A stretch of DNA of 64,000 bases from Escherichia phage FFH2. A model generated the notes under the pieces. It was not told the origin of the DNA. It saw only the letters and a program-made list of their open reading frames with translations, and made no database searches. Position numbers and translations under genes: made by a program. Location of the stretch: the sequence record KJ190158. One strand, 5' to 3'. Of the stretch, positions 1-64,000 are shown one piece after another. The first letter of the stretch is position 1. Each line of letters opens with the position of its first letter.

Positions 1-479
1 CTGCTGAGCGTATTGACTGGATCTGCAAACAGGTCAGATATTATATCCACACGCATCACGTTGACACCGTGGTTATGGAAGGGCTTTCCTTTGGATCACG
101 CGGGGATGCCACACGTGAACTGGCTGGGTTGTTTTACGGTCTTGAAATTATGCTTTGGGATGCCTTAGCTGATTGTGAAAATGACGGCCTGTTTAAGGTC
201 CACACAGTGACACCAACAACTGCCAAAAAGTTTGCTCGTAGTCATCTTCCTGAAGAACTTGCTTTTGAGGAGAAGAAAAAGCTTGACAAAAAGACAGGTA
301 AAGAGCATACTGTGAAGAAACCTGTTACAATGGATAAAAAGTTGATGGTTAAGGCCTGCGAAGTATCTGAACCTGGGTTCCTAGACGGGATCAATTTGGT
401 ACAAGGTAAGGCCGATCTCGCAGATGCTTATTGGATAGGCAGGGCTCATCTGGAGGGATTATCGCAAAGCGTAAAATAA
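1..479 (+). CDS. RuvC-like Holliday-junction resolvase, 5' end outside window
   Basis: The frame is open from nt 3 to the stop at 477-479. HHVDTVVMEGLSFGS resembles the RuvC catalytic Glu after a beta strand. The C-terminal GKADLADAYWIGRAH resembles the RuvC D-x-x-DA-x-x-IA motif. Confidence 0.6.
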   Translation, partial: AERIDWICKQVRYYIHTHHVDTVVMEGLSFGSRGDATRELAGLFYGLEIMLWDALADCENDGLFKVHTVTPTTAKKFARSHLPEELAFEEKKKLDKKTGKEHTVKKPVTMDKKLMVKACEVSEPGFLDGINLVQGKADLADAYWIGRAHLEGLSQSVK

Positions 480-1036
480 GAAAGAAAGCTGTCAAAGCCC
501 CAGTTCATAACGGGTGGTTAAAAGATTCTAAGGACATAGCCAACTTTCGAAAAGAATTGTCAGAGGAGCAGGATGGTCTTGATCCGATCTTGTGCGAGCC
601 ACTTCGTAAGCCTTGTTTAGATCATGATCATCTGACTGGTCGTTGCAGGGGTGTTTTGTCTCAATGCACTAATACCTTTGAGGGGTATGTGCTTAAATAC
701 TGGATGAAATACTGTAACGAGTATACAGATTGCAGTTTATCAGAGGCGTTGCGCCGGATGGCTGACTATTTGGAGAAAGACTACAGCGACTTCCCGCTCC
801 ACAAAAACTACAGAGATGATATGACAAAGTTCTTGAGGAGATGCTCTAAAGCTACGATTATTGCACGAGCAGAATCAGATCTCAATCTTGTCATTGATCC
901 GGAGTGCACCAAGCATGAGGCTATTGAGTTCTACATGCAAGAGTTTATAAAGAAAACTGAGGAGAGAGATTTCTATGGGGATGAAAAAGGTATTCAATCC
1001 TTGCGACTCGGTCCTGATCAGGATGAAATACCGTAA
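431..1036 (+). CDS. Endonuclease VII-family nuclease
   Basis: CLDHDHLTGRCRGVLSQCTNTFEG fits the DHDHxTGxxRGxLCxxCN signature of the T4 endonuclease VII family. There is no in-frame ATG before residue 92. The TTG at 431 overlaps the upstream gene by 49 nt, so the start is uncertain. Confidence 0.7.
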   Translation: MDRQGSSGGIIAKRKIRKKAVKAPVHNGWLKDSKDIANFRKELSEEQDGLDPILCEPLRKPCLDHDHLTGRCRGVLSQCTNTFEGYVLKYWMKYCNEYTDCSLSEALRRMADYLEKDYSDFPLHKNYRDDMTKFLRRCSKATIIARAESDLNLVIDPECTKHEAIEFYMQEFIKKTEERDFYGDEKGIQSLRLGPDQDEIP

Positions 1037-1196
1037 CTGGAAAGGTGTTGTTGCAGATCGCTGCGTTACTGAGCCTAATTTATGGTTTGGCTCTACAGAG
1101 TATCATAAAGAAGAGCAGTGGTTGATGCGTGCCTTCGATGTAGACAAGGGCGAATATCGTGACTTCGCTTTAAAAGACATTCTTCAGTTTTACTAA
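975..1196 (+). CDS. hypothetical protein (start uncertain: ATG 975, 981 or 1023)
   Basis: Co-oriented ORF filling the gap between neighbours. No recognisable motif. Confidence 0.4.
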   Translation: MGMKKVFNPCDSVLIRMKYRNWKGVVADRCVTEPNLWFGSTEYHKEEQWLMRAFDVDKGEYRDFALKDILQFY

Positions 1197-1208
1197 GGAA
1201 TCTTAACG

Positions 1209-2192
1209 ATGATGACAAAGTTAACTCTTGAGCAAATTTTAACACTAAAGCAACAGGGATACACTAATAGACAAATTGCTCGTGAATTTTTAGGCCGTGA
1301 GTCACGTGAGAGCTGGATCCGACTGCAGCTTAAACGTGCACAAGAGAATATGTCAGAGATTGTAGGAGAAGCAACGGAGCGCTTCCTTGAAGAGCACAAA
1401 GGTGCTAAAGTTTGGGTGTATGATACAGAGACATCTCCAACAAACGGCTGGTTCTTTGGGCACTATAAGACCAACATTCAAACCTGCGGTATTGAAATTA
1501 TGCCATATATGCTAACTTTCGCAGGTAAGTGGTTAGACAGTCCTAGTGTGGTTGACTGCGCTCTTCCTGATTATAAAATGTGGAGCGAAGATATTCACAA
1601 TGATCTTGAATTGATTCAGGACTTGTGGTATTATCTTGATAAATGCGATGTAGCAGTAGCCCACAATTCAGGTTTTGACTGTGGGTGGGCCAACCAACGA
1701 TTTGCATTTCACGGGTTGCCTCCAACAAGCTCCTACAAAGAGGTTGACACCCTTAAAATGATCAAGAAGGCATTCCGTTTGAATGCAAACACTTTAGAGT
1801 ATGCATGCAAATACTTCCAACTGGCCCGACAGAAACTGATTGACCACACATTTGAAATGTGGATCAAGTGTGTCCATGGCGATCTTGAGGCATTTAAACA
1901 GATGCGGGAGTATAATGTTGGTGATATCCTGTCTCTGGAAGGCTTGTATTTGCTGGCTCGCCCGTTTGCTAAGCAGCACCCAAACATGTCATTGTACTAC
2001 CAGGACGAGGAGCCAAAGGTTCGTTGCCCACGCTGTGGTGGAGAACACCTTCACGAGGAAGAAGCTTTGGCGTATACTCAGCTGAGTGCATTTAAAACAT
2101 ACCGCTGCGAAGGTTGTGGATCTGTTGTTCGTGATCGTAACAACATCCGTACCAGAGAAGAGATGAAAAACACCCTGATTCAGATAATCTAA
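1209..2192 (+). CDS. DEDD-family 3'-5' exonuclease (RNase H-like fold) with N-terminal HTH and C-terminal zinc ribbon
   Basis: VWVYDTETSP (ExoI DxE), VAHNSGFDCGW (ExoII) and YNVGDILSLEGLY (ExoIII Yx3D). The N-terminal QGYTNRQIAREF is HTH-like. The C terminus has CPRCGG...CEGCG. Confidence 0.7.
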   Translation: MMTKLTLEQILTLKQQGYTNRQIAREFLGRESRESWIRLQLKRAQENMSEIVGEATERFLEEHKGAKVWVYDTETSPTNGWFFGHYKTNIQTCGIEIMPYMLTFAGKWLDSPSVVDCALPDYKMWSEDIHNDLELIQDLWYYLDKCDVAVAHNSGFDCGWANQRFAFHGLPPTSSYKEVDTLKMIKKAFRLNANTLEYACKYFQLARQKLIDHTFEMWIKCVHGDLEAFKQMREYNVGDILSLEGLYLLARPFAKQHPNMSLYYQDEEPKVRCPRCGGEHLHEEEALAYTQLSAFKTYRCEGCGSVVRDRNNIRTREEMKNTLIQII

Positions 2193-2200
2193 CAAGTAGA

Positions 2201-2228
2201 GGGAGGCTTGCGCCTCCCTTTTCCTTTT
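2201..2228 (+). terminator. rho-independent terminator after the exonuclease gene
   Basis: GGGAGGC-ttgc-GCCTCCC stem-loop followed by TTTTCCTTTT. Confidence 0.7.
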
Positions 2229-2237
2229 GGAGGCACT

Positions 2238-3056
2238 TTGAGCAAGAAAGAGTCTAACGACAAATACTACACAAACCCTGAGTATGCAGAATATCTTGTT
2301 GGTAGAGTAAAAGACAAGTATGGGAATTGTGCATACGTTGAGCCTTCTGCTGGAAGGGGTTCTTTTTCAAAACTATTTTCAGAGATACTGTCGTACGATC
2401 TAGTACCAGATCCTGAATTTGAAGGACCAACACCGTGCATTCAGGCAAACTTCTTGGAGGTGCATCCCAAGGCAGATGTCTTCATAGGTAACCCACCATT
2501 TGGCAAGAATTCATCTTTAGCTTGCAAATTCTTTAACCATTGTGCATCGTTGCTAGATCTTGGCGGGGCTATAGCCTTCATCTTGCCACGGACATTTGAA
2601 AAAATATTTTTTGCAAACAAACTGGACATGTCTATGCACCTTGTCTACAGCGAAAGGTGCCCTAAGAACTCGTTTTTACTTAATGGCAAACCTTATGACG
2701 TGCCATGTGTTTTCCAAATTTGGGAGAAAAAGGCGTGCAATAGGGATCCTGTAGAGATTGGAGAGAATAGGTTATTTTCTTTTAGCACACCAGATGACTA
2801 CGACTTCTGTGTAAGACGTGTTGGGTATAATGCTGGAAAAGTATTGGGTGATGATGACCCAAAATCTAAAGAATCTACATATTTCATAAAATCTTTAGTT
2901 GACGGTGTTGACAGAGTGTTTGCTGAATGCTATTCTTCTTTTCAAGAAGAAGCAGGTAAGACTGCTGGAATGAAGAGTATAGGCAAGAAAGAACTACAAT
3001 ACATTTTGGAGACCCGGTATGATCAAAAGTATAGACTTGACCAAAGAACTTACTGA
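2238..3056 (+). CDS. DNA N6-adenine methyltransferase (motif I before motif IV, NPPF type)
   Basis: VEPSAGRGSF (SAM-binding motif I) followed by FIGNPPFG (motif IV). The start is placed at TTG 2238, with GGAGG 5 nt upstream, because the longer ORF start at 2208 lies inside the terminator hairpin. Confidence 0.75.
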   Translation: MSKKESNDKYYTNPEYAEYLVGRVKDKYGNCAYVEPSAGRGSFSKLFSEILSYDLVPDPEFEGPTPCIQANFLEVHPKADVFIGNPPFGKNSSLACKFFNHCASLLDLGGAIAFILPRTFEKIFFANKLDMSMHLVYSERCPKNSFLLNGKPYDVPCVFQIWEKKACNRDPVEIGENRLFSFSTPDDYDFCVRRVGYNAGKVLGDDDPKSKESTYFIKSLVDGVDRVFAECYSSFQEEAGKTAGMKSIGKKELQYILETRYDQKYRLDQRTY

Positions 3057-3477
3057 TGCAAAAGCTTTTGGTGAGACAGCAGTACAAAGGGGGCAGGCGA
3101 TGGGACTGGCACTACCTTTCGTCTTAAAAGAGCACTTTACAGATTTTCAACTTATCAAGGGTGATAAGGGAATGCTTATCCTGGAGCATAAGTTGAGTAA
3201 GAAACGCTATAAAGTTGTTTTTAATTCTAAAGCTCCAACAAAACTGGGATTCAGAACTTACAATCTTAACCCATCCTACACTAAGGGTGTTGGAAGGGTA
3301 GAACAACAGCATTTCAGTGCCAGAGCTTCTTTAGCCCCTTTGATGCTAAATTTCTCAGGGGTGGCTTTAGGATACCTTGATAAGAAAAGAGTTCTTCATG
3401 TCCGTTTCACAGACTTTGTAACGCTCTTAGCTAACAACGAGGTTGATGAAAAGGGACGTGTAAAAACAAACTTCTAA
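3019..3477 (+). CDS. hypothetical protein
   Basis: 152-aa ORF with GGAGA upstream of the ATG. It overlaps the methyltransferase 3' end. No recognisable motif. Confidence 0.55.
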   Translation: MIKSIDLTKELTDAKAFGETAVQRGQAMGLALPFVLKEHFTDFQLIKGDKGMLILEHKLSKKRYKVVFNSKAPTKLGFRTYNLNPSYTKGVGRVEQQHFSARASLAPLMLNFSGVALGYLDKKRVLHVRFTDFVTLLANNEVDEKGRVKTNF

Positions 3478-3504
3478 TAACGCATAGTATGATTGGAGAC
3501 CGAA

Positions 3505-3696
3505 ATGACACTAAAGTTAACAATTCCAGACAGCTTTTCAGAAAACTTTATCCCAGAAATGATGAGTAAGATGCGATCATTGCTTGATCAGATTGAGGAG
3601 GCTGTTTGGGAAGACGATGCTGTAGTGGCTAACGAGCTGGTAGATAAGTGTAAAAGTATTATTGATGCAGTTGAAGAATACCACGGAGGTTTTTGA
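3505..3696 (+). CDS. hypothetical acidic protein (63 aa)
   Basis: ATG 3505 is preceded by GGAGAC. The stop overlaps the next start (TGATG). Confidence 0.55.
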   Translation: MTLKLTIPDSFSENFIPEMMSKMRSLLDQIEEAVWEDDAVVANELVDKCKSIIDAVEEYHGGF

Positions 3697-4310
3697 TGGA
3701 TATTATTGTTCTTAACGCCCCACCCAGCAGTGGTAAGGATCACATTGCAGATCTCTTGTTGGAAGCTATTCCTAACTCACACCACCGCGAGGTTAAGGAG
3801 ATGCTCTTTAGTGTGGCAATTAAGGCAGCTGGTGTAACTCCTCAACTCTGGAATGCACTTTATGACCGCCACTACAAAGAAGAGCCTTGCCCTTTCTTAA
3901 TGATAGACGGCAAGCATGTTTCTCCGCGAGAATGGATGATCCATTGTAGTGAAAATCTGATTAAACCTATCTTTGGTGAAGATGCTTTCGGTAAAGCCGC
4001 AGTCGCATCTTTGAAGAAAGATTTCCCTAAAGGTAAAGGGGTTGTTGTTTACTCCGATGGTGGATTCAAAGAGGAGCTGGCATGCCTTAGCGAGTACGCA
4101 TACAGCACAGGTGGAGATCTGTTGTTGTTCCGTATTCACCGTGTCGGATATGACTGGGGAAATGATTCCAGAACCTATCTAAGTCTGGAAAAGAACGGAA
4201 TAAAAGGAATTGAGTTTGATGTTGTAAACCCTGAAGGTGCACCTTGGGAATGTGCATCGGAGATTGTGTGCAAGTATATTGATGCTAAAGAGGCCCAAGA
4301 AGAATGTTAA
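3696..4310 (+). CDS. P-loop kinase, probable deoxynucleoside monophosphate kinase
   Basis: The N-terminal IIVLNAPPSSGKDHIADLL P-loop is arranged as in T4 gp1 and T5 dNMP kinases. GGAGG SD upstream. The gene sits in the nucleotide-metabolism cluster. Confidence 0.5.
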   Translation: MDIIVLNAPPSSGKDHIADLLLEAIPNSHHREVKEMLFSVAIKAAGVTPQLWNALYDRHYKEEPCPFLMIDGKHVSPREWMIHCSENLIKPIFGEDAFGKAAVASLKKDFPKGKGVVVYSDGGFKEELACLSEYAYSTGGDLLLFRIHRVGYDWGNDSRTYLSLEKNGIKGIEFDVVNPEGAPWECASEIVCKYIDAKEAQEEC

Positions 4311-4897
4311 TCGGAATTGATGTAGATTTGACACTGGTAGATTCAGGAACAGCATGGTGGGAGTGGTTGGAGCGTTTGTATGGTCCAGCCAGTAAGACAG
4401 TCGCTAAACCTTCTAATGGACTGATGTATTACGATCTGTCAAAGTATTGGCCTGATCGCCCCAAAGAAAACATCATAGGGCCTTTTGATTTCTGGAGTGA
4501 CCCATTCCTCTACGACTTTCTTAAGCCTGAAGAGGGGGCTATTGAGGTTATGAAAGATTTGGTGGCTCGTGGTCACAAGCTTGCATTTATCTCGGTATGC
4601 AAGAAAGGTCACCTTGCATCTAAATCAAGGTTCTTAAAGCGTTGGACCAGTGATTTTATGGATCTGGACGATCACACCCAGGGTCACGGCTTCTACGCCA
4701 CACATTTCAAAGGAAATGTGGCTGTAGATGTTATAATTGACGACAGGCATGAATACCTTAACCAATTCGCTTCACGACCTGAAGTTATTAAAATCCTAAA
4801 AGATACGCCTTATGAGCAATTCGAGGAGTTAAAGGTCAGTGTTGACTATACCGCTAATAGTTGGTATAAAATAGGAAAGTTTTTAGAAGGTATTTGA
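4304..4897 (+). CDS. HAD-superfamily phosphatase, 5'(3')-deoxyribonucleotidase-like
   Basis: N-terminal GIDVDLTLVD (DxDxT nucleophile motif) and a later VIIDDRHEYL (DD motif). Size and context match phage deoxyribonucleotidases. Confidence 0.55.
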   Translation: MLIGIDVDLTLVDSGTAWWEWLERLYGPASKTVAKPSNGLMYYDLSKYWPDRPKENIIGPFDFWSDPFLYDFLKPEEGAIEVMKDLVARGHKLAFISVCKKGHLASKSRFLKRWTSDFMDLDDHTQGHGFYATHFKGNVAVDVIIDDRHEYLNQFASRPEVIKILKDTPYEQFEELKVSVDYTANSWYKIGKFLEGI

Positions 4898-4898
4898 A

Positions 4899-5099
4899 AT
4901 GGGCAGATGTTCTAAAGGTGGCGATCCTGTAGTCAGATACGGTGACTGGCTGGAGGTATATGATCTGGGGGGTAAGCTAGTGTATGCCTCCAGGATCACC
5001 CAAGATATGTGCTCTGATATGTTTAACAGATACCTTGCATTTAAGGCCAATATAAACCCAGACGAAATTTCCAAAATTAAAACAAGGAGAGCTAAATAA
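4899..5099 (+). CDS. hypothetical protein
   Basis: 66-aa ORF between two enzymes, with an AGAAGG SD. Its stop overlaps the thyX start. Confidence 0.5.
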   Translation: MGRCSKGGDPVVRYGDWLEVYDLGGKLVYASRITQDMCSDMFNRYLAFKANINPDEISKIKTRRAK

Positions 5100-6082
5100 T
5101 GCTAAAACTGTGCACTGCAAAGATCATTGCTGACAGCATTTCCGAGAAAGGTAAGCGTATCACCACTTTTGAACTAGAGTATCCTCGAATTATTCACTCA
5201 GAGCTTATGACGCACCGAGTATTCAGCCGAAACGCCATGTCTTCCCGTGCAGTGCCTGTCGGCAAGATGCTGCAGCAGATTGTGGAGAATCCGGCAATGC
5301 CAGTTCGCTTCGGTGTAAATAAGCGAGGGATGGAAGATGGTGGGGAACACGATCAAAAGATCCGTGTAGAGTACACTGACATGGAGCTAACCCCTGAAGA
5401 GTTTTGGAAAGAAGCTGCAAAAAACGCCGCTTGGCATGCAGAGAAGTTCGCCCTTGCTGGTTACCATAAACAAGTATGTAACCGCTTAGTGGAGCCGTTT
5501 CAGCGCATGAAAACAGTTGTAACAAGCACAGAGTGGAATAATTTTTTCCATCTCCGTTGCTGGCACGATGCGGATCCTACGATTCAGATGTTGGCTAATT
5601 GTATGTGGGAAGCTCTTGTGAATAGCACTCCTGAAATCCTTAAACCAGGTCAATGGCACACTCCATATGTAGAGCACGTTTATTTGGACGGAGAGTTTAA
5701 CTACGCTGTACGTGACACAGAAGGAAAGCTCTGCATTCTTGATACTAAAGAAGCTCTGTCTATTAGTGCTAGTTGCTGTGCACAAGTATCTTATCGAAAT
5801 ATTGACAGCACGTTTGAAAAGGCAGACAGTGTGGCTAAAAAATTGATTGGTGGGGATCGTATTCATGCAAGCCCTTACGAACACCAGGCAACACCTATGG
5901 ATCATGATAACGCAATGGAACGTTTAAACTACTACCTATCTTCATGTGAAATCACACAAGACATTAGTACTTGGCAGGAAGGTGTAACCCATCAAGACCG
6001 TGATGGTAAATTCTGGTCTGCCAACTTTTGTGGGTGGGTTCAGCACAGACAACTGCTTAATAACCACTTCGTGAAAGGTTAA
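5099..6082 (+). CDS. thyX: FAD-dependent thymidylate synthase ThyX
   Basis: HSELMTHRVFSRNAMSSRAVP matches the ThyX signature RHRxxSxxxxSxR. AAGGAG SD upstream. Confidence 0.9.
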   Translation: MLKLCTAKIIADSISEKGKRITTFELEYPRIIHSELMTHRVFSRNAMSSRAVPVGKMLQQIVENPAMPVRFGVNKRGMEDGGEHDQKIRVEYTDMELTPEEFWKEAAKNAAWHAEKFALAGYHKQVCNRLVEPFQRMKTVVTSTEWNNFFHLRCWHDADPTIQMLANCMWEALVNSTPEILKPGQWHTPYVEHVYLDGEFNYAVRDTEGKLCILDTKEALSISASCCAQVSYRNIDSTFEKADSVAKKLIGGDRIHASPYEHQATPMDHDNAMERLNYYLSSCEITQDISTWQEGVTHQDRDGKFWSANFCGWVQHRQLLNNHFVKG

Positions 6083-6111
6083 TCCTATCACAGCGATAGG
6101 TAACTTTTGTG

Positions 6112-6140
6112 TTGACTAATAGTATCAGATAATCTATAAT
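6112..6140 (+). promoter_or_regulatory. sigma70-type promoter
   Basis: TTGACT-17 nt-TATAAT. A GGCTCAC...GTGAGCC hairpin (6144-6164) follows, then an SD and ATG 6181. Confidence 0.7.
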
Positions 6141-6180
6141 AATGGCTCACTTTGTTGGTGAGCCAGAAATGGAGACAGAT

Positions 6181-6642
6181 ATGAGTAATGTTATGATTCC
6201 TAAAAAGACATTTATTTCAGTTACTTTAGATTTCCTAGCTACCGTCCCTGGGTTTAACGTTCGCACACGAAACGGTCTCCGAGCTGCACTCTTCGCCGTA
6301 GGGTTTGATTTAAAAAATATTGATGTTCTTCGTGGAAAAAACGTTAGATGCAAAAATAAGCCAACCCATTATCGAAAGGCAGATGTATTTGCTGGTGTCA
6401 TGCGTGCAGACTTTAGATACCCACAAATGTATAACGGTGTAGATATTTTAGATGTAGATAAAGCACCTGGTGAGGCAATGCTTGTTCAAGATCTTCCGTA
6501 TGATATCCCTGTAGAGGATCGTGTTAATGTAAGAAAGTATACAAAACAATCTGAAAAGGCTGAAGATATTCATATTGTTGATGAACCTTTCAATTTTGAA
6601 GATCTGCATCGCCTAGAAAAATTATTCGGTATTGAAAGCTAA
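6181..6642 (+). CDS. hypothetical protein
   Basis: The start is set at ATG 6181 (GGAGACAGAT upstream). The longer ORF from 6142 would begin at the predicted transcription start and run through the 5' hairpin. Confidence 0.55.
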   Translation: MSNVMIPKKTFISVTLDFLATVPGFNVRTRNGLRAALFAVGFDLKNIDVLRGKNVRCKNKPTHYRKADVFAGVMRADFRYPQMYNGVDILDVDKAPGEAMLVQDLPYDIPVEDRVNVRKYTKQSEKAEDIHIVDEPFNFEDLHRLEKLFGIES

Positions 6643-6652
6643 GGTGGTGAAG

Positions 6653-6883
6653 ATGAGTCATAACTCCAAGTGGAAGGATCTTGGTTTTGCAAGTCGGGCA
6701 GAATATGTTGGCTGGCTTTGGTTCAACGGCCTGACAAACGATATTAAAATGTATGATGATGTTTATTATGACGAGTATACAGGTAAAATTATAAATATCT
6801 CTGTAGAAGAGGATACCTTTGTCCAGCAAGATACTGATACCTGCCTTGATAAATACGTTAATGAAGCGGAGGAAGCAAATTGA
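6653..6883 (+). CDS. hypothetical protein
   Basis: ATG 6653 is preceded by AAGGTGGTGAAG. The stop overlaps the nrdA TTG start. Confidence 0.5.
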   Translation: MSHNSKWKDLGFASRAEYVGWLWFNGLTNDIKMYDDVYYDEYTGKIINISVEEDTFVQQDTDTCLDKYVNEAEEAN

Positions 6884-9195
6884 TCACCAAGGTAATTAAA
6901 AGCAACGGATGTGAAGTGGCATTCGATCCAGAACGTTTAAATAAGGCAGCTATTTTCGGTGACGACGGTAACGGCAATTGGTCACACATTGCACTGGATG
7001 CATACAAACGACTGTATGATGGATGTACAACCAAAGAAGTTAACCAAGCTATCATAGACTCCTGTGTTAGCCGTAAAGACGAAGCACATTCCCGTATGGC
7101 TGGTCGTGTTCTTATTGGTCAGATTTATAAAGAGGCTTTTGGAGGGTTTACAAAGATCCCTTCCTTACCATCATTCTACAATACCATGGTTGAGAAAGGG
7201 TATTGGGAGGATATGGGCTATAGCTTTACCGAGCTAAACACTTTAGACGCTGTTATTGACCACAGTAAAGATCTCGGTTATGGCTATGCAGTCCTTAAAC
7301 AGTTTCGCGACAAATACGGGATCAAGGATACTCTTAAAGACACCTTGTTTGAATCTCCCCAGATGATGTTTATGGGGATAGCAATGGCTGTCATGAAGAA
7401 TATGCCGAAAGAACGTCGTATCAACGATGTTGTAAAATTATACACTTATCTGTCCGACTTAAAGATCAATGCCCCGACACCGTACTTAAACGGGCTGCGC
7501 ACAGGTAAGACAGGGTATGCATCTTGTTGTGTAATAAAAGCTGATGATACAGCAAAATCTATTGGTGTGGCACGTGAAGTTGCGTACACAATGACGGTTA
7601 ACCAAGCAGGTATCGGCTACTATTTATCATCAAGATCTGCAGGCGATGGTGTTCGTGGTAACACTATTAAACACATGGGTAAGATTCCATATTATCGAGG
7701 TATTGATGCTGGGGTTAAGGAGAACAGACAACAATCACGTGGCGGTTCTGCAACAGTATCATTCCTTGCACTAGACCCGCAGATTGATGAGCTAATCCGT
7801 TTGAGAAACCCTATGACTGTTGCTTCAAAAAGAATCAACACCATGGACTACTCTATAGGTATTAATAGGTCGTTTATCAACCGTGTGGCTAAGAATTTAG
7901 ATTGGATGCTTGTTTCTTATAAGCACGCGCCTCAACTGCATGAAGGTATCTTCACCATGTCTATGGAGGAGTTTGATGCAGAGGTTGATCGTATCGCTAA
8001 AGATGACAGTATTCCTAAAACATGGATCCGAGCTAGAGATCTTGCTGTTGAACTGCTCACGCAGCGTATTGAGGTTGGAAGGCTGTTCGTATACTGGACA
8101 GACGAGATGAATAGACATACACCTTTTAAAGATGTGATCTATTCAAGTAACCTGTGTGCAGAAATAGCCCTCCCGACAAAAGGCTATTCAGATATGCGTA
8201 ATATCTTCAAGCACGATGTTGATGATGGCGAAGTTGCATTGTGCTTCCTGTCATCACTTGTAGCTGGAAGGGTTACCCCAGAGGAGTATGAGGATGTTGC
8301 ATATTACACGGTGCTTATGATTGACAATGTTATGGAAATCATGACATATCCGTATGAAAATATGGAGAGCACTGTTAAAAAACGCAGATCCATCGGAGTT
8401 GGCCTTACCAATGTTGCACATTTTATTGCCAGCCACAAGGTTACTTACGGATCTCCTGAAAGTAAACAGCTTGTTCACGATCTTGCAGAACTTCACAGCT
8501 ACAGCTTGCATAAGGCAAGTTTACGGTTGGCAAAAGAGCGTGGTGTCTGCGAGTGGATGCATAAAACAAAATATCCAGAAGGTTGGTTACCAATCGACAC
8601 CTATAACAAAGAGGTCGATAGCGTGGTGAAAGATCCTTCTCTTAAACAGGATTGGGAAGGGTTACGTAAAGAAATCATTGAAAATGGTGGGCTACGTAAT
8701 AGCGTTCTTGAAGCATATATGCCTAATGAAAGCTCTTCGCTGGCAACAAACACCACTAATGGGGTTTATCCTGTCCGTGAGCACATTATCTTTAAAAAAT
8801 CGCCACAAGGGCAGGTGCTGTTTATCGTTCCTGACTATGATGAGTTGAAAGAGTATTACACCTCGGCTTGGGACGTTGATACTAACGACATGATCGATAT
8901 GTATGCTGTGATTCAAAAATTCACAGGTCAGGCAATCAGCGCGGATTTATACATAGACTACACCAAGTTGAAAGATGGTAAAATTTCAATGAAGGAGCAG
9001 CTAGGGTATCTTATCCGTGCCACTAAATTCGGGATGAAGACATGGTATTATTTAAACTCCAGGGTTGGTGCTGGTGACTCCTTGGCAGAGGAACTTCATG
9101 CCAAGAAACAGGCTGAAGATGAAACCAGAAAGAACTATCCTTTGATTGCAGATAGTTCAGTTGAAGATCCGTATTGCGAAAGTTGTGCACTATAA
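6880..9195 (+). CDS. nrdA: Class Ia ribonucleotide reductase large subunit
   Basis: N-terminal ATP cone (VIKSNGCEVAFDPERLNKA), active-site SNLCAEIALPT, and a C-terminal redox tail CESCAL. TTG start with a GAGGAAG SD. Confidence 0.95.
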   Translation: MITKVIKSNGCEVAFDPERLNKAAIFGDDGNGNWSHIALDAYKRLYDGCTTKEVNQAIIDSCVSRKDEAHSRMAGRVLIGQIYKEAFGGFTKIPSLPSFYNTMVEKGYWEDMGYSFTELNTLDAVIDHSKDLGYGYAVLKQFRDKYGIKDTLKDTLFESPQMMFMGIAMAVMKNMPKERRINDVVKLYTYLSDLKINAPTPYLNGLRTGKTGYASCCVIKADDTAKSIGVAREVAYTMTVNQAGIGYYLSSRSAGDGVRGNTIKHMGKIPYYRGIDAGVKENRQQSRGGSATVSFLALDPQIDELIRLRNPMTVASKRINTMDYSIGINRSFINRVAKNLDWMLVSYKHAPQLHEGIFTMSMEEFDAEVDRIAKDDSIPKTWIRARDLAVELLTQRIEVGRLFVYWTDEMNRHTPFKDVIYSSNLCAEIALPTKGYSDMRNIFKHDVDDGEVALCFLSSLVAGRVTPEEYEDVAYYTVLMIDNVMEIMTYPYENMESTVKKRRSIGVGLTNVAHFIASHKVTYGSPESKQLVHDLAELHSYSLHKASLRLAKERGVCEWMHKTKYPEGWLPIDTYNKEVDSVVKDPSLKQDWEGLRKEIIENGGLRNSVLEAYMPNESSSLATNTTNGVYPVREHIIFKKSPQGQVLFIVPDYDELKEYYTSAWDVDTNDMIDMYAVIQKFTGQAISADLYIDYTKLKDGKISMKEQLGYLIRATKFGMKTWYYLNSRVGAGDSLAEELHAKKQAEDETRKNYPLIADSSVEDPYCESCAL

Positions 9196-9234
9196 TTTTA
9201 AAGGGGCTTCGGCCCCATTTTAGAGGTTAGAATA

Positions 9235-10323
9235 ATGGCTGTATTTAATGCTGAGAACACCGCTCATAAAACTGGTGACTATCCGCTGTTTCTAGGACAG
9301 CAAATGGGTATGTACGACTCTATCAACAAAAAATATCCACAACTGTTTGAACTATACAAAAAACAAAAAGAACAAGACTGGGCAGAGGATGAAGTGGATT
9401 TGTCGCAATCTATTTCAGATTTTGTAACATGCTCCAAGTCAACTTATGATGTGATGGTGCAGACCTTGATGTGGCAATGGGAGGCTGATAGCGTTGCGGC
9501 AAGATCGATCATCTGCCTCTTTTCACCATTCATCACTAATAGTGAGCTTTTCACTCTATTGATGAAACAGTCAGAGATTGAAGTTCTTCACGCACTAACT
9601 TACTCAGAGATTGTTAGACAATGCCTCCCCAATGCCCGTGAGATTATAGAAGAGATTCAGGAAAACCAAAACGTTCTGAGCAGATCTGGCGTTATTGTCA
9701 AATACATGCAAGAGCTTGAGGTTATTGGTGCAAAATACCGACTGGATCCTTCTAGTGTTAAAGAAGATATTGTGCGGAAATGCATTCTTAGAGCGCTTTT
9801 TGCACTTTTAGCCCTGGAAAGTATTGAGTTTATTGCAAGTTTTGCATGCACTTTCGCAGTAGCTGAACAGGGTATTTTTGTTCAGGTGGCGCAGCTTGTT
9901 CAAAAAATCATGCTTGACGAAATGCTACACTCGAAAGGTGATTTTGCCATCATTGATATCCTGCTTAATGATCCGGCATGGGAGAAAAGCTTCCTTGAGA
10001 TAAAAGGGGAGTTAAAAGAGATTCTTGATGAAGTACGAACCAAAGAGTACGGTTGGAGTGACTATATTTTCAGCGAAGGAAGAGCGATTATAGGTCTTAA
10101 CTCACCGTTGCTTAAAGAATGGGTTGACTATAACTGCTCACCAATTTATGATTACTATGGCATCGACAAAGACTTTGTGCCGCCAACAAAGGACCCTCTA
10201 CCGTTTATGCAGGTGTGGATGAAACCTTCATTGCAACAGACGGCGAACCAAGAAATGTCGAACACTGACTACCGCGTCAACACAACTGTTAACGACGCTG
10301 AAGAAGAAATTTGGGAGTTTTAA
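9235..10323 (+). CDS. nrdB: Class Ia ribonucleotide reductase small subunit
   Basis: Ferritin-like R2 with E-x-x-H iron-ligand motifs (EIEVLHALTYSE, LDEMLHSKGD). The acidic-aromatic C terminus EEEIWEF is typical of the R1-docking tail. Adjacent to nrdA. Confidence 0.9.
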   Translation: MAVFNAENTAHKTGDYPLFLGQQMGMYDSINKKYPQLFELYKKQKEQDWAEDEVDLSQSISDFVTCSKSTYDVMVQTLMWQWEADSVAARSIICLFSPFITNSELFTLLMKQSEIEVLHALTYSEIVRQCLPNAREIIEEIQENQNVLSRSGVIVKYMQELEVIGAKYRLDPSSVKEDIVRKCILRALFALLALESIEFIASFACTFAVAEQGIFVQVAQLVQKIMLDEMLHSKGDFAIIDILLNDPAWEKSFLEIKGELKEILDEVRTKEYGWSDYIFSEGRAIIGLNSPLLKEWVDYNCSPIYDYYGIDKDFVPPTKDPLPFMQVWMKPSLQQTANQEMSNTDYRVNTTVNDAEEEIWEF

Positions 10324-10326
10324 TAT

Positions 10327-10605
10327 ATGAGCTGTGAAAAATCTTTTTTCTTTATTATTTACGGTAAAGATAACTGCCCACATTGTGTAAGAGCAAAAGA
10401 ATTTGCAGTCAGTAAGGGTCTGCCTTTTGTATATAAGACACTTGGCGAGGGTTACACAAAAGAAGAGCTTATTGAGAAGTGCAGTCCAATCGTACCCAGA
10501 ACGTTGCCGCAGATCTTCTTAGAAAGTAATCTTGAAAGTGTCCATATAGGCGGTGCCGACGATTTCATCTCTTTTGTTAAAAATGGTTTTGGAGAGAAAA
10601 AGTGA
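10327..10605 (+). CDS. Glutaredoxin/NrdC-like redoxin
   Basis: YGKDNCPHCVRAKEF has a CPHC active site. TLPQIF...IGG is the glutaredoxin-fold cis-Pro and GG region. The gene sits between nrdB and nrdD. Confidence 0.8.
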   Translation: MSCEKSFFFIIYGKDNCPHCVRAKEFAVSKGLPFVYKTLGEGYTKEELIEKCSPIVPRTLPQIFLESNLESVHIGGADDFISFVKNGFGEKK

Positions 10606-11462
10606 AAGTTGTAAAACGGGACGGTAGAGAAGAGTTCTATAACGGAATTAAGGTGATCAAGGCGGCAGAGTCCGCCTTACTTGAGTCTGGACATACTGAA
10701 GAAGAAGCTTACCGGATCGCCTGCGCGGTTAATGAAGTTGTTGCTAACAATCTACCAACCGACCAGTGCACGATCTCTGTAAAAAATATCCATATCCTTG
10801 TTGAAGACGCTCTTATGGATATGGGTTTAAAATGTGCAGCCAGAGAATACATCCAGTATAGGCAGACAAGAGATAATAACAGAGAGGCAGGTGGAAAACT
10901 GCTTGCAGATATTAGTGGCTTCTTGGATCGCACTTGTGATGAATTTACAAAAGAAAACGCAAATAAGCCTACCAATCATGTACACACTCATCGTGACCTG
11001 CTTGCAGGCATCCTTAGCAAACACCTTGCATCAACACAGATCCTGACAGACCGTGTCTCAGAAGAGCACAATAAAGGCTTCATCCATGTGCATGATCTTG
11101 ACTACTTGATCAGTCCGTTAACAAACTGTTGTTTGGTAAATTATCCAGATATGTTGGAAAACGGATTCAACATTGGTAACGCCCATGTCAGTAAGCCGAA
11201 GTCAATAGGGGTTGCAACAACAATCCTTAGCCAAATCTCTAGTGCAGTAGCTAGTGCTCAATATGGAGGTCAGACTATGAGCCATATTGATCATTATCTG
11301 GCACAGTATGCTGAAGCGACCTATGAGAAGAACCTTAAATTTTGCCAGGAACATTGGTTGCCAGATGCTGAGACTGTTGCAATGCAAATGACAGATAAAG
11401 ACGTATTTGACAGCATGCAGACTTTGCTCTATCAAATCAATACGTTAACCTCTGTCAACGGT
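10602..11462 (+). CDS. nrdD: Anaerobic ribonucleoside-triphosphate reductase, exon 1
   Basis: ATP cone (KVVKRDGREEFYN) and colinearity with E. coli NrdD up to ...YQINTLTSVNG (E. coli ...YEVNTLHTANG). The frame hits a stop immediately after the proposed 5' splice site. Confidence 0.9.
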
Positions 11463-12260
11463 TAACAAACTGGCCGTTGTAAAACTCTCCTAACCTCATA
11501 AGAGGGGTCGGTAAATCCGGCTAACGGGGAACGCTAAGGCGAAAGCTATGCCAATCCCGTGACTAGTTCTTACAGGAGTTGGAACGGTTGTAACGACTAA
11601 CGAAAGGCAGAGATGCTTGACAAACATTTCTGAACCAAGTAGTGTAGAGGTTAGTTGAAATACTAACTTCGAAATGGAGAGGCTCTATGAAAAAGATCAT
11701 TCTTAATGGTGAAGAATCAAACTATGTGATTGATGAGGTTGGAAACGTATACGGAAAACGTGGAATGCTACACCCAATATTGTGGGGAGGTTATGGAAAA
11801 GGTAACAAGCATGTTAAACGCCGTTATATGTACTCTTTCAACCACAAAGGTAAAAAGATTCGAATCCAAACCTCAAGGATTGTTGCCTTGTATTGTTTGC
11901 CAGATGTCCCAGAAGACCCTGAAAACTGGGAAGTGAATCATAAAGACGGCAATACATTGAATGATCATCCGTCTAACCTAGAGTGGGTTTTGCCGGAAGA
12001 TAATAAGAGACATGCTTTCCGAACAGGGCTTTGCCCAGGCAAGTGCTATAGGAAAGTGCAGGCATACAAAGGGAAAACCTTGGTGGGTGAATATCCTTCA
12101 CTCTATGCCTGTGCAAAAGCCTTAAATTTGAACGTAGGTAACGTTCATAGGGCTATCGAAGGAAATGCCGAAGGTAAGCATCTCACAATAAAGGGTTATT
12201 ATCTTATTGAAGTAGAGTAAGAGATAGTCTGGCCCTGTGGAAACACAGGGGAGGAGACAG
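11463..12260 (+). mobile_element. Group I intron in nrdD carrying an HNH homing-endonuclease ORF
   Basis: The exon end CAACGGU can pair with the intron GCCGUUG (11475-11481) to form P1 with a U.G wobble at the splice site. The intron ends in G (12260). P7 candidates are GACUA (about 11565) and UAGUC (12225-12229). Joining 11462 to 12261 gives NTLTSVNG|QTPFITLSLGLDTS, matching E. coli NTLHTANGQTPFVTFGFGLGTS without a gap. Confidence 0.85.
11687..12220 (+). CDS. HNH homing endonuclease (intron-encoded)
   Basis: VNHKDGNTLNDHPSNLEWV is an HNH motif. A C-terminal NUMOD1-like HTH is present (YPSLYACAKALNLNVGNVHRAI). The ORF lies entirely inside the nrdD intron. Confidence 0.85.
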   Translation: MKKIILNGEESNYVIDEVGNVYGKRGMLHPILWGGYGKGNKHVKRRYMYSFNHKGKKIRIQTSRIVALYCLPDVPEDPENWEVNHKDGNTLNDHPSNLEWVLPEDNKRHAFRTGLCPGKCYRKVQAYKGKTLVGEYPSLYACAKALNLNVGNVHRAIEGNAEGKHLTIKGYYLIEVE

Positions 12261-13523
12261 CAGACTCCATTCATCACATTAAGTTTAGGACTGGATACCT
12301 CGGTCTTTGGTAGAATGATTACCAAAAATTACTTGAAAGTCCACAAAATGGGTCTTGGTGAAGAACGTATCACACCTGTGTTCCCTAAAGTGCTGTTCTT
12401 CCTAGAAGAGGGTGTCAACATGAACCCTGGAGATCCTAACTATGATTTGAAAAGATTGGCTCTGGAATGCTCTGCAGAGCGGATTTATCCTGACTTTGTT
12501 TCTGTTCCACTAAATCGTAAAGTGACAGGCTCGACAGATGGTAAAGTAACGAGCATGGGTTGCCGGAGTTTTCTTAGCAAATACAATGACTTGGAAACAG
12601 GCGAGGAGAAATACCTTGGCAGATTTAACTTAGGCGTTGTTAGCCTTAACCTGCCAATGATTGCGGCAAAAGCTAAAACGGAAGGTGTTGATTTCTTTGC
12701 AGTTCTTGACGAATACTTGGATCTTGCATACGAGGCTCACCTTGTAAGGGTTAACCGTCTAAAAGGAACAAAGGCAGGGCAGAACCCTATCATGTGGTGT
12801 GAAGGCGCTCTTGCTCGCCTGGATCCTGAAGAGAGTATTGATAAACTCTTCTATGACGGGTACGCTTCCATCAGTATTGGGTATATTGGTGTGTATGAAA
12901 CCTGTCAGATTTTGGGCAGAGAGGGTGACAAGGCTTTAGCTCTTGGAATCCTTCAGCACATGAAAGATGCTTGTGAGCGATATAAGAAGGAAAGTGGACT
13001 AGCATTTAGCTTGTACGGCACCCCTTCTGAGAGTTTATGCTATAAAGCTGCAACCTGTCTGGATCGTGAATATCCAGAAGTGTTGAAGCACGAGCATGAA
13101 TACCTCACCAACAGTTTCCATCAGCCAGTATGGATCAATAGTTCACCTTTTGATAAGTGGAAGTATGAAGAAGGTTTTGCTATGATCTCTTCTGGTGGCA
13201 ACATTGGATATATAGAGACACCTAACCTGAAAAACAACCTGGATGCTTTAGAGGCTCTTGTTGACTTCGGGTATAAACACATTATGTATTTTGGTATTAA
13301 CCAACCTGTGGATAAATGTCTCAAGTGTGGTTTCTCTGGTGAGTTCAGTGCAACAGCTAAAGGCTTTGTATGCCCAGAGTGTGGAAACCATGAAGAGGGA
13401 ACGATCAGTGTAATTCGACGTGTGTCCGGATACCTTTCCAGTCCTAACTCCCGTCCTTACAATAAAGGTAAGCAAGCGGAAGTTATCGAGCGAGTTAAGC
13501 ACTATGGAAGTTGTAGTTGCTGA
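12261..13523 (+). CDS. nrdD: Anaerobic ribonucleoside-triphosphate reductase, exon 2
   Basis: Colinear with the E. coli NrdD C-terminal half. It has a Zn ribbon (CLKCGFSGEF...CPECGN) and the glycyl-radical motif RRVSGYLS. Confidence 0.9.
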   Translation, partial: QTPFITLSLGLDTSVFGRMITKNYLKVHKMGLGEERITPVFPKVLFFLEEGVNMNPGDPNYDLKRLALECSAERIYPDFVSVPLNRKVTGSTDGKVTSMGCRSFLSKYNDLETGEEKYLGRFNLGVVSLNLPMIAAKAKTEGVDFFAVLDEYLDLAYEAHLVRVNRLKGTKAGQNPIMWCEGALARLDPEESIDKLFYDGYASISIGYIGVYETCQILGREGDKALALGILQHMKDACERYKKESGLAFSLYGTPSESLCYKAATCLDREYPEVLKHEHEYLTNSFHQPVWINSSPFDKWKYEEGFAMISSGGNIGYIETPNLKNNLDALEALVDFGYKHIMYFGINQPVDKCLKCGFSGEFSATAKGFVCPECGNHEEGTISVIRRVSGYLSSPNSRPYNKGKQAEVIERVKHYGSCSC

Positions 13524-13526
13524 TAC

Positions 13527-13556
13527 TTGACAAAAGCTACAAGGATGTGGCATATT
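13527..13556 (+). promoter_or_regulatory. sigma70-like promoter
   Basis: TTGACA-18 nt-CATATT immediately after the nrdD stop. Confidence 0.45.
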
Positions 13557-13586
13557 ATTGACACACAGTGAGCTAGGAGGTACAGT

Positions 13587-13703
13587 ATGTCTACAGGTAT
13601 TTATAAAATTTGCAAGTGTGGTTGTCGTTGCAATCTTCGTTGGTGCAAGGCACTGGACGATTTTATTTGGCATTGCCCTAAATGTGATGCGGAGTATCTA
13701 TGA
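13587..13703 (+). CDS. Cys-rich mini-protein (38 aa), zinc-ribbon-like
   Basis: MSTGIYKICKCGCRCNLRWCKALDDFIWHCPKCDAEYL. It has a strong SD (TAGGAGG) 7 nt upstream and is below the ORF-track cutoff. Its stop overlaps the nrdG start (ATGA). Confidence 0.5.
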   Translation: MSTGIYKICKCGCRCNLRWCKALDDFIWHCPKCDAEYL

Positions 13704-14173
13704 ACATTGCCGGATACACAGAAATATCTTACACCGAAGGACCAGGTATTAGAACTGCCTTATGGGTATCTGGGTGCCCACACGCTTGCCCTGGTTGCTT
13801 TAATCAGGCATTTTGGTCAAAAGATAAGGGGAGAGAGTTTACTGAAGAAGATTTGCAAAAAATCTTGTCAGATTTAGATAACCCGTCTGTGTGCGGTATC
13901 TCTCTGCTGGGTGGAGAACCATTAGCATACTATAATGAGCCAGATATTATTAGCCTGATGGAGAAAATTAAGGAAAAATTTGGTGACAAGAAAACTATTC
14001 TTGTATATACTGGGTTCACATTTGACCATATCTCTAGTGATGTTCTTAAACTGGCTGATATCATCATTGACGGTAAGTATGTAAAAGATTTACCAACCAA
14101 GAAACCGTTCCGAGGTAGCGATAACCAAAGAATGTTTAAAAAAGTAGCAGGCGGTTGGGTTCAGGTAGACTAG
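13700..14173 (+). CDS. nrdG: Anaerobic RNR activating enzyme (radical SAM)
   Basis: SGCPHACPGCFNQ is a CxxxCxxC cluster, and the protein is colinear with E. coli NrdG (GISLLGGEPL, IIIDGKYV, RGSDNQR). Confidence 0.9.
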   Translation: MNIAGYTEISYTEGPGIRTALWVSGCPHACPGCFNQAFWSKDKGREFTEEDLQKILSDLDNPSVCGISLLGGEPLAYYNEPDIISLMEKIKEKFGDKKTILVYTGFTFDHISSDVLKLADIIIDGKYVKDLPTKKPFRGSDNQRMFKKVAGGWVQVD

Positions 14174-14176
14174 TTG

Positions 14177-14206
14177 TTGACAAAGCTTTGTTTAGATAGG
14201 TATAAT
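14177..14206 (+). promoter_or_regulatory. sigma70-type promoter
   Basis: TTGACA-18 nt-TATAAT. Confidence 0.65.
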
Positions 14207-14237
14207 TATCGTAAAATGAAAGAAGAGGGGGTGCCAA

Positions 14238-14351
14238 ATGGCTAAAAAAGCCTTGAAGAAGGCGTACAAAAAAGAGATTGCGCTTGAGCTTAAGAAAAAA
14301 CACAAGCGTGAAAAGAAATATCATGAGGATGAAGAGGGGGTGCAACAGTGA
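14238..14351 (+). CDS. small highly basic protein (37 aa)
   Basis: MAKKALKKAYKKEIALELKKKHKREKKYHEDEEGVQQ with an AGAGGGGG SD. Below the ORF-track cutoff. Overlaps the next start. Confidence 0.4.
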   Translation: MAKKALKKAYKKEIALELKKKHKREKKYHEDEEGVQQ

Positions 14352-14698
14352 CACAAGAACGTATCGATTTGGCTAATAAGTTTGTAGATCTCATTTTGCC
14401 ACGGTTAGTTACTCAACATGCAGATGCTATTTCTACTAATCTTGATGGCTTACGTCTAATGCTGAATCGCACAGATGACCCTCGTATTCGGGCTGATTTA
14501 GAAGCCTCTGCCAACAAACTGGAAAAGTTCTTGCAAGTGGACACGCAAGAAGCCTTGCACAAGATCATGGTGGAAGGTTTCTCTAAAGAATTTACCGTTA
14601 AAGAGCTTAAGGAGCTGATCCACCAAGAAGAGATGAATATCCGAGTTCAGGCTGTTGCAAGCAGCATGGAAGCGGCTATTGAAAAACTGTTGCAGTAA
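14348..14698 (+). CDS. hypothetical protein
   Basis: 116-aa ORF with a GTG start preceded by the same GAAGAGGGGGTGC box as the upstream mini-ORF. Confidence 0.55.
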   Translation: MTQERIDLANKFVDLILPRLVTQHADAISTNLDGLRLMLNRTDDPRIRADLEASANKLEKFLQVDTQEALHKIMVEGFSKEFTVKELKELIHQEEMNIRVQAVASSMEAAIEKLLQ

Positions 14699-14736
14699 AA
14701 GTACTTGGCACATCTCAATCTGAAAGGAGTCCCAAC

Positions 14737-15525
14737 ATGGGTCGAGCTAAAGAAACAAAACGCATGCGTGATGAAGCTAGAGAGGCTCGCAAATCTGATC
14801 GCCTGCGTAAGGCTGCTGAGAAATTTGCTGACGAAAGAGAGCACACTGCTCCAGCTCTCCGACCAATGAATAAGAAGCAGCAAAAGTATCTTGATTATCT
14901 AGGGTCACGTAAGATTATTATTGTAAACGGTGTGTTTGGATCCGGTAAGACGTTCATGGCATCTGCATATGCAGGTGATCTTCTGCGTAAGAACGAGATT
15001 GATAAGATCATTGTTGCACGTCCTTACGTTCAGACAGGAAAGACTTCAGGATTTAAACCTGGAAATGCAATGCAGAAACTGTGGCCCTATCTTCGAAGCA
15101 TGATGGACACGATTTGTCGTCGTGTTGGCAAAGGTGCTTTTGCCGCAATGCTGGGAGACGGTCAGAACAGCCGTATCGAGATTTGTGAGGTTGAAAGCAT
15201 TCGTGGTCGTAGTTTCGATGAGCGATGCTTTGTCCTGATTGACGAGGCACAGCAAACTAACCCTGAAGAAATGTTGTCAATTATCACAAGGATCTCTGAT
15301 CAGGCCACCCTTGTAATTATGGGCGATAATAGCCAACGTGACATCCCTGGTAAATCTGGCCTTGCATGGGTGACGGATTTCTTTACTCGTCATCCAGATC
15401 CTGAGGTTGGAATGATCAGCTTTGATAGTCCAGACGATGTTGTTCGTTCCGGGTTGGGTCGTCAGATTGCACTCAATCTTATTGAGGATCGTGCAAATCA
15501 TATTTGGACCCCTGTTTCCGAGTAA
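14737..15525 (+). CDS. phoH: PhoH-like ATPase
   Basis: Walker A (VNGVFGSGKTFMA), Walker B (FVLIDEAQQT) and IMGDNSQRDIP, typical of the PhoH family. Confidence 0.9.
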   Translation: MGRAKETKRMRDEAREARKSDRLRKAAEKFADEREHTAPALRPMNKKQQKYLDYLGSRKIIIVNGVFGSGKTFMASAYAGDLLRKNEIDKIIVARPYVQTGKTSGFKPGNAMQKLWPYLRSMMDTICRRVGKGAFAAMLGDGQNSRIEICEVESIRGRSFDERCFVLIDEAQQTNPEEMLSIITRISDQATLVIMGDNSQRDIPGKSGLAWVTDFFTRHPDPEVGMISFDSPDDVVRSGLGRQIALNLIEDRANHIWTPVSE

Positions 15526-15569
15526 TACAGAAGGGTGGTTATTCCACCCTTAGATATCTAAAACAGCTG

Positions 15570-15598
15570 TTGACAAACAGGTAAGATTTAGATATTAT
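15570..15598 (+). promoter_or_regulatory. sigma70-type promoter
   Basis: TTGACA-17 nt-TATTAT. An AGGGTGG...CCACCCT hairpin precedes it, after phoH. Confidence 0.6.
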
Positions 15599-15628
15599 TA
15601 CCGGACAAGACAAGGAGAAGGAGATAGT

Positions 15629-15940
15629 ATGGCTACAATACAAGAGAGGCTGAATAAAATATACTGCCTGTTTGTCTATAACGGCGAGACAATTTTGGCA
15701 TATAAAGGATCCAAGAATGTATGGATCAAGGACAGTGGTGGTAATATAATCAACTTAGCGTTGCTACGTGAGCGCCGACACAGATTCTTTATCGAGTCTC
15801 GGATTATTGAAAGCAACACCTGCTACAGAACAGGCGATAAAGTGATTGTTGACAATGATACGTGGTATGTGGTAGACTGGCAATCATTGAGCTGTGATGC
15901 TTCTGACAATCGTAAGTATTCCCTAGTGATTGCTAAATAA
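15629..15940 (+). CDS. hypothetical protein
   Basis: 103-aa ORF with an AAGGAGAAGGAG SD. Confidence 0.6.
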   Translation: MATIQERLNKIYCLFVYNGETILAYKGSKNVWIKDSGGNIINLALLRERRHRFFIESRIIESNTCYRTGDKVIVDNDTWYVVDWQSLSCDASDNRKYSLVIAK

Positions 15941-16000
15941 AGGTAAATGTGAATCAGGTTTAAATAAATAGCTTTCAACTTCCAATATTAAGGATTTCTC

Positions 16001-17050
16001 ATGAATTTAACACCTCGCAGCACCATGGTACACGGCATGAAAGAAAAACAGAACGGTTTCGAACCTATGAGTAATAAAATGTTTGGTATGCCGGGTGGTA
16101 TTATGGAAACATACAGCTACCCAACACCTGTTGTTGACCACGTTCTTTATATCGACGATTTGGAAGACTTACAAGATCATATGTCTCGTCTGCAGACGAT
16201 CCGTATGGCTCAGCCGGAAGAAAGCATTCGGGTGATCATCAATAGCCCTGGGGGTTGCGTGCACATTGCAATGGCTTATCTGCAGGCATTCCGCGAGTCT
16301 CAGGCAAGCGTTGTTGCACATGCCGAAGGGATGTGTTGCTCTGCTGGAACAATCTTATGGCTTGGTTGCAAAGAACGTACTGTGGCTCCGGACACAGAAT
16401 TTATGTTCCACTACTATCAAGGTGGCACTTATGGTAACGGTGTGAACATGAATACTCAGGTCAGCTACTGGAAAAAACGTTTTGAACGCCTGATCGAAAA
16501 ATACTACGGTGGGGTGCTGACAGAAGATGAGATCGCATCCATCACAGCTGGTGGCGAAGTGTGGTTGGACGGAGAAGAGCTGGCAGCACGCACTGGAGCT
16601 ATTATTCTGGATGAAGGCAACATACAACGCATCCAGAACGGACAAAAACCGAAAAAGCTTCTGGCAAAAGGTGATGAGGAAGGCGTGTTAGGTGAAGCAG
16701 GTCTTCCGGAGATTCACCAGTGCACATCTTTAGATGAGTTAGTTCATGCTGTTGAATCTGCAAAAGCGGGCGGTTCGAAAGGTGATGTTCACACCGTGTT
16801 CCTGAACCTGCAGATGGAAAGTGGCGAGACCGTCAGAATTGCCCTGGGTGAAATTACTTCAGAAGATCTGCAGAGATTCTCTGTCGTTGAACTTCAGGAT
16901 ATTCTGTCTCAATTGAAGACTACTCTGAACGGCGGTGAAGAGGTTAAGGTGAAAGATAAGACTCGCAAGCGTCTGGTGGATAATATTATTAAAACAGCAA
17001 AAGAGCTCAATGAAAAAATCCTGGGTGCAGGAATTGTCGAAGAAGTTTAA
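16001..17050 (+). CDS. ClpP-family (S14) serine protease with a ~140-aa C-terminal extension
   Basis: VIINSPGGCV, GMCCSAGTILW (catalytic Ser context) and FMFHYYQGG (His) follow the ClpP order. The acidic, Lys-rich C-terminal region has no ClpP counterpart. Confidence 0.75.
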   Translation: MNLTPRSTMVHGMKEKQNGFEPMSNKMFGMPGGIMETYSYPTPVVDHVLYIDDLEDLQDHMSRLQTIRMAQPEESIRVIINSPGGCVHIAMAYLQAFRESQASVVAHAEGMCCSAGTILWLGCKERTVAPDTEFMFHYYQGGTYGNGVNMNTQVSYWKKRFERLIEKYYGGVLTEDEIASITAGGEVWLDGEELAARTGAIILDEGNIQRIQNGQKPKKLLAKGDEEGVLGEAGLPEIHQCTSLDELVHAVESAKAGGSKGDVHTVFLNLQMESGETVRIALGEITSEDLQRFSVVELQDILSQLKTTLNGGEEVKVKDKTRKRLVDNIIKTAKELNEKILGAGIVEEV

Positions 17051-17063
17051 ACATTAATTCTAA

Positions 17064-17086
17064 AGCCCTCTTCGGAGGGCTTTTAT
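17064..17086 (+). terminator. rho-independent terminator
   Basis: AGCCCTC-ttcg-GAGGGCT followed by TTT. Confidence 0.7.
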
Positions 17087-17101
17087 GATCTGGAGATTTG
17101 C

Positions 17102-17635
17102 ATGACTTGTGCTAGAAAACCTGATGAACAACGTAACGCCTACGATGAGTATGTGACACCGGAGTGGTGTGCAGAAGGGCTGTATGACCTTATTCCGTTC
17201 CCAGAAGACTGGACCTACTTAGAGCCTTGCAGGAATAGTGCCTCAGGTGTGTTCTACTCCCGTATGCCGTTAGGATCTGCATGGGGAGAAATCCAAGAAG
17301 GTGTTGACTATCTGAATACAGAATACAACCATGTTGACTGTATTATCACCAACCCACCATACAGCTTGGCTCGTGAGTTTGTAGACAAGGCGTTGAAAGA
17401 TGCTGACGTAGTTATTATGCTTTTACGTCTTAATTTTCTGGAAAGCAAAGCCAGATTTGAATGGTGGCTTGATAATGCACCTACCACTGTGATCACAATA
17501 TCTAAGCGTCCATCATTTCAATCAAATGGTAGAACTGACGGGCAAGCATATGCATATTTTGTATGGGACAAGAAAAACCGTCTAGACTTGCCGCCATTTA
17601 TGTGGTTGGCACCACCAGAGGCAGATTTGAAATGA
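17102..17635 (+). CDS. DNA N6-adenine methyltransferase (small, NPPY type)
   Basis: IITNPPYSLAREF is motif IV (NPPY). An upstream DEYVTPEW and LEPCRNSASGVF resemble the SAM pocket. Confidence 0.75.
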   Translation: MTCARKPDEQRNAYDEYVTPEWCAEGLYDLIPFPEDWTYLEPCRNSASGVFYSRMPLGSAWGEIQEGVDYLNTEYNHVDCIITNPPYSLAREFVDKALKDADVVIMLLRLNFLESKARFEWWLDNAPTTVITISKRPSFQSNGRTDGQAYAYFVWDKKNRLDLPPFMWLAPPEADLK

Positions 17636-17916
17636 AAATGAGTGCTAAGGACAAGTTGCACCAGTTAGCGCTAAAACGTCCTGTAACGCTCCCTGACGAG
17701 CTTAACTCCATTTATGATGCGATTGTAGGGGAGATACAAAATAAAGCGTTAGCAGGCTTTCTGGGATGCGGATTTTCGATAAATCTACCCTCGCATCTCT
17801 CAGATTACTTCCCGCACATTGTTGGGGATTTGAGGGCAGGAGGTCTGCAGGTGGATGTTGTTGGCATCTCTCCGGAGAAAAATAACACAGTTGCCTACTT
17901 GACAGTGACCTGGTAG
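17632..17916 (+). CDS. hypothetical protein
   Basis: The start is set at ATG 17632, overlapping the methyltransferase stop (ATGA). The longer ORF from 17563 would overlap the methyltransferase by 70 nt. Confidence 0.5.
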   Translation: MKMSAKDKLHQLALKRPVTLPDELNSIYDAIVGEIQNKALAGFLGCGFSINLPSHLSDYFPHIVGDLRAGGLQVDVVGISPEKNNTVAYLTVTW

Positions 17917-17951
17917 TAGTGTATTTTGTTTTCAACAAGAGGGGGTCATTT

Positions 17952-18191
17952 ATGTACAAGTCATTCTCAATCTACTCAAGACAGGCGAAACACTACACAG
18001 AGATCCTGATCACTCAGAAAAAGTCTGTAGAAGGTGAGTGGGAGTATCACCATAAAATGTTGCGTCCAGATTGGGTTTTTGATAGACTTATTGCTATGAT
18101 CCCTCTTGGAGAAGTATACCCTCTGACAGGTCATAGGGATGCTTGGGATTTAATTGATTACATAGATTCATTTAAGGAGCCCAGTGTATGA
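17952..18191 (+). CDS. hypothetical protein
   Basis: ATG 17952 is preceded by AAGAGGGGG. Confidence 0.5.
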   Translation: MYKSFSIYSRQAKHYTEILITQKKSVEGEWEYHHKMLRPDWVFDRLIAMIPLGEVYPLTGHRDAWDLIDYIDSFKEPSV

Positions 18192-18586
18192 AGATTGAGA
18201 TCACTAAAGAAGGTAAGAAAGTGTCTGGAGACTATGCAACAGTAATTCGAGATTTAATGTTTGAAACCACCAAGTTCGGCACATCTAAAGTTGGTCAAAC
18301 TGTTAGTGTGCAAGGCAATATCACCACAGGGGAGAAGATAATCATCGTGATCAAAGGACAAGATCCTGTGGAAGGAACAGTGGGCCGAGGAGGCTACCTG
18401 TGCATTTCTGAAGAACCGCGCATGCTGGTTGCTGATAACTCCACAGGTAAAAAGCGGGTATGTAACACGGACGAGGTGATGATTATCTATCCAGTCAATC
18501 CAGATGATCCGGCAACATGGATTGTGGGAAATGAAATCTTCTCTTTAGAAGAGTTATCCTTTCCAGCTCCGCGCTCTGTTCAGTAA
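18188..18586 (+). CDS. hypothetical protein
   Basis: 132-aa ORF whose start overlaps the upstream stop (ATGA). Confidence 0.55.
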   Translation: MKIEITKEGKKVSGDYATVIRDLMFETTKFGTSKVGQTVSVQGNITTGEKIIIVIKGQDPVEGTVGRGGYLCISEEPRMLVADNSTGKKRVCNTDEVMIIYPVNPDDPATWIVGNEIFSLEELSFPAPRSVQ

Positions 18587-18625
18587 TAATTTATCTTACC
18601 AGGGACGGTAGAAGTAGGAGGTAGC

Positions 18626-18859
18626 ATGAAAGTTAAATTTCTTACAGATTTAGGGTACCCTTCCTTGGTTGACTGCATTGGTAAAATTGTGGAAGCAAAA
18701 CGGCTATCTGCAAACGATAATGTTGTCATGGTTAAGGGAAAAGATTTATTAGCTGCAGGTGCAGAGTCTGGCAGGATCTCTCCTGACTATACATATTACT
18801 TATCTTTAAGTAATCTACCAGAACGAGGCGGCAAAGGCCTTGAAGTTGTGGAGGAGTGA
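18626..18859 (+). CDS. small paralogue family A member (MKVKxL...VEVVEE)
   Basis: MKVKFLTD...KGKDLLAAGAE...LEVVEE. It shares its N-terminal, central G-x-D-L-x-AAGA and C-terminal motifs with 22289-22513 and 22503-22757. Confidence 0.65.
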   Translation: MKVKFLTDLGYPSLVDCIGKIVEAKRLSANDNVVMVKGKDLLAAGAESGRISPDYTYYLSLSNLPERGGKGLEVVEE

Positions 18860-18864
18860 CAGGT

Positions 18865-19401
18865 ATGCTTCTGATTAACTGGGAAGACCTCTATGGGGAC
18901 AAAGACCCTGTTGCGTTTGTTGATCGTAGATGGAGATACACTGAAGAACAACTGGCTGCAAAAAATTTAACTGCGAAACGCAGAAAGATCATCCAGTGCA
19001 AGTACAAATACGCACAATTTGCTGCAAAAGTGTCTCCACAAATCGAGAGTTTTGTACTTAAATTGTATGACGAATACCTCAAGTTCAAATTGGATTTTGT
19101 ACAGGTGTACCGTGCACAGGTACGCCCAGATACCAACATATGTAGATGGAAGGTTGTTTGTGACGGTAAAGATTTGCCGCTCAGCTTGACAATTGAGTGG
19201 CGTTATGGGTATCATGAGTGTGGTCTGTATGATACTTGGGATGTCATTGTAGATCCTGCTAAGTACCTGAACACAGAGGAGCTGGAATATATCAATAAGG
19301 TTATTCTCGATATGTTTTTCAGATACACCCGTGAAAACTCTGAGAAAGAACGGGATGATTTTCTTGACACCATCAGCAACCATCTGCAGTATACAATTTA
19401 A
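18865..19401 (+). CDS. hypothetical protein
   Basis: ATG 18865 is preceded by GGAGGAG. Confidence 0.55.
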   Translation: MLLINWEDLYGDKDPVAFVDRRWRYTEEQLAAKNLTAKRRKIIQCKYKYAQFAAKVSPQIESFVLKLYDEYLKFKLDFVQVYRAQVRPDTNICRWKVVCDGKDLPLSLTIEWRYGYHECGLYDTWDVIVDPAKYLNTEELEYINKVILDMFFRYTRENSEKERDDFLDTISNHLQYTI

Positions 19402-19419
19402 CCTACAAAGGGAGGGCTA

Positions 19420-19644
19420 ATGAGTATAAATGTTGTGCTAATAGGCTACCTGGTAATAGCCGTTATAACAGCGGTATTCTTGACAGGTATATGCATCGTG
19501 TCTAGACGAAAGGTGAAGTTTGATGATTTTATCACCATCATCACTGCTGCACCTTTTTGGCCTATTGTTATCTTCATCGTAATAATGTGCCTAGTTGATT
19601 ACTACAAGAATATTCGTAAGGAGAAAAAGGAGAGTAGGGATTGA
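19420..19644 (+). CDS. small membrane protein (2 predicted TM helices)
   Basis: Two hydrophobic stretches (VVLIGYLVIAVITAVFLTGICIV and ITAAPFWPIVIFIVIMCLV). GGGAGGG SD. Confidence 0.6.
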   Translation: MSINVVLIGYLVIAVITAVFLTGICIVSRRKVKFDDFITIITAAPFWPIVIFIVIMCLVDYYKNIRKEKKESRD

Positions 19645-19875
19645 GACCGCACCTAAAACTGTTTATACTGTTCTTAAAGAGATTGCGTTCTACGCAGATC
19701 TTAGCCAGGCACCTTTATGGGAAAAGAGCATGTATTTAAAATGGTGCGTTAATTTAGGGAGACCTTCCAGTGTTTCAAGCCATGTTTATTGAGATGCTAT
19801 CTGGGGTATTGTTACTGGTAGCCATCTTAGGTGGTGCAGTTCTGATGTATAACTATCTTGAAAAAGGAGACAGCA

Positions 19876-20061
19876 ATGGCAAAAAATAAATCTTTAGAGC
19901 AGGCTGAAAACCTTCTCCACGAGCTGGTAAAGGAGTGGAAAGTTGAATACTCAGATTTTAATGCACGAGAGGGTGAAGATTATTGGCCTACGGAGCGCTC
20001 AGAGGGCGAATGGTATCAAGATTTTATAGAGTGGTTATATCAGACGTGCGATGAGGGGTGA
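19876..20061 (+). CDS. hypothetical acidic protein
   Basis: ATG 19876 is preceded by AAAGGAGA. Confidence 0.5.
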   Translation: MAKNKSLEQAENLLHELVKEWKVEYSDFNAREGEDYWPTERSEGEWYQDFIEWLYQTCDEG

Positions 20062-20063
20062 CG

Positions 20064-20519
20064 ATGTTTGTTAAATATGTAAAAACGTGCCTCAACAGTC
20101 TTGGCAGAGAGCATTGGTACACCTTACTTGAAAAAGGAGAAATTTTAACAAAATCTGGAAAGATAACTTTGATACCCTTGGACGATAAAGACCCGTCACT
20201 CCTTGTCATAGATGATTACGTTACAGGTGTGTCGTACGAGGTCTCTGTGGAGAGGTTAATACGCAGAGCTGGCGGCCCTTGTGATCAAAGAGAGTATGTT
20301 TTCGATTCCGTTACAGAGAGGGATCATCCGTCTTTAATGTTCAGGATGGTAATCAGGGATATGAGGTCATCTATAGATAGGATCGTAAAGGACATTAAGG
20401 AACCTTTTAGGGTAAAAGTTAAGAAGTTTTTTGATTCTAAGATTAACATACTTGCTGTTGTGCTAGGCGTAATTCAACTTCTGTTAATTTTGCACTATTT
20501 TGAACTGTTGTTTAAGTAG
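20064..20519 (+). CDS. hypothetical protein with C-terminal TM helix
   Basis: ATG 20064 is preceded by GAGGGG. The C terminus is hydrophobic (ILAVVLGVIQLLLILHYF). Confidence 0.55.
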   Translation: MFVKYVKTCLNSLGREHWYTLLEKGEILTKSGKITLIPLDDKDPSLLVIDDYVTGVSYEVSVERLIRRAGGPCDQREYVFDSVTERDHPSLMFRMVIRDMRSSIDRIVKDIKEPFRVKVKKFFDSKINILAVVLGVIQLLLILHYFELLFK

Positions 20520-20579
20520 TGTGCAACAAGGCACAAAGGATGTGCCATAATTAAACAAATTAAGAAAGAGGTAGAGAGA

Positions 20580-20927
20580 ATGTCAAAGATTAAATCGATA
20601 TTAATGTGGGTAGCTGTTGTGGCTTTTGTAGGATACTGGACTTGGGAAACTGAATTAAAAGATATCGGATATACCAGTCTTGAGAGCAAGGCATGCATTG
20701 GCATAACCGATGCATTCAGGCAAAATGCTATGGATCACGAATGTGTCGATGCAGATATAGATGAGAAACTGTCTAAGGACAAGGATTTTTACCATGGTCA
20801 TGCCTTGCTTGATAGTGGTGACACTGTAGAATTCTGGTCGTGGTTCCGTGAAGATGGAACAATAAAGACAGCAGTAAAGATTTCCAACAAAGAGTTAATG
20901 CTGTTGCAGCAGAAGGAGGTGCAATGA
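20580..20927 (+). CDS. hypothetical protein with N-terminal signal-anchor
   Basis: The N-terminal ILMWVAVVAFVGYW is hydrophobic. AGAGGTAGAGAG SD. Confidence 0.55.
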   Translation: MSKIKSILMWVAVVAFVGYWTWETELKDIGYTSLESKACIGITDAFRQNAMDHECVDADIDEKLSKDKDFYHGHALLDSGDTVEFWSWFREDGTIKTAVKISNKELMLLQQKEVQ

Positions 20928-21211
20928 TTTGGATATCCTACACTGATGGCACCATGCTGTATACTGCAGGTACTAGGTATGAAGTTCAGGAGGACGATAA
21001 AAAATTTATCGTAAAAACATTTGACAAGGACGACAACCTTTTGTTAGAATTGACTTACAAGGTTGGGGAGGTATCTAGCATCCAATTGGATTGCGGTCAT
21101 AAAGATAACCCGCTCAAGAAACCTGGGGTAGGTAAAGCTTCAGAAGAACGCCTGTCTCGTATTGCAGAAAGCGTTTCTGCACAAAAATCTAAGAAGAGGA
21201 TTAGAAAATGA
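20924..21211 (+). CDS. hypothetical protein
   Basis: The start overlaps the upstream stop. GGAGG SD. Confidence 0.55.
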   Translation: MIWISYTDGTMLYTAGTRYEVQEDDKKFIVKTFDKDDNLLLELTYKVGEVSSIQLDCGHKDNPLKKPGVGKASEERLSRIAESVSAQKSKKRIRK

Positions 21212-21408
21212 GTGACAAAATTCTTAAATTTAATACCTACTATGAGAATGATTTGAACGATCTGTATTATATAGTGCGTAGCGAAAACCCAAATGTAGTA
21301 CTGTTTTGCCGAGAACCTTTCAAAAAAGAGGAGATTGAATCTACCATGGATGTGGATCAGATTTCACACCTGCTGCTCCTTGGATCATTAAAAGAGGCAG
21401 TATTCTAA
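21208..21408 (+). CDS. hypothetical protein
   Basis: The start overlaps the upstream stop (ATGA). Confidence 0.5.
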   Translation: MSDKILKFNTYYENDLNDLYYIVRSENPNVVLFCREPFKKEEIESTMDVDQISHLLLLGSLKEAVF

Positions 21409-21427
21409 ACCAGGATGGAGGGTTTTT

Positions 21428-21613
21428 ATGAAGCACTATTGTCTGTCTGGTAGAATGGGTGCAGATTGTGATTGGGTTTTCTTAAAACTTGTCAGCATTC
21501 GAGAGTCCATTTCAGAGGAAGAGCAAGAAAGTGAGCTAATGTCCTGGATCAACCATTACGGTAACACTTTTCGGCATGTTAAGGTAGAAGAGTTGCCAAG
21601 TGAGGCTGATTGA
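21428..21613 (+). CDS. hypothetical protein
   Basis: 61-aa ORF with a GGATGGAGGG SD. Confidence 0.5.
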   Translation: MKHYCLSGRMGADCDWVFLKLVSIRESISEEEQESELMSWINHYGNTFRHVKVEELPSEAD

Positions 21614-21615
21614 CT

Positions 21616-21705
21616 ATGATTGCATCAATATTAACGTTTATGGGTGGCGTGGCATTCGGATTCATTGTTTGCCTGTTTATAGTGATTATGTCTATGCGAG
21701 GCTGA
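21616..21705 (+). CDS. hydrophobic micro-protein (29 aa)
   Basis: MIASILTFMGGVAFGFIVCLFIVIMSMRG exactly fills the gap between neighbours. Below the ORF-track cutoff. Confidence 0.4.
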   Translation: MIASILTFMGGVAFGFIVCLFIVIMSMRG

Positions 21706-21708
21706 ATT

Positions 21709-22005
21709 ATGAAACTTTTTGAGTGGTTTAAAAAGTTTAAATATAAAGCTGTAGCCATCGTGCCGTGGTCCATTCAGTGGGTTGATGAAGGTGGTCTACC
21801 AATACCTGGTGACAAAGATACTGGGTACTGGATTATGATGGAGAACGGGTTTGGAAAGCGAAAGTATACGTGCACAAACTCTACTCGATCTGCGCTTAAT
21901 AGAGTGCCTGGTTACAAACTTATGGTTGTGTGGAAAATGTCAGGCGTGCCTCCAGCTAATGCTCAATTTCTTACTGACAATCCGACCACGGTAGAGGAAG
22001 ATTGA
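21709..22005 (+). CDS. hypothetical protein
   Basis: 98-aa ORF in the co-oriented array. Confidence 0.55.
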   Translation: MKLFEWFKKFKYKAVAIVPWSIQWVDEGGLPIPGDKDTGYWIMMENGFGKRKYTCTNSTRSALNRVPGYKLMVVWKMSGVPPANAQFLTDNPTTVEED

Positions 22006-22007
22006 TA

Positions 22008-22289
22008 ATGAAAAAGATTAACAGTGGTGAAGTTGAGTTTAAACTTGTCGGGAAAGGCACTTACTGGGAAGTTCGTCAAAAGGTATATTTGTTCGGTCTT
22101 ATTCCCTATTGGTCTAAATTCTACTGGGGAGCTAACGAGTGGGGAAGATACGCCACCAAATCAATGGCACTTATTGGTATAGCAGAGTACATTGCAGCCA
22201 GAGATAGGGTTGGAGACACTTATTACTATACTGCGGACGATATTCGTAACAGTGTTTACGTCCCACAACCACCTGATGGAGACCGTTGA
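22008..22289 (+). CDS. hypothetical protein
   Basis: ATG 22008. The stop overlaps the next start. Confidence 0.55.
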   Translation: MKKINSGEVEFKLVGKGTYWEVRQKVYLFGLIPYWSKFYWGANEWGRYATKSMALIGIAEYIAARDRVGDTYYYTADDIRNSVYVPQPPDGDR

Positions 22290-22513
22290 TGAAAGTTAAA
22301 GTTTTAGATTCAAGCTTCTATATTGGTCAGGAGCCTTTAGTAGGAAAAGTGTTTACTGCTGTCCCTAACGAAGATTACCCTGACCTTTTAAAAATAAAAG
22401 GAGCAGATCTTATTGCCGCTGGTGCATCTCAGGAATGCTTTGACAGTCAGTGGACCTACAACTTTGCCCTAGGTGAGGATGTAGAGGTAGTGGAGGACGA
22501 TCATGAAGGTTAA
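22289..22513 (+). CDS. small paralogue family A member
   Basis: MKVKVLDSSFYIGQEPLVGKV...KGADLIAAGAS...GEDVEVVED. Confidence 0.65.
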   Translation: MKVKVLDSSFYIGQEPLVGKVFTAVPNEDYPDLLKIKGADLIAAGASQECFDSQWTYNFALGEDVEVVEDDHEG

Positions 22514-22757
22514 AATTCTTGATTCTAACGTCTACTTGGGACAATCCTTCCTGAATGGAAAGGTCGTTCCTGCGGTATACTTTGAAGGGTTGCCGTGGGA
22601 TGATCCTGTGCGGCAACATCACAGTTATGTAGGCCACAACGTGGTGTTTATCTTGGGATCAGACCTGATCACCGCTGGTGCACCTGAATATTATTTCGGG
22701 GAAGAGTCCTACTATGCCTTTGGGGTAGGGTCAGATGCAGATATTGTAGAGCTGTGA
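22503..22757 (+). CDS. small paralogue family A member
   Basis: MKVKILDSNVYLGQSFLNGKV...GSDLITAGAP...GVGSDADIVEL. Confidence 0.65.
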   Translation: MKVKILDSNVYLGQSFLNGKVVPAVYFEGLPWDDPVRQHHSYVGHNVVFILGSDLITAGAPEYYFGEESYYAFGVGSDADIVEL

Positions 22758-22769
22758 TGGGTAACCGTT

Positions 22770-23168
22770 GTGAAAAATAAACTGTTTAAAGTTACAATGA
22801 AAATTCGCGGGGCTTGGAGCGTAAAGCAAGGGCGTATTCCAGAATTTGAGAAAGACTTCTACGTAGTCTCCACCTCGGAGGAGGCTGCATGCTGGCAGGC
22901 TGGCTATGCCTATGCAAGAACCTGGTACGAAGGGTACCAGACTGGGGGCTATGACGGAGAAATTATCAGCAAGGGTGTAGAAGAAATTAATGTGTTGACA
23001 AGTGAAAAAGTTTTTGTTATAGTGCATCCAGATTCCAGAGTGAAGCATTACTGGAATGCCAGAACAAAAACTTGGACACCGTTTGCAGATTCTGCTACGC
23101 CACTTTTAAACCAGAAAGCTCTTGACTCTGCCCCAAGTTATGGGGTTGTTGAAGAAAAGCTAAACTGA
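22770..23168 (+). CDS. hypothetical protein, paralogue of 24975-25370
   Basis: It shares FV..HP.S....YW......WTP....AT.L with the 131-aa protein at 24975. The start is uncertain (GTG 22770 or ATG 22797). Confidence 0.55.
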   Translation: MKNKLFKVTMKIRGAWSVKQGRIPEFEKDFYVVSTSEEAACWQAGYAYARTWYEGYQTGGYDGEIISKGVEEINVLTSEKVFVIVHPDSRVKHYWNARTKTWTPFADSATPLLNQKALDSAPSYGVVEEKLN

Positions 23169-23185
23169 AACAGTGAGGTGTCACC

Positions 23186-23476
23186 ATGATGGATTTAATT
23201 CTAAATATTGATAACGCAGGAGAGTTTAAAGACGATGGTGTAACAAGCATGGACAAACCCTGCTCTGCTAAGGTTGACTCAAAATGGACCTACAAGTTTG
23301 ACGGAGAGATCTTCGCAAATGATGAGAAGGTTGTAGATGCTGCAGCCATTTTAAACGCTCTAGGGTACGACCCTGTGAATTCTTTGATCAAGGATCCTGT
23401 TGAGTTTGCAGAGTATGTTCGAAAAATGGCAGATCTTGCTGTGGATATTTTAAAAACTATCGACAACAAGCTGTAA
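23186..23476 (+). CDS. hypothetical acidic protein
   Basis: 96-aa ORF with a GTGAGGTG SD. Confidence 0.55.
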   Translation: MMDLILNIDNAGEFKDDGVTSMDKPCSAKVDSKWTYKFDGEIFANDEKVVDAAAILNALGYDPVNSLIKDPVEFAEYVRKMADLAVDILKTIDNKL

Positions 23477-23482
23477 AAACTG

Positions 23483-23511
23483 TTGACACAACGCTTCAGA
23501 TTTAGTATCAT
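23483..23511 (+). promoter_or_regulatory. sigma70-type promoter in front of the HPF-like gene
   Basis: TTGACA-17 nt-TATCAT, followed by an AGAGGG-tttggtt-CCCTCT hairpin (23521-23539) and an AAGGA SD. Confidence 0.65.
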
Positions 23512-23558
23512 TGTTTTCAAAGAGGGTTTGGTTCCCTCTTCTTTAAAAGGAACACGTT

Positions 23559-23876
23559 ATGCAAATTGAAATCACTGGCAACGTAGAAATCACTGAAGGT
23601 ATGGTGTCTTTCATTTCCCACAAAATGTCTAAGCTGGAGCGTTTGCACCCCTCTGCCAACTATGCACGTGTGAGTGTAAAAGTTGAAAATGATCACCAGG
23701 AAGTTATGGCGCTCATTTTTGACAATTCTGGAAAAGAAGTTATTGCCAGGGCTAAAGGTAGTGATGCTTACGAGGCAACTGACCGTATGGTAGATGTTGC
23801 AGCACGTCAGCTGGCTAAATGCGGTGGAAAGAAAGGTAAGGGGAAAGGCAAAGTAAAGATTGACTTTGGAGAATGA
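23559..23876 (+). CDS. hpf: Ribosome hibernation promoting factor / RaiA (S30EA) family protein
   Basis: MQIEITGNVEITEGMVSFISHKMSKLERL...VSVKVEN...GSDAYEATDRMVDVAARQLAK aligns along its length with E. coli HPF (MQLNITGNNVEITEALREFVTAKFAKLEQY...VVLKVEK...GQDMYAAIDGLIDKLARQLTK). It is the short form, with a basic KGKGKGK tail. Confidence 0.8.
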   Translation: MQIEITGNVEITEGMVSFISHKMSKLERLHPSANYARVSVKVENDHQEVMALIFDNSGKEVIARAKGSDAYEATDRMVDVAARQLAKCGGKKGKGKGKVKIDFGE

Positions 23877-23885
23877 GGTGCTACA

Positions 23886-23987
23886 ATGGGCGTGATTAAG
23901 AAACTAGTCCCAAATGTAGAGATTGCATGCTTTGAAATTATGTTTGCAATCGCAGTTGTAGTTAATGTGTTAGGTTACGGCTATTAA
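23886..23987 (+). CDS. hydrophobic micro-protein (33 aa)
   Basis: MGVIKKLVPNVEIACFEIMFAIAVVVNVLGYGY with a GAGGTG SD. Below the ORF-track cutoff. Confidence 0.4.
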   Translation: MGVIKKLVPNVEIACFEIMFAIAVVVNVLGYGY

Positions 23988-24013
23988 TATCAAATAATTG
24001 AGGAGACCTCTAA

Positions 24014-24283
24014 ATGAAAATTAAATTATTCAAAACTGAGCTGGCAGACAAAAACTGTGGACTGGTTGAAGGCATGATTGTCGAAGCACGACCAGTTGAC
24101 TATATGAAGGTGGTTCGTGATGCCCTGGGTGAAGGTTTTGATCTGATGGAGCCAGCTCTGCGAGAAGATGTTATCGAGATGGCTAAAAAGCACACACCTG
24201 AAGGAATGGTGGTGTTTGTTGCACCAGGTAACGGAGAAGAGTTGATTGTAACTCCGGATGTGTATGAGATTGTAGAGGAATAA
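24014..24283 (+). CDS. small paralogue family A-related protein
   Basis: MKIKLFKTE...VVFVAPGNGEELIVTPDVYEIVEE. GAGGAGA SD. Confidence 0.6.
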   Translation: MKIKLFKTELADKNCGLVEGMIVEARPVDYMKVVRDALGEGFDLMEPALREDVIEMAKKHTPEGMVVFVAPGNGEELIVTPDVYEIVEE

Positions 24284-24374
24284 TCCTGCTTGGATTAGCA
24301 TACTTCCTCGACAAGGAAGGTTTGTAATTATTTGTGGGAAAGGAATCCCAATCTCTTACCATAGGTGATACTAT

Positions 24375-24638
24375 ATGATTGTTTATTTTAAAACTTCAGG
24401 TGGATACCCTGATTCTCAAAGCTTGATCGGAAAAACGTGCACAGCATACTCACCTCTTGATGAGGAGGTAGGCGATATTCTACGAAATATGTATCGGATT
24501 GATCCCCAAGAAGCCTTTGATCAAAACCTTGTATTTGTCAAGGGCTCAGACATGAAGTCTTTGGGAGCATTCCCTGAAGCAGATGATGATGCCGTTTATT
24601 CGTTCATGACCCCTTTTGAAGCTATGGTTGTCGGGTGA
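24375..24638 (+). CDS. small paralogue family A member
   Basis: ...SLIGKTCTAY...LVFVKGSDMKSLGAFPE... Confidence 0.6.
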   Translation: MIVYFKTSGGYPDSQSLIGKTCTAYSPLDEEVGDILRNMYRIDPQEAFDQNLVFVKGSDMKSLGAFPEADDDAVYSFMTPFEAMVVG

Positions 24639-24642
24639 TAAT

Positions 24643-24975
24643 ATGAAAGTACGCTTTATTGGTGAAACAATTCCTGTGCATCTCCGGTCGCCTGAAGATT
24701 CTGCAGATCTTGCATCTCAGAAGGCGAGAGGTTATGATAAGAAAGTAATCTCAACCGATGTAGAACTTGAGGCTACTAGTCTACCTGACCCTGCTGCATT
24801 CTTTAATCATTATGGATACTATTTCAGCAATCTGATGAATATCGGTGAGCTTGTGTTTATTAGTGGTGGAGAAATTGTTAGCAAGCTTGGCGGCGATCCG
24901 GATGTCTTTCATGAAACCTGTCCTTTTGCATTTGTGGTAGGTTCAGATGTGGAAGTTATTGAGGAGGTGCGGTAA
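24643..24975 (+). CDS. small paralogue family A member
   Basis: MKVRFIGE...LVFISGGEIVSKLGGDP...FVVGSDVEVIEEVR. The start is set at ATG 24643, after the upstream stop. Confidence 0.6.
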   Translation: MKVRFIGETIPVHLRSPEDSADLASQKARGYDKKVISTDVELEATSLPDPAAFFNHYGYYFSNLMNIGELVFISGGEIVSKLGGDPDVFHETCPFAFVVGSDVEVIEEVR

Positions 24976-25370
24976 TGGTAAGCCTATACCGTGTTGAGTA
25001 TAGCTCAGATACTGTGTACAACGTAAGAAGCAAAGATCGCAGCGACAGAGTGCAAGAAATGTATGTTCTTGCCGACAGTCCGTTATCTGCAGCGTTCAAG
25101 GCAGGGGCTCTTGCATCTCGTTGGAAATTTGAAGGCGGATCTTTCTATGAAGAAACCCTTGAAGATTCTGTTGTTATTTCTTCTGTAGAGGTTTCAGATG
25201 ACTACGAAGGGAAAAAGTTCGTAATGCGGCACCCACACAGCAACATTGCGTACTACTGGGATGTTCTGAACAACGAGTGGACCCCAGATCTTCAGAAGGC
25301 TACTGTGCTAACACCGTTTTTGGCAGATAAGTTCCCACCAGAAGGTAATTTATCCGCACTGTTTCAGTAA
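24975..25370 (+). CDS. hypothetical protein, paralogue of 22770-23168
   Basis: FVMRHPHSNIAYYWDVLNNEWTPDLQKATVLTP compares with FVIVHPDSRVKHYWNARTKTWTPFADSATPLLN. Confidence 0.6.
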   Translation: MVSLYRVEYSSDTVYNVRSKDRSDRVQEMYVLADSPLSAAFKAGALASRWKFEGGSFYEETLEDSVVISSVEVSDDYEGKKFVMRHPHSNIAYYWDVLNNEWTPDLQKATVLTPFLADKFPPEGNLSALFQ

Positions 25371-25378
25371 TTTTCTTG

Positions 25379-25417
25379 CACACAGGTGTTGACAACACCA
25401 ACCCTGTGTGAAATAAT
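25379..25417 (+). promoter_or_regulatory. sigma70-like promoter with its -35 box inside an 8-bp inverted repeat
   Basis: CACACAGG-tgTTGACAacaccaac-CCTGTGTG, then AATAAT 17 nt after the -35 box. Confidence 0.5.
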
Positions 25418-25449
25418 ACCTTCATCTTAACAAGACGGGAGACTGATTG

Positions 25450-25707
25450 ATGAAGATTAAACTGAAAAACCTTGAAATGGCAGAGATTCAGGATGGTGTT
25501 GATTTCCGCTCTAAAGATGGTGACATCTTAGAGGTAAATCTTCCAACCTACGAGCTGATTAAAGGTTTTGGCAACGTTCAGGAAGAGGATATTCCAGAAA
25601 TTCTTATGATGTTGATTCTTGACGGAACTGTGTTTGTAGGTGAAGGTGAGAACGCTATTGCAATCCCAGGCCATTTTTATGAAGTAGTTGACGAAGAGGT
25701 GCTGTAA
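25450..25707 (+). CDS. small paralogue family A-related protein
   Basis: MKIKLKNLE...TVFVGEGENAIAIPGHFYEVVDEEVL. Confidence 0.6.
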   Translation: MKIKLKNLEMAEIQDGVDFRSKDGDILEVNLPTYELIKGFGNVQEEDIPEILMMLILDGTVFVGEGENAIAIPGHFYEVVDEEVL

Positions 25708-26058
25708 ATGAAAGTAGAAATTACCGGTTTTGATGTGAATGTGGTTCCGGAAGATATTTTAGCTAAACTTCCAGAAGGTTTTGGTAACGGCGTTGTGGTG
25801 GATGCTGTTCCTCCTACCAAAGACATTCTGCTGCAGTATGGTGTAGCAGAGGAAGATGTCGATAAAGTTCTTACAATGATGGCAATCGATCGTGTTGTCG
25901 TTGTTAAAGGTCTCGATAATTTTGAGAGTGATCCACTGATTATTCGTGGAGATGACTACAAAATCATCGATAATGAAGGCCAAGAGTTCTATGAGCCTTG
26001 TGCAGAAGATATTCTTAACTTATTACTGGAAGCAGGCACCGAAGAGGAGGACGAATAA
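25708..26058 (+). CDS. small paralogue family A-related protein
   Basis: MKVEITGFD...VVVVKGLDNFESDPLIIRGDDYKIIDNE... Confidence 0.6.
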   Translation: MKVEITGFDVNVVPEDILAKLPEGFGNGVVVDAVPPTKDILLQYGVAEEDVDKVLTMMAIDRVVVVKGLDNFESDPLIIRGDDYKIIDNEGQEFYEPCAEDILNLLLEAGTEEEDE

Positions 26059-26387
26059 TGAAGATTGACCCGTTACTGAAGGCTCGTGCAGAAAAAGCGT
26101 ACACCATTAAGTTGACCAACTTGGTTCCTACTTGTCATCCGGATGTAGGTTGGCCCGAAGGTTTGGTGGAGGGAACTGTAACAGCTGCATACCTTCCTAA
26201 CATCAAATACCTCATGGAAATCTTGGAGCTGGATGAGGAAACGGCAGAAGAGTTCCAGTTGGACATGAAACAAAGTGGGACTCTGGTTATTCACGGGTGG
26301 TATAATACTAAAGATGCAGAAGACCCTCTGGTAACTTCTAATCTGGCATATGAAATCTTAGGGCCTTTGAACCTGGAGGAAGACTAA
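26058..26387 (+). CDS. small paralogue family A-related protein
   Basis: ...TLVIHGWYNTKDAEDPLVTSNLAYEILGP... The start overlaps the upstream stop. Confidence 0.55.
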   Translation: MKIDPLLKARAEKAYTIKLTNLVPTCHPDVGWPEGLVEGTVTAAYLPNIKYLMEILELDEETAEEFQLDMKQSGTLVIHGWYNTKDAEDPLVTSNLAYEILGPLNLEED

Positions 26388-26674
26388 TGAAAGATCTGGT
26401 TAAGATTAAGATTAAAGATACCAATGGAGAACTCAGTCATTTTGGAATTAATGATGGTGACGAGCTGATCGCACACCTGCCTACCAAGGAGGTTGTAAGC
26501 AAAGCAGTTGCCGGAGAAGAAGCTGCAATGCAGGCTGCAGGTGTGGATGAAAACTATGTAGCTATGTGCATGTGCCGAGATCAGGTTGTTCTGTATAAAG
26601 CGTATCGACCAAACGGAGCCACGGAGTGGCTTGTATTCCGACCCGAAGGATATGAAATCTTAGAGGCACTATGA
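26387..26674 (+). CDS. small paralogue family A-related protein
   Basis: MKDLVKIKIKD...VVLYKAYRPNGATEWLVFRPEGYEILEAL. Confidence 0.55.
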   Translation: MKDLVKIKIKDTNGELSHFGINDGDELIAHLPTKEVVSKAVAGEEAAMQAAGVDENYVAMCMCRDQVVLYKAYRPNGATEWLVFRPEGYEILEAL

Positions 26675-26754
26675 TAAATCTTGCCAAGGTTGCAACGGCA
26701 CTGTTAATTATTTGCTGGTCAGTAACCTTAACACTGTGTCTTGTATTTCAGTGA
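26671..26754 (+). CDS. hydrophobic micro-protein (27 aa)
   Basis: MINLAKVATALLIICWSVTLTLCLVFQ. The start overlaps the upstream stop (ATGA). Below the ORF-track cutoff. Confidence 0.35.
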   Translation: MINLAKVATALLIICWSVTLTLCLVFQ

Positions 26755-26763
26755 GGTGCTTGT

Positions 26764-27027
26764 ATGAACATCCTGATGTGGGTTATAGCAGTGGCGTTTG
26801 TTGCATGTTTTTGCTGCTGGGTTGCGGTGAGGATTTCTGTAGCTACCCTTCGGAAGTTGGGGTTCTCAGAATGGGATATTAATATCCTTTCTTTTCGCAA
26901 TGAAACAATCTCAGCCGCCCTGCTTTGTAAGAAATTTAAGTGGGAACCTTGTGAGGTCATGAGCTATCTAAGAACAGGCGATATCCCTGAAAGATTTAAA
27001 AAAGTTCTTGACGGCAAGGATAAATGA
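26764..27027 (+). CDS. small membrane protein
   Basis: The N-terminal ILMWVIAVAFVACFCCWVAV is hydrophobic. GTGAGGTG SD. Confidence 0.55.
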   Translation: MNILMWVIAVAFVACFCCWVAVRISVATLRKLGFSEWDINILSFRNETISAALLCKKFKWEPCEVMSYLRTGDIPERFKKVLDGKDK

Positions 27028-27055
27028 CAGTATAGTGACTAACAAGAGGTGAGGG

Positions 27056-27196
27056 GTGACTGATTTTACTGAAGCTTTAATGATGGCCTTGTCTGTTTTA
27101 GCGCTATCGGTGTGTTTTGGGGCGTTATTCACATCTCTGGTTAAAGTTTTACATACAGTATTATTACCCAAGGAGCGCAGTAATGACGAAGATTGA
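27056..27196 (+). CDS. hydrophobic micro-protein (~46 aa, GTG start)
   Basis: GAGGTGAGGG sits upstream of the GTG. ALMMALSVLALSVCFGALFTSLV is a TM-like segment. The ORF overlaps the next start. Confidence 0.3.
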   Translation: MTDFTEALMMALSVLALSVCFGALFTSLVKVLHTVLLPKERSNDED

Positions 27197-27434
27197 CTTG
27201 AATGCTGGTGATCATGTTGTTGTCAAATGCATTGGAGATTATCTTGGATTCACAATCGGCAATACTTACGAGGCGGTAGTGGCGAAGGTTTATCATGATA
27301 AAGTCCTCAGTCTTGTATTTGACTGTGATGATGACGGAGATGACCGTTACGTCTGTGAGGTGCTGGCTCGTGACGATAGTGAAGACCAGAAATTCCTGGT
27401 TATTGAACTGAACGGTATTTTTGTAGAACGTTAA
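27183..27434 (+). CDS. hypothetical protein
   Basis: ATG 27183 is preceded by AAGGAG. The longer ORF from 27117 lacks an SD. Confidence 0.55.
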   Translation: MTKIDLNAGDHVVVKCIGDYLGFTIGNTYEAVVAKVYHDKVLSLVFDCDDDGDDRYVCEVLARDDSEDQKFLVIELNGIFVER

Positions 27435-27462
27435 TTTAAAACAACATAAGGAGACTCTTACT

Positions 27463-27768
27463 ATGGCTAAATCTAAAGTTGAACTGTTCACCTCTCTTCC
27501 TTCTGACACTGCAGAGCGTGATCGCCTTCGCAAAACAATCGAAGAACTGGTGGAACTCCAACTTCAGATTAAAGATCTGAAAGATGCCATTAAGGATATC
27601 ATTCTCGTTGAGAAGCAGGATCACCTGTATTCTCCTAAATTCATCAAATCTCTGGTTGCTACCGAGTTTGATATTCGCTATGAGGCTGAAAAACGTCGAG
27701 CTAAAATCGAAGAAGAGGTTGAGCACATGTCCGAGGCAGACATTCTGTTCAAACGCTCTGTAGAATAA
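27463..27768 (+). CDS. hypothetical coiled-coil protein
   Basis: 101-aa ORF with an AAGGAGA SD. The heptad-rich pattern weakly resembles GapR/DUF2312-type DNA-binding proteins, but I would not rely on that. Confidence 0.6.
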   Translation: MAKSKVELFTSLPSDTAERDRLRKTIEELVELQLQIKDLKDAIKDIILVEKQDHLYSPKFIKSLVATEFDIRYEAEKRRAKIEEEVEHMSEADILFKRSVE

Positions 27769-27774
27769 TGACAA

Positions 27775-27800
27775 AGAGGGGGGCTTGGGCCCCTCTTTTT
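27775..27800 (+). terminator. rho-independent terminator
   Basis: AGAGGGG...CCCCTCT stem followed by TTTTT. Confidence 0.75.
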
Positions 27801-27823
27801 ACTATCTATGGAGGAGATTTAAG

Positions 27824-28156
27824 ATGGGTATACCGATCACTGTAAAAGAATTGAATGAACGTGATGCAGGTGGTCTATGGCCTGCACGAAAAATACGCTG
27901 CATCCGTATGAAAGAGAACCTTGAGCATCTTGAGCAACAGAAACGGATTGAGGTTGGCGATATTTTCGAAGTATTTTATTCTGATCGCCGTAACTGGGAA
28001 ACCATTCAACCTTCCGGTTTTGTTCTTGCTAAGCTTGACACTGGAGAAGTGATTGTTCCTGGGTTGGATATTGTCTTCGAAATTATACAGGAGTGGGATC
28101 CGGACAAGATTAGATACGAAGAGCTATTCGGTGAAGGTATTATCAAACCTGTGTGA
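27824..28156 (+). CDS. hypothetical protein
   Basis: ATG 27824 is preceded by GGAGGAG. Confidence 0.55.
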   Translation: MGIPITVKELNERDAGGLWPARKIRCIRMKENLEHLEQQKRIEVGDIFEVFYSDRRNWETIQPSGFVLAKLDTGEVIVPGLDIVFEIIQEWDPDKIRYEELFGEGIIKPV

Positions 28157-28164
28157 GGTGGATT

Positions 28165-28464
28165 ATGTCTACAAAGGCGGCTAAATACTCCTATATGCCA
28201 TCAACCTCTGCAGAGGTAGACTTTAGTTTCGATGTGTTTCCACTGTTTGAGGTGGTTCTGGCATACCCAACAATACTATCTACTCCTGAATCACTTGTGC
28301 CTGTTAAGTTGCAGAACGCTATGCATTACATGCACTACAACAACAAATGTAGGCACAGATGGTGTCAGGACGAGGAAAAAGATTTGGATAGTTTGAGAGA
28401 TTTTGACAGTCACCTTTTGACACCTTTCAGCTACTCCAACCTTGATAAGCCCTCGTGGGTATAG
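28165..28464 (+). CDS. hypothetical protein
   Basis: ATG 28165 is preceded by GTGAGGTGG. Confidence 0.5.
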   Translation: MSTKAAKYSYMPSTSAEVDFSFDVFPLFEVVLAYPTILSTPESLVPVKLQNAMHYMHYNNKCRHRWCQDEEKDLDSLRDFDSHLLTPFSYSNLDKPSWV

Positions 28465-28488
28465 CAAAATATCAAATTTAAGACACCT

Positions 28489-28515
28489 AGGACGCTCTGT
28501 GGCGTCCTTTTCTTT
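28489..28515 (+). terminator. rho-independent terminator
   Basis: AGGACGC-tctgtg-GCGTCCT followed by TTTTCTTT. Confidence 0.75.
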
Positions 28516-28738
28516 ATCTGGTGCACGATTGCATACCTTGGGTAGTTAATCTCATTACAGAGCGTTTAAGAGCTCCCTACAAACAACTCCATATTTCGAG
28601 CGTAGCGAGAACGCACGTCCGTTTTGACCCAAATCACCATACGCTCGGATTTTAACCAAACCCTCGCGGCGTTTCTGTGGACACATTACCGATCCAGTGA
28701 TAGTATCCACACATAGTTTGTAGAATATGGAGTACACA

Positions 28739-28828
28739 ATGAGAACATTGTCCGAAGTTTTAGTGGTGATCCTGATGATCATTACGTCCATAGCGGCTGT
28801 TGCCGGAATACTCACGGGTGGAACATGA
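28739..28828 (+). CDS. hydrophobic micro-protein (29 aa)
   Basis: MRTLSEVLVVILMIITSIAAVAGILTGGT. The stop overlaps the next start (ATGA). Below the ORF-track cutoff. Confidence 0.4.
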   Translation: MRTLSEVLVVILMIITSIAAVAGILTGGT

Positions 28829-29037
28829 TCAACACACATGCATCTGAAGAGACATCCGAAGGAGTTACCATCTGTCCCTTGGCTGAGCCAGTGAAAGAGG
28901 AAAACTTCGATTCTGAAGATTATCCATCTCCGTCCCAGGTAGATCCTGAGGCTGATGACCTAACGTGGGAAGACATCGTAGATATCTGGTTCTCTATTAT
29001 GCCTGAGCACGAAGAGTTCAGGGGTGGTAGACTATGA
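28825..29037 (+). CDS. hypothetical very acidic protein (70 aa)
   Basis: Rich in D and E (EENFDSEDYPSPSQVDPEADDLTWEDIVD). Confidence 0.5.
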   Translation: MINTHASEETSEGVTICPLAEPVKEENFDSEDYPSPSQVDPEADDLTWEDIVDIWFSIMPEHEEFRGGRL

Positions 29038-29156
29038 AGCACCGAGCCCACACAGGTTCCTCATACTAAAGCATGGCCTGAAGAGGCAAACGTGCATAAT
29101 TCCTGCGCATTTGGACGTATAATCCTGTTCACACTCTCATTTCCAGAGGAGATTTT

Positions 29157-29372
29157 ATGAAGATAGAAATATTTGGTGGAGCTGACAACACTCGTGGCCT
29201 GATTTACCTTGAATTTGATGAATCATACCTGCCAGAGGTGTTAAATATAGACTCTGTTGCTGAGGCTTTGGGAGTAAACCCTAAAGAACTCCACTCTTGT
29301 GCTGAGATCGATGGTTGGGAAGAGACCATGAACATTGATTTCAGTGAAGTAGAGGATGAACCGCTGGACTGA
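29157..29372 (+). CDS. hypothetical acidic protein, last plus-strand gene
   Basis: MKIEIFGG...EVEDEPLD with an AGAGGAGA SD. Confidence 0.55.
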   Translation: MKIEIFGGADNTRGLIYLEFDESYLPEVLNIDSVAEALGVNPKELHSCAEIDGWEETMNIDFSEVEDEPLD

Positions 29373-29499
29373 CACACAATTAGCTGCCCGGCTAAAGTGC
29401 TGGAAGCACCTATAACACATCTTTCAACTAAATTTCCTACCACCACAATCACTTACCTCCCACACATGACTGTTTGCTTGTTTAGTGAGCAGTCATGCC

Positions 29500-29527
29500 T
29501 TGACATTCTTGCCTATCCTGATAAAAT
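29500..29527 (+). promoter_or_regulatory. sigma70-like promoter firing into the ORF-free region
   Basis: TTGACA-16 nt-TAAAAT, just after a CATGACTG...CAGTCATG hairpin (29465-29497). There is no ORF downstream for about 2.3 kb. Confidence 0.5.
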
Positions 29528-30842
29528 TAAGTTCTTCTCTTTTCTTTTACCGAGTAATTCGGGTTTTCTGTTCTCTTCGGTTTGAAGGGGTATAGAGATA
29601 CACCTGAGTGAACAGGGTGAACAACCGAACATTTGGCTATGGCATTAGCATGGCGAAGCGGACGGGTGACGAAAGAGGGGCCGGAGGACACCAGTCACTG
29701 CCATATGATATATGGGTGATAACCTGAAGAGTCTGAATAAGTGTTTAAGTACCAGTCAGAGGAAAAGGTGAATGGTAGCCGAAGGGGGAGGGGGGTTTCT
29801 TGTATCTTTAATTTGTATATTATGTATACACTTGTAAACCAATCTCATCTGAATTTGTTTACCACACAAAGTGGATAGGGACAAATATTACCTATTAAAC
29901 TTGAATTATTTATAGAAATACCACAACACCACTTAAGTCTTTGATTTTACACACAAATCCTACAGATATTCACCCTCCATATTTAACATACCTGTAACAT
30001 ATTCCATACCCTACCTGACCGATCAATTCACCCAACTACATCCCCATATTTTCCCTGTCTGTACTACCCCTGCCCCGCCGGGAGTCCCGTCATATCTGGC
30101 TTTCCAGCAAATATCACACCCACAAATATCATTGCCTGAAGAGGGTTTCATCCCATAATACATGCCTTACCTGAAGAGCGCTTCATACACCACGTAAATT
30201 TTTTAATTGACCCCCTCCCCGCCGCCGGAGAGGTTGGCTTTTCCCACACAGACCTGAAGAGTCAGCCAGAAATATCTGAACAGGTCCAGCTATGCCACGA
30301 TTTTGTGCTTGTCCTACAGGAGTGCCTCCCTGTCAGGAGCCGGTAGCGACTGGAGTGCTGCCAGGCGGACGAAATGGGAATCATTCTCATTCTTATAACA
30401 ATTCTCAAATATCGAGGCAGTGAGGCAAATTAATAGGTGAGGCCGTTCACACAATGGCACAACATTTGCAACCTATCTTGTGGGAGTGAATGAGAATACC
30501 TATCATTGTGAGAATAGTTATCATTACGGGCAATTTAACATAATACCCATTATGCGCACCACTGGCGATCCATACAGGGATTGATAACATGGGTTACTGT
30601 TTACACACATAACAATTATATTTCTTACTATTTGTGTGGGATATAGTTAGCAGCCGATAGATTAGATATTGACCTGTAGACTTCCAACCGTCCAGACGTC
30701 TAAACGCCCACACAACAAGGGTTATACATACACAACTGAATGTAAACAGGGCCGCAAAAATGCTACCATACAAGCTTGTAAATTTTTCATGCAGCACTTG
30801 ACAAAGAGGAGGAAAACTTGTCTGACACTTTAGACACAATAG

Positions 30843-31168
30843 TGACATAATATGACATAATGGTGACACTGAACATAATTGACATGCCTGACTGTTTACA
30901 TAGCTAACTATTCATACAGAAATGATAAGCCATGCCATTCGTTTGCATGATAATAATTAACTTGTTTACAATAGATGACATAATATAAAAGCAGGGCAAC
31001 TATTAGAAGATCTATAGTTGCCTTGCTTGTTATGTCATGATTAACTAAATACAAGGCAACTATGATCTGATTAATAGTTTGCAGACAAACTATCACGGGG
31101 GTGATGGTTACTGCTTTTATATTATGTCGCGACTCCGTCGCGCCATGCCATTCGTTTGCATAGTTGCC
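30843..31168. repeat. cluster of three short repeat families (TGACATAAT, GGCAACTAT half-sites, 20-mer GCCATGCCATTCGTTTGCAT)
   Basis: TGACATAAT at 30843, 30853 and 30976, plus inverted near-copies at 31029 and 31121. GGCAACTAT/ATAGTTGCC at 30995, 31014, 31055, 31074, 31086 and 31160. The 20-mer at 30929-30948 and 31142-31161. Confidence 0.8.
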
Positions 31169-31778
31169 TTATTGTTACAGATAAAATAATTGTATTGTTA
31201 ATTATTTCTTATCTTTCTCTTAGTCATCTAATGATTCCAGTCAGTATAGTAATGTACAGTAAACATTAGACGACTAAAGATTTCTCTGTTTATTATAACT
31301 TACCGTGACAATTTCAGGCTGTTTACGAAAAATGTTGACACCTGGGCCGATTTATGTTATGCAGTTTACACGAATAATTATTTTATGCAGGTATTGACTA
31401 TTCCGTTATTCTATGGTTGGAATAAATACTTAGCAGACTATAGAATGGTGAGCGTACGTAAATTCTGAGATCTGGCGGCTATAGTTATACTCGATTTTTC
31501 ACGTAGAACACGCTTTTGTTAGTGTGTAAGTGTATGACTTATAAAGATTTTTAGTTGTTGACAAGATATTGAAGATGTGCATCAGGTTAAATTTTGTGCA
31601 ATAGCGGCATTACGTGCAATTTTGAGAGAGAAAACGGGTAAAAATGGCCTTGCTATCACACAATGAAAAATTATGCAATAGTTATTTTACATGTATGTTT
31701 GTACAGTGTGTGGGATTGATGGCTAGTCAATTATTCCACTTGCCAGGCTGGGCCGTTTGTGGTAGGAGAAATACAGAC

Positions 31779-31806
31779 AAAAAGAAAGGGGCCTTTTAAA
31801 GCCCCT
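31779..31806 (-). terminator. rho-independent terminator ending the minus-strand small-gene block
   Basis: Minus strand: GGGGC-tttaaaag-GCCCC followed by TTTCTTTTT. Confidence 0.75.
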
Positions 31807-31824
31807 GATAGTTTAGTTAAGAAA

Positions 31825-32244
31825 TTATAATGATTCGTATATTTCATAGATTCGATTTGCCAGGTCGTTACGGTAGCGGAATTTTTCCTCACGTTTGATC
31901 ATCAGATCTTTAAAGCCATATTCTTTAAGCACTTCATTAACTTTATGGCGGCATACCTTCATATTATCCTGTGCGTCACCAATAAACCTGTTGCTATGGT
32001 GCATGGCTTTAATTTCTTCTTCCAGGACCAGAGCAACTATGCGGACCGGATCAAGCTGATAGGCGGTAACATCCATGCGGCATTGTAAACGACTTTTTAC
32101 GTCTGCCACCGGATATACTGCAACCTCTTCCCCGTCAACATTGACAATAATTAGTTTACCATCGATTTCGAATCCTTTCGCCGCCGGACCGTGACAAAAA
32201 GCGTTATCAAAGCTATATGCCGGATTATTAGATTTAATGTTCAT
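31825..32244 (-). CDS. hypothetical protein
   Basis: 139-aa ORF with an AAGAGGTAAAA SD and its own promoter upstream. Confidence 0.6.
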   Translation of the reverse strand: MNIKSNNPAYSFDNAFCHGPAAKGFEIDGKLIIVNVDGEEVAVYPVADVKSRLQCRMDVTAYQLDPVRIVALVLEEEIKAMHHSNRFIGDAQDNMKVCRHKVNEVLKEYGFKDLMIKREEKFRYRNDLANRIYEIYESL

Positions 32245-32293
32245 GGTGTTTTTACCTCTTAGTTAATTTTCTTACAACTTCCCTTCAAAAAAG

Positions 32294-32322
32294 AATATAG
32301 CAAAACTGCCGATCCTTGTCAA
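32294..32322 (-). promoter_or_regulatory. sigma70-type promoter
   Basis: Minus strand: TTGACA-17 nt-TATATT. Confidence 0.65.
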
Positions 32323-32390
32323 CCAAGGATAGCATAATTTTTATGTGATCAAGGGGCTTTATTGCCCCCCTGATCGTGCAACTTGTTGTA

Positions 32391-32654
32391 TTATTTGTTG
32401 CTCATCCAGTTTTCCCAAGCTGCCTGATAATCTGCCTCACTGCGGCGGATCTCTTCTTGTTCTTCAAGCCGGATCTCTTCTTCCAGGTACCCCAGGATAT
32501 CGGCTTTTTTGGTCTGGCGTAACATCCAATCATCTTTTTTACGAGTAAAGATCTTATAAGCTTTCTCGCAAACCTCTTTTTTGCTACCTTTTTGGACTTC
32601 AAGAACACGATAAGCCATATATTGAACTAGTTTGAGCTGGTCAAGACGTTTCAT
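32391..32654 (-). CDS. hypothetical protein
   Basis: 87-aa ORF with an AAAGAGGAAAA SD preceded by a GGGCC-aaaa-GGCCC hairpin. Confidence 0.6.
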   Translation of the reverse strand: MKRLDQLKLVQYMAYRVLEVQKGSKKEVCEKAYKIFTRKKDDWMLRQTKKADILGYLEEEIRLEEQEEIRRSEADYQAAWENWMSNK

Positions 32655-32714
32655 AGTGTTTTCCTCTTTGTGCGGTTCTGATTAGTGGGCCTTTTGGCCC
32701 GTGTCATTATCTTA

Positions 32715-32987
32715 TTACTTATGGCGGCAGAATTCAAGCGTTTTTAATTGATAATCTTCCTCAGCCTGGAGTACTACCGCCTCGATCATTTCGTTGGCAT
32801 TGTTAAAGCCATAACCTTTAGCGAACTCATCCGCGCCACCTTCGTGATCATGTTCTGCGTTCATCGCTTCCACAAAATGGAATTCCAAATTGTTGAGGTA
32901 GGGGCTTGATGTTCCGTCCTCTTTTTCGATGAGATCCCAGATAGCATTAAAACGTGATTCGACTTCTTGATTAATCCAGCTTGACAT
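32715..32987 (-). CDS. hypothetical acidic protein
   Basis: 90-aa ORF with a GAGAGGAAAA SD preceded by a GGGCA...TGCCC hairpin and a TTGACA-17-TAACAT promoter. Confidence 0.6.
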   Translation of the reverse strand: MSSWINQEVESRFNAIWDLIEKEDGTSSPYLNNLEFHFVEAMNAEHDHEGGADEFAKGYGFNNANEMIEAVVLQAEEDYQLKTLEFCRHK

Positions 32988-33095
32988 AATGTTTTCCTCT
33001 CTTCTGGTTGTTGTGTGGGCACTTTTGCCCCTTCAAGATAAATGTTACCCCACCCCCTGGCAGATGTCAACGGTTTTTATAGTTCTTATATGACA

Positions 33096-33138
33096 GGCAG
33101 GCCCGGTGATTGTCTCCCCCCGTCGCCAGGTGCCTGCC
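33096..33138 (-). repeat. GC-rich structured element, copy 3 (see 42421 and 42556)
   Basis: Minus strand: GGCAGGCacctggcgacgGGGGGAGACAATCACCGGGCCTGCC. The outer arms GGCAGGC and GCCTGCC are complementary. The core GGGAGACAAYCACCGGG is shared with the 42.4-kb copies. Confidence 0.7.
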
Positions 33139-33151
33139 GTTGAATAAGTAT

Positions 33152-33184
33152 AACAAAAAACAGGACCATTGCAAGCCCTGTTTT
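33152..33184 (-). terminator. rho-independent terminator
   Basis: Minus strand: AACAGG-gcttgcaatggt-CCTGTT followed by TTTTGTT. Confidence 0.65.
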
Positions 33185-33198
33185 CTAGTCAATAAGGA

Positions 33199-33390
33199 TT
33201 ATATTTTTTCGCCTATGTAGTCCGGTCGGTTTTTCTCTGTCATGCGCTTTAGCAATTCTTGCATGTTACTTATGGCTTGTAGTGTATCCCCTTCCAGGCT
33301 TGAATCAACATAATCAGGATCGTCTATGACCTTTCTATGATTATGATAACGCAGTACCGCTAATACCTTTCTAACTTGTTCGATATTCAT
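33199..33390 (-). CDS. hypothetical protein
   Basis: 63-aa ORF, last gene of a 4-gene mini-operon (33824 to 33199). Confidence 0.5.
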   Translation of the reverse strand: MNIEQVRKVLAVLRYHNHRKVIDDPDYVDSSLEGDTLQAISNMQELLKRMTEKNRPDYIGEKI

Positions 33391-33402
33391 TTTTACCGCT
33401 CT

Positions 33403-33537
33403 TTAAAACAAGGTGCCAACCGTTTCCAATAGATCACTGACTACCAGGACAATACTGATCAGCACATACCTAACCATAAGGGGAAAGAGCGCCAGCGATC
33501 CCGCCACAATCCCCAAGGTGATGATTATCTTTCTCAT
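33403..33537 (-). CDS. hydrophobic micro-protein (44 aa)
   Basis: MRKIIITLGIVAGSLALFPLMVRYVLISIVLVVSDLLETVGTLF exactly fills the gap between neighbours. Below the ORF-track cutoff. Confidence 0.45.
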   Translation of the reverse strand: MRKIIITLGIVAGSLALFPLMVRYVLISIVLVVSDLLETVGTLF

Positions 33538-33539
33538 GG

Positions 33540-33824
33540 TTAACGGTTTACGTAAGCTTTACCGTTTACGGTGATGGGCAGATCTTCCAGGTCTGGATCT
33601 TCCTTAAGGTCGCGAGCAAGCTCACCGCACCGGATACCCTCGAATCCGTAGTACTCTGTCGTGCCGTCCTGGAAAGTTTTAGCGGCAAGGCATAAGCGAT
33701 AAGTAACCCCGATTTGATTGACGGCATGAATATCCGTTAGATTAACCTCTTTTGCCAGCTCTTTAGCCATTACAGGCGCATTAAGTCCAACAACCAGGGC
33801 AACCACTGCGATCATCTTTTTCAT
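33540..33824 (-). CDS. secreted/periplasmic small protein
   Basis: The N-terminal MKKMIAVVALVVGLNAPVMA looks like a Sec signal peptide with an AxA-type cleavage site. Confidence 0.6.
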   Translation of the reverse strand: MKKMIAVVALVVGLNAPVMAKELAKEVNLTDIHAVNQIGVTYRLCLAAKTFQDGTTEYYGFEGIRCGELARDLKEDPDLEDLPITVNGKAYVNR

Positions 33825-33915
33825 TGTGTCTATCCTCTTTCTGCTACGTTTAAGGCGGCGGTAACCGCCTGTTTATGCTTTGTTGGTTAATTTTCGGGTA
33901 TCGGTATAAATTAAA

Positions 33916-34131
33916 CTATGCTGTACGCTCAACTATAACAACGGTTTGGGGGATCTCCCCTTCCACCACTAGTAAGGCCTTTTTCTGCGTGATAGATATC
34001 TTTACCCGTTGCAGCGTGGCGGTGAAGTCTTTCATTTCGTCACGTGGTGTTTTAGTGCAATGCCAGATTTCAGGCTTGCCGATCTGTAAGTTGCGTAAAA
34101 ATTCTGTTTTTCCTGTTTTGTTAGTGATCAT
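33916..34131 (-). CDS. hypothetical protein
   Basis: 71-aa ORF on the same strand as all supported neighbours. The overlapping plus-strand ORF 33875-34267 lacks an SD. Confidence 0.5.
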   Translation of the reverse strand: MITNKTGKTEFLRNLQIGKPEIWHCTKTPRDEMKDFTATLQRVKISITQKKALLVVEGEIPQTVVIVERTA

Positions 34132-34140
34132 TTGTCAACC

Positions 34141-34245
34141 TCACCCGATACCGTTGGAAGACAAGATCACATTAGCCATGGTTGCAATCAGGCCAATACC
34201 TAAGGCAATAACCAGGATCACAGCATCAATTAATTTTTGTTTCAT
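34141..34245 (-). CDS. hydrophobic micro-protein (34 aa)
   Basis: MKQKLIDAVILVIALGIGLIATMANVILSSNGIG with an AGAAGAGAATAAA SD after a GGGGCCG...CGGCCCC hairpin. Confidence 0.4.
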   Translation of the reverse strand: MKQKLIDAVILVIALGIGLIATMANVILSSNGIG

Positions 34246-34322
34246 GGTGTTTATTCTCTTCTGTTAGTAACCTTATTCATGGGGCCGTAGCAGCGGCCCC
34301 AGGGTAAGGCGGCTATATGCTT

Positions 34323-34568
34323 TTAGTGTTTCATTCCAACCATCGCGGCACGGATCGCCGTAGTGCTGTACTTGAAGCCGTCCGGGGTCTTATCTTGTCC
34401 GGTTAGCTCCAGAAAAAGCATCATATCCCGCGCCGCATCATTACGATTAGCATTGGCGTTAATAAAGCCTTGGGCCAACCGGTACAATGACTCATCGTTA
34501 TTAATCCAAAGGCTTACATTCCAATGAGTTTTGTTTTTGTAACCGTTATAACCTTTATTGCTTTTCAT
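34323..34568 (-). CDS. hypothetical protein
   Basis: 81 aa, YNGYKNKTHWNVSLWINNDESLY... I recall this N-terminal pattern as recurrent in phage and plasmid proteins of unknown function, but that is unverified. Confidence 0.6.
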   Translation of the reverse strand: MKSNKGYNGYKNKTHWNVSLWINNDESLYRLAQGFINANANRNDAARDMMLFLELTGQDKTPDGFKYSTTAIRAAMVGMKH

Positions 34569-34659
34569 GGTGTTTACCTCTTCTTTGTTCCAGGTGGCGG
34601 ATCATTCTACCACCTTATGTATTATGCTTTGTTAGATGGTTGTTTGTTGTCAAACTATT

Positions 34660-34839
34660 TTAACGATAATCATCATATGCTTTATTGACCTGGCGAATAT
34701 AACATTCAAAAGCTAGATCAATAGATTTATATTCACGGATATATTCACCGTAGGAAACCACATACATTTCTATAGCTTCCTCATATGCGAGTAGAATAGA
34801 ATCTAAGCCTACGATCTCAGTCTTTGCAATAATAGCCAT
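34660..34839 (-). CDS. hypothetical protein (59 aa)
   Basis: MAIIAKTEIVGLDSILLAYEEAIEMYVVSYGEYIREYKSIDLAFECYIRQVNKAYDDYR with an AAAGAGGATAAAA SD. A TTGACA-16-TAATAT promoter and a GGGGC...GCCCC hairpin lie upstream. One residue under the ORF-track cutoff. Confidence 0.55.
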   Translation of the reverse strand: MAIIAKTEIVGLDSILLAYEEAIEMYVVSYGEYIREYKSIDLAFECYIRQVNKAYDDYR

Positions 34840-34914
34840 GATTTTTATCCTCTTTGTGGTTGGTGGGGCTTGTTGCCCCCTTTGATTTATATATTACAGT
34901 CTTATATGGTCATG

Positions 34915-35148
34915 TCAACTATTTTCAAAAAATTTTTCTGCTGTGATATTCTTCCCGGTAGGGTTCGCTACTTTCAAAATTTTATCATGCACTGGACGCC
35001 CAAAAGAATAAGCGCCGTACACAGTAAACCAATAATCGCCGTCAGGTTGTACTATTACCGCCGCATATGGTACGCCTTTTTCGTTTTTGCTGACAAAATA
35101 GATCACATTGCCATTAATAGCCTCAGCGCGTTTAATTTGTTCCATCAT
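34915..35148 (-). CDS. hypothetical protein
   Basis: 77-aa ORF with an AAGAGAGGTAAA SD after a GGGGCC-gaaaa-GGCCCC hairpin. Confidence 0.55.
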   Translation of the reverse strand: MMEQIKRAEAINGNVIYFVSKNEKGVPYAAVIVQPDGDYWFTVYGAYSFGRPVHDKILKVANPTGKNITAEKFFENS

Positions 35149-35202
35149 GATGATTTACCTCTCTTTATTTTCATAATTGGGGCCTTTTCGGCCCCGCCAG
35201 GT

Positions 35203-35487
35203 TTATTTATTGATAGCGTGCAGTGGGAAAGGTACGCCAGGTTGATAAATAACCTTTACAACCTCATCAGGACAAAAGAAGTTGCAGAACTCACCGCAAT
35301 ATGCCTCATCCTCTTTCAACTCTTCATCAACATACTCAAAAAAGTAGTCGATGCTTGGATAATCCTGGCCGGGATTATAGTCAACCATCGTTAATAATAA
35401 CTCTTGATCATTCCGTAGGATGTGCATACCCGCTTTTAAGTATTTTGCTTCCATTTCTACTACATCGCCAGCGGTAACAATAGCCAT
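35203..35487 (-). CDS. hypothetical acidic protein
   Basis: 94-aa ORF with a TAGGAG SD. Confidence 0.55.
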   Translation of the reverse strand: MAIVTAGDVVEMEAKYLKAGMHILRNDQELLLTMVDYNPGQDYPSIDYFFEYVDEELKEDEAYCGEFCNFFCPDEVVKVIYQPGVPFPLHAINK

Positions 35488-35620
35488 GATTTTAACTCCT
35501 ATCTATCTGGTCAACGATTGGGGGCCTCCCCCTCGACAACTCTTATTATCCATATTGTCGGGAATGATGCAAGTACTTCTTTAAAAATTTTTTAAGCGCC
35601 CCGTATGCCGTTGTAACGCC

Positions 35621-35654
35621 AAAATAATAAAGGCCATGCGGTTGCATGGCCTTT
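35621..35654 (-). terminator. rho-independent terminator
   Basis: Minus strand: AAAGGCCATGC-aacc-GCATGGCCTTT followed by ATTATTTT. Confidence 0.75.
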
Positions 35655-35689
35655 ATGTGATTATATTGCTGCAGGCCCTGCTAGGGGCC

Positions 35690-36040
35690 TTATTTTGCAT
35701 TCTTGCCTGTATTGCCGCCACGGTACCAGCGTCTGCGGTGAAAATGGTAATAATCACCCTCGGCATTAAACATCAGATGATTTTCAATAACCAGCTTACG
35801 AAGGTAGGCCGGATCTTGTTCCATTCTTGCCAGATTCCAGCGGCTGTTACGTAAGCGTATAAATTCCATATTCAGGCCGTTGATTGCAGTATGGATGTCA
35901 AAGTAACCACCTTTGAGACGTTCACGCATGGCGTTAAGCTCAACACAATATACAGATTTCTCACAAATCAAGGTATTAGCTATGGCGCGGACCTGGGCAA
36001 GGGGGTTAAGCTCATTAAGGTAATATAGTTTTATTTTCAT
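35690..36040 (-). CDS. hypothetical protein
   Basis: 116-aa ORF translationally coupled to the upstream gene. Confidence 0.55.
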   Translation of the reverse strand: MKIKLYYLNELNPLAQVRAIANTLICEKSVYCVELNAMRERLKGGYFDIHTAINGLNMEFIRLRNSRWNLARMEQDPAYLRKLVIENHLMFNAEGDYYHFHRRRWYRGGNTGKNAK

Positions 36041-36057
36041 AAAATCACCTGCTGAAA

Positions 36058-36366
36058 TTAGTTTGAGAAAACATCGTTCACAATAGCGATCACAATGCCG
36101 CCCACCTTGTCACGGTCAACAACGCACAAATCACCATAGATCATGCGGTAGTCTGGATGATCTTTCACAGAATAGTCAATAAGTGTTTTCTTGTCGTCCA
36201 GCTTCGTAACTTCCATTCTCATAACGATATGAGAATCATCAAAGGCATTATTCCGAAAAGTCATAGCCTGACCGCCAGGGCACCCGGTGATCTCCACTTC
36301 CACACCATCTACGATCTGACCATCAAAGAAATAAAGATTATTAGCCTGGATAAACATGTCTATCAC
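36058..36366 (-). CDS. hypothetical protein
   Basis: 102-aa ORF with an AAGGAG SD, downstream of promoter cassette copy 1. Confidence 0.55.
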   Translation of the reverse strand: MIDMFIQANNLYFFDGQIVDGVEVEITGCPGGQAMTFRNNAFDDSHIVMRMEVTKLDDKKTLIDYSVKDHPDYRMIYGDLCVVDRDKVGGIVIAIVNDVFSN

Positions 36367-36403
36367 TCCTTGTTAACTGCGTGGTCTTTTAACAGGGTTT
36401 AAA

Positions 36404-36450
36404 TTTACTTTATTGATGGCCCTGAAGTCAAGGCCATCTAAAAATAAATT
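36404..36450 (-). promoter_or_regulatory. 47-bp promoter cassette, copy 1 (-35 box inside a 7-bp inverted repeat)
   Basis: Minus strand: AAATTTATTTTTA-GATGGCC-TTGACTTCA-GGGCCATC-AATAAAG-TAAATT. It begins right after the upstream stop codon. Near-identical copies lie at 40146 and 40765. Confidence 0.7.
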
Positions 36451-36651
36451 TTACAGGCCTACAATCTCTTTGATTCGTTTAACCGCCGCCTCAGCGCCTT
36501 GGGGGTAAAAATTATGGTAACCAATCACGCGAGTGATACTAATCGCCGTTTGATGATCTTCATAGTCGCCCTTGAAGATTTCTTGACCGTCAATCAGCAC
36601 GGCAATTTTTTCTTCTTTTTTGAAGTTAATAACGCGGATATTGTTGCTCAT
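36451..36651 (-). CDS. hypothetical protein
   Basis: 66-aa ORF with an AAAGGAGAAA SD after a GGGGAaacaTCCCC hairpin. A TTGCAA-17-ATAATA promoter lies upstream. Confidence 0.55.
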   Translation of the reverse strand: MSNNIRVINFKKEEKIAVLIDGQEIFKGDYEDHQTAISITRVIGYHNFYPQGAEAAVKRIKEIVGL

Positions 36652-36893
36652 TTTTGTTTCTCCTTTCTGGTTTTTGTGTTGGTGGGGATGTTTCCCCGTT
36701 GATTGTTATTATCCATATTGCGGACCAGATTGCAACACCCTGGAAGAAAAATTTTTTGAAAAAGTTAAGCCCCCATGATCGGGGGCGTTATCAGTTACTT
36801 ATAGCAATAAAGTACATTCCTACCCCTAACAATATTTCAAGGGCGATGATCTCAAGCCATACCATAACACGGCGCACCTTATCAGCGCATGGC

Positions 36894-37019
36894 TTATCCT
36901 TGGTTGTCATCGTCTCCCCCTTCCCTCCTGTTAGTAGTGACGTGGTTTACAATGGCCCCCAGGAGTCCTATCACCACGCACACCACAAGAAAAATTATCT
37001 CCGCTGTTGTTCGATCCAT
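36894..37019 (-). CDS. hydrophobic micro-protein (41 aa)
   Basis: MDRTTAEIIFLVVCVVIGLLGAIVNHVTTNRREGGDDDNQG with GAGGA 11 nt upstream. It overlaps the 3' end of 36931-37152 in another frame. Confidence 0.4.
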   Translation of the reverse strand: MDRTTAEIIFLVVCVVIGLLGAIVNHVTTNRREGGDDDNQG

Positions 37020-37152
37020 TGTTATAAAATTCCTCAAGATCAGGCCTGAAAATAAAGCGTTCGTTATTGAATCCGTCACGCCAGGCGGCTGGCTTCAAAT
37101 CTTCACTAAAGGGATTAATTAACGTGACGTTATTTAAACGGCTGGTCCACAT
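36931..37152 (-). CDS. hypothetical protein (3' part doubtful)
   Basis: ATG 37152 is preceded by GAGAGGAATAGAAAAT. The last ~29 codons overlap a better-looking TM ORF and read as low-complexity sequence. Confidence 0.4.
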   Translation of the reverse strand: MWTSRLNNVTLINPFSEDLKPAAWRDGFNNERFIFRPDLEEFYNNGSNNSGDNFSCGVRGDRTPGGHCKPRHY

Positions 37153-37501
37153 ATTTTCTATTCCTCTCAAATAGGCGATCCGCCTCAGTTAAACATATCT
37201 CATGGGCTTGGTCTCTGGTTTTAGCCTCATCAAAAACCTGTTGTGCCAGGCTGCAGCGTAGGGAGACTGGAAGATCACTATAATAGGCGTTGACAAACGT
37301 TTGTGCGTCATACAGGTCGGAAAACACTTTACCCTTTCTATTATCGCCCTTGTCAACAATTGCAAGGATAACCAATACAATAGTTGCAACCACTCCCAGG
37401 AAAATAGATATAACAAACCATAGAAAAGCGGATCTACCTATCTTGCCAGCGATCCAGGCGTTGAACAAGGCAACTACTACAGCCAAAATAATAAATTCCA
37501 T
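37130..37501 (-). CDS. membrane protein (2 TM helices plus soluble C-terminal domain)
   Basis: The start is set at the internal ATG 37501 (AAAGAGGTACATAGA upstream, after a GGCGGC...GCCGCC hairpin). MEFIILAVVVALFNAWIAGKIGRSAFLWFVISIFLGVVATIVLVILAIV. Confidence 0.6.
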   Translation of the reverse strand: MEFIILAVVVALFNAWIAGKIGRSAFLWFVISIFLGVVATIVLVILAIVDKGDNRKGKVFSDLYDAQTFVNAYYSDLPVSLRCSLAQQVFDEAKTRDQAHEICLTEADRLFERNRKYVDQPFK

Positions 37502-37565
37502 TCTATGTACCTCTTTTGCAGTTCTGTTTAACAATAAGGCGGCAAATATGCCGCCTGTTACCTGA

Positions 37566-37946
37566 TTAAAAATTATCGCCGTAAATCTTTCCGCTTTCTG
37601 CCCACACCACCACGCGGGGCATGTTATCCCATACATCTTGTTTCAGATTTAACGCGTGCAATTCTTCGGTGGTGCTCATACCAGGCACGGGCTGATTGTA
37701 TACTGCAAAACGACCACCTGCATAATCATAGGCCAGGGTTAAATCACACTGAATCATCTTTTTGATCATGGCGTTGAGCATAGCGTTAGCCGCATACTGG
37801 TCACGTTTTAAAGGCAACTCTTTGATTAGTTTGCGATAGTTTTCAATGTGATCGCACACTGTTTCACGTGGAAGATCTTTCATATCCTCGCGAAAGGTAA
37901 CCAGGTTAAACATAACGGTGTCAATAGCTTTAGTAGTGTTTTTCAT
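37566..37946 (-). CDS. hypothetical protein
   Basis: 126-aa ORF. Upstream are a TTGCAA-17-TATATT promoter, a GGGGGCAAGACGTTTGCCCC hairpin and an AAAGAGGAAAA SD. Confidence 0.6.
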   Translation of the reverse strand: MKNTTKAIDTVMFNLVTFREDMKDLPRETVCDHIENYRKLIKELPLKRDQYAANAMLNAMIKKMIQCDLTLAYDYAGGRFAVYNQPVPGMSTTEELHALNLKQDVWDNMPRVVVWAESGKIYGDNF

Positions 37947-38035
37947 AATGTTTTCCTCTTTGTTTTGTGTGGGGCAAACGTCTTGCCCCCTTGAGTTTTA
38001 ATATAGCAGGTTTTTAGATTATTGCAACACTTTAT

Positions 38036-38659
38036 TTATGAAAAACTCATCTCTCCATATTCATCTACATCAAACCGCCAATCATTGGCCTCAATAAGGC
38101 CGATCAGGTTTTCGGTAGTGAACTGCTCTAGATAGGCCTCCTCCAGGTCTACGTAAACCTTGCGGGATAGCTCCCGTACCGTCTCGGTGATCAGCTCTTC
38201 CAGGTCTTCCACTTTGTTTTCTTGTTTGGCGGTCAGATCTAGCCAGGTGGTATCAATGTATCCGCTTACAGTGTTTTCATGGCTGTAATGGCTGTACTTG
38301 TCGCGTTCAATACTGGCTGATAACTCGCCATCGTGCATTGTGCCGAACAAGTGACGAATTGATCGGAACTTGGTCAGGGCCTTTACTTTACGCAAGAATT
38401 TTTCTAAATCCACGTTTTCAGCACTGATTGACGCGCCGTCACCCTGGCACCAAAAGCCGGACCAATGTACATCGGTATCTTCAAGGCCGTACTCTGGAAA
38501 AACTTGTTCTTTATAATATTCAATTACACTTTCTGCGAAAAAATCCTCTCCGCTGTGTTCTTCTCTTTCGCGGACCATTTCAATAGCTTTTTCTTTTTGT
38601 TCGTCGGTCAGCACGTCGAAAGATAAATTGCAACCTGTGGTAATGTTAACGGTGGTCAT
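38036..38659 (-). CDS. hypothetical acidic protein (207 aa)
   Basis: Contains HWSGFWCQGDGASI and YSHYSHENTV motifs. It has its own promoter, hairpin and SD. Function unknown. Confidence 0.6.
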   Translation of the reverse strand: MTTVNITTGCNLSFDVLTDEQKEKAIEMVREREEHSGEDFFAESVIEYYKEQVFPEYGLEDTDVHWSGFWCQGDGASISAENVDLEKFLRKVKALTKFRSIRHLFGTMHDGELSASIERDKYSHYSHENTVSGYIDTTWLDLTAKQENKVEDLEELITETVRELSRKVYVDLEEAYLEQFTTENLIGLIEANDWRFDVDEYGEMSFS

Positions 38660-38716
38660 GATATTTTCTCCTGTTTTCTTTGTTAGTGGCGGGAAGTTTT
38701 CCCGCCTGTGTGTTTA

Positions 38717-38744
38717 ATTATACTTATTGAGATTTACTTGTCAA
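38717..38744 (-). promoter_or_regulatory. sigma70-type promoter
   Basis: Minus strand: TTGACA-16 nt-TATAAT, followed 10 nt later by the hairpin GGCGGGAAaactTTCCCGCC (38688-38706). Confidence 0.7.
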
Positions 38745-38994
38745 CACTATTTTTTAAATTATTGTGGCGCAAAATGTTTAAAATCTCTTCAACGTCATCA
38801 ACACGGCGGCAATTTTTAAACGCTACCAATTGCCCCATGATTTTAATCACTGGGCGGCCTTGCCAGTGCCCCTGGAGAAAGCGCGCCTTGACTTTATCGG
38901 TGGGACTATCACGCCACCAAATGGCCTTGTTATTGCAGTAGTAAAAATTATTCAGGACAATATCAACTTTATCAAAATTTTTTAATTTACGCAT
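38734..38994 (-). CDS. hypothetical protein
   Basis: 86-aa ORF with an AAGGAAGGAG SD and a TTGACA-17-TATACT promoter upstream. Confidence 0.55.
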   Translation of the reverse strand: MRKLKNFDKVDIVLNNFYYCNNKAIWWRDSPTDKVKARFLQGHWQGRPVIKIMGQLVAFKNCRRVDDVEEILNILRHNNLKNSVDK

Positions 38995-39204
38995 AGTGTT
39001 TACTCCTTCCTTCTTGCTTTGATGTGGTTAGTATATCCGGACTATTCCAAGGTGTCAAGCTTTAAATAAAATCACTGTCAATGATATTTTTAACACCATA
39101 AAACGGCCCTAGGCGATGTTTTCAGGTTAATAAAGGGGATTGCATAGGTAGGGGCTTTTGTGGCGTTTGTGGGGCCAACCAGGGGCGCTATTCGTAGGAT
39201 AGAA

Positions 39205-39231
39205 ATAAAAAGCCCCGCACAATGGCGGGGC
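39205..39231 (-). terminator. rho-independent terminator
   Basis: Minus strand: GCCCCGC-cattgt-GCGGGGC followed by TTTTTATTT. Confidence 0.75.
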
Positions 39232-39239
39232 GTTGGTTG

Positions 39240-39437
39240 CTATTTGTCTTTGTGGCGGTATCGTTCCGCCTGTCGTTCACGTTCCAAAAGCAGGCCCGGT
39301 AATTTGCGATCATAGTGATTTCTCCAGATCTTCCCGAACCTTTTCGGTTTATTCAGTTTATTGTTACGCTGGCGGCGTTCCGGCAGCTCTTCGGAATCGT
39401 GGGGGCGCTTTACAATTTTTTCGAAATTAATTTTCAT
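39240..39437 (-). CDS. small basic protein (65 aa)
   Basis: ATG 39437 is preceded by AAAGGGGG. Rich in Arg and Lys. Confidence 0.5.
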   Translation of the reverse strand: MKINFEKIVKRPHDSEELPERRQRNNKLNKPKRFGKIWRNHYDRKLPGLLLERERQAERYRHKDK

Positions 39438-39798
39438 AAACGCCCCCTTTACTGATCTCAATATTTGCCTGAATCGCCCGGATACGACGTTTTATAGTCT
39501 CCTGATCCTTGCAATCATATCCCCAAAAGTCTACGATTTTTGCGCCGCCAGCCTTTAAGCGGTATAATGTTTCTTGCATCTTGTAAGCTGGGATCGGTCT
39601 CGGTGTTACCTGGTCCCCTTTCCCATCCTTGTACTTGATAATGTAGTCTTCGTTGTCGTTGAATACCCAAAATGGGTATTCTGTAAGCGCGTTGCTCTCT
39701 TTTTCGTTTTTGGATTGGATCTTGTTTACAATTAAAGCCGTAGCAATAGCGCCAATAATAAAACTTGCCCCGCTGATCATGTTACTTTCTCCTTTCAT
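39427..39798 (-). CDS. membrane-anchored protein
   Basis: The N-terminal ISGASFIIGAIATALIV looks like a TM anchor, followed by a soluble domain. Confidence 0.55.
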   Translation of the reverse strand: MKGESNMISGASFIIGAIATALIVNKIQSKNEKESNALTEYPFWVFNDNEDYIIKYKDGKGDQVTPRPIPAYKMQETLYRLKAGGAKIVDFWGYDCKDQETIKRRIRAIQANIEISKGGVYEN

Positions 39799-39856
39799 TG
39801 TGCTGATAAACTATCTTTATAGATGGCCCTGCCACCAGGACCACCGAAAAAACAGT

Positions 39857-40102
39857 TTATTTGACGATACCGACAAAACAGATCCCGCCTTCCCCTATAT
39901 AGGCAATATCGGTAATTTTATAATTTGTCAAGATCCGCGTGTTCAGATCATTAATAAAATCGGTCATCGCGTTGGTGTAGTTGTCTTCCGTGTCTAAGGC
40001 ATAATCCCAGGTGTAAACCTTTTTACGTCCGAAGCCTTTTACCATGATACGGGCGCTTTTGGTGTTGGTAGGGGCATAATATTTGGTAATTAGTGCGGCC
40101 AT
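39857..40102 (-). CDS. hypothetical protein
   Basis: 81-aa ORF with a TAGAGGAG SD, downstream of promoter cassette copy 2. Confidence 0.55.
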   Translation of the reverse strand: MAALITKYYAPTNTKSARIMVKGFGRKKVYTWDYALDTEDNYTNAMTDFINDLNTRILTNYKITDIAYIGEGGICFVGIVK

Positions 40103-40145
40103 TGTTTTAACTCCTCTATATTAGTTCAGTGTTAACAGTGTAAAG

Positions 40146-40192
40146 TTTACTTTATTGATGGCCCTGGAGTCAAGGCCATCTAAAAATAAATT
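40146..40192 (-). promoter_or_regulatory. 47-bp promoter cassette, copy 2
   Basis: Minus strand: AAATTTATTTTTA-GATGGCC-TTGACTCCA-GGGCCATC-AATAAAG-TAAACT. Confidence 0.7.
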
Positions 40193-40533
40193 TACTCGTT
40201 TTCTTCCAGTTCTGCAAGCTCTTCTTTCACTTCTTCAAGCTCTGTCTGTAATTCTTGGTATTCTTCATCGTCCTCAATATCCAGGCTGTCGATGTAGTCG
40301 CTAAATCCGCAGCGGTAAGCGATAGGATCTAGCTCCTTGAGGATACGCGACGGAAGAAAAGAAATGTTTCCGATCATAATTTCGCCGTAGATCTCGTCTA
40401 ACCATTCATCATAGTTTTCGTCGTACTTGTCCTCGTCGATTTCAAAGTTATCGATCTTATTCTCAAGGTCTGCGATCTGTTTTTTCAGCGCGGCGATCTG
40501 CATGGCTTTTTCTGCGGCGGTCATAGTAGTCAT
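40192..40533 (-). CDS. highly acidic coiled-coil protein (113 aa)
   Basis: About one third of residues are D or E (IDEDKYDENYDEWLDE..., DIEDDEEYQELQTELEEVKEELAELEENE). It has its own TTGACA-16-TATACT promoter and hairpin. Confidence 0.6.
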   Translation of the reverse strand: MTTMTAAEKAMQIAALKKQIADLENKIDNFEIDEDKYDENYDEWLDEIYGEIMIGNISFLPSRILKELDPIAYRCGFSDYIDSLDIEDDEEYQELQTELEEVKEELAELEENE

Positions 40534-40611
40534 GGTGTTTTCTCCTTTTGTGTGTTCTGGGAAGTTTTCCCGTTTATGTGTTTAGTATACTGATCTAAGT
40601 TAGCTTGTCAA

Positions 40612-40731
40612 TTAAAAGTTTAAGAAAAATTTTGCGATACCGTTGGCGCTACCCATCAACATTTGCGCCAGGATGTAACCAATGATGCAAACGATAATAG
40701 TTACCTTTGTGTGCTGGCGTGTAGTACTCAT
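40612..40731 (-). CDS. hydrophobic micro-protein (39 aa)
   Basis: MSTTRQHTKVTIIVCIIGYILAQMLMGSANGIAKFFLNF with an AAAGGAGG SD, downstream of promoter cassette copy 3. Confidence 0.45.
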   Translation of the reverse strand: MSTTRQHTKVTIIVCIIGYILAQMLMGSANGIAKFFLNF

Positions 40732-40764
40732 CTTCAAGCCTCCTTTTAGCTTAACTGGGATTAG

Positions 40765-40810
40765 TTTACTTTATTGATGGCCCTGGCGTCAAGACCATCT
40801 AAAAATAAAC
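40765..40810 (-). promoter_or_regulatory. 47-bp promoter cassette, copy 3
   Basis: Minus strand: AAGTTTATTTTTA-GATGGTC-TTGACGCCA-GGGCCATC-AATAAAG-TAAACT. Confidence 0.65.
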
Positions 40811-41206
40811 TTAGTAAGTTTTCAGTACTTTCCCGTCCAATCTGTCAAGCTGGATCTCGATAGCTGCAGAAAACCTATTATAAACCACATCGCCCATGGA
40901 GTCCAGCCAATCTATGACGTTATACACCTGCTCTTTATTCTTGCAAGTCCGGATCCGTTTCATTACGTAAGACGGATCAATATTAGTGCTCTCGTTGTTG
41001 TGGTCATGCGCCTGGCCTGCTGCATTAGTTATAGATTTTACAACCACCTGAAAGGGCTTTAAGGTGCCTTTTGCGTTCATCTCACGCGCTTTTGCGGCGC
41101 GGTTGTTATATGTTACACAACGGCGGCAAATGTTGACCAAATGCATATCAATAATTTTTTCATCGTTTGCCAGTTCGTTCATGATGCGGCGTACGTTCTT
41201 ATTCAT
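40811..41206 (-). CDS. hypothetical protein
   Basis: 131-aa ORF. Upstream are a TTGACA-TAAACT promoter and the hairpin GGCGGGAATGTTTCCCGCC (41225-41243). Confidence 0.6.
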   Translation of the reverse strand: MNKNVRRIMNELANDEKIIDMHLVNICRRCVTYNNRAAKAREMNAKGTLKPFQVVVKSITNAAGQAHDHNNESTNIDPSYVMKRIRTCKNKEQVYNVIDWLDSMGDVVYNRFSAAIEIQLDRLDGKVLKTY

Positions 41207-41292
41207 GATCTTTTTCCTTTGTGTTGGCGGGAAACATTCCCGCCTTTTGTGCCCAGTTTACTTTAATTTTGCAGCGTGTCAATAATTTTTTT

Positions 41293-41691
41293 TTATTCGT
41301 GGGCGCATGTCACAATGTGCTTTTTATACCCCAGGTGGGCAGCAAGTGCTGACAAAAACTCATCTTCATAGATCCAGCCGTTGGCAGTGATCCCCATAGC
41401 ATTTAACGCGCTTTCAAGTGCTGCATTGGCCTTATCATAACCGTGACCGCTCGCCTTGCCACCAGTATAACCGTACTTGTTGTTCTTGCTGTCGTGCATC
41501 CAAAAGACGCAATAATGAGTGTTACCGCTGGAGGCGGCATAGTACCGGATCTCCGCTACTTCGTGCAAATTATTATCATCGTCCAGGCCAACCAGATTAT
41601 AAGCCTTGTAAAATCCACGATCACGGCGGCAGTTCTTGACATCAGAAAAAGAGAAGTCGGCATTGTCAAAATTAAAGGTTGTGGTTTTCAT
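41293..41691 (-). CDS. hypothetical protein
   Basis: 132 aa, containing GGKASGHGYDKANAALESAL. A TTGACA-17-TATACT promoter lies upstream. Confidence 0.6.
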   Translation of the reverse strand: MKTTTFNFDNADFSFSDVKNCRRDRGFYKAYNLVGLDDDNNLHEVAEIRYYAASSGNTHYCVFWMHDSKNNKYGYTGGKASGHGYDKANAALESALNAMGITANGWIYEDEFLSALAAHLGYKKHIVTCAHE

Positions 41692-41755
41692 GATTTTATC
41701 CTCTTAGTGTCTTTTGTGATTTCAGTATATTTTGTGTCGGGGCGTATGTCAATAC

Positions 41756-41953
41756 TTATTTTTTATTAAACCAGTGATTGATCTGACCTTTTGTCAGGGC
41801 GCAACGATTAAGTTGGTGCCGGGTATAGCTCTGACCGCGACGGAATTTATAAAGGCCTTGCCCGTTGTTGATGGTTACGTCCACCTGGCAAACCATTTGA
41901 TCGGTGACCACCTGGCGAGCGTTGCGACGTACTTTGATTCCGTAGGCGTTCAT
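41756..41953 (-). CDS. small basic protein
   Basis: 65-aa ORF with an AGAGAGGATAAAA SD and a TTGACA-17-TATTCT promoter. Confidence 0.5.
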   Translation of the reverse strand: MNAYGIKVRRNARQVVTDQMVCQVDVTINNGQGLYKFRRGQSYTRHQLNRCALTKGQINHWFNKK

Positions 41954-42038
41954 GATTTTTTATCCTCTCTGTTAATTAGTGTGGTGTTGTTCACCTTGCG
42001 AGGATAAGAATAACAAGAACTGTCCGAGCTGTCAACTA

Positions 42039-42215
42039 TTAGTTAAAATTATTTTTTGGGCGGAATTCTCCAGCCGCCGCCCCTGCCAGGTTAACCATCA
42101 TTTTTTCGTACTCTTCTTTATATTCCAACGCTCCCGCTATAGCCTTTTCAACCAGGGCGATAGCCTCAGCGTCATTAATAGCTACATTTTCCAGGGGGAT
42201 CATATTACCTTTCAT
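42039..42215 (-). CDS. hypothetical protein (58 aa)
   Basis: MKGNMIPLENVAINDAEAIALVEKAIAGALEYKEEYEKMMVNLAGAAAGEFRPKNNFN with a strong SD (GAAGAGGAGG). Below the ORF-track cutoff. It is the first gene of the small-gene island. Confidence 0.55.
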   Translation of the reverse strand: MKGNMIPLENVAINDAEAIALVEKAIAGALEYKEEYEKMMVNLAGAAAGEFRPKNNFN

Positions 42216-42374
42216 TTTTGTACCTCCTCTTCAATTGTTACCTATCCTATAGCATAGGCCCACCAGGTTTACAAGCCTTCATTCTCTCCTACCTGGTCAG
42301 TTAGGTCCTGCCAGGCTGGCCCCACTAGGTTGCAGCGGTTAGTGCATCAGGTTAGAAAAATTTTTTGAAAAGTG

Positions 42375-42403
42375 TTGACAGCGGCCCCGCCAGGTGGCAC
42401 AAT
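42375..42403 (+). promoter_or_regulatory. plus-strand sigma70-like promoter P1 in the ORF-free island
   Basis: GAAAAATTTTTTGAAAA (UP-like), then TTGACA-17 nt-CACAAT. It is oriented opposite to all flanking genes. Confidence 0.5.
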
Positions 42404-42420
42404 ATACCTATCGAAAGGAC

Positions 42421-42493
42421 GGCAGGCACCGGTGACGGGGGAGACAACCACCGGGGATGGGCGCTGCATAAAATGAGAACGGTTATCATTATC
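42421..42493 (+). repeat. GC-rich structured element copy 1 plus Fur-box-like motif
   Basis: GGCAGGCACCGGTGACGGGGGAGACAACCACCGGGG... contains the CCGGTG/CACCGG stem. It is followed by GAGAACGGTTATCATTATC (42475-42493). Confidence 0.7.
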
Positions 42494-42518
42494 ATTTAAA
42501 AATTTATGCAAAAAATCC

Positions 42519-42546
42519 TTGCTTTCTTTGTCCTGTGTGATACTAT
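42519..42546 (+). promoter_or_regulatory. plus-strand sigma70-like promoter P2 (extended -10)
   Basis: TTGCTT-16 nt-TGaTACTAT. Confidence 0.45.
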
Positions 42547-42555
42547 AATAACAAG

Positions 42556-42629
42556 CCGGGGCAACAGGGGCCGGGAGACAATCACCGGGCCTGCCCGTTA
42601 TTCTGCAAACGAGAATGATTATCATTCAA
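42556..42629 (+). repeat. GC-rich structured element copy 2 plus Fur-box-like motif
   Basis: CCGGGGCAACAGGGGCCGGGAGACAATCACCGGGCCTGCCCG followed by GAGAATGATTATCATTCAA (42611-42629). Confidence 0.7.
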
Positions 42630-42742
42630 AATTCTAAATGAGAACTCCTCGCATTTAATAAATTTAATTAGCACGCTAATTACACTCCGTAACAATTTAC
42701 TATAAAATAGTATCCACTAAAATATTCCCATATAGAAATTTT

Positions 42743-43200
42743 AAAAATCCATTTCTGAAAACGAAAAATCGATTTCGTCCCTAAAAATTTCAGGCCTAGA
42801 TCCGGAACGATTTCCAGAAAATCCGATTCAGAAAACGAAAAACAGATCGAGTACTGAGAAATTTATCGAGAAAAATTTTCAGAAAATCCAAGCCCTGAAA
42901 TGAAAAGTAGATCGAGTACCTGGAAAGCTGCACCGCAACTTCAAGATAGTGGTTAGATTGTTACCATAGAAGGTCAAGGGTAAGTGGAGGAAGTTCTAGT
43001 AGAGGGAGGTTAGCATGTGTGGGAAATCTATAATGGTGGCCTGGAATATAGTGCAAACGATAGGATGAGTTATTCAGCTTGTCGCGCCTACTCTGAAAAA
43101 TCCATTTTAGTTTTCGATCCATTTTCTGATTTTCTAAGAATTTTAAAATATCCGGCCCGGTGAAATATCAAAAGGAGGAAATCCATTTTAGAAATCCCCC
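42743..43200. repeat. A/T-rich iteron field: three tandem ~65-73-nt units plus inverted copies of (A/G)GAAAATCC
   Basis: Units start at 42743, 42816 and 42881 (AGAAAATCCnnTTCnGAAAAYGAAAAnnAGATCGAGTAC...). Further AAATCCATTTT copies lie at 43095, 43177 and 43190, with inverted copies at 43115-43135. Confidence 0.75.
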
Positions 43201-43231
43201 TTATACTTGATATGCCAGGAATTTTCAAGTA

Positions 43232-43561
43232 TCAGCTGTCTTTGTTTTTAGGTTTGTACATGCGCAGAGGTATGGTCTTTGTAACATTCCATTTCCTCAA
43301 CCCTTCCCAGCTCCAGTTGTGGGCGTGATACCCGGTTATGCATGCACTGCTGGCGTGATCATAAGCATAAGAGAACGCTATGTGCACCAGGTGGGGCCAG
43401 TCCTTCCACGGCTGTGGACCGTAAGCCTTTCTCCAACACCGACACAAACTAATTGTCTCAAGAATAGGGAGAATAACAATTCCATATACCACCACCAGAA
43501 TGGTCAGTGCAATGATTGTCAGGAACACATACCCTGCAGTTGAAATGATGATCTCTGTCAT
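43232..43561 (-). CDS. membrane protein
   Basis: The N-terminal IIISTAGYVFLTIIALTILVVVYGIVILPIL is hydrophobic. Last gene of the 64-to-43-kb minus-strand block. Confidence 0.55.
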   Translation of the reverse strand: MTEIIISTAGYVFLTIIALTILVVVYGIVILPILETISLCRCWRKAYGPQPWKDWPHLVHIAFSYAYDHASSACITGYHAHNWSWEGLRKWNVTKTIPLRMYKPKNKDS

Positions 43562-43761
43562 TTGTCGTCCCCTTTCTTACGAATATAGATGTGAGAGCCT
43601 GCCTGTATATAAATTTCTCGACCATCCTCTGCAAAGATATGAAATACACGATCACCTTCGTACTCGATACGAGATATCTTCATAATGGTCTTTCCACCTG
43701 GGATACGGATCTCGTCCCCCACAGCGATGTTCCATGCAGATTTAAGCTTAAACATCTGCAC
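43558..43761 (-). CDS. hypothetical protein
   Basis: 67-aa ORF overlapping its neighbours by a few nt, consistent with translational coupling. Confidence 0.5.
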   Translation of the reverse strand: MQMFKLKSAWNIAVGDEIRIPGGKTIMKISRIEYEGDRVFHIFAEDGREIYIQAGSHIYIRKKGDDK

Positions 43762-43993
43762 CCTCCTTTGGGAACTTGAACTCTGGCATAGCCATATACG
43801 CTACAACAGGGTTGTGATCAAAGTAGAACTGACCGTTAATTATCCCGGTTTTGTCCACATAGTTACCAGATCCTGCAAGAACAACCTCGCAAGCTCCGAA
43901 ATCCACATTGCCATTCTCATCTGCCATGGCTACAATATACTTTCCTAGAGGCATGTTTTTAACGCCGTCTACAAATGTCCACCCTTTGTTCAT
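43748..43993 (-). CDS. hypothetical protein
   Basis: 81-aa ORF with an AGGAGA SD. Confidence 0.55.
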   Translation of the reverse strand: MNKGWTFVDGVKNMPLGKYIVAMADENGNVDFGACEVVLAGSGNYVDKTGIINGQFYFDHNPVVAYMAMPEFKFPKEGADV

Positions 43994-44014
43994 AACTTTA
44001 TCTCCTGGACTTTC

Positions 44015-44347
44015 TTAAGGTAACCAGTAAACAATTTCGCCTTTCAGTTCCATGTCGTTACCGACATAGATTTTCCAGCCATCCATTTTAGCCACTGCAG
44101 GAGTGAAGTCCGAAGAACCACTAACCTCTTTCCAAGTCCCGTAGTCAGGTTGCCAGATATAGAATCCACCTTCCTTGTCCCATGCTCCATATACCACATC
44201 GAGCAGGTTGCCCATTGCAACAATAGTAGGCCGTGGGAACAATGCATCTACAGATGCGCCACAATATCTAGTATCTTTTAAATTGCACTCCCAAAAGATG
44301 TCTGCCAGTGTGGCGGCGATAGCTTTACGTCTTTCTAATGTTACCAT
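44015..44347 (-). CDS. hypothetical protein
   Basis: 110-aa ORF in the co-oriented array. Confidence 0.55.
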   Translation of the reverse strand: MVTLERRKAIAATLADIFWECNLKDTRYCGASVDALFPRPTIVAMGNLLDVVYGAWDKEGGFYIWQPDYGTWKEVSGSSDFTPAVAKMDGWKIYVGNDMELKGEIVYWLP

Positions 44348-44354
44348 ATCATAC

Positions 44355-44546
44355 TCACTTGTTGTTGATAAGTTCTAAAACTTTCTGTCTTACTTTGTCA
44401 AGGTCTGTGGATTCAAAAACTGTACGATATCCCCAACTTTGCCCATAGGAGTGACTGCAATCCCCGTAGCACCATTGCTCAATTTGATAGTATTCAAGGA
44501 ACGGGTGCTGTCTAACTATGATACCATCCCGGTTAAAAATTACCAT
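44355..44546 (-). CDS. hypothetical protein
   Basis: 63-aa ORF in the co-oriented array. Confidence 0.5.
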   Translation of the reverse strand: MVIFNRDGIIVRQHPFLEYYQIEQWCYGDCSHSYGQSWGYRTVFESTDLDKVRQKVLELINNK

Positions 44547-44609
44547 AATACATCACTCTCTGTTAGTTTATGCATATATTATACACTGCAGTTTTCAGAT
44601 GTCAATCTT

Positions 44610-44804
44610 TTACAGGTTACTCCAGTATAATCGGCATTTACATTTTGGGCAATAAGGTTCTTTTATGTAATAACCATCAGTCTTTGGAACACTTTTTGGT
44701 GCAGTTTTAAGATTGTACCTGGTAAAACATCGGAAGCAGGTTACCTCTCCCACCTGTTGATCGTTGATCCACTCACCAGAGTAAAGCTCTTTCTTGTTTC
44801 TCAT
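44610..44804 (-). CDS. zinc-ribbon protein (64 aa)
   Basis: ATG 44804 is preceded by GGGAGAG. CFRCFTRY...CPKCKC form two Cys pairs. Confidence 0.5.
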   Translation of the reverse strand: MRNKKELYSGEWINDQQVGEVTCFRCFTRYNLKTAPKSVPKTDGYYIKEPYCPKCKCRLYWSNL

Positions 44805-44830
44805 AATTCTCTCCCAAATCCTCTGCAATC

Positions 44831-45001
44831 TTATACCAAAATCTCCAGCCAGAAAGCACACGGGAACACTTTGAGGATTGAATCTTTACTTGGCTCGGAA
44901 GTTCTTTTTCCGTATGGTAGGTAGAAATACCCTCCTGCAGACTCTAACACAGCCCCTTCGGTTGTATCTATCACAGCCAGAATTAAGATTTTAGTCTCCA
45001 T
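44831..45001 (-). CDS. hypothetical protein (56 aa)
   Basis: METKILILAVIDTTEGAVLESAGGYFYLPYGKRTSEPSKDSILKVFPCAFWLEILV with a GAGAGAGGGAG SD. The TTGACA-17-TATAGT promoter (45024-45057) overlaps the macro gene stop. Below the ORF-track cutoff. Confidence 0.5.
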   Translation of the reverse strand: METKILILAVIDTTEGAVLESAGGYFYLPYGKRTSEPSKDSILKVFPCAFWLEILV

Positions 45002-45054
45002 AGTGCTCCCTCTCTCAATCGTTGTGGTGACTATACCATCTCAAAAACCAGCTG

Positions 45055-45513
45055 TCAACACTTTTTGTACTCCACCACGATAATATCCATATCAAAAGTG
45101 GCAAGGTTAATAACGTCCTCTACGTGCTCCCACTTCAAACCGCCTATGCCGCACCCGATCTTAGGGATGTAGAATGGTAAAGTCGATCCACTGAATACCT
45201 CATTGACTAGCTCAAAGCCTTTCAGGATTGAGAAATATTCAGCATTAGGTCCTGGGTAGAACTGAGTATACAGATTGATTCCGTAGACAATACCTCTCGG
45301 AGATAAGTGCTCCCATCGGGAGAACGCACCCAGTTTACTTAGGCAACCATGTCTGGTCTCTTTGTCAGCTGCCAATGCTTGAGGGAACTCACGGGCAATC
45401 TGTTTTGCTATCCCCTTGCCCATTGTGTGGAAGCAGTTACAACCGTGGATCAGGTGACCAGCACCACTCTTAAAAAGGGAGATTAAATCTCCCTCTACAG
45501 TATCAATAATCAC
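45055..45513 (-). CDS. Macro domain (ADP-ribose binding / ADP-ribosylhydrolase) protein
   Basis: VEGDLISLFKSGAGHLIHGCNCFHTMGKGIAKQIAREFP and PKIGCGIGGLKWEHV match the macrodomain GD...N...G.GIA and IG.G.GG motifs. The start is set at GTG 45513 (GAGGAG 11 nt upstream). Confidence 0.75.
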   Translation of the reverse strand: MIIDTVEGDLISLFKSGAGHLIHGCNCFHTMGKGIAKQIAREFPQALAADKETRHGCLSKLGAFSRWEHLSPRGIVYGINLYTQFYPGPNAEYFSILKGFELVNEVFSGSTLPFYIPKIGCGIGGLKWEHVEDVINLATFDMDIIVVEYKKC

Positions 45514-45928
45514 GGTATGCCAGCTCCTCTTCCACAATTTCAAAAAACTCATCCCAACCTTGTGGCATATTTGAGTTACCGAAGTGGCTTTCATAGTAAA
45601 GGTTCTTACCGCTAGGAAGGTAGAAATCTGTTACCTCATAAAATCCACAATCGTCGCACTCACCTTCTTCAAACTTGGCCTTAACCTTAATACCGAGGAA
45701 GGTGAAAAGTTTATGGACATCTTCAGTTTCGAACTCCCAGGGAATGTTGTTTTCCGCATCGGTGTAGAACTGGATCAGCAGACCATTGTCCAGTTTACCA
45801 AAATACTCTGTGAAGTAACTTCCTTCCCAGAAATCTTTATGACAAATAATATCCATGCGTTTGCCCATAATAATGGTGTGAGCGTTTTGGGCATCGTCAC
45901 GAATCAGTTTTGGCATTTCATAGATCAT
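45503..45928 (-). CDS. hypothetical protein
   Basis: 141-aa ORF that overlaps the macro gene start by 11 nt. Confidence 0.55.
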   Translation of the reverse strand: MIYEMPKLIRDDAQNAHTIIMGKRMDIICHKDFWEGSYFTEYFGKLDNGLLIQFYTDAENNIPWEFETEDVHKLFTFLGIKVKAKFEEGECDDCGFYEVTDFYLPSGKNLYYESHFGNSNMPQGWDEFFEIVEEELAYRDY

Positions 45929-45996
45929 CTTAGTTCTCCGGGTTCAACAGGTGGTGGCGCTACAGGAAGATCATAAAACATAGCTATCACAGTCTC

Positions 45997-46194
45997 TTAC
46001 ACAGGAATTGCTTCAAACAGGCCGTTATCTATACCGTCCTTCAGATAGAGATTATATTCTATGTCGGTATCTGTGTAAAGGGCAGCATCCAGCATTCTAT
46101 CTGTGAGTCCATCCATTGGGTGGAGAAACCACCACCCACGCCAGTCAAAGTAACAGCCTGGTGCATCTTCTCTTACACGGATTCGATAAATCAT
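45997..46194 (-). CDS. hypothetical protein
   Basis: 65-aa ORF with a CAGGAGG SD. Confidence 0.5.
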   Translation of the reverse strand: MIYRIRVREDAPGCYFDWRGWWFLHPMDGLTDRMLDAALYTDTDIEYNLYLKDGIDNGLFEAIPV

Positions 46195-46290
46195 GGGCAG
46201 TGGCCTCCTGTTAGTTATACATCCCAGTTTTCTTCGTTCATCACGTCCTCCCGTTCTATGAAGTTATAATTGCACACCTTTCAACCTGTG

Positions 46291-46707
46291 TCAACAGAAA
46301 ACTTCAACAAATTCTTCCACAGTTTTAATGTCGTGGGAAAAAGGTTTACGGCTATAACGGGCAATAGCACTATCAACCACCGCCCGGTACTCTAAATCTT
46401 CAGAGTATTTCATGAAGCATTGTAGCGTCTCTGGACAGATAGCTAAATAGCTCCACCACCCCTCTTCAGATTGGTAGTCGAATCCCATACTCTCCAACCA
46501 TGAAGCGTACACACCTGCACCCTCTAGCCAGTGGGTATTTTCATCAAGAAATTTATTCACCGACATGTGTGCTTCCAGGCACTCGTCAAGCTCTTTTCCG
46601 TTAACCAGCCATGCACTGACTGTGGCGCATCCGAGGTCTACAGATTGAGTTGACAGGTTGTATTGGTCATAGTTCTCAGGTTTAACAATGATATCTTCTA
46701 ATGTCAT
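46291..46707 (-). CDS. hypothetical protein
   Basis: 138-aa ORF with an AAGGAGA SD right after a terminator. Confidence 0.55.
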   Translation of the reverse strand: MTLEDIIVKPENYDQYNLSTQSVDLGCATVSAWLVNGKELDECLEAHMSVNKFLDENTHWLEGAGVYASWLESMGFDYQSEEGWWSYLAICPETLQCFMKYSEDLEYRAVVDSAIARYSRKPFSHDIKTVEEFVEVFC

Positions 46708-46723
46708 TTTTCAGATCTCCTTA

Positions 46724-46754
46724 TACAAAAATGCCCCACCCTTTCGGGCAGGGC
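46724..46754 (-). terminator. rho-independent terminator (same 22-nt stem-loop as at 58453)
   Basis: Minus strand: GCCCTGCCC-gaaa-GGGTGGGGC followed by ATTTTT. Confidence 0.75.
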
Positions 46755-46769
46755 TATGTTAACTAGATG

Positions 46770-47996
46770 TTAAAACGGTATGTCATCATCAAAGGCGTAC
46801 TGTGCTGGATTCTGATCCATCGGGTCATCTTCCTCATCATTTACAGGAGGAGCGTCTACAGTGTTTTGCTGTGGAGCTGCTTCCTGTTTGGCAGCCTGAG
46901 GTTCTTGATGGTCAGTTGACCCAGCACCGTTCTTGATCCAATCGTACAACGGCTCAGCCAGATTAGTCAAGACATCTTTTGCTTCTGCAGTAATTGCCAC
47001 TGCAAAATCATCAACTTTCGTTTTCTTGTCAATACGGCGACAAGCGTTCAACACCGCATTACCGACACTGGCACCTACTTCATCTTCAGTTCGGTTGGTG
47101 GCTTGAGCATACTCTTTCTTAAGCTCAATGGTGACTACGTGCAGTGTTTTAGCCACTCCCAGTGGGTCGTCTACCTTAAACCCGCGATCCAGGATGATCT
47201 GCAACGCATTGATGCTATGCCCCGTTTCCACACCGATAGGGTCGTAAGAGGATTTACGCTTGCCACCAGATCCTTGAGTGCCGTTCTCTGCCTTAGGGGG
47301 ATAGGCCTTGAAACCACTGATAATGTTTCCGGTGTCTTTGTCAACAATGGCTGCAACACGACCACCTACCACCAGGTCTTTAAGCTGCTCATCAGTTACA
47401 ACCATAGCACCTTCGCCAATCTTGTGGTCATTAACAGTAACCACGTTGCCAACAATCTGAGTCACATCACCATAGATGCGTAAAACGTCCTGATTGGCAT
47501 TCTGCTGAGGTTTCTGCTTCTGGCCTTGTGATTGTGCACCTTGTTGCTGTTTTTGCTGCTGAGTCGCTGCTGGAGCCTCTCCTGCACCCAGCTTAACCAT
47601 CTTAGCCAGTGAGCCCTTGTAATAGGTCTTACCGTTATGCTCGTTTGCCTTCAAAGGGATATTTACGATCCATCCTGGCGTTACGGTTTCCCACTTGTCA
47701 TCAATCTTAACAGAGACAGAGTCTTGATGACCTGGTTTAAGCAGCTTATCACCCATGCTGATCCAGACTTCTTCACCACCTTGAAGCAGGTTATCAGAGG
47801 AATCCAGTTCAGAAATCAGTAAAGAGATGGTGTGGCTGGATTCAATTTTCTTACCTTGCCACACAGTGGTTTTAATACCTGTTGTAGGATCAGCACCTTT
47901 AATAGGCTTGATGCTAACACGTTTAATCATGCCGTGAGCTAGTAAAACAGTTTCACGCGGATTCATTGGGTTAGCGAATTGTTGAATAACGCTCAT
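46770..47996 (-). CDS. single-stranded DNA-binding protein (atypical, 408 aa)
   Basis: The C terminus ...AQYAFDDDIPF has the same last six residues as E. coli SSB. A Gln/Gly-rich linker (QQQKQQQGAQSQGQKQKPQQ) separates beta-rich domains. The gene lies in the replication module. Confidence 0.7.
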   Translation of the reverse strand: MSVIQQFANPMNPRETVLLAHGMIKRVSIKPIKGADPTTGIKTTVWQGKKIESSHTISLLISELDSSDNLLQGGEEVWISMGDKLLKPGHQDSVSVKIDDKWETVTPGWIVNIPLKANEHNGKTYYKGSLAKMVKLGAGEAPAATQQQKQQQGAQSQGQKQKPQQNANQDVLRIYGDVTQIVGNVVTVNDHKIGEGAMVVTDEQLKDLVVGGRVAAIVDKDTGNIISGFKAYPPKAENGTQGSGGKRKSSYDPIGVETGHSINALQIILDRGFKVDDPLGVAKTLHVVTIELKKEYAQATNRTEDEVGASVGNAVLNACRRIDKKTKVDDFAVAITAEAKDVLTNLAEPLYDWIKNGAGSTDHQEPQAAKQEAAPQQNTVDAPPVNDEEDDPMDQNPAQYAFDDDIPF

Positions 47997-48361
47997 TATT
48001 TGTCTCCTTGTTCTTCGTTAGTGCTTGCCGTGTGTGCGAACCCTGCTTGAATTAATTTGTCCTGAACTTGAGCCAACAGGCCCATTGCAAAACTTGTGGT
48101 CCCAGAGAGGGCCATCAGCATATCCCGTTGTTGAGCTACCCAACCTAAGGCATAGTCCAAACGACGATATTTTTCTTCTTCACGCAGAGCCTGAAATAAT
48201 TGTTCAGCCTCCGGTTGTTGTGTGAGCTCCTGAAGTCTTCCCATGAAAGAAGAAAGCACTAGCAAAAGAGACACTTGATCTTTACTTAACCCTAAGAAAA
48301 ATTCTTGAGGTTGTTCTTGCTCGTTCATCGCAACCGACTCTTGATCGTTCATTTGTTCCAT
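47996..48361 (-). CDS. hypothetical protein
   Basis: 121-aa ORF whose stop overlaps the SSB start. Confidence 0.55.
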   Translation of the reverse strand: MEQMNDQESVAMNEQEQPQEFFLGLSKDQVSLLLVLSSFMGRLQELTQQPEAEQLFQALREEEKYRRLDYALGWVAQQRDMLMALSGTTSFAMGLLAQVQDKLIQAGFAHTASTNEEQGDK

Positions 48362-48444
48362 TATGGAATCTCCGATTTTATTTGAACAACATAGAAGGAG
48401 ACACTATTTTAGCATCCCCTTCTGTAAATTACAATAGGTATTTG

Positions 48445-48690
48445 TTAGCCAATCACTTCGAAAGTTCCCCAATTCCCGTCCAGCAGGCAGGTGATCGGAT
48501 CCCCATCGTCGTCAAAGATTTCAAAGTTTTCAGCATCCAGGATGTGGCCCTCGAACACAATACTTTCGTCGCCACCACCAGAGATAACAGCGTATTCCTT
48601 ACCTTGAGTCAAGTTTTGACACCCTTTGCCACCAAAACCTACTTCAACACAACGTACTTTCTGTCCTGCGCGAGCAACTACTTCAGTCAT
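48445..48690 (-). CDS. hypothetical protein
   Basis: 81-aa ORF with an AGGAGA SD. Confidence 0.55.
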   Translation of the reverse strand: MTEVVARAGQKVRCVEVGFGGKGCQNLTQGKEYAVISGGGDESIVFEGHILDAENFEIFDDDGDPITCLLDGNWGTFEVIG

Positions 48691-48707
48691 CTTAAGGTCT
48701 CCTGATA

Positions 48708-49028
48708 TTAATCGTCAAGTTCAAAATAGATTTTAACAGCTTCATCGAAGATTGGAATCCCGATGTTGTTGATAAGCTGCCAAACTACCATATCTTTACC
48801 TGGATCTGGGAGAATGTCAACCTTTCTCCATGCGCTGTATACCCAGTTCGGACCGCCTTCTGCACTAACTGGCAGATTTTCACCAGCCTCCTGTAGATAC
48901 TTATACAGCAAAAGATATTCTGGATACTCCAGAACACTGTCCTCTGTAGTATATAGCAGTTCACGGTATACTTTTAAGAACCCTGCTGGGGTGATGTTTT
49001 CAGTCTTCATTTGCTGCTTCTCCTGCAT
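48708..49028 (-). CDS. hypothetical protein
   Basis: 106-aa ORF in the co-oriented array. Confidence 0.55.
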   Translation of the reverse strand: MQEKQQMKTENITPAGFLKVYRELLYTTEDSVLEYPEYLLLYKYLQEAGENLPVSAEGGPNWVYSAWRKVDILPDPGKDMVVWQLINNIGIPIFDEAVKIYFELDD

Positions 49029-49389
49029 TCATCAGATCTGCCATAGCGTCACCCACGAAGAGAACAACCACATCGTTTACCGCGTCAGCATCATCTTTGT
49101 TGACGTTGCTGAATTTAGGACACACAGCAATAATCATATAGACACCGTTACCCACCTGAACTGTCCGTGTGGTGCACATCATGGCGGTATTTGTGCCTTC
49201 TTTGAAGGCGAAGCCTTGAAGACGCTCCTCTAGAGTGTTACCGGTAGACTTCAGAAGCGCCAGCTCGTCCAAGGCATAGATGATATCTCCGGAAGTTAGT
49301 GTTGCCTTGCCATCAGACACCATAATCACTCCATCAGCACCGTCAAGCTTAGAGGCTTCAAAGATATCAATATCCCAAATATTTTTCAT
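49000..49389 (-). CDS. hypothetical protein
   Basis: 129-aa ORF whose start overlaps the upstream stop. Confidence 0.55.
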   Translation of the reverse strand: MKNIWDIDIFEASKLDGADGVIMVSDGKATLTSGDIIYALDELALLKSTGNTLEERLQGFAFKEGTNTAMMCTTRTVQVGNGVYMIIAVCPKFSNVNKDDADAVNDVVVLFVGDAMADLMNAGEAANED

Positions 49390-49661
49390 TACGCTTCCTC
49401 GTCGTCTAAGTAATCATCAAGAGAGGTGAAGATTTCACCGAAGTATTCTAAGATTTCTAGCTCACGTGTGGTGCAGCAAACATAATCGCCTTGGTCGTCC
49501 TTAATAGTGGCCTCTTTACCCAGAATATCTACTTCAAGTTCATCGTTCAACAGGACGGCCCCTGTGTAAACTTTGTCAGCTGTGCAGTCCCGAAAAGCAG
49601 AGTCCTTCTCCAGATAGTCTGGCTTAACCTTGGCTTTAATTCGTTGGTATTGTTTGGTCAT
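49389..49661 (-). CDS. hypothetical protein, paralogue of 49725-49979
   Basis: ATG 49661 is preceded by AAAGGGGA. KVKPDYLEKDSAFRDCTADKVY...KDDQGDYVCCT compares with LKPECVANDRAFKDCTVGAIY...KDDEGDSVWCT. Confidence 0.55.
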   Translation of the reverse strand: MTKQYQRIKAKVKPDYLEKDSAFRDCTADKVYTGAVLLNDELEVDILGKEATIKDDQGDYVCCTTRELEILEYFGEIFTSLDDYLDDEEA

Positions 49662-49683
49662 TGTTGTGGTCCCCTTTCGTTTT

Positions 49684-49721
49684 GATAGGACCATTGTATT
49701 AGGTCCTATCGCTGTTGTCAA
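49684..49721 (-). promoter_or_regulatory. sigma70-type promoter with its -10 box in the loop of a 9-bp inverted repeat
   Basis: Minus strand: TTGACA-acagc-GATAGGACC-taaTACAAT-GGTCCTATC. The spacer is 17 nt. Confidence 0.6.
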
Positions 49722-49724
49722 GTA

Positions 49725-49979
49725 TTAATGTTCAGGTTTTACAAAAACGACTTCATTAACAGTGCACCAGACAGAGTCTCCTTCATCATCTTTAAAGGTA
49801 AGGCACTGTGCTGAGTTTTCCAGCTCATCGATCTCTTCTTGTGATAAAGGGGCCCCTTCTTCCAGAAGGGCTTTTACCAGAGGGTTCTCACAAAACTCTG
49901 CTTCATAAATTGCACCGACTGTGCAATCTTTAAAAGCTCGGTCATTTGCAACGCATTCTGGCTTCAAAGTAATTTTCAT
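49725..49979 (-). CDS. hypothetical protein
   Basis: 84-aa ORF with an AAGGAGA SD. Confidence 0.55.
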   Translation of the reverse strand: MKITLKPECVANDRAFKDCTVGAIYEAEFCENPLVKALLEEGAPLSQEEIDELENSAQCLTFKDDEGDSVWCTVNEVVFVKPEH

Positions 49980-50055
49980 CTTGGCAGTCTCCTTAGTTAT
50001 TTAAAAATCACCGATCTGTTTGTGTGAAGCATCTTATATCTAATCTTACTTCTTG

Positions 50056-50427
50056 TCAATGGCTATTTTCAATCAGCCACACAGGGTCGAGGTAAATTTG
50101 TTGGCGTGTTGCCCAATGACAAACTTCATTGTACATCTGAATCTCTTTGTCCGTCAGTTCACGAATAGGCTCATCTATACCCTCATTTTTGTGGTAATCC
50201 CAGTCGGCATCGATTTCCCACAGCCATGACTTGTTGTCACCACGCTTACGCACACAGAAGTCACCGGGACGGCCTGCCAATGCATTTAAGAACTCGTTCT
50301 CCGCTCGCTCTTGGAGAATACTAAGGAGCAAAACGTTAGAACATGACCGTAGAATATGCTTCAGCTCACAATCATCAATCTCAACTTCAATACGTTGTTT
50401 GACTGTGTGGGTACCTTTTACTAACAT
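50056..50427 (-). CDS. hypothetical protein
   Basis: ATG 50427 is preceded by TAGAGGAGGTAGG. Confidence 0.55.
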   Translation of the reverse strand: MLVKGTHTVKQRIEVEIDDCELKHILRSCSNVLLLSILQERAENEFLNALAGRPGDFCVRKRGDNKSWLWEIDADWDYHKNEGIDEPIRELTDKEIQMYNEVCHWATRQQIYLDPVWLIENSH

Positions 50428-50437
50428 CCTACCTCCT

Positions 50438-50632
50438 CTAAACGAACTCTGCAAGGGTTGTGTTGTTCACTGCACCGCAGTAAATGGAGTATCCCAGCCC
50501 ATTAGAGTGCAGAAACCACGGCGTTCCGAAATTATCTTTCACGTAGACATCGCCGTTGCTTGTAAAGGGCCAATATTCTTCGCCAAGGGTAAAATACCTA
50601 CTCATACCTTCAGCAAGATACTTTACTTTCAT
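50438..50632 (-). CDS. small paralogue family B member
   Basis: ...GEEYWPFTSNGDVYVKDNFGTPWFLHSNG... shares the G..Y....(I/V)KD..G..W(F/Y)L pattern with the next two genes. Confidence 0.55.
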   Translation of the reverse strand: MKVKYLAEGMSRYFTLGEEYWPFTSNGDVYVKDNFGTPWFLHSNGLGYSIYCGAVNNTTLAEFV

Positions 50633-50856
50633 AGGTCCTCTTCTACAGCTACAAACTTGGCAAGCAGGGTGGTTCCGTAGATATGATACTCACCGTTTGC
50701 CAGATGGGAGATAAACCAGGCAATCCCTTCCTCGTCTTTAATCATCTTGTTTGCACGATTTTTATCGTAATAAACCTCGTAGGTCTTTCCTTCTTTAAAG
50801 AATGACAGGTCTGTCATCTTTTCTTCTACAAAAGTAGCTTTAACCAAAGTTGTCAT
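50629..50856 (-). CDS. small paralogue family B member
   Basis: ...EGKTYEVYYDKNRANKMIKDEEGIAWFISHLANG... Confidence 0.55.
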   Translation of the reverse strand: MTTLVKATFVEEKMTDLSFFKEGKTYEVYYDKNRANKMIKDEEGIAWFISHLANGEYHIYGTTLLAKFVAVEEDL

Positions 50857-51137
50857 TGATCGGTCTCCTTCTTGTTAAGTCTGAATACTGCAATAATAAC
50901 ATTCCCAAGGTGCAGTGTCAAATCATTTCCAAGATACCACAACATTCCACGGTCATCTTTGATGAAAGGGTAACAATCTGGTGCCTTCCAGACATTGTAC
51001 ACTTTCCCAACCTGAAAGAAATCAGGCCCTGTTGGGATTTTGGTACCAGGCCACACTTGAGATACCTGAACACACTCCACCTGCATAATAACAGGGATAG
51101 TCATAGATGTAAATGTTTTTGTTGGTTCTACTACCAT
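50853..51137 (-). CDS. small paralogue family B member
   Basis: ATG 51137 is preceded by AAAGAGGAGA. ...VGKVYNVWKAPDCYPFIKDDRGMLWYLGNDL... Confidence 0.5.
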   Translation of the reverse strand: MVVEPTKTFTSMTIPVIMQVECVQVSQVWPGTKIPTGPDFFQVGKVYNVWKAPDCYPFIKDDRGMLWYLGNDLTLHLGNVIIAVFRLNKKETDQ

Positions 51138-51186
51138 AAAAGTCTCCTCTTTGCTCAACAACACTTCCATGTGTTGATAGTTTACA

Positions 51187-51540
51187 TTAGTGACAATCAC
51201 CCCAATTACGACCACACAAGTATTCACCTGTGATCTGGAACGGGACTCCCATCATTTTAGAAGCTTGCCAGAAGCAATGTACCACCATTTCGCCCACAGG
51301 ACTCCAGATAAGTTCAAGCTTTCCGTCATCGTTCAAGATAGGATCGTACACCGTGTTTCCGTCTCTGTCAACCACTTCGTTTCCGTCCTCATCCTTGCGT
51401 GCCTTTTTGTACTTATGACCGTCGAACACATGAAGTTTGGCCTCCTGCTCTGCCTTAAATGCTTCCAGTTCTTCGATTGTGTCGAAGGTGTACACAGTCT
51501 TATACTTCGGTGTGTCAGGGACTTGAAGCTGATATTCATC
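51187..51540 (-). CDS. DNA polymerase (family A, T7 gp5-like), exon 2
   Basis: It begins DEYQLQV..., completing motif C (YYH|DE). It ends ...GRNWGDCH, like the T7 polymerase C terminus ...GPNWAICH. Confidence 0.85.
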   Translation of the reverse strand, partial: DEYQLQVPDTPKYKTVYTFDTIEELEAFKAEQEAKLHVFDGHKYKKARKDEDGNEVVDRDGNTVYDPILNDDGKLELIWSPVGEMVVHCFWQASKMMGVPFQITGEYLCGRNWGDCH

Positions 51541-52383
51541 CATCTGTTCAGGTAGGTCGTTAAGCTACCCCGCACCATTACGTGCATAGCCATACAGTTT
51601 CCTGTATGGATCGGACTACCTCACTGCCTTGGTAACAAGGCACCTCCCATTTCGACCGCACTTGCTGGCCTACTCTACTCGCTTCTTCACACCAACCTAT
51701 GTTGGAGCTATGCTTTCGATAGTCTCTGAACGTTACTACCAGGTGTAGTTTTTAGAGATATGTTTCCACTGTCTTCTTTGCTTTATAGCCCTGACGGTCT
51801 CATAAGGATATCCAAGATCCCTAATCTCGCATTGTCGTAGACCACTCTGCAACAGTTCGCAAATCTCTATTACCTCATCTTCTGTCAGCACAGCGTTAGC
51901 ATTATACTCACCAACTGGCCTTACTCTGAGGTCATTATCATAGGCGTGCTTGATATTTCCACCAGGGGTGGTCCATTCTAGGTTCCAGTATGCATTGTTG
52001 TACTTATTCCCATCCTTATGGTTCACCCATGTGAGTCTTTCAGGATCTGGGTTTGATACAAAGCATTCAGCAACCAGGTGGTGGACACCTTTTGTGCACT
52101 GCTTCCCCTCGATTAGCATGGTTACGCAAAGGTAACCTCTACCATTATCAAAACAAAACATTGTTGTATGATCACGTTTCGATAAAGGTATTGTTCCATC
52201 ATCAAACACGGTATACCCGTGATAATCAGCTGTTCTAGCCATTTTAACTACACCCCTTTAGTCTTCGCTGCGGATTAGCATATTGAGCTTTTACCATACT
52301 CAGGTGTAAAAGTCAACTTAGCTTCCCCGTCAATTAAAGAGGTTATTCGACATAGATTACTCTATGAAGCCACAATGTTATTT
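51541..52383 (-). mobile_element. Group I intron in the DNA polymerase gene carrying an HNH ORF
   Basis: Minus strand: exon 1 ends ...UACCAU, which can pair with the intron UGUGG (U.G at the splice site). The intron ends ...ACAGAUG. P7 candidates are GACUA (5' part) and UAGUC (3' part). About 135 nt and 195 nt of GC-rich noncoding flanks surround the HNH ORF. Splicing restores the HDE of pol A motif C. Confidence 0.8.
51736..52242 (-). CDS. HNH homing endonuclease (intron-encoded)
   Basis: WVNHKDGNKYNNAYWNLEWTT is an HNH motif. The C terminus has an HTH-like region (LRQCEIRDLGYPYETVRAIKQRR). Confidence 0.85.
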   Translation of the reverse strand: MARTADYHGYTVFDDGTIPLSKRDHTTMFCFDNGRGYLCVTMLIEGKQCTKGVHHLVAECFVSNPDPERLTWVNHKDGNKYNNAYWNLEWTTPGGNIKHAYDNDLRVRPVGEYNANAVLTEDEVIEICELLQSGLRQCEIRDLGYPYETVRAIKQRRQWKHISKNYTW

Positions 52384-54807
52384 ATGGTAATAAATAATAC
52401 GACGAACACCTTCATCGTACCACCCACGCTTCACCATTTGGTGGTGCATGAGTATCCCAACTAAGTCACACAACGATGCACCACCATTTTGTTGGTATGC
52501 ATTAAGTAAAGAGTGTTTAGATCGGGTCCAGATGGCATGACCATCAAAAGAGTAGATAAACTTCTTACCCGTTGCTTCCCAGAATTTCTCCAGATCCTCT
52601 TTACGGCCCTTAAGACCAGGGTTGGCATCCCAAAGCGCATCGATTACCCTTTGTCCCAACTCTGGAGAGATGTCCAGCATATCTGCAACTTTATCTTTTT
52701 GTGCCCCGTACATAACCCCATACGTGATAGGTTTACCGTCGTTACGGGACACCTCTCTGCCTGCTACTTTTGTATATGCCTCAGCATTGTTTTGGTGTGC
52801 GTCTCCGTTACTTACAACATCATAATACAAGCCGTTGTCGAACTCAAAGGCACCCCAAGCCCCGATAAGCTGCTCTAAGTTGGACCCGTCAATACCGATC
52901 TCAAAGTATCCAGGAGGAACACCCCACAGACTACGCATCTCTTTACCCATAACCACTTTAGGAGATGGTTTAGGCATGTTTGCACAAATACTGTGTTTCT
53001 GTCTGGAAGTGTTTGTTAATCCAGAGCTTTTAGCAGGAAGCTTATGGTCAATCTTCAAACGTGGGTGATTAAGAAGACCAGTGTCAACCTTATCCTCCTT
53101 GATTGGATCAAGTACCGATCTGCGGTTTCGCAATGATAACCATAAGACGATATCTTTAGCCATCTCTCCGTTCAATTTTTCAAGATTCGGACACAGGTGT
53201 CCAAACGTATCTTTCAGTTGCGGAGAAGTAATAAGTGCCCTAGCTTTTCTACGTATTTTCCCGAATACTTCCTTTTTAATCCTTTCGGAGTTAGGAAAGC
53301 TTCGGAACTTGTGCACTGTTGTCTGAAACTTAGCATCAGTTTTGTTCCAGAAGTTGATAATTAGGTCACAATACTCTGACTCTAAAAGCTCGTCCATGTA
53401 TGCATATACTCGTGCATCAACATCTGCATCAGGTAGAGCTTTCTTCTTGCTGTCTTTAGTTACATCCTTAGTTCTCCACATTGTCGGAAGCCAACCAGCA
53501 CTGATCAGGTATCGCTTAATGTCGTCCTGATTGCTGATTTTCATAGGTATCTTGCAGTCAGGCATTCGCTTCTGCTGCAGATCGCTTATTGCCTGATCCA
53601 TCAGCTCTTTAGGCAAAGGTTGTGGTGTGGAGGTGCCCTTAATATAGCCTCTCAAGAAATCAGCCATCTTATCGTGGTCTTTGCAGCCCATCTCTTCACA
53701 CCATTTTATCCCCATTTTACTGACATCTCCTGTGGAGGTAAATGCTCGCTTAGGTGGGGCTTTGAACTCTAAAGCGCTCATGTCTACAGGATAGCCAAGC
53801 TTATCTTTTAACCATTTCCAACCATTATTGGAGATTGTCCCATCTTGGTTAAACGGCTTTTCAGGGAACTTGGGCCGCTGAGACATTGACAGCTCTTTTA
53901 AAGGTAGTTGTGGTTCAACACGATCAGCTATTTCTTTCATCCACGCATCGCAACGGTCACGTAAAGCAATAGCCCCGTCTATGTCGAAATACACACCCTG
54001 ACGGGCCTGCAGCTCCATCAGGAAGTGCTGCAGCATGCCTCGACGTAGTGCGTTCTTCCAGGTGATCTTCTTGAACCCTTTCGGCTTCTCTTTGGCTGGA
54101 TCGTACATAAAGTTCTGCATGTCAGATTTGCCGTAGAATACACCTTTTGATTCCGCTACCAGCTCTTTCCAGAGCAGCTCCTGGATGATAACGTCCTCGA
54201 ATACACGATCCACATACTTCCACAACGGAAGATCGCGCCAGTCATCAATTTGAACTTTCTGGTTACCAAGGGCGTAGCCCCATGCCATAAGGCCGTGAGG
54301 ACCAACAGGCTGCATTTTCTTAGTAACCGGGTTGAATACAGAGTCCGGACAACCTTTTGGTAAAGGGCGATCAGGCCACAAGATTCGGCTCATCGCCAAC
54401 GTATCAAACAGGTTAACCTGGTGGTCGTTGATAGTCCCCATACATTTAGGATCACGGAACATATCAAAATGAATACCGGATAATCTCTCCATCAGCATAA
54501 AGTCATAACTGTAGCAGTTATGGCAGTTCAAAGCTGTTGGTGACCAGTCGGAATTGCCTGTAAGCCAACCCTCCAACTCCGAAAAATCTGCTATGCGAAC
54601 TTCAAAATCCTTATAAAGAGTTTTCTTTGCCAGAATAAAGTTCTTAGCCTTCTCTATATCCTCCTCGGAGTAGTGTGTGCGGTCATTTAGAGGAAGGAAC
54701 AGCATAAAACGGTTCTTATTCAGCTCTTTAAACAGGCCGCAATGATAATAAAGATCTGGGTCTTCCAAAAGCCCTGAGGCCTCCAGATCGAAGCACCAAT
54801 TACTCAT
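52384..54807 (-). CDS. DNA polymerase (family A, T7 gp5-like), exon 1
   Basis: N-terminal 3'-5' exonuclease motif WCFDLEASGL (DxE). Polymerase motifs follow (DGSNLEQL region, KPITYGVMYG motif B-like). As a plain ORF it stops one codon after ...IIYYH, inside motif C. Confidence 0.9.
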
Positions 54808-55538
54808 ACTGTCTCCTCCTGTGTCTTCTCAGCATTCTTTCTTGCAGCTATTGCATCGTCCCTGTTCTTGAAATACCCAAGGCATTTCCTTTTACCATCT
54901 ACATGAATTCTGGCTACCCATCTTTCATGGGTTTTATCCCAATTCACCCCTGAGCAACCGCTGGTGTTATTATACTGCACGGCTCTTCCACTCTTGTGCG
55001 AAAAACCATTATCTTCGAAGAACTTTCTTGCCCACTCTGCCTCTTCAAAAGTTCTGTACTGGCCTAGCCAGACCCTTTCACCTACAGAGTCTGTGCCTTG
55101 AGCTACCCATGCCCCTCTTTCTTCAGAATAGTGCACCCCGACCCTGCCAGATTTGTTGTTGCTACGAGGTATCTTGCAACTTTTCTTTTTGTTATCTGTA
55201 GGTTCGAGTAGTTGCAAATTATGAATACTGTTGTCAGCCACACCACCTGTTTCCCTTATCTCCTTGATGTGGTCAACCTCATACCCTTCCGGTACAGGAC
55301 CGTTAAACATTTCCCAGATTATAACGTGGGCACCTTTAGTGCAATGCTTTCCTAGACTAACCACAGGCCTGCCATCAGCATCTTGCCCCTTGTCAGCTCT
55401 GGAGCCTGCTGAAGTTTTAACATATCCTACACCGCTGCCTGCCAGAATGTCTATCTTCCAAAAAAGATTTTGACCGTCATACTCCAATATTTCTGACCAC
55501 AAGTGATTAGCTACACAGTGATCTCTGAACTCGTTCAT
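54804..55538 (-). CDS. free-standing HNH endonuclease with two AP2 DNA-binding domains
   Basis: EVDHIKEI...NSIHNLQLLEPTDNKKKS is an HNH motif. Two AP2-like repeats follow (SGRVGVHYSEERGAWVAQ...LGQYRTFEEAEWARK and SGCSGVNWDKTHERWVARI...LGYFKNRDDAIAARK). Confidence 0.8.
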   Translation of the reverse strand: MNEFRDHCVANHLWSEILEYDGQNLFWKIDILAGSGVGYVKTSAGSRADKGQDADGRPVVSLGKHCTKGAHVIIWEMFNGPVPEGYEVDHIKEIRETGGVADNSIHNLQLLEPTDNKKKSCKIPRSNNKSGRVGVHYSEERGAWVAQGTDSVGERVWLGQYRTFEEAEWARKFFEDNGFSHKSGRAVQYNNTSGCSGVNWDKTHERWVARIHVDGKRKCLGYFKNRDDAIAARKNAEKTQEETV

Positions 55539-55596
55539 AAAGTGTTCTCCTTAAAGGGGAGGCGGTTGTACTACCCCTCCCACTCTTTGTTAAACA

Positions 55597-57675
55597 TTAA
55601 AAAGGTGTTTCATCATCCTCAAAACCAGGGACCGGATCAGAGGATGGATCATCGTATTGGAGGTCTTCCTGCGTGTCAATAGGCTTGACAGTGGGTGTTA
55701 CAACCTTATCAGCCACAACCTTGCCCATAGGTGTTTCTACAACTGCATGCTCTTGATCCTCAAACATAGCCTGAGGTCTCCAAACAACCTCCCCACCTTC
55801 TCCGTCTGTAAACATTTGCATTTCTTTGTCCCAGTACCAATTACTGGCATCATGGAACTTACCTGTGTGCGGGTCCATAACTAAAGTGTCAGCAATACCT
55901 AAAGTTTTTGCTGGACGGTTCTTAAGACCTACCAGACGGACACGTCCACGAGAACGATCCACCATTTCTTCGGCCTCGACACCTATGACTACCCAACTCA
56001 ACTGTTCAAGCCCAGCCGATCCTCGCAAATTCTCTTTTCGCACAGGATACCAGAAAGGTAACGGGTTACCATCTTTGTCCTTAGGAGGCACAATCTCTGT
56101 ACGTTTGAGGTGAGCGATCACCAAGATAAACACGTTAAACTGCTTACAAAACGCAGCCAGTTGGGTCATAGCCATGTCCAGTTCTTTTCGCTCATCCTTA
56201 ACATTAAGCCCTGAAATTACCATGGACAGGTGATCCAGCACAATATAACGACAATAGTACAGGCAAACCATTTGCTTAAGCTTGGTAATCAACTCGTCCA
56301 CCGGAATAGACCCGAAATGTTTGAACACTTTGATTTTTCCAGCTTTTGCCCATGATTGGTGAATCTCTGCGTGTTCTTGATCAGTTAAAAACTGGCTAGG
56401 ATCTTCAACAAACTCTTTAACATCAAACCCTAACTGGTTTGCATACAAGGAGTTAATTGCTTCCTCTGGATCCTCCTCAAGATGGATCATGCATAGACGA
56501 TCATCCTCTTCATAGTCATCGGCCTTCGGGCATGTCGGGTCCATTAAGTATCTTGCAATACAGTGTTCCAGTTTTTTAGCCACGGTTGTTTTACCGCCGC
56601 CTGATGGACCTGTAAGCATTACGAGTGTCCCTTTGTGCAAGCCTTTTAGCATTTTTTGCAGTTTTGGGAACTCTGCACTGATATCTACCCCGTTGGAAGT
56701 CTTTTTCCGCAAAGACTCGATAGAGAAGTCTTCTAAATCCGACACAGCATCAGGCACATATTTAACAGGGTGCCGGAACATGTTGACAATATCTTCCAGC
56801 TTTTTAGCCTTCAGCATGTCTCGGATATCTTTTACACCGTCAGGGTCATTTACTTCACCAGGGTATTCTACGTGGTAAACGTTATCAGCCATCAAAAATG
56901 CTGCGATATTGTGCGTGGCCTCAACACCTTTAATGACGTGTTTTTGCTTCTCTACCTCGTTAGCTGCATCGTTATCCATTGCCAGCACAACTGTTCCATA
57001 GCTACGGATAAACTTCTCATTGTTTGCAAAAGTATCTACTGCGTTTGCACATCCACAGTTAATTCCAACAAAAGGCAGGCAGGGTTTTCCTGCCAGATCA
57101 CCACCGTTGATAACTGCGTCGATCCCGTCCTGGACCTCTTTAGCCCACTGCTTCACCTTTGCCGGGGCTTTAGCGTTGGTGAGAATCCCTTTTACTTGTA
57201 TCTGATATGCAGCCTGCCATGCTGCAATAACATCACCTTCTCCCTCACAAACGTTAATCTGCTTACGGTTGTTGGAAGATGCACACAGCTTTTGACCAAA
57301 CATCTGGGAGTTGGCCTTTACGATGCCAACAACGGAGAAATGGCCCCTTTGCTCTTTAGGAATAGTCCAGTCACGCTTTTTGAAACCAGACAGATTTCCG
57401 TAGCGGTCGTAATATGGGAAATATGTTGCAGTGACTGTCACACCGTCTTCTTGGGACAATGCTGATCGCACACCAAAATATTGTGCAGCCATCAGACCGA
57501 TATTTTGTTGTGGGACAGGGACAATTTTAGTATTTTCTAAAACAGTCTCTACAGTTTCAACTTCTTTTTCATCACGATAGTCTCGTTTCACACTTCCCCC
57601 ACTTTTATACTTAGTTGCTTTCGGGTTTGGCTCACCGAAACGGTTGTATGCAGATGCCATAAATTTACTTCCCAT
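55597..57675 (-). CDS. bifunctional primase-helicase (T7 gp4-like) without an N-terminal zinc ribbon
   Basis: TOPRIM (NVCEGEGDVIAA ... VLAMDNDAAN), Walker A (LTGPSGGGKTT) and Walker B (YIVLDHLS). Acidic C-terminal tail ...GFEDDETPF. There is no Cys in the first ~128 residues. Confidence 0.9.
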   Translation of the reverse strand: MGSKFMASAYNRFGEPNPKATKYKSGGSVKRDYRDEKEVETVETVLENTKIVPVPQQNIGLMAAQYFGVRSALSQEDGVTVTATYFPYYDRYGNLSGFKKRDWTIPKEQRGHFSVVGIVKANSQMFGQKLCASSNNRKQINVCEGEGDVIAAWQAAYQIQVKGILTNAKAPAKVKQWAKEVQDGIDAVINGGDLAGKPCLPFVGINCGCANAVDTFANNEKFIRSYGTVVLAMDNDAANEVEKQKHVIKGVEATHNIAAFLMADNVYHVEYPGEVNDPDGVKDIRDMLKAKKLEDIVNMFRHPVKYVPDAVSDLEDFSIESLRKKTSNGVDISAEFPKLQKMLKGLHKGTLVMLTGPSGGGKTTVAKKLEHCIARYLMDPTCPKADDYEEDDRLCMIHLEEDPEEAINSLYANQLGFDVKEFVEDPSQFLTDQEHAEIHQSWAKAGKIKVFKHFGSIPVDELITKLKQMVCLYYCRYIVLDHLSMVISGLNVKDERKELDMAMTQLAAFCKQFNVFILVIAHLKRTEIVPPKDKDGNPLPFWYPVRKENLRGSAGLEQLSWVVIGVEAEEMVDRSRGRVRLVGLKNRPAKTLGIADTLVMDPHTGKFHDASNWYWDKEMQMFTDGEGGEVVWRPQAMFEDQEHAVVETPMGKVVADKVVTPTVKPIDTQEDLQYDDPSSDPVPGFEDDETPF

Positions 57676-58429
57676 TAATTCTGCTCCTTACTACAGGCTC
57701 GTTTGCTAAGAATACGGCTTTTGCCCAGCCACGTGGTGTGAGGCTTCGGATCATCTTCGTTCTTGCACTCTTTCCACCCAGCTTGGCGTGTTGCATGGAA
57801 TACCCGCTAACCGCGTCAACTATTTGCGGGACAGGTTTTGTGGCCGGGATTATAAATCCATTACCTATCCAGCCGCAAGTTATTTTTGGATAGGCATCAC
57901 GTGGAGCTATAAATTCAGGAAACCAGGGGTTTACATCATCCTCCGGTAAATACCCGCCATAGTCAGAAGGGTGAAAACGGTAATCAGGTTTGCGCCACAG
58001 TGTGGACATAACACCCACAGGATTCTCTACATGCCACGGGCAATCGTAAATCTCTCCCAACTCTTCTGCAACCCGAGCATCCTTTACAGCATTAATCTGG
58101 ATCAGCGGGTCCTTAGCCAGCTTCTTCTTAAAGTGTGCAGCACCTGACACCGCTAAGTGGGTGCACGGAGGAAATGCAAGAACAAAGTCCGGAGCGGGGT
58201 ACATGCAGAAAGTTTCCTGAGGGAACCATGGATCAATCCAATAATCTACATAGTGAATATTTGGATGATCGGTGATCACCTCTGCATAACTGCCGTGGTC
58301 AGCACCTTCTGCATTAAAGCACAGGCACAGGTACCCAGCTTTTGCCCAGTCAATAACTGCACCACCAGACCCGTCAAATAGGCTCCACACAACACCTTTG
58401 TGGTAGTGTTCTTTGTAGATGAATTTCAA
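57665..58429 (-). CDS. DNA (cytosine-5) methyltransferase-like enzyme
   Basis: LFDGSGG (motif I FxGxG), FPPCTHLAVSG (motif IV PC), HVENPVG (motif VI ENV-like) and IRSLTPRGWAKAV (R-x-L-T-P-R). The start is set at TTG 58429 (AGGAGA upstream) because the longer ORF starts inside the terminator. Confidence 0.7.
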   Translation of the reverse strand: MKFIYKEHYHKGVVWSLFDGSGGAVIDWAKAGYLCLCFNAEGADHGSYAEVITDHPNIHYVDYWIDPWFPQETFCMYPAPDFVLAFPPCTHLAVSGAAHFKKKLAKDPLIQINAVKDARVAEELGEIYDCPWHVENPVGVMSTLWRKPDYRFHPSDYGGYLPEDDVNPWFPEFIAPRDAYPKITCGWIGNGFIIPATKPVPQIVDAVSGYSMQHAKLGGKSARTKMIRSLTPRGWAKAVFLANEPVVRSRINGK

Positions 58430-58445
58430 TTTGCTGTCTCCTAAT

Positions 58446-58474
58446 GCAAAAAGCCCCACCCTTTCGGGCAGGGC
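58446..58474 (-). terminator. rho-independent terminator (same stem-loop as at 46733)
   Basis: Minus strand: GCCCTGCCC-gaaa-GGGTGGGGC followed by TTTTT. Confidence 0.75.
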
Positions 58475-58480
58475 CTAATG

Positions 58481-58963
58481 TTAAACCCGGATACCTATTG
58501 TATACTCGGTGGATACCAATGTCAAATCTAAATTTAAAATTTCTTGCATCTCATAGTATGCGTCCAGGGTGAGATACATTTCCCCATCCTTTTCTACATA
58601 TTTGTCCAAGTGCTTGAGGCATTTCGGATAACTATCAAGTGCAGCTTTCAGGCACTCAAACTCTGTGCTGTTGATGAACCCTTCCATCTTGGCTACCCGT
58701 TCTGGGGTAACGATAGCACTGTAGTGAGATTTAGCTTCCTGAATGCAATGCGTCCAAGCATCAACCTTCTCTTCGAAAAGCCCGAAGAACTTCTTTTTGG
58801 TGAGCTTCAGATTCTTCAAGTGCTTAAGCACTCGGTTGCCGATTACAGCCACATCACGAAACTTAAGGATCACCTTGTCGATATCCTCGCGGCCTATTTT
58901 CACAAAGCAGGCTTCGCACATTTCAGGGGCTGCGTAACCTACTTTCCACATAAAATCTGACAT
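58481..58963 (-). CDS. hypothetical protein
   Basis: 160-aa ORF with an AAGGAGAAGG SD. Confidence 0.6.
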   Translation of the reverse strand: MSDFMWKVGYAAPEMCEACFVKIGREDIDKVILKFRDVAVIGNRVLKHLKNLKLTKKKFFGLFEEKVDAWTHCIQEAKSHYSAIVTPERVAKMEGFINSTEFECLKAALDSYPKCLKHLDKYVEKDGEMYLTLDAYYEMQEILNLDLTLVSTEYTIGIRV

Positions 58964-58975
58964 ACCGCCTTCTCC

Positions 58976-59371
58976 TTATTCCTTAAAAGCTATGATATCA
59001 TAGGAACTTGCAGATGATTCTGGTGAAGAATGACTCCAGTCCAGGTCATCAGAATAGTCAGCGTACTGTGCGCCACTACGCAGTTTGTATTTTACCCACT
59101 TACCTGGTGCAGGGTTTTCACCACCTTCCCATACTTCCCAGCCTTCTGGCAGGCCGTCCTGAGCGTAGTCATCCACCTCACTAATGATCTTAGGGTTTGG
59201 CACCAAGATCCCCGCAGGCTCTTCCTTCCGGATAAGTGTCCACACAGCGTAGGTGTCTGAGCAGGCGCATGATAGTAAAGTATATCCACTATTCAGAACT
59301 TCTGCAAGCTCTTTTTCAGCATCTTCCAATTTGGTTAAGTGGTATTGGATAATCTTCACACCTGTAATCAT
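58976..59371 (-). CDS. hypothetical protein
   Basis: 131-aa ORF whose start overlaps the upstream stop. Confidence 0.55.
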   Translation of the reverse strand: MITGVKIIQYHLTKLEDAEKELAEVLNSGYTLLSCACSDTYAVWTLIRKEEPAGILVPNPKIISEVDDYAQDGLPEGWEVWEGGENPAPGKWVKYKLRSGAQYADYSDDLDWSHSSPESSASSYDIIAFKE

Positions 59372-59676
59372 CAGAAACCTCCCACTTCTTCAGCAAATGC
59401 AGCTGCTGTCGTCGCTGCATCCAGATATGACTCTAGTTCACGGGCTGCACGTTTGTAAATTGAGTGGCGCATATCGTTTGGCAGTTGGTGGAAGTCCACC
59501 TCTTCACCGTTGTGGTAAACATGCACATCAGTGATTTGTCTAAATCCATAATAGTCAACATCAGAATCACGGCACTCTGGGTCTGGCAACTGGACAACTG
59601 CCTGAGCTTCCACAGTGAACATATCGTCAAGTTCGAAATCGATTTCAAAAGTGTATGGTTTATAACGTTTCATCAT
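59371..59676 (-). CDS. hypothetical protein
   Basis: 101-aa ORF in the co-oriented array. Confidence 0.55.
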   Translation of the reverse strand: MMKRYKPYTFEIDFELDDMFTVEAQAVVQLPDPECRDSDVDYYGFRQITDVHVYHNGEEVDFHQLPNDMRHSIYKRAARELESYLDAATTAAAFAEEVGGF

Positions 59677-59689
59677 TTGATTGTACTCT

Positions 59690-61015
59690 TTATTGATCAG
59701 ACTTATCTTTCGTAATTAAGGTCGGAGTAAGTTTGTAATAGCGGAAGCCACCACCACCTTGCCAGTTTACAGACTTAGAAATACCCCCTTGATCTTCACC
59801 ATCGATCACTTTTTCCAAGCGCGGAATAATATGGGTATGACAATGATCACCTAGCTCGATTGAGATCCAACGTCTTTTCATCTTGTGAGCTACAGCAGCA
59901 GTAGTTCCCGAACCACCGAATGAATCCAATACCAAATCGCCTTCTAGCGTACACATTTCGAAAATCCGCTTCAAAAGAGCTTCTGGTTTTTTCCCATTTT
60001 TGAAACTAACGCCGCCTTCATTTGCTATTCCATTCCAACTAATGTCTGTCCAAACATCAGTTATTAGTTCTGCAGGTTGCATCTCACCGTCAATTTCCAA
60101 AAGTCTATTGGAGTAAAAGACCATTTGCCTACCATTTGCGATATAAAATCCTTCAACATCCTCATTTGGATGTACATAAACCTTATTCCTATCTCTCTTT
60201 GACTTCTCGATAGTTTCTTTTCTCTTTATTTTAGCTCCACCACCAATTGCAACAGATTGAAATACACGTTCTGCATTATCAATTGCGAATTGTGCTAATT
60301 CATCATCGAATGTATCAGGCAGTTTTTTCTTGGCTTCTTTTGCATCTTTATAGCCATTGGCCTTTGCAAACGCATCGGCAATACCGCACCACGTCCAATT
60401 TTTATAATGGTCGTCCGGGTTTAATAAGTATTTGTTATACCCTGTATCATACCCTTTAGGTATATAGATTTTGTTAAGCGGTTTCTGGGTGCGATCTTTT
60501 GCATATACAAGCAAAAAGTTTGCTGTGGAGAAAACTGTAGCTCCTGTTGCCTTAAATCCTGAAGGGGAGTTTGTGGTCATCGATATGGTATTTAACTGAT
60601 TTGCACGACCAAAAATCTCGTCCATCAAAACTTTTAAATACGCCATTTCGCAATCATCTAAGTGAACGAATATTACCCCATCATCACTTAGAAGATTACG
60701 AATTATTTCTAACCTATCCCTCATTAAGCCCAGCCAAATGGAATGCTCCAGGCTATCATCGTAGTGCTCAAAAGCCCTTCCGGTATTGAATGGTGGGTCG
60801 ATGTAAACACACTTCACTTTGCCTGTATACTCTTGCTCTAGCGCCTTCAATGCTAATAAGTTATCTCCAAAAATCAGTTTATTATCAAAAATATCGTTTT
60901 CGGTCACTTTCTGGCTGCGGTAAGACTTGCTCGAATCTTCTAACAAAATGTGCGGCTCTAGCTTTTTGCGCTCGTTTTTACCTATCCAGGTAAGTTCTAA
61001 TTTAGTTTTGCTCAT
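59690..61015 (-). CDS. DNA methyltransferase, N6/N4 class (beta-type, type III Mod-like), orphan
   Basis: VKCVYIDPPFNTG (motif IV DPPF) lies upstream of VLDSFGGSGTTAAVAHKMKRRWISIE (motif I). No Res or other endonuclease partner is nearby. Confidence 0.85.
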   Translation of the reverse strand: MSKTKLELTWIGKNERKKLEPHILLEDSSKSYRSQKVTENDIFDNKLIFGDNLLALKALEQEYTGKVKCVYIDPPFNTGRAFEHYDDSLEHSIWLGLMRDRLEIIRNLLSDDGVIFVHLDDCEMAYLKVLMDEIFGRANQLNTISMTTNSPSGFKATGATVFSTANFLLVYAKDRTQKPLNKIYIPKGYDTGYNKYLLNPDDHYKNWTWCGIADAFAKANGYKDAKEAKKKLPDTFDDELAQFAIDNAERVFQSVAIGGGAKIKRKETIEKSKRDRNKVYVHPNEDVEGFYIANGRQMVFYSNRLLEIDGEMQPAELITDVWTDISWNGIANEGGVSFKNGKKPEALLKRIFEMCTLEGDLVLDSFGGSGTTAAVAHKMKRRWISIELGDHCHTHIIPRLEKVIDGEDQGGISKSVNWQGGGGFRYYKLTPTLITKDKSDQ

Positions 61016-61076
61016 CGTTTGGTGCTCTCCTTAGTTTTTGTGGGGAGGAGTGCCTCCCCTTTATACTCACATCTTA

Positions 61077-61418
61077 CTACTCAAGGTCTTCAGAGTCAAG
61101 CTCAAAAAGAATCAAACTGTGCATGCCTGCAGAGAGATCAACACACCCTGCAACAATAAGGGTCTGATAGTAAGGTTCAGCACCCTCAATGTCTTCGTTA
61201 AAATCTACAACAAGATAGTCACCTTTGTTAAAGGTGTATTTGTCCGATGTAAACGCAAAACCTGCCCAGTCCCCGACTGCAGGATCTTTATCAGTCACCT
61301 TTGTTAGCAGCAGGTCTTTTTCACGAGATCTTTTAGTAAAATCGTGAATCACAACATCCTTCTCTTCAGGAGTTGGATTGCCACACACGTAGTTAACTAT
61401 ATTTCTCCACAAACTCAT
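61077..61418 (-). CDS. hypothetical protein
   Basis: 113-aa ORF whose start overlaps the helicase stop. Confidence 0.55.
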   Translation of the reverse strand: MSLWRNIVNYVCGNPTPEEKDVVIHDFTKRSREKDLLLTKVTDKDPAVGDWAGFAFTSDKYTFNKGDYLVVDFNEDIEGAEPYYQTLIVAGCVDLSAGMHSLILFELDSEDLE

Positions 61419-62785
61419 ACGTCCCCCTCTTCTGCTCTGGTTTCAAAATCTTTCCTGACAATTTTGTCTAAGTCAGGGAATGTTGTATTGTAAAACTCTA
61501 CGACTCGCGGGTCAACAATAATGTCAACTTCTCTTAGTGGACGCAACAAGTTTATTCCTTGTATTGTCTTAACTCTACTCAAAGCGACATACGTCATCCC
61601 AGGAGAGAAAGCTCCGTTCTTTCCAAGGTCTAGGTTGTAACAATCTAGCGTAAGTCCTTGACTTTTATGAGATGTTACGGCGTACCCAGATTTCAGAGGA
61701 AGTTGCTTGTATGACCCAATCACTACCCTCTCTATAAACTTCTCCATCTTCCTTTCTGCAATGTTGTATCTTTGAGAGGGCTTATACTCGTTATTCTCCC
61801 ACAACCTCTGCTCTATGTCAACCTGTGTTCCATCTTCAAGCTCTACCACCACCGCCTTGTTCTTAAATTTAACAATTGTGGCACGTGTTCCGTTAACATA
61901 ATAAGGTACTTTGTGCGTCGGGTCAACATCGTTGGCGGTTATCATAACTTTCATGCCAATTTTCAACTTCATCTCCTGCTCAACTGGCAGGGTGGAGGGA
62001 AACTTACCCTTCATTTCACCAGTGTATACCTTCTCTGGGGCGTTGATGGCATCATAGAACCTTCTGTTTACTTCCTCTGCTTGTTTGTTGGTGGCGCAAA
62101 TTGTGAGAGCATCTGTTGGTACACCACCTTTGTAACAGCGAGCATTAAGTTCTGCTACAACCTCTTTTATGCGACGACCCTCACGAACACAGTTGAGCAT
62201 TGTGGCAAATCGAATAGACTCCTGTCGGAACTGATCTATTAGGGCTATGTTGTGGAGGTCAAGCTCTTTCCAAGATTCGGTGTAGCAACACAGGTCCGTA
62301 TGGTAGAAGTTGAAGTAGGCTTCCTTCTCCATAGAAGAGACAACAGGAGGTGCCTGGTAAAAATCGCCAAACAATATGACCTGTATGCCTCCGAAAGGTT
62401 TGTCATTTTTTCGAAGGAAGCGGAGTTTCCTATCCATCTCTATAAACTTATCAGCACGGATCATAGAGATTTCATCGATAATTAGGATGGTAAATGCCTT
62501 GCTTTTCAAAGGCTTTGCTGTTTTTGCCCTTATTGCGGTCCAGTCCGACTCCATGCTCACACCTGCTGCAAGATCGAATGTTCGGTGTGCTGTTGCTCCA
62601 TTAACGTTTAAAGCGGCTACCCCTGTCGGGGCAACCGTTATGCAAGAGTCTCCATACATTGACTGGATCATGTTGATGAGATACGTCTTCCCACAACCTG
62701 CAGGTCCTGAAACGAAGACATTCTCACCGCTCATGATTGCAATGAGGGCAGCATCTGTGCCTACGTCATACTGCCCTTTTTCCAT
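61415..62785 (-). CDS. SF1B helicase (Pif1/RecD/Dda-like)
   Basis: Walker A (VSGPAGCGKTYL), Walker B (ILIIDEISMI), and the C-terminal TSHKSQGLT and YVALSRVK motifs typical of the Pif1/RecD family. Confidence 0.85.
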   Translation of the reverse strand: MEKGQYDVGTDAALIAIMSGENVFVSGPAGCGKTYLINMIQSMYGDSCITVAPTGVAALNVNGATAHRTFDLAAGVSMESDWTAIRAKTAKPLKSKAFTILIIDEISMIRADKFIEMDRKLRFLRKNDKPFGGIQVILFGDFYQAPPVVSSMEKEAYFNFYHTDLCCYTESWKELDLHNIALIDQFRQESIRFATMLNCVREGRRIKEVVAELNARCYKGGVPTDALTICATNKQAEEVNRRFYDAINAPEKVYTGEMKGKFPSTLPVEQEMKLKIGMKVMITANDVDPTHKVPYYVNGTRATIVKFKNKAVVVELEDGTQVDIEQRLWENNEYKPSQRYNIAERKMEKFIERVVIGSYKQLPLKSGYAVTSHKSQGLTLDCYNLDLGKNGAFSPGMTYVALSRVKTIQGINLLRPLREVDIIVDPRVVEFYNTTFPDLDKIVRKDFETRAEEGDV

Positions 62786-63990
62786 TACGCCTCCTCGTAG
62801 ATAATGTCGATGATGTTACCATCACGGTCAACTACGTATTCAATCGGATCGCCATCTTTGCGTGATTCCGGTGCTGCTACGATTTCGTAGCGGCATGCAC
62901 GGCACTTAGCACTGTTGTGTTGGTATGGCACACTAACCACATCCGCAGGGTCAACCATAACCATCATTACAGTGCCATAGCCCGCTGCATACTCTTTGCT
63001 GGCGCAGTGCAGGCCATAAGAACACGCAGCTTCCGGATCATCTTCTACAAAGTTACGAGGCATGGACACAAAAGCACCCTGGTATTGTGGAACTTTACCG
63101 CTGTGCCAATCCACCCACCTGCTCCCGTTAAACTGAACCCCCTTATAGCAAATGATTCGACCATCTTCTGCAACCTGGATGTCATTAGCCTGCATGAAAT
63201 CGTAGAGCATGTTCACAGATTTTGCAGACGGGTTGCGTAGCAGACGGACAAGGAATTTAACATATCGGTCGTCCAGTGTTCCATCTACATAATCTTCCTC
63301 AATTTTCTTTGCAATGGTGGATCGCATCTCTACACCGTAGTAGTAGAGCTTACCATCTTTCATGATCAGGTTGTCTGCAAGTGTGGTGAACTCATTCTTG
63401 CGTTCCAGCCAGACAAGGATTTCACCAATTGCCTCGTCATATTCCTGAACAGAGATATGATCGAAGACTTTCTGGTAAACTTCCTCACTTTCGCTGCGGC
63501 GAATTTCAAAAATGCCTTCGTTGCAGGTGATCTGGAGGAGTTCCCCGCAAATAACTACCAAAGGCTCGATGCTTCGAGTCTGTTGCTGAGACACACTGCT
63601 CACCACCTCCAGCACCGGATCTTTGACTTCTACTAAAGGTTCTTCTGACTTGATTGCCACTCCAGTGAACCCCACACCGTGAACAACACACAGTGGGTAT
63701 ACCACACCCCAACGTTTAACGGAACCTTCCCCTAAGTCTAAGATCATGGCGTACTTACCGTTATCTTCCAGCCCATATCGAAATAAACGGGCCTCTTCAC
63801 GGGTTTCAAAATCCTCACGGGTGTAGCAGACGCTGTCACGGTCAGGATCGAACAGCTCTGGGGCACCTACTGCCAGTGTCCAGGTTGTGTCACCTTTCTC
63901 AATGGCACATGTGAAACCCTTCTTCTCAAGTTCTGCACGGCGGTCGCGTGCTTCTTTACGAGTTTTGAAATGTTCGTAGATGAAAATCAT
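62785..63990 (-). CDS. hypothetical protein (401 aa)
   Basis: GGAGA SD. Two N-terminal repeats (REEARDRRAELEKKGFTCAIEKG... and REEARLFRYGLEDNGKYAMILDLG...). The C-terminal region has CSYGLHCAS and KCRACRYEIV. Function unknown. Confidence 0.6.
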   Translation of the reverse strand: MIFIYEHFKTRKEARDRRAELEKKGFTCAIEKGDTTWTLAVGAPELFDPDRDSVCYTREDFETREEARLFRYGLEDNGKYAMILDLGEGSVKRWGVVYPLCVVHGVGFTGVAIKSEEPLVEVKDPVLEVVSSVSQQQTRSIEPLVVICGELLQITCNEGIFEIRRSESEEVYQKVFDHISVQEYDEAIGEILVWLERKNEFTTLADNLIMKDGKLYYYGVEMRSTIAKKIEEDYVDGTLDDRYVKFLVRLLRNPSAKSVNMLYDFMQANDIQVAEDGRIICYKGVQFNGSRWVDWHSGKVPQYQGAFVSMPRNFVEDDPEAACSYGLHCASKEYAAGYGTVMMVMVDPADVVSVPYQHNSAKCRACRYEIVAAPESRKDGDPIEYVVDRDGNIIDIIYEEA

Positions 63991-64000
63991 CTTGGTCTCC

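Follow-up and report, generated by a model that had tools for sequence, protein, structure and literature searches.

A promoter-coupled sequence motif in Escherichia phage FFH2 and unrelated phages, probably an undescribed signal on freshly started transcripts

What does a short GC-rich sequence do that recurs at two distant loci of a lytic phage, each time just 3′ of a promoter? The window analysed here comprises 64,000 nt of Escherichia phage FFH2 (KJ190158), an rV5-like E. coli myophage. A first-pass annotation had described the core of this element in three copies, at two distant loci and on both strands, and exact matching and a profile search agree with that description. Exact matches to GGGAGACAAYCACCGGG lie at 42439-42455 and 42573-42589 on the plus strand and at 33102-33118 on the minus strand. 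This count of three compares with 0.12 expected and is reached in none of 100 shuffles, and the window holds no fourth match at up to three mismatches. A profile built from 54 instances finds only the same three copies in the window, has no match in positions 1-80,000 of rV5, and returns exactly three copies per Vequintavirus genome. The motif is about 30 nt long and consists of a short, variable, GC-rich and hairpin-prone segment, a G-run, the near-invariant 13-nt core GGAGACAAWCACC, GG, (R)CCUGCC and a U-rich stretch, with the whole 13-mer about equally conserved. Its GGGGGAG often recurs 16 nt later as CCGGGGGAG. The features of the two loci are as follows.

42375..42403, plus strand: promoter P1, predicted by promoter scan to drive copy 1 (TTGACA-17-CACAAT, TG before the -10 box)
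42421..42467, plus strand: motif copy 1, core GGGAGACAACCACCGGG at 42439-42455 (profile E = 2e-4)
42429-42438, plus strand: possible small hairpin of copy 1, CCG-GUGA-CGG
42452, plus strand: last C of CACC in copy 1, about +43 from the P1 start
42472..42493, no strand assigned: Fur-box-like palindrome 3′ of copy 1, GAGAACGGTTATCATTATC (16/19 against GATAATGATAATCATTATC)
42519..42546, plus strand: promoter P2, predicted to drive copy 2 (TTGCTT-16-TACTAT, TG at 42538-42539)
42556..42606, plus strand: motif copy 2 (unit B), core at 42573-42589, 3′ flank GCCTGCCCGTTATTCTG (profile E = 6e-10)
42556-42559 / 42571-42574, plus strand: possible hairpin of copy 2, CCGG/CCGG
42607..42629, no strand assigned: Fur-box-like palindrome 3′ of copy 2, GAATGATTATCATTC (15/19 against GATAATGATAATCATTATC)
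42726..42926, plus strand: three 62-nt direct repeats 3′ of copies 1 and 2, spaced 65-74 nt, shared core GATCGAGTAC
33147..33187, minus strand: terminator-like hairpin (33187-33154) overlapping promoter P3
33174-33147, minus strand: promoter P3, predicted to drive copy 3 (TTGCAA-16-TATACT)
33096..33138, minus strand: motif copy 3 (unit C), core at 33118-33102, co-oriented with the flanking minus-strand genes (profile E = 5e-11)
33130-33119, minus strand: possible hairpin of copy 3, CCUG-GCGA-CGGG
33105, minus strand: last C of CACC in copy 3, about +36
33042..33070, minus strand: second promoter near copy 3 (TTGACA-17-TAACAT), P168 in the rV5 record

Each FFH2 copy lies 9-20 nt 3′ of a sigma70-type -10 box and in the same direction as the promoter. 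The promoters upstream of copies 1 and 3 were called by the tool. P2 was read by eye from the sequence, with 8/12 matches, which is under the threshold of the promoter scan; its -35 and -10 boxes are retained at a 16-17 nt spacing in other genera, where the spacer sequence differs. The earlier proposal that both 42-kb copies follow a promoter is upheld by these observations. A -10-like hexamer is found 21-33 nt upstream of the core in all 54 non-redundant instances, and it matches TATAAT at five or more of six positions in 87% of them, compared with 20% at random positions in the same loci. The motif is always promoter-coupled and co-oriented. The distance from the -10 box to the core spans 12 nt, and this variation fits an element read during elongation better than a polymerase contact at the promoter.

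The surroundings of the three copies bear on how the motif is read. Copy 3 had been placed between a terminator and the next promoter, and this setting is borne out, with the terminator-like hairpin overlapping P3 itself and the second promoter about 30 nt 3′ of the copy, in front of the gene at 32715-32987. The first-pass annotation had also taken copy 3 to oppose local transcription, and had argued from this orientation for a DNA-level site. The minus strand carries both flanking genes (32715-32987 and 33199-33390) as well as copy 3 and its own promoter P3, and the argument lapses because it rested on a wrong strand call. A DNA-level reading, through the duplex or the non-template strand, keeps some probability. 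Copies 1 and 2 are antisense to their neighbouring genes, have no gene downstream, and point into a non-coding region of about 1 kb that bears the 62-nt repeats. Promoter and terminator scans detected no terminator 3′ of copies 1-3.

The motif is real, is kept at orthologous loci, and recurs in unrelated phages. Promoter-plus-motif units occupy the same loci across the genera of the Vequintavirinae and Phapecoctavirus, with orthologues of unit B in Seunavirus, Certrevirus, Mydovirus, Avunavirus and Phapecoctavirus. The motif also follows dozens of promoters in unrelated, uncultured, AT-rich metagenomic phages, at about one copy per intergenic terminator-promoter cassette. These contigs carry 5-6 non-redundant copies per 12-13.5-kb stretch, typically right after an intergenic terminator, and further carriers are a 168-kb IMG/VR contig and one MAG. 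We found no DNA similarity of the metagenomic contigs to GenBank phages, and their gene overlap with the window is limited to an HNH endonuclease plus two short, weak matches. Scanning 185,000 species genomes yielded 23 matches, a number consistent with chance, of which only one looks genuine; bacterial genomes lack the motif beyond the level of chance. A conserved partner gene was looked for among the small ORFs that precede unit B on the plus strand in other genera, and these show no homology to one another.

Promoter-proximal placement in relatives and in unrelated phages alike speaks for a cis element coupled to transcription, broadly of the put and nut kind. The reading that we prefer, to which we give somewhat less than an even chance, is that the motif is transcribed and serves, close to the promoter, as a signal to the elongating polymerase or the nascent RNA. 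Since no catalogued RNA family matches it, this signal on phage transcripts that have just been started is probably one not described before. The window has no Rfam match at the gathering threshold, positions 42300-42700 give only chance-level hits (E > 5), and four related loci yielded nothing relevant. Our literature search found no paper printing the motif and no transcriptome or small-RNA study of the Vequintavirinae, and the initial impression that the element belongs to no known family agrees with both searches.

A host sigma70-type promoter with its start 10-20 nt upstream would place the motif at about +15 to +45 of the transcript, where it could influence, in cis, the early elongation complex or the RNA emerging from it. 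There it may form a strong promoter-proximal pause or loading signal, with a logic analogous to that of ops, nut and put. If the RNA 3′ end stood at the last C of CACC, a G would occupy -10, a pyrimidine -1 and a G +1, while the G-tract at -12 to -16 might supply the downstream arm of a small hairpin whose end lies 12-14 nt upstream. Once paused or modified, the complex might load a factor, read through the terminators after each cassette, or act on the neighbouring AT-rich operator and iteron DNA by opening or priming it. We infer transcription of the motif, pausing and every downstream consequence from the sequence and its placement.

The proposed register resembles the E. coli pause logo, in which -10 and +1 are G, -1 is a pyrimidine, a G-rich tract starts from -14, and a hairpin lies 11-13 nt upstream (PMC10268239). 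G-10 is present in 51 of the 54 instances, Y-1 in all 54 and G+1 in 46 (the remaining 8 have A), with all three in 46/54 and a G-rich -16 to -14 segment in 42/54; this fit is tempered by the fact that the register was picked after the fact and that G-10/Y-1/G+1 somewhere in a 17-mer is not rare. The proposed hairpin spacing of 12-14 nt is at or slightly over that typical of pause hairpins. The same G-10, Y-1, G+1, G-rich tract and possible small hairpin are shared with hairpin-stabilised pauses of the his/trp leader type. In contrast to these, conservation extends over all 13 core bases and beyond the logo positions, the hairpin does not stand out statistically, and neither a leader peptide nor an attenuator follows the motif. 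The 13-mer is about equally conserved throughout, which is more than a generic pause needs and would call for some specific reader.

Among known loading sites, ops, at which RfaH loads in enterobacterial operon leaders, is likewise a short (12-13 nt), nearly invariant and orientation-specific leader sequence with G-10/Y-1/G+1 that resides on horizontally moving DNA. The motif differs from ops in being much nearer the promoter, phage-specific and unrelated in sequence. On the non-template strand, GGCGGTAGnnTG neither overlaps nor adjoins any copy at up to two mismatches, and the 20 early ORFs in the window include no match to NusG/KOW or antiterminator proteins.

The resemblance to HK022 put and lambda nut that had been suggested at the outset holds for placement; membership of either class is not supported. 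Like put and nut, the motif comes shortly after early promoters, once per transcription unit and in the sense direction, and the constant presence of a -10 box upstream of the core is a likeness to put in position only. HK022 put is an RNA of two stem-loops and about 65-70 nt. Aligned to 12 kb of HK022 including the immunity region, four copies score 20-30, compared with a mean of 24 and a maximum of 32 for 30 shuffles, and neither RNAalifold on 15 orthologues nor the mixed folding z-scores indicate a conserved two-stem fold of the put type. The possible hairpins of copies 1 and 3 would have loops (GUGA and GCGA) of the GNRA type seen in lambda boxB; such stems are not above chance family-wide. 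Within 100 nt of each copy, the proper strand contains no boxA (YGCUCUUUA), even when one mismatch is allowed. The 20 early ORFs gave no informative Pfam match, a result that does not exclude N proteins, which are too small and divergent for such a search, and we know of no N-like gene in these lytic phages. We advance only tentatively, as a rather doubtful extension of the preferred reading, that the 13-nt GGAGACAAWCACC with its upstream mini-hairpin represents a novel class of promoter-proximal control element found in unrelated phage lineages. Such an element would be read in early elongation by the host RNA polymerase or a small factor and would pause and re-programme the complex (for example, to a terminator-resistant or R-loop state), as a phage counterpart of ops, put and nut with its own sequence code.

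Conservation resides mainly in primary sequence, without a conserved global fold. The first-pass annotation had pointed to a GGCAGGC/GCCTGCC stem in the 33.1-kb copy and a CCGGTG/CACCGG stem in the copy at 42421. Both are present in the sequence, and minimum-free-energy folds pair the outer arms in the former and leave the stem unused in the latter; both are lost in orthologues. It had further proposed looking in relatives for more copies and for covariation. Further copies are indeed found, whereas RNAalifold gives no consensus pairing in the 15 unit-B orthologues and the copies have mixed folding z-scores (-3.8 to +0.9). One clean compensatory change, CCGG/CCGG to CCAG/CUGG, is present in the mini-hairpin of contig L014, and a C-to-U change in that of phage navn preserves a G.U pair. 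Stems of at least 4 bp are predicted in 80% of instances and 59% of shuffles, and statistically the upstream hairpin does not separate from shuffled sequence. Across instances, the best stems finish 11-15 nt before the putative 3′ end at the last C of CACC. Between paralogue classes the hairpin differs in sequence and keeps its end at the same distance from CACC.

A sequence conserved in this way could also function after transcription, as a 5′-leader element. It would then be either a purine-rich, Shine-Dalgarno-like stabiliser that holds 30S or S1 near the 5′ end, or a site for an endoribonuclease of the RegB type. A polypurine 5′ stabiliser is known from the early RNA of Bacillus phage SP82 and lends support to this alternative. 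The predicted transcripts have the motif at their extreme 5′ end; it is 65% purine compared with 43% in the upstream flank, and is located 5′ of genes in the metagenomic cassettes. Like the T4 RegB/S1 sites, it presents GGAG followed by an A/C-rich single-stranded run in early leaders, and the variant cores GGAGUACAAAA, GGAGGAUAAGA and GGAGGAUACAA match the RegB/S1 target GGAGRAYARAA at 10/11 positions (PMC1702504). However, the motif is not at the Shine-Dalgarno position, and the commonest core, GGAGACAAWCA, breaks the RegB rules with a disfavoured C at 6, a purine at 7 and a C at 10. A RegB homologue is absent from the 20 early ORFs of 109-207 aa in the window, which covers about half of the genome. 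Shine-Dalgarno mimicry would leave the conservation of ACAAWCACC unexplained, GGAG falls inside a predicted stem in some copies, and no gene lies downstream of copies 1 and 2 or of several metagenomic units. We regard a 5′-leader element as unlikely.

The retention of sequence rather than structure is also what would be expected of a double-stranded DNA site for a phage or host protein, such as an operator or roadblock immediately past the promoter, or an origin- or partition-type nucleoprotein region with palindromes and iterons. Many copies contain the direct repeat CGGGGGAG-N8-CGGGGGAG, and repeat arrays that resemble protein sites regularly come after the motif: Fur-box-like palindromes in the enterobacterial phages, of which the one after unit B is conserved in all related genera and an Aeromonas phage, and TGTAAC repeats in the metagenomic phages. 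Copies 1 and 2 adjoin the iterons, and the 3′-flank alleles of copies 2 and 3 agree within each of seven genomes. A protein site would, however, require the same 13-mer to meet the same reader in phages without common backbone genes, and no candidate binding protein was found. In addition, the motif has no dyad symmetry, its distance from the promoter varies by 12 nt, and the sense-strand changes that are compensatory or G.U-compatible give a hint of pairing. We therefore regard a DNA site as quite unlikely, and the signal on the early elongation complex remains our preferred reading.

The stand-alone, antisense position of copies 1 and 2 would suit small RNA genes. In the short transcript of such a gene, GGAGACAAUCACC would serve as a seed or as a protein-binding site, directed in trans at a target in the host or the phage. 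In several metagenomic units no gene follows and a terminator ends the unit 40-60 nt beyond the motif, and a near-identical 20-mer in unrelated phages would suit a conserved host target. Yet copies 1-3 have no following terminator, and most units are continued by a second promoter and a gene. Rfam does not contain the motif, the window offers no complementary site at up to three mismatches, and 5,426 E. coli genomes contain nothing similar to the copy-2 region, in a search that is blind to a short complementary target. A small-RNA function is thus decidedly improbable.

The same two copies raise the prospect of an origin, as the 62-nt direct repeats look like origin iterons and transcription from P1 and P2 would be directed into them. 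Copies 1 and 2 might make G-rich primer or R-loop RNAs that activate replication, with parallels in the tandem promoters of the T7 origin, T4 oriF/oriG and ColE1 RNA II. P1 and P2 are tandem promoters 134 nt apart, aimed across the non-coding region at the AT-rich palindromes and 62-nt repeats, the layout is conserved across genera, and the RNA-like strand is rich in G and purines. Against this, GC skew does not switch at 42-43 kb, copy 3, like the dozens of copies in each metagenomic phage, lies in an ordinary intergenic cassette, and we know of no origin mapped in this phage group. An origin-priming role is accordingly very improbable.

The cassettes themselves suggest a comparison with PeSLs, the promoter-early stem-loops of T4-type phages. 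Copy 3 and the metagenomic copies share with PeSLs a terminator stem-loop followed by a sigma70 early promoter, repeated between genes in early clusters, and the motif could be a functionless passenger of such a mobile terminator-promoter cassette, spread by recombination. Contig L014, in which a unit like that of copy 2 takes the place of copy 1, documents copy turnover. In PeSLs as described, however, the promoter leads directly to a Shine-Dalgarno sequence and then a start codon, and a conserved GC-rich leader of 30 nt does not feature (PMC4122927). Here the motif and a further 60-150 nt, often with a second promoter, intervene before the gene, the terminator-promoter layout is absent at copies 1 and 2, and FFH2-type phages are not T4-type. 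The 13-mer is far better conserved than the terminator, spacer or promoter flanks of the cassette, and units are retained at two orthologous loci across genera although their flanks are unalignable. A passenger without function is consequently extremely improbable.

Should the motif indeed control the host polymerase during elongation, very different phages would be using a new signal that is compact and portable and that lies in nearly every early intergenic region of some of them. It would then offer a testable route to early-transcription control in lytic phages without their own RNA polymerase. Were its role to lie instead in stabilising RNA or binding a protein, the motif would still be a clean candidate for a curated family of its own, with more than 50 non-redundant members, and it may serve as a sequence tag for early promoters in uncultured phage contigs.

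Several other identities were considered for the motif. GGGAGAC resembles the initial transcribed sequence of T7, and a T7-type promoter was set aside because conservation lies downstream, not upstream, of the G-run and because, to our knowledge, these phages encode no RNA polymerase. The rrn leader shares only the 8-mer AGACAATC, which is equalled by 115-167 of 500 shuffles. Pseudo-ToxI, known from the related phage phiTE, has no similarity to the motif. ARAGORN finds no tRNA or tRNA remnant in the window or six related loci. One of the six is from a Klebsiella phage (OY978796.1), where a tRNA-Met is annotated at the homologous spot that looks misplaced. A protein-coding repeat is rejected as well, as the 92-aa ORF 198 of rV5 reads copies 1 and 2 in different frames (PGDCLP versus PVVVSP). 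ORF 198 is absent from other genera, and the records of PVP-SE1, CR8, phiTE and phiWec188 annotate no CDS over unit B. For annotation, the motif explains this doubtful ORF over copies 1 and 2 in rV5-type genomes.

Vequintavirus myophages of E. coli, the rV5-like group that includes PDX, MaxTheCat, JES2013 and rV5 itself, are 92-97% identical to the region around the motif. The 17-mer GGGAGACAAYCACCGGG has three exact matches in the window, against a chance expectation of 0.12, and allowing up to three mismatches adds no further window match.

42421-42467, plus strand: copy 1, with the 17-mer at 42439-42455
42556-42606, plus strand: copy 2, with the 17-mer at 42573-42589
33096-33138, minus strand: copy 3, with the 17-mer at 33102-33118

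A profile built from 54 related instances recovers the same three window copies and no others, and yields no match in the portion of rV5 that the window leaves out (positions 1-80,000), indicating that a Vequintavirus genome holds three copies. The exact and profile searches thus agree with the first-pass annotation of an element in three copies at two distant loci. The 3′ part of copy 2, TCACCGGGCC, recurs perfectly but inverted as GGCCCGGTGA at 43154-43163. A fourth copy, on the minus strand, may have left this remnant; its profile score is not significant.

All three copies sit downstream of a sigma70-type promoter and run in the same direction as it.

42375-42403, plus strand: copy 1 promoter, TTGACA-17-CACAAT, from the promoter scan
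42519-42546, plus strand: copy 2 promoter, TTGCTT-16-TACTAT with an extended -10 TG, read from the sequence
33174-33147, minus strand: copy 3 promoter, TTGCAA-16-TATACT, overlapping a terminator-like hairpin
~30 nt downstream of the copy 3 motif, minus strand: second promoter, TTGACA-17-TAACAT

The copy 2 promoter scores slightly under the scan threshold; in other genera both of its boxes are retained at equal spacing, with an altered spacer sequence. The minus strand carries all genes from ~30.6 kb to 64 kb in the window. Copies 1 and 2 are antisense to their neighbouring genes and point into a ~1-kb non-coding stretch. Copy 3 had been described as opposite to local transcription; it is in fact co-oriented with its neighbours, and the argument for a DNA-level site that was built on its orientation fails for this reason. 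Both promoters and copies 1 and 2 are spanned by rV5 ORF 198, a 92-codon minus-strand ORF (window 42347-42625) whose equivalents are annotated as hypothetical protein in many phage records. Its sequence is implausible and lacks a counterpart in other genera. The two copies occupy different reading frames of ORF 198, and the PVP-SE1, CR8, phiTE and phiWec188 records have no annotated gene at its position, which argues that the repeat is a nucleotide-level feature and that ORF 198 is probably an annotation artefact.

Conservation was assessed across 54 non-redundant motif instances, all in promoter context. A -10-like hexamer lies 21-33 nt upstream of the core, a 13-mer, in 54/54 instances, and matches TATAAT at 5/6 positions or better in 87% of them, whereas random positions within these loci give 20%. 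The placement after promoters, first noted for the two 42-kb copies, is thereby borne out and extends to copy 3 and across the set. Information content peaks at GGAGACAAWCACC, then GG, and a second conserved patch 5-15 nt downstream reads GC(C)UG and then U-rich sequence. We hold with high confidence that the motif is a real, selected, promoter-coupled element. Its purine content is 65%, against 43% in the upstream flank, and a rival explanation is that it acts as a purine-rich 5′ stabiliser or RegB-type RNase site; however, it fits the RegB consensus (PMC1702504) in part only.

The global fold is not conserved. RNAalifold predicted no pairs in 15 orthologues of unit B (the promoter and motif of copy 2), folding z-scores lie between -3.8, for CR8 unit B, and +0.9, for CR8 copy 3, and related copies do not retain the stems named in the first-pass annotation. 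A rival reading takes the units as small RNA genes. Most copies allow a small hairpin directly 5′ of the G-run (CCUG-GCGA-CGGG, CCG-GUGA-CGG, CUG-GAAA-CAG, CUCC/GGAG, GUGC/GCAC, CGGG/CCCG, CCGG/CCGG), its end at a constant distance from CACC and its sequence class-dependent. There is one clean compensatory change (CCGG/CCGG to CCAG/CUGG) and one C-to-U change preserving a G.U pair. This mini-hairpin is possible and remains unproven, because 80% of instances, but also 59% of shuffles, have a stem of at least 4 bp within the allowed window.

Other genera align, by BLAST of short regions, to the motif and downstream sequence only and not to the flanks. Unit B was found in all compared loci of Seunavirus (PVP-SE1, GAP31, GEC_vB_MG), Certrevirus (CR8, phiTE, POP18), Mydovirus (Mydo, AV124, a Klebsiella phage), Avunavirus (Av-05), Phapecoctavirus (phAPEC8, phiWec188, nepoznato) and one unclassified Serratia phage, followed by AATGAGAATnATTCTCATT palindrome arrays and then iterons with a GATCGAGA core. 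In the stretches examined, from Seunavirus, Certrevirus, Mydovirus and Phapecoctavirus, a copy 3 equivalent lies ~10 kb from unit B, mostly preceded by a terminator-promoter overlap. Copy 1 is Vequintavirus-specific; a different conserved, RNA-like segment takes its place in other genera, and one metagenomic Vequintavirus has a copy-2-like unit instead. All non-Vequintavirus genera have a second promoter upstream of unit B, then a highly conserved segment of ~100 nt, ACAGGAGAGGAGACGCCACCCCACGGCGAAAAGGCGGGGCUAAC...GGAAGGUGGAUCGCCGGUAG, located in related stretches as follows.

L029, 1003-1135
L030, 1000-1135
L027, 1020-1140
L028, 1045-1190
L031, 985-1110

Nothing in Rfam matches this segment, which has the appearance of a structured non-coding RNA. 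Part of it, GGAGACGCCACC, recalls the motif. The window lacks the segment and has copy 1 in its place. In the Klebsiella phage record OY978796.1 (10349-11044; L031), tRNA-Lys, tRNA-Ile and tRNA-Met features overlap the promoter and motif region, and ARAGORN confirmed none of the three, so their coordinates appear misplaced. Within Vequintavirus, the core 3′ flank has two alleles, GGGCCTGCC and GGGGGTGCC, and copies 2 and 3 match within the genome in 7/7 cases (the window, L015, L005/L010, L115-L118), six being GCC/GCC and rV5 GGG/GGGG. In this small sample, the shared alleles hint at gene conversion between the two copies, or at both having adapted to one and the same partner.

Scanning IMG/VR and metagenomes for the exact pattern recovered unrelated motif-bearing contigs. 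They have no DNA similarity to GenBank phages, and their only gene matches to the window are one HNH endonuclease and two that are weak and short. Contigs of this kind from JGI and ENA metagenomes are AT-rich (G+C 0.37-0.43; one is 215 kb). Each 12-13.5-kb stretch examined holds five to six non-redundant copies, and the typical cassette runs terminator hairpin, T-run, TATAAT, ~7 nt, motif (AAUACCUGARAACGGGGGAGACAAWCACCGGG..GCCUGU.UUU) and TGTAAC-type repeats. A rival view takes the motif as a functionless passenger of cassettes resembling PeSL, the terminator stem-loop and early promoter units of T4-type phages (PMC4122927). A 168-kb IMG/VR contig has a single copy between two promoters, and a Pseudobdellovibrionaceae MAG has one convincing copy. 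The other 22 genome matches are chance-like, in GC-rich coding DNA, and the overall number of genome hits agrees with what chance would give; nothing resembling the copy 2 region turned up in E. coli genomes. In some metagenomic cassettes (L069 940-1000 and 2440-2500; L077), a 7-nt stretch, TTGTCTC, separates the -10 box from the predicted start and is the exact complement of core GAGACAA. The inverted repeat so formed straddles the start site, and its pairing is probably not transcribed. ADP-ribosylation functions lie near the motif in both phage groups: a Macro-domain protein in the window early region (45055-45594, minus strand; E = 2.7e-6) and an ADP-ribosyltransferase (ART-PolyVal, E = 1e-11) in a motif-rich region of the 215-kb contig (L089 1360-1956).

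The motif is always promoter-coupled and co-oriented, would lie at about +15 to +45 of the transcript with a variable -10 distance, and keeps its sequence in phages that infect different hosts, all of which suggests that it is read during early elongation. The form read may be nascent RNA, the non-template strand or the elongation complex, and in our favoured reading the motif would serve as a promoter-proximal pause or loading signal. With the last C of CACC as RNA 3′ end, a register picked after the fact, there is a G at -10 in 51/54 instances, a pyrimidine at -1 in 54/54, a G at +1 in 46/54 and G-rich sequence at -16 to -14 in 42/54. These positions make up the E. coli pause logo, whose G-tract has been read as contributing the downstream arm to a pause hairpin at 11-13 nt upstream (PMC10268239); for the putative mini-hairpins the corresponding distance is 12-14 nt. 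The proposed action resembles that of ops, nut and put in logic. On these sequence features a pause or elongation-control mechanism is a tentative proposal, about which we have somewhat more doubt than confidence. Besides the choice of register, two further caveats are serious: the logo leaves conservation of all 13 bases unexplained, and no NusG paralogue, antiterminator or RegB was recognised as reader among 20 early ORFs.

Tested against put, nut, ops, PeSL, RegB sites, tRNA-like elements and all Rfam families, the motif lacked at least one defining feature in each case, and real resemblance to the rrn leader is limited to the 8-mer AGACAATC, which is not significant. A literature search found no paper printing the motif or reporting transcript mapping for these phages. 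We rate the motif among promoter-proximal cis elements; that it is a truly new control code seems less likely than not.

Beyond copies 1 and 2, the non-coding stretch contains Fur-box-like palindromes, an extra promoter-like site and three direct repeats.

42726-42926: three direct repeats of 62 nt, spaced 65-74 nt, core GATCGAGTAC
42472-42493 and 42607-42629: Fur-box-like palindromes
30373-30391 and 30492-30525: Fur-box-like palindromes in the window but outside this stretch
L028 1290-1500, L029 1238-1350 and L055 6825-6890: AATGAGAATnATTCTCATT palindromes elsewhere

The whole of 42216-43231 (~1 kb) is without a convincing gene and also holds further AT-rich repeats and promoter-like sites, and other genera keep its layout, with TCGATCGAGA iterons. 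Such a region could be a replication origin or a major regulatory hub, but GC skew shows no switch there; a rival reading makes copies 1 and 2 origin-priming RNAs. The AATGAGAATnATTCTCATT-form palindromes resemble the E. coli Fur box (best, 16/19 against GATAATGATAATCATTATC), and sites of at least 14/19 number 10 in the window versus 0-7 in shuffles. Arrays of up to seven or more sites follow unit B in each of the related genera, and the same is true of an Aeromonas phage. This points to a protein that binds them, either a conserved one of the host, for example Fur, or one that the phages share. A further alternative holds that the motif itself is a double-stranded DNA protein site linked to these operator-like arrays. 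A large gap between convergent plus- and minus-strand gene blocks at ~29450-30600 (rV5 104014-106617), with no annotated rV5 gene, likewise holds GC-rich patches and several Fur-box-like sites.

Follow-up and report, generated by a model that had tools for sequence, protein, structure and literature searches.

The repeat field at 42743 to 43200 is, judging from comparisons with related phages, the center of a conserved and strongly constrained noncoding module of ~1 kb. Its most likely role would be that of a replication origin of the transcription-activated, iteron-containing kind, a reading to which we assign a probability of about 40%. The module is shared by the Vequintavirinae and also, though with another set of repeats, by Phapecoctavirus. 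Phages of the rV5 type have found wide use in biocontrol and therapy and, to our knowledge, still lack a defined cis-acting element for replication or control; the present map, precise and testable, covers a conserved module spanning several genera. In our literature search, neither this gap nor an origin nor Fur boxes had been described for these phages, and the module appears to be undescribed so far; the paper on rV5 itself does not define a replication origin (PMC3606486).

Genomic setting and conservation of the gap

The window, which is the whole 64-kb stretch of DNA that was analyzed, was assigned to the genus Vequintavirus (rV5-like myophages of ~137 kb), as a megablast search with positions 41500 to 44500 matched 122 phage records, nearly all of them Escherichia phages of this genus with 90 to 98% identity. 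The field is located in a noncoding gap of ~1 kb (42216 to 43231), delimited in the list of open reading frames (ORFs) by the minus-strand genes at 42039 to 42215 and 43232 to 43561, and all the genes around it are on the minus strand. Gene calls within the gap vary between the records of relatives, with B9-1 annotating none. An ORF of 92 codons (42347 to 42625) is annotated in some relatives and has a PHROG match, which is explained by that PHROG having been built from such annotations, and it overlies sequence that is noncoding in other genera. The gap is without a convincing gene. A covariance-model search against Rfam gave 0 hits at an E value of ≤1 in the window region from 40 to 46 kb and in four other genera, and a tRNA scan found no tRNA in the gap.

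Synteny and the exact gene lengths shared with phage WalterGehring allowed us to place the genes for DNA polymerase, primase-helicase, helicase, two methyltransferases, and rIIA/B at ~51.7 to 64 kb. The original prediction had the field directly downstream of this replication module, and it is indeed downstream in the minus-strand sense, but the end of the DNA polymerase gene (~51.7 kb) is at a distance of ~8.5 kb from it, with more than 20 small genes in between. Within the minus-strand block, the best GC-skew change point falls at 43.3 to 43.55 kb (−0.064 to the left and −0.138 to the right, with 5 of 300 permutations as strong), and that of the AT skew is placed at 42.3 kb (equaled in 28 of 300 permutations). 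The gap is, then, a compositional boundary. The sign of the skew shift is opposite to that of a bacterial-type bidirectional origin, and the change point fits a transcription-unit boundary equally well; in the rV5 paper, skew is described as following transcription, with nothing more said on it (PMC3606486).

With a sensitive blastn search, most of the gap is alignable within Vequintavirus only. The segment at 42510 to 42667 is also found in Phapecoctavirus, Mydovirus, Seunavirus, Certrevirus, an Erwinia phage, and others, and is never annotated there. Syntenic gaps of 0.7 to 1.2 kb occupy the same gene-order position in ESCO5, KpS8, CR3, and SSE121, and eight other lineages, from at least five other genera, have the layout with comparable distances. 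This shared layout starts with two to five sigma70-like promoters on the plus strand of the window, antisense to the neighboring genes, and continues with a short leader containing the conserved GAGACAAWCACCG, the palindrome AATGAGAATnATTCTCATT in one to four copies (with a spacing of 29 bp if more than one is present), an A/T-rich stretch (the least stable duplex of the window) holding another promoter, three tandem units placed 63 to 78 bp apart with a common 42-bp core, a variable spacer, and a cluster of AAAWCCATTTYGA-type boxes (AAAWCCATTT) together with two to five copies of AAATATC. Distances were anchored on the first palindrome of each lineage. The units end at +193, +245, and +310 in the window, at +135, +202, and +277 in SSE121 and lineage L019, at +167, +234, and +308 in KpS8, and at +177, +240, and +318 in CR3, lineage L015, and phiTE, while the clusters equivalent to 43094 to 43200 appear in every lineage at the same distance, +520 to +630. 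All 27 units from the nine lineages align on one 42-nucleotide core, agAAAATaCgaTtTnGAAAtTGAAAAntCGATCGAGacCC, always with three units per genome at the 63- to 78-bp spacing. Two lineages (L011 and L016) have CTCAAGTCC instead of CGATCGAG, and in ESCO5 unrelated repeats replace the units with the frame unchanged.

To measure constraint within the genus, 3.4 kb of 11 Vequintavirus genomes were aligned. Pairwise identity is 0.94 to 1.00 in the region of promoters, leaders, and palindromes (42366 to 42665), 0.89 to 0.97 in that of the three units (42716 to 42915), and 0.91 in the second repeat cluster (43116 to 43165), compared with 0.75 to 0.93 in the flanking coding genes. The blocks 42366 to 42665, 42716 to 42915, and 43097 to 43200 are all within 0.89 to 1.00 and, column by column, units 1 and 2 and positions 43097 to 43200 are almost invariant. 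The variable spacer (42922 to 43093) is the least conserved part of the alignment (0.69 to 0.80 over 42916 to 43115, with many substitutions and indels) and falls below the flanking genes. Within the genus, the repeat blocks are better conserved than the genes that flank them. A comparison of the repeats across relatives had been proposed as a check on the origin, and its outcome is favorable, with the units constrained within the genus and the architecture kept across genera. Retention of the architecture across genera would be expected of a cis-acting element such as an origin.

The same data bear on the possibility that the gap consists of decayed genes or neutral filler, the repeats being functionless leftovers of duplication. 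What speaks for it are the small ORFs annotated here in some relatives, one of them with the PHROG match mentioned above; however, the records do not agree on the ORFs, the repeat blocks exceed the neighboring genes in conservation and have no third-position-like variation, and the layout is kept in genera without other nucleotide similarity. We consider this reading highly improbable, as it appears already contradicted by the conservation pattern.

Repeat units, A/T-rich tract, and promoters

Three tandem units had been described at 42743, 42816, and 42881; the coordinates are right, and the likeness among the units is significant against shuffled sequences. All of them, on the plus strand, were delimited by repeat search, local alignment, and cross-lineage alignment. 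Unit 1 (42743 to 42815, AAAAATCCATTTCTGAAAACGAAAAATCGATTTCGTCC) is degenerate and almost invariant in the genus, unit 2 (42816 to 42880, AGAAAATCCGATTCAGAAAACGAAAAACAGATCGAGTAC) is the best copy and nearly invariant, and the core of unit 3 (42881 to 42921, AGAAAATCCAAGCCCTGAAATGAAAAGTAGATCGAGTACC) has a variable first box and a conserved last box. The repeat search returned a three-copy family of 62 nucleotides at 42726, 42800, and 42865 (spacing of 74 and 65, 61 to 73% identity). In local alignments, unit 2 resembles unit 1 with a z-score of 9.1 and unit 3 with a z-score of 8.1 (0 of 2,000 shuffles as good), and units 1 and 3 on their own show a weak likeness (z = 2.0). The original prediction gave every unit the same three motifs, which is exact for unit 2, while units 1 and 3 are degenerate: the former carries AAAAATCC, plus TCGATTTCGTCC where AGATCGAGTAC would be expected, and the latter carries GAAATGAAAA. 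In the 64 kb there are exactly two copies of AGATCGAGTAC (42844 and 42909) and exactly three of AAATCCATTT (42745, 43098, and 43179), all within the field, where six to seven box copies are found within 450 bp.

The second repeat cluster (43094 to 43200), almost invariant in the 11 genomes, is composed of AAATCCATTT-type boxes at 43098, 43117, and 43179, an inverted AGAAAATC at 43128 to 43135, and AAATATC at 43146 and 43163. The further copies reported beyond the units are present as such, with exact direct copies of AAATCCATTT at 43098 and 43179 and, in the stretch 43115 to 43135 that had been read as inverted, ATCCATTTT plus the inverted AGAAAATC.

RNA folding of the unit region is no better than that of shuffles on either strand (z-scores of −0.19 and −0.70), and the conserved last box is partly palindromic, with the palindrome TCGATCGA inside the box in many units. 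For these two reasons, the units look like double-stranded DNA sites, and they are more likely to act as sites on DNA than as RNA elements. A structured RNA was discarded, the z-scores being near zero on both strands, and so was a CRISPR-like mini-array, as the similarity spans the whole unit and the alternation of repeats and spacers is absent.

The field had also been described as A/T rich, and strongly so it is. The A/T-rich tract at 42626 to 42742 (25.6% GC, low duplex stability) is a candidate DNA-unwinding element. According to nearest-neighbor energies, positions 42689 to 42748, immediately to the left of unit 1, are the least stable 60-bp duplex in the 64-kb window, and the second least stable 100-mer starts at 42653; the remaining minima of duplex stability fall in another region, at 29.4 to 31.8 kb. 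Inside the tract there is a palindrome, TAATTAGC-ac-GCTAATTA (42665 to 42682), and also the DnaA-like 9-mer GTATCCACT (42710 to 42718), a 7/9 match to the DnaA box. The latter had been put forward as the core of a DnaA box, together with an 11-mer, ATAGTATCCAC, that recurs at about 28700. The 9-mer is present and the 11-mer does recur exactly at 28700, but the 9-mer sits in a promoter spacer and is changed in 8 of 10 close relatives; it is therefore no conserved DnaA box, and we rejected it as support for an origin. DnaA boxes are not obligatory in phage origins.

Several predicted sigma70-like promoters lie beside the field. P1 (42375 to 42403, plus strand), TTGACA-17-CACAAT with an extended −10 TG, reaches 10 of 12 matches in the promoter scan, is antisense to the neighboring genes, and is nearly invariant across the 11 genus members. 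P2 (42519 to 42549, plus strand) was read from the sequence as TTGCTT followed by a TG-extended TACTAT/TATAAT; in the nine-lineage alignment, its −35 TTG and −10 TAnnnT are invariant or nearly so and its spacer is variable, and while the copy in the window fails the −35 criterion of the scan, its homologs in KpS8 and SSE121 pass. P3 is represented by two weak candidates from the scan (42679 to 42708 and 42696 to 42723, plus strand), with stronger equivalents just before unit 1 in KpS8 (TTGACT-17-GATACT) and SSE121 (TTGACA-18-GAAAAT). Both P2 and P3 are weaker matches in the window than their counterparts in other genera. In the scans of the window, SSE121, and KpS8, nearly every promoter-like site within the gap belongs to the plus strand and is antisense to the neighbors, and in the last two phages plus-strand sites occur throughout the gap and minus-strand sites only at its edges. 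The promoters that had been proposed beside the field are, therefore, predicted sigma70-like sites, all on the plus strand and aimed into the A/T tract and the units.

P1 and P2 are each followed by a leader element on the plus strand. Element 1 (42405 to 42470, core GGGAGACAACCACCGGG at 42439 to 42455) was identified as a repeat family and, by alignment, as a paralog of element 2, and positions 42416 to 42465 are 100% identical in the 11 genomes. Element 2 (42555 to 42606), identified by cross-genus similarity, contains the conserved GAGACAAWCACCG at 42573 to 42589 inside a 6-bp stem and, alone within the gap, has similar nucleotide sequences in other genera (72 to 88%). RNAalifold gives the stem ATRGCG/CGYYAT, with AU-to-GC double changes in 3 sequences and several G-U pairs; it favors the plus strand, with a weak consensus energy of −1.6 kcal/mol and a fold z-score of −2.76. 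We can take the covariation of this stem, located after P2, as a weak sign of a plus-strand transcript.

These promoters could also feed a repeat noncoding RNA, in which transcription of the units from P3 would give an A-rich RNA without structure, able to titrate a protein of the host or of a defense system, as a sponge or as an antitoxin mimic like the pseudo-ToxI of phiTE. A sigma70-like promoter directly before unit 1 in several genera is consistent with this, and a decoy RNA made of repeats has been described in the related Certrevirus phage phiTE (PMC3475682). Nevertheless, the pseudo-ToxI locus of phiTE is elsewhere, near tRNA genes and the terminase; the units are of 63 to 78 nucleotides, not 36, and are unstructured compared with shuffles on either strand; there is neither an Rfam match nor a terminator; and the palindrome TCGATCGA in the conserved box of many units suits a double-stranded DNA site. 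We therefore regard an RNA of this type as quite improbable, and a close equivalent of pseudo-ToxI (repeats of ~36 nucleotides with a pseudoknot, at the phiTE escape locus) was rejected because locus and size are different and structure is absent.

A possible alternative, which ranks next after the origin, is a transcription-control hub or boundary, in which transcription from Fur-gated plus-strand promoters would yield short RNAs, antisense or leader, and meet minus-strand read-through head on, so that two temporal transcription units are kept apart, and the repeats would be operator arrays for a phage regulator without a direct role in replication. This would agree with the presence of two to five promoter-like sites on the plus strand although the genes flanking the gap are all on the minus strand, with the duplication of the promoter-leader-Fur-box module, with the stem covariation and G-U pairs that favor a plus-strand transcript, and with a skew change point exactly at the gap while gene orientation is unchanged. 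It would also agree with the consensus minus-strand promoters that the scan finds resuming at 42035 and 41752, just downstream of the gap. Against it, the scan found no terminator-like site in the gap of the window, known phage operators need less than three phased composite sites of 42 bp and a distant cluster of half-sites, spread over 450 bp, and the A/T-rich minimum of duplex stability is left unexplained. This reading and that of an origin are not mutually exclusive.

Fur-box-like palindromes

The most unexpected element of the module is the array of palindromes between the predicted promoters. The Fur half-site consensus is TGATAAT, and the Fur box is described as a 19-bp sequence, GATAATGATAATCATTATC, or in 7-1-7 form as TGATAATnATTATCA. 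Site 1 (42469 to 42497) is formed by TGAGAACGGTTATCA followed by TTATCATTATCATT and matches the Escherichia coli 19-bp consensus at 16 of 19 positions on the minus strand at 42475. Sites 2 (42610 to 42624, CGAGAATGATTATCA) and 3 (42639 to 42653, degenerate) are 29 bp apart within 42607 to 42655, and this spacing is found also in CR3, ESCO5, and KpS8. The top two matches of the whole window to the E. coli consensus are both in the gap, at 42475 (16/19) and 42611 (15/19).

The phage half-site TGAGAAT is one base off TGATAAT, and many copies hold TGATAAT in one half, so that the phage palindrome, TGAGAATnATTCTCA, differs from the bacterial Fur box at one position per half-site; in relatives, the palindromes have one to two mismatches to TGAGAATnATTCTCA. 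The exact phage palindrome is found in more than 120 bacterial genomes of many phyla. At 6 of 15 sampled bacterial loci, a gene of the iron-uptake type starts 16 to 200 bp from it. Two of these genes encode ECF sigma factors, and the other four encode a TonB Plug protein, a P19-type Fe2+ transport protein (PF10634), and, as siderophore-type ABC components, an ATPase and a Peripla_BP_2 protein. The match to the consensus and this bacterial genomic context identify the phage palindrome as a putative Fur box. Its placement is different, as bacterial Fur boxes lie over the −35 and −10 elements, whereas the phage sites follow one promoter and precede another; unlike the bacterial boxes, they occur in a virulent phage and in arrays with 29-bp spacing. 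RNA hairpins were rejected as an explanation for the palindromes, since the half-sites TGAGAAT, TGATAAT, and TGCGAAT vary independently and without compensation, which favors a protein site. Fur-like boxes are also present inside the terminal repeat of KPP-1, and tandem palindrome arrays occur in unrelated phage contigs.

More specifically, the module might be an iron-gated origin, with the Fur array controlling antisense transcription into the unwinding element and coupling the start of replication to host iron. We consider this proposal doubtful; in a variant of it, amplified phage DNA may titrate Fur and derepress host iron uptake. Such an arrangement would be conserved in Vequintavirinae and Phapecoctavirus (Stephanstirmvirinae). 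If the boxes are bound, the program of a virulent phage would be linked to the iron status of its host, which matters in the gut and at infection sites, and the array makes this link directly testable.

A candidate replication origin

A second noncoding region, at 29.4 to 31.8 kb, also has repeats, Fur-like boxes, AAATATC motifs, and DNA of comparably low stability, which makes it an equally origin-like competitor in terms of sequence features. Its AAATATC motifs are at 30109 to 30413 and its palindromes at 30375 to 30523. In the Klebsiella phage KPP-1 (Mydovirus), PhageTerm detects termini only at 116316 and 116829, which delimit a direct terminal repeat of 514 bp located in a convergent noncoding region, in which AAATATC repeats are found at the left edge and Fur-like palindromes toward the right. 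This end region of KPP-1 corresponds to the 29.4- to 31.8-kb region of the window and not to the gap at 42.2 to 43.2 kb. The gap shares two motif families with the end region, AAATATC and the Fur-like palindromes. In KPP-1, the peaks of read starts are elsewhere, with none at the counterpart of the gap. As the ends of KPP-1 map to the other noncoding region, the gap is probably not a genome end, and we discarded a genome end or pac site at this position. The record of ETEC-TG begins inside its own gap, a position that is uninformative because the record is circular.

The gap could still be a site for some other DNA transaction (packaging recognition, a recombination hotspot, or an anchoring or partition-like site), with the repeats bound by the genome-end protein. 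The motif families common to both regions would fit, as the same two bracket the mapped 514-bp terminal repeat of KPP-1, and the distance here from the Fur boxes to AAATATC, 520 to 560 bp, resembles the length of that repeat. On the other hand, the PhageTerm peaks of KPP-1 are only in the other region (116316 and 116829), one Vequintavirus has been reported as circularly permuted without a mapped site, and the order of the motifs differs between the two regions, and we find a site of this type unlikely.

For the preferred reading, that of a replication origin, the gap offers clustered direct repeats, an adjacent A/T-rich tract, and predicted promoters aimed into that tract; conserved boxes for host DnaA are absent, the single 7/9 match being the variable 9-mer described above. 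The alternative of packaging is weakened because the ends of the KPP-1 genome lie in the other noncoding region. In iteron plasmids and lambdoid phages, initiator and iteron pairs change together between lineages while the layout is kept. By analogy, the change of repeat family between lineages (CGATCGAG, CTCAAGTCC, or the repeats of ESCO5) within a constant frame would be what initiator/iteron pairs do.

We infer the following order of events at such an origin. Host RNA polymerase would fire from the plus-strand sigma70 promoters P1, P2, and P3, against the surrounding genes, and transcription would cross the array of host Fur sites and enter the least stable duplex (42626 to 42742). A protein, probably phage encoded, would bind the three 42-bp composite sites of units 1 to 3 and may also bind the related half-sites in 43094 to 43200. 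Once the A/T-rich DNA is open, the T7-type primase-helicase and DNA polymerase of the phage would be able to start, whether or not an RNA primer is involved. The replisome of this phage is T7-like, with a primase-helicase and a PolA-type polymerase, as described also in the rV5 paper (PMC3606486). Among the ten neighboring proteins, the search for an initiator-like or DNA-binding protein gave only PHROGs of unknown function or no Pfam match, and a neighbor of 408 amino acids has no solved relative. If the gap is an origin, its 42-bp core would be a bait for the binding protein, and the module would provide an engineering handle, for example, for origin-dependent plasmid amplification or interference. 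No satellites or plasmids with these repeats were found in E. coli genomes; the single match labeled as a plasmid is a whole rV5-like phage genome.

Three known systems can be compared with this candidate. In T7, replication starts at tandem promoters followed by A/T-rich DNA. The gap resembles the primary origin of T7 (phi1.1A/phi1.1B) in having tandem predicted promoters aimed at the most A/T-rich and least stable DNA and in being intergenic, at ~9 to 15% from a genome end if the ends are in the 29.4- to 31.8-kb region as in KPP-1, and both phages have a gp4-like primase-helicase and a PolA-type polymerase. However, the T7 promoters are those of the phage RNA polymerase, while here they are of the host sigma70 type and directed against the flanking genes, and T7 lacks both the Fur boxes and the three large composite repeats of the gap. 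The lambda origin has four 19-bp iterons next to an A/T-rich region and is activated by transcription. Like it and the theta plasmids, the gap has direct repeats adjoining an A/T-rich region, predicted transcription nearby, and a repeat sequence that changes within a kept layout; it differs in that the iterons of those systems are of 17 to 22 bp and in helical phase, compared with 42-bp cores 63 to 78 bp apart, and in that the gap is neither inside nor beside an initiator gene, with no initiator recognized and no conserved DnaA box. Last, the R-loop-primed origins of T4 (oriF and oriG) also combine a promoter with easily melted DNA downstream of it, and T4, too, is a large virulent phage that encodes its replisome, but these origins depend on middle promoters that require MotA and have no iterons.

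Small genes and open reading frames in and around the gap

The gaps of KpS8, SSE121 and ESCO5 also contain a small plus-strand gene of approximately 60 to 70 codons with its own promoter, located at 1566-1757 in the KpS8 locus (L007), where it starts with MENTKVITSETMV, at approximately 1598-1780 in that of SSE121 (L009), and at 1629-1841 in that of ESCO5 (L006). This gene is antisense to every neighboring gene and has no counterpart in the window. On the minus strand of the window, a 92-codon open reading frame (42347-42625), represented by phrog_14993, carries a hypothetical-protein annotation in some relatives, with gene calls at this position being inconsistent among their records. This frame, which overlaps promoter P2, one leader element, and two of the Fur-like boxes, is probably a spurious gene call. 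Outside the gap, a minus-strand gene at 45055-45594 codes for a 179-amino-acid protein with similarity to the beginning of the Macro domain (PF01661) and to a PHROG that carries a phosphatase annotation.

A conserved element in the gaps of other genera

Other genera carry a conserved element of approximately 70 nt, ACGCCACCCCACGGCGAAAAGGCGGGGCTAAC...GGAAGGTGGATCGCCGGTAG, located approximately 140 to 190 nt to the left of the anchor palindrome, the first Fur-box-like palindrome of the gap. We identified it in 14 loci (L006-L009, L011, L013, L015, L016, L019, L021-L024, and L027), preceded by its own plus-strand promoter. The consensus folds at -14.7 kcal/mol; its terminal hairpin varies in length, and one AU/GC pair covaries. 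A part of the element scores as terminator-like on the minus strand, and a search of Rfam gave no match. The window lacks this element and has instead a duplicate of the P2 leader, the conserved leader element (42555-42606) that follows promoter P2.

Strand skew and the second non-coding region of the window

Between 31800 and 64000, both the GC and the AT skew of the plus strand change at 42.3 to 43.5 kb without any change in gene orientation, the GC skew being -0.064 to the left of the shift versus -0.138 to the right. Another non-coding stretch, of approximately 2.4 kb, lies at 29400-31800, between the converging gene blocks of the plus and minus strands. Several of the window's least stable DNA segments fall within it, together with AAATATC copies at 30109, 30124, 30270, and 30407, Fur-like palindromes with an 18-bp spacing (30375, 30393, 30491, and 30509), GACATAAT repeats with an 11-bp period (30833-30868), and four copies of CCTGAAGAG. 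The rV5 paper (PMC3606486) probably shows this stretch as its "non-coding" box, and the counterpart of the stretch in the Klebsiella phage KPP-1 is the region with the 514-bp terminal repeat. A second exact copy of the 11-mer ATAGTATCCAC is found at 28700-28710, within the sequence gatagtatccacacatagtttgtagaatatggagtacacaATG; an ATG follows approximately 30 bp downstream, at approximately 28739.

Unrelated phages and doubtful labels in public records

Three IMG/VR contigs unrelated to rV5-like phages also contain the Fur-type palindrome of the gap, in tandem in L014 and L026 (e.g., AATGAGAATGATTCTCAAAATGAGAATGATTCTCATT) and as one full copy with a partial second copy approximately 70 bp downstream in L012, a contig of 347 kb. 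Given these copies, Fur boxes in non-coding phage DNA may be more widespread. Among the database matches, 16 records titled "Campylobacter phage" (MG0656xx) match this E. coli phage (94 to 96% identity among the matches listed), with Campylobacter jejuni as the stated host in all but one (15/16), and the PLSDB "plasmid" CP057073.1 (137,565 bp) is a complete rV5-like phage genome. The host labels of the former and the replicon label of the latter look doubtful.
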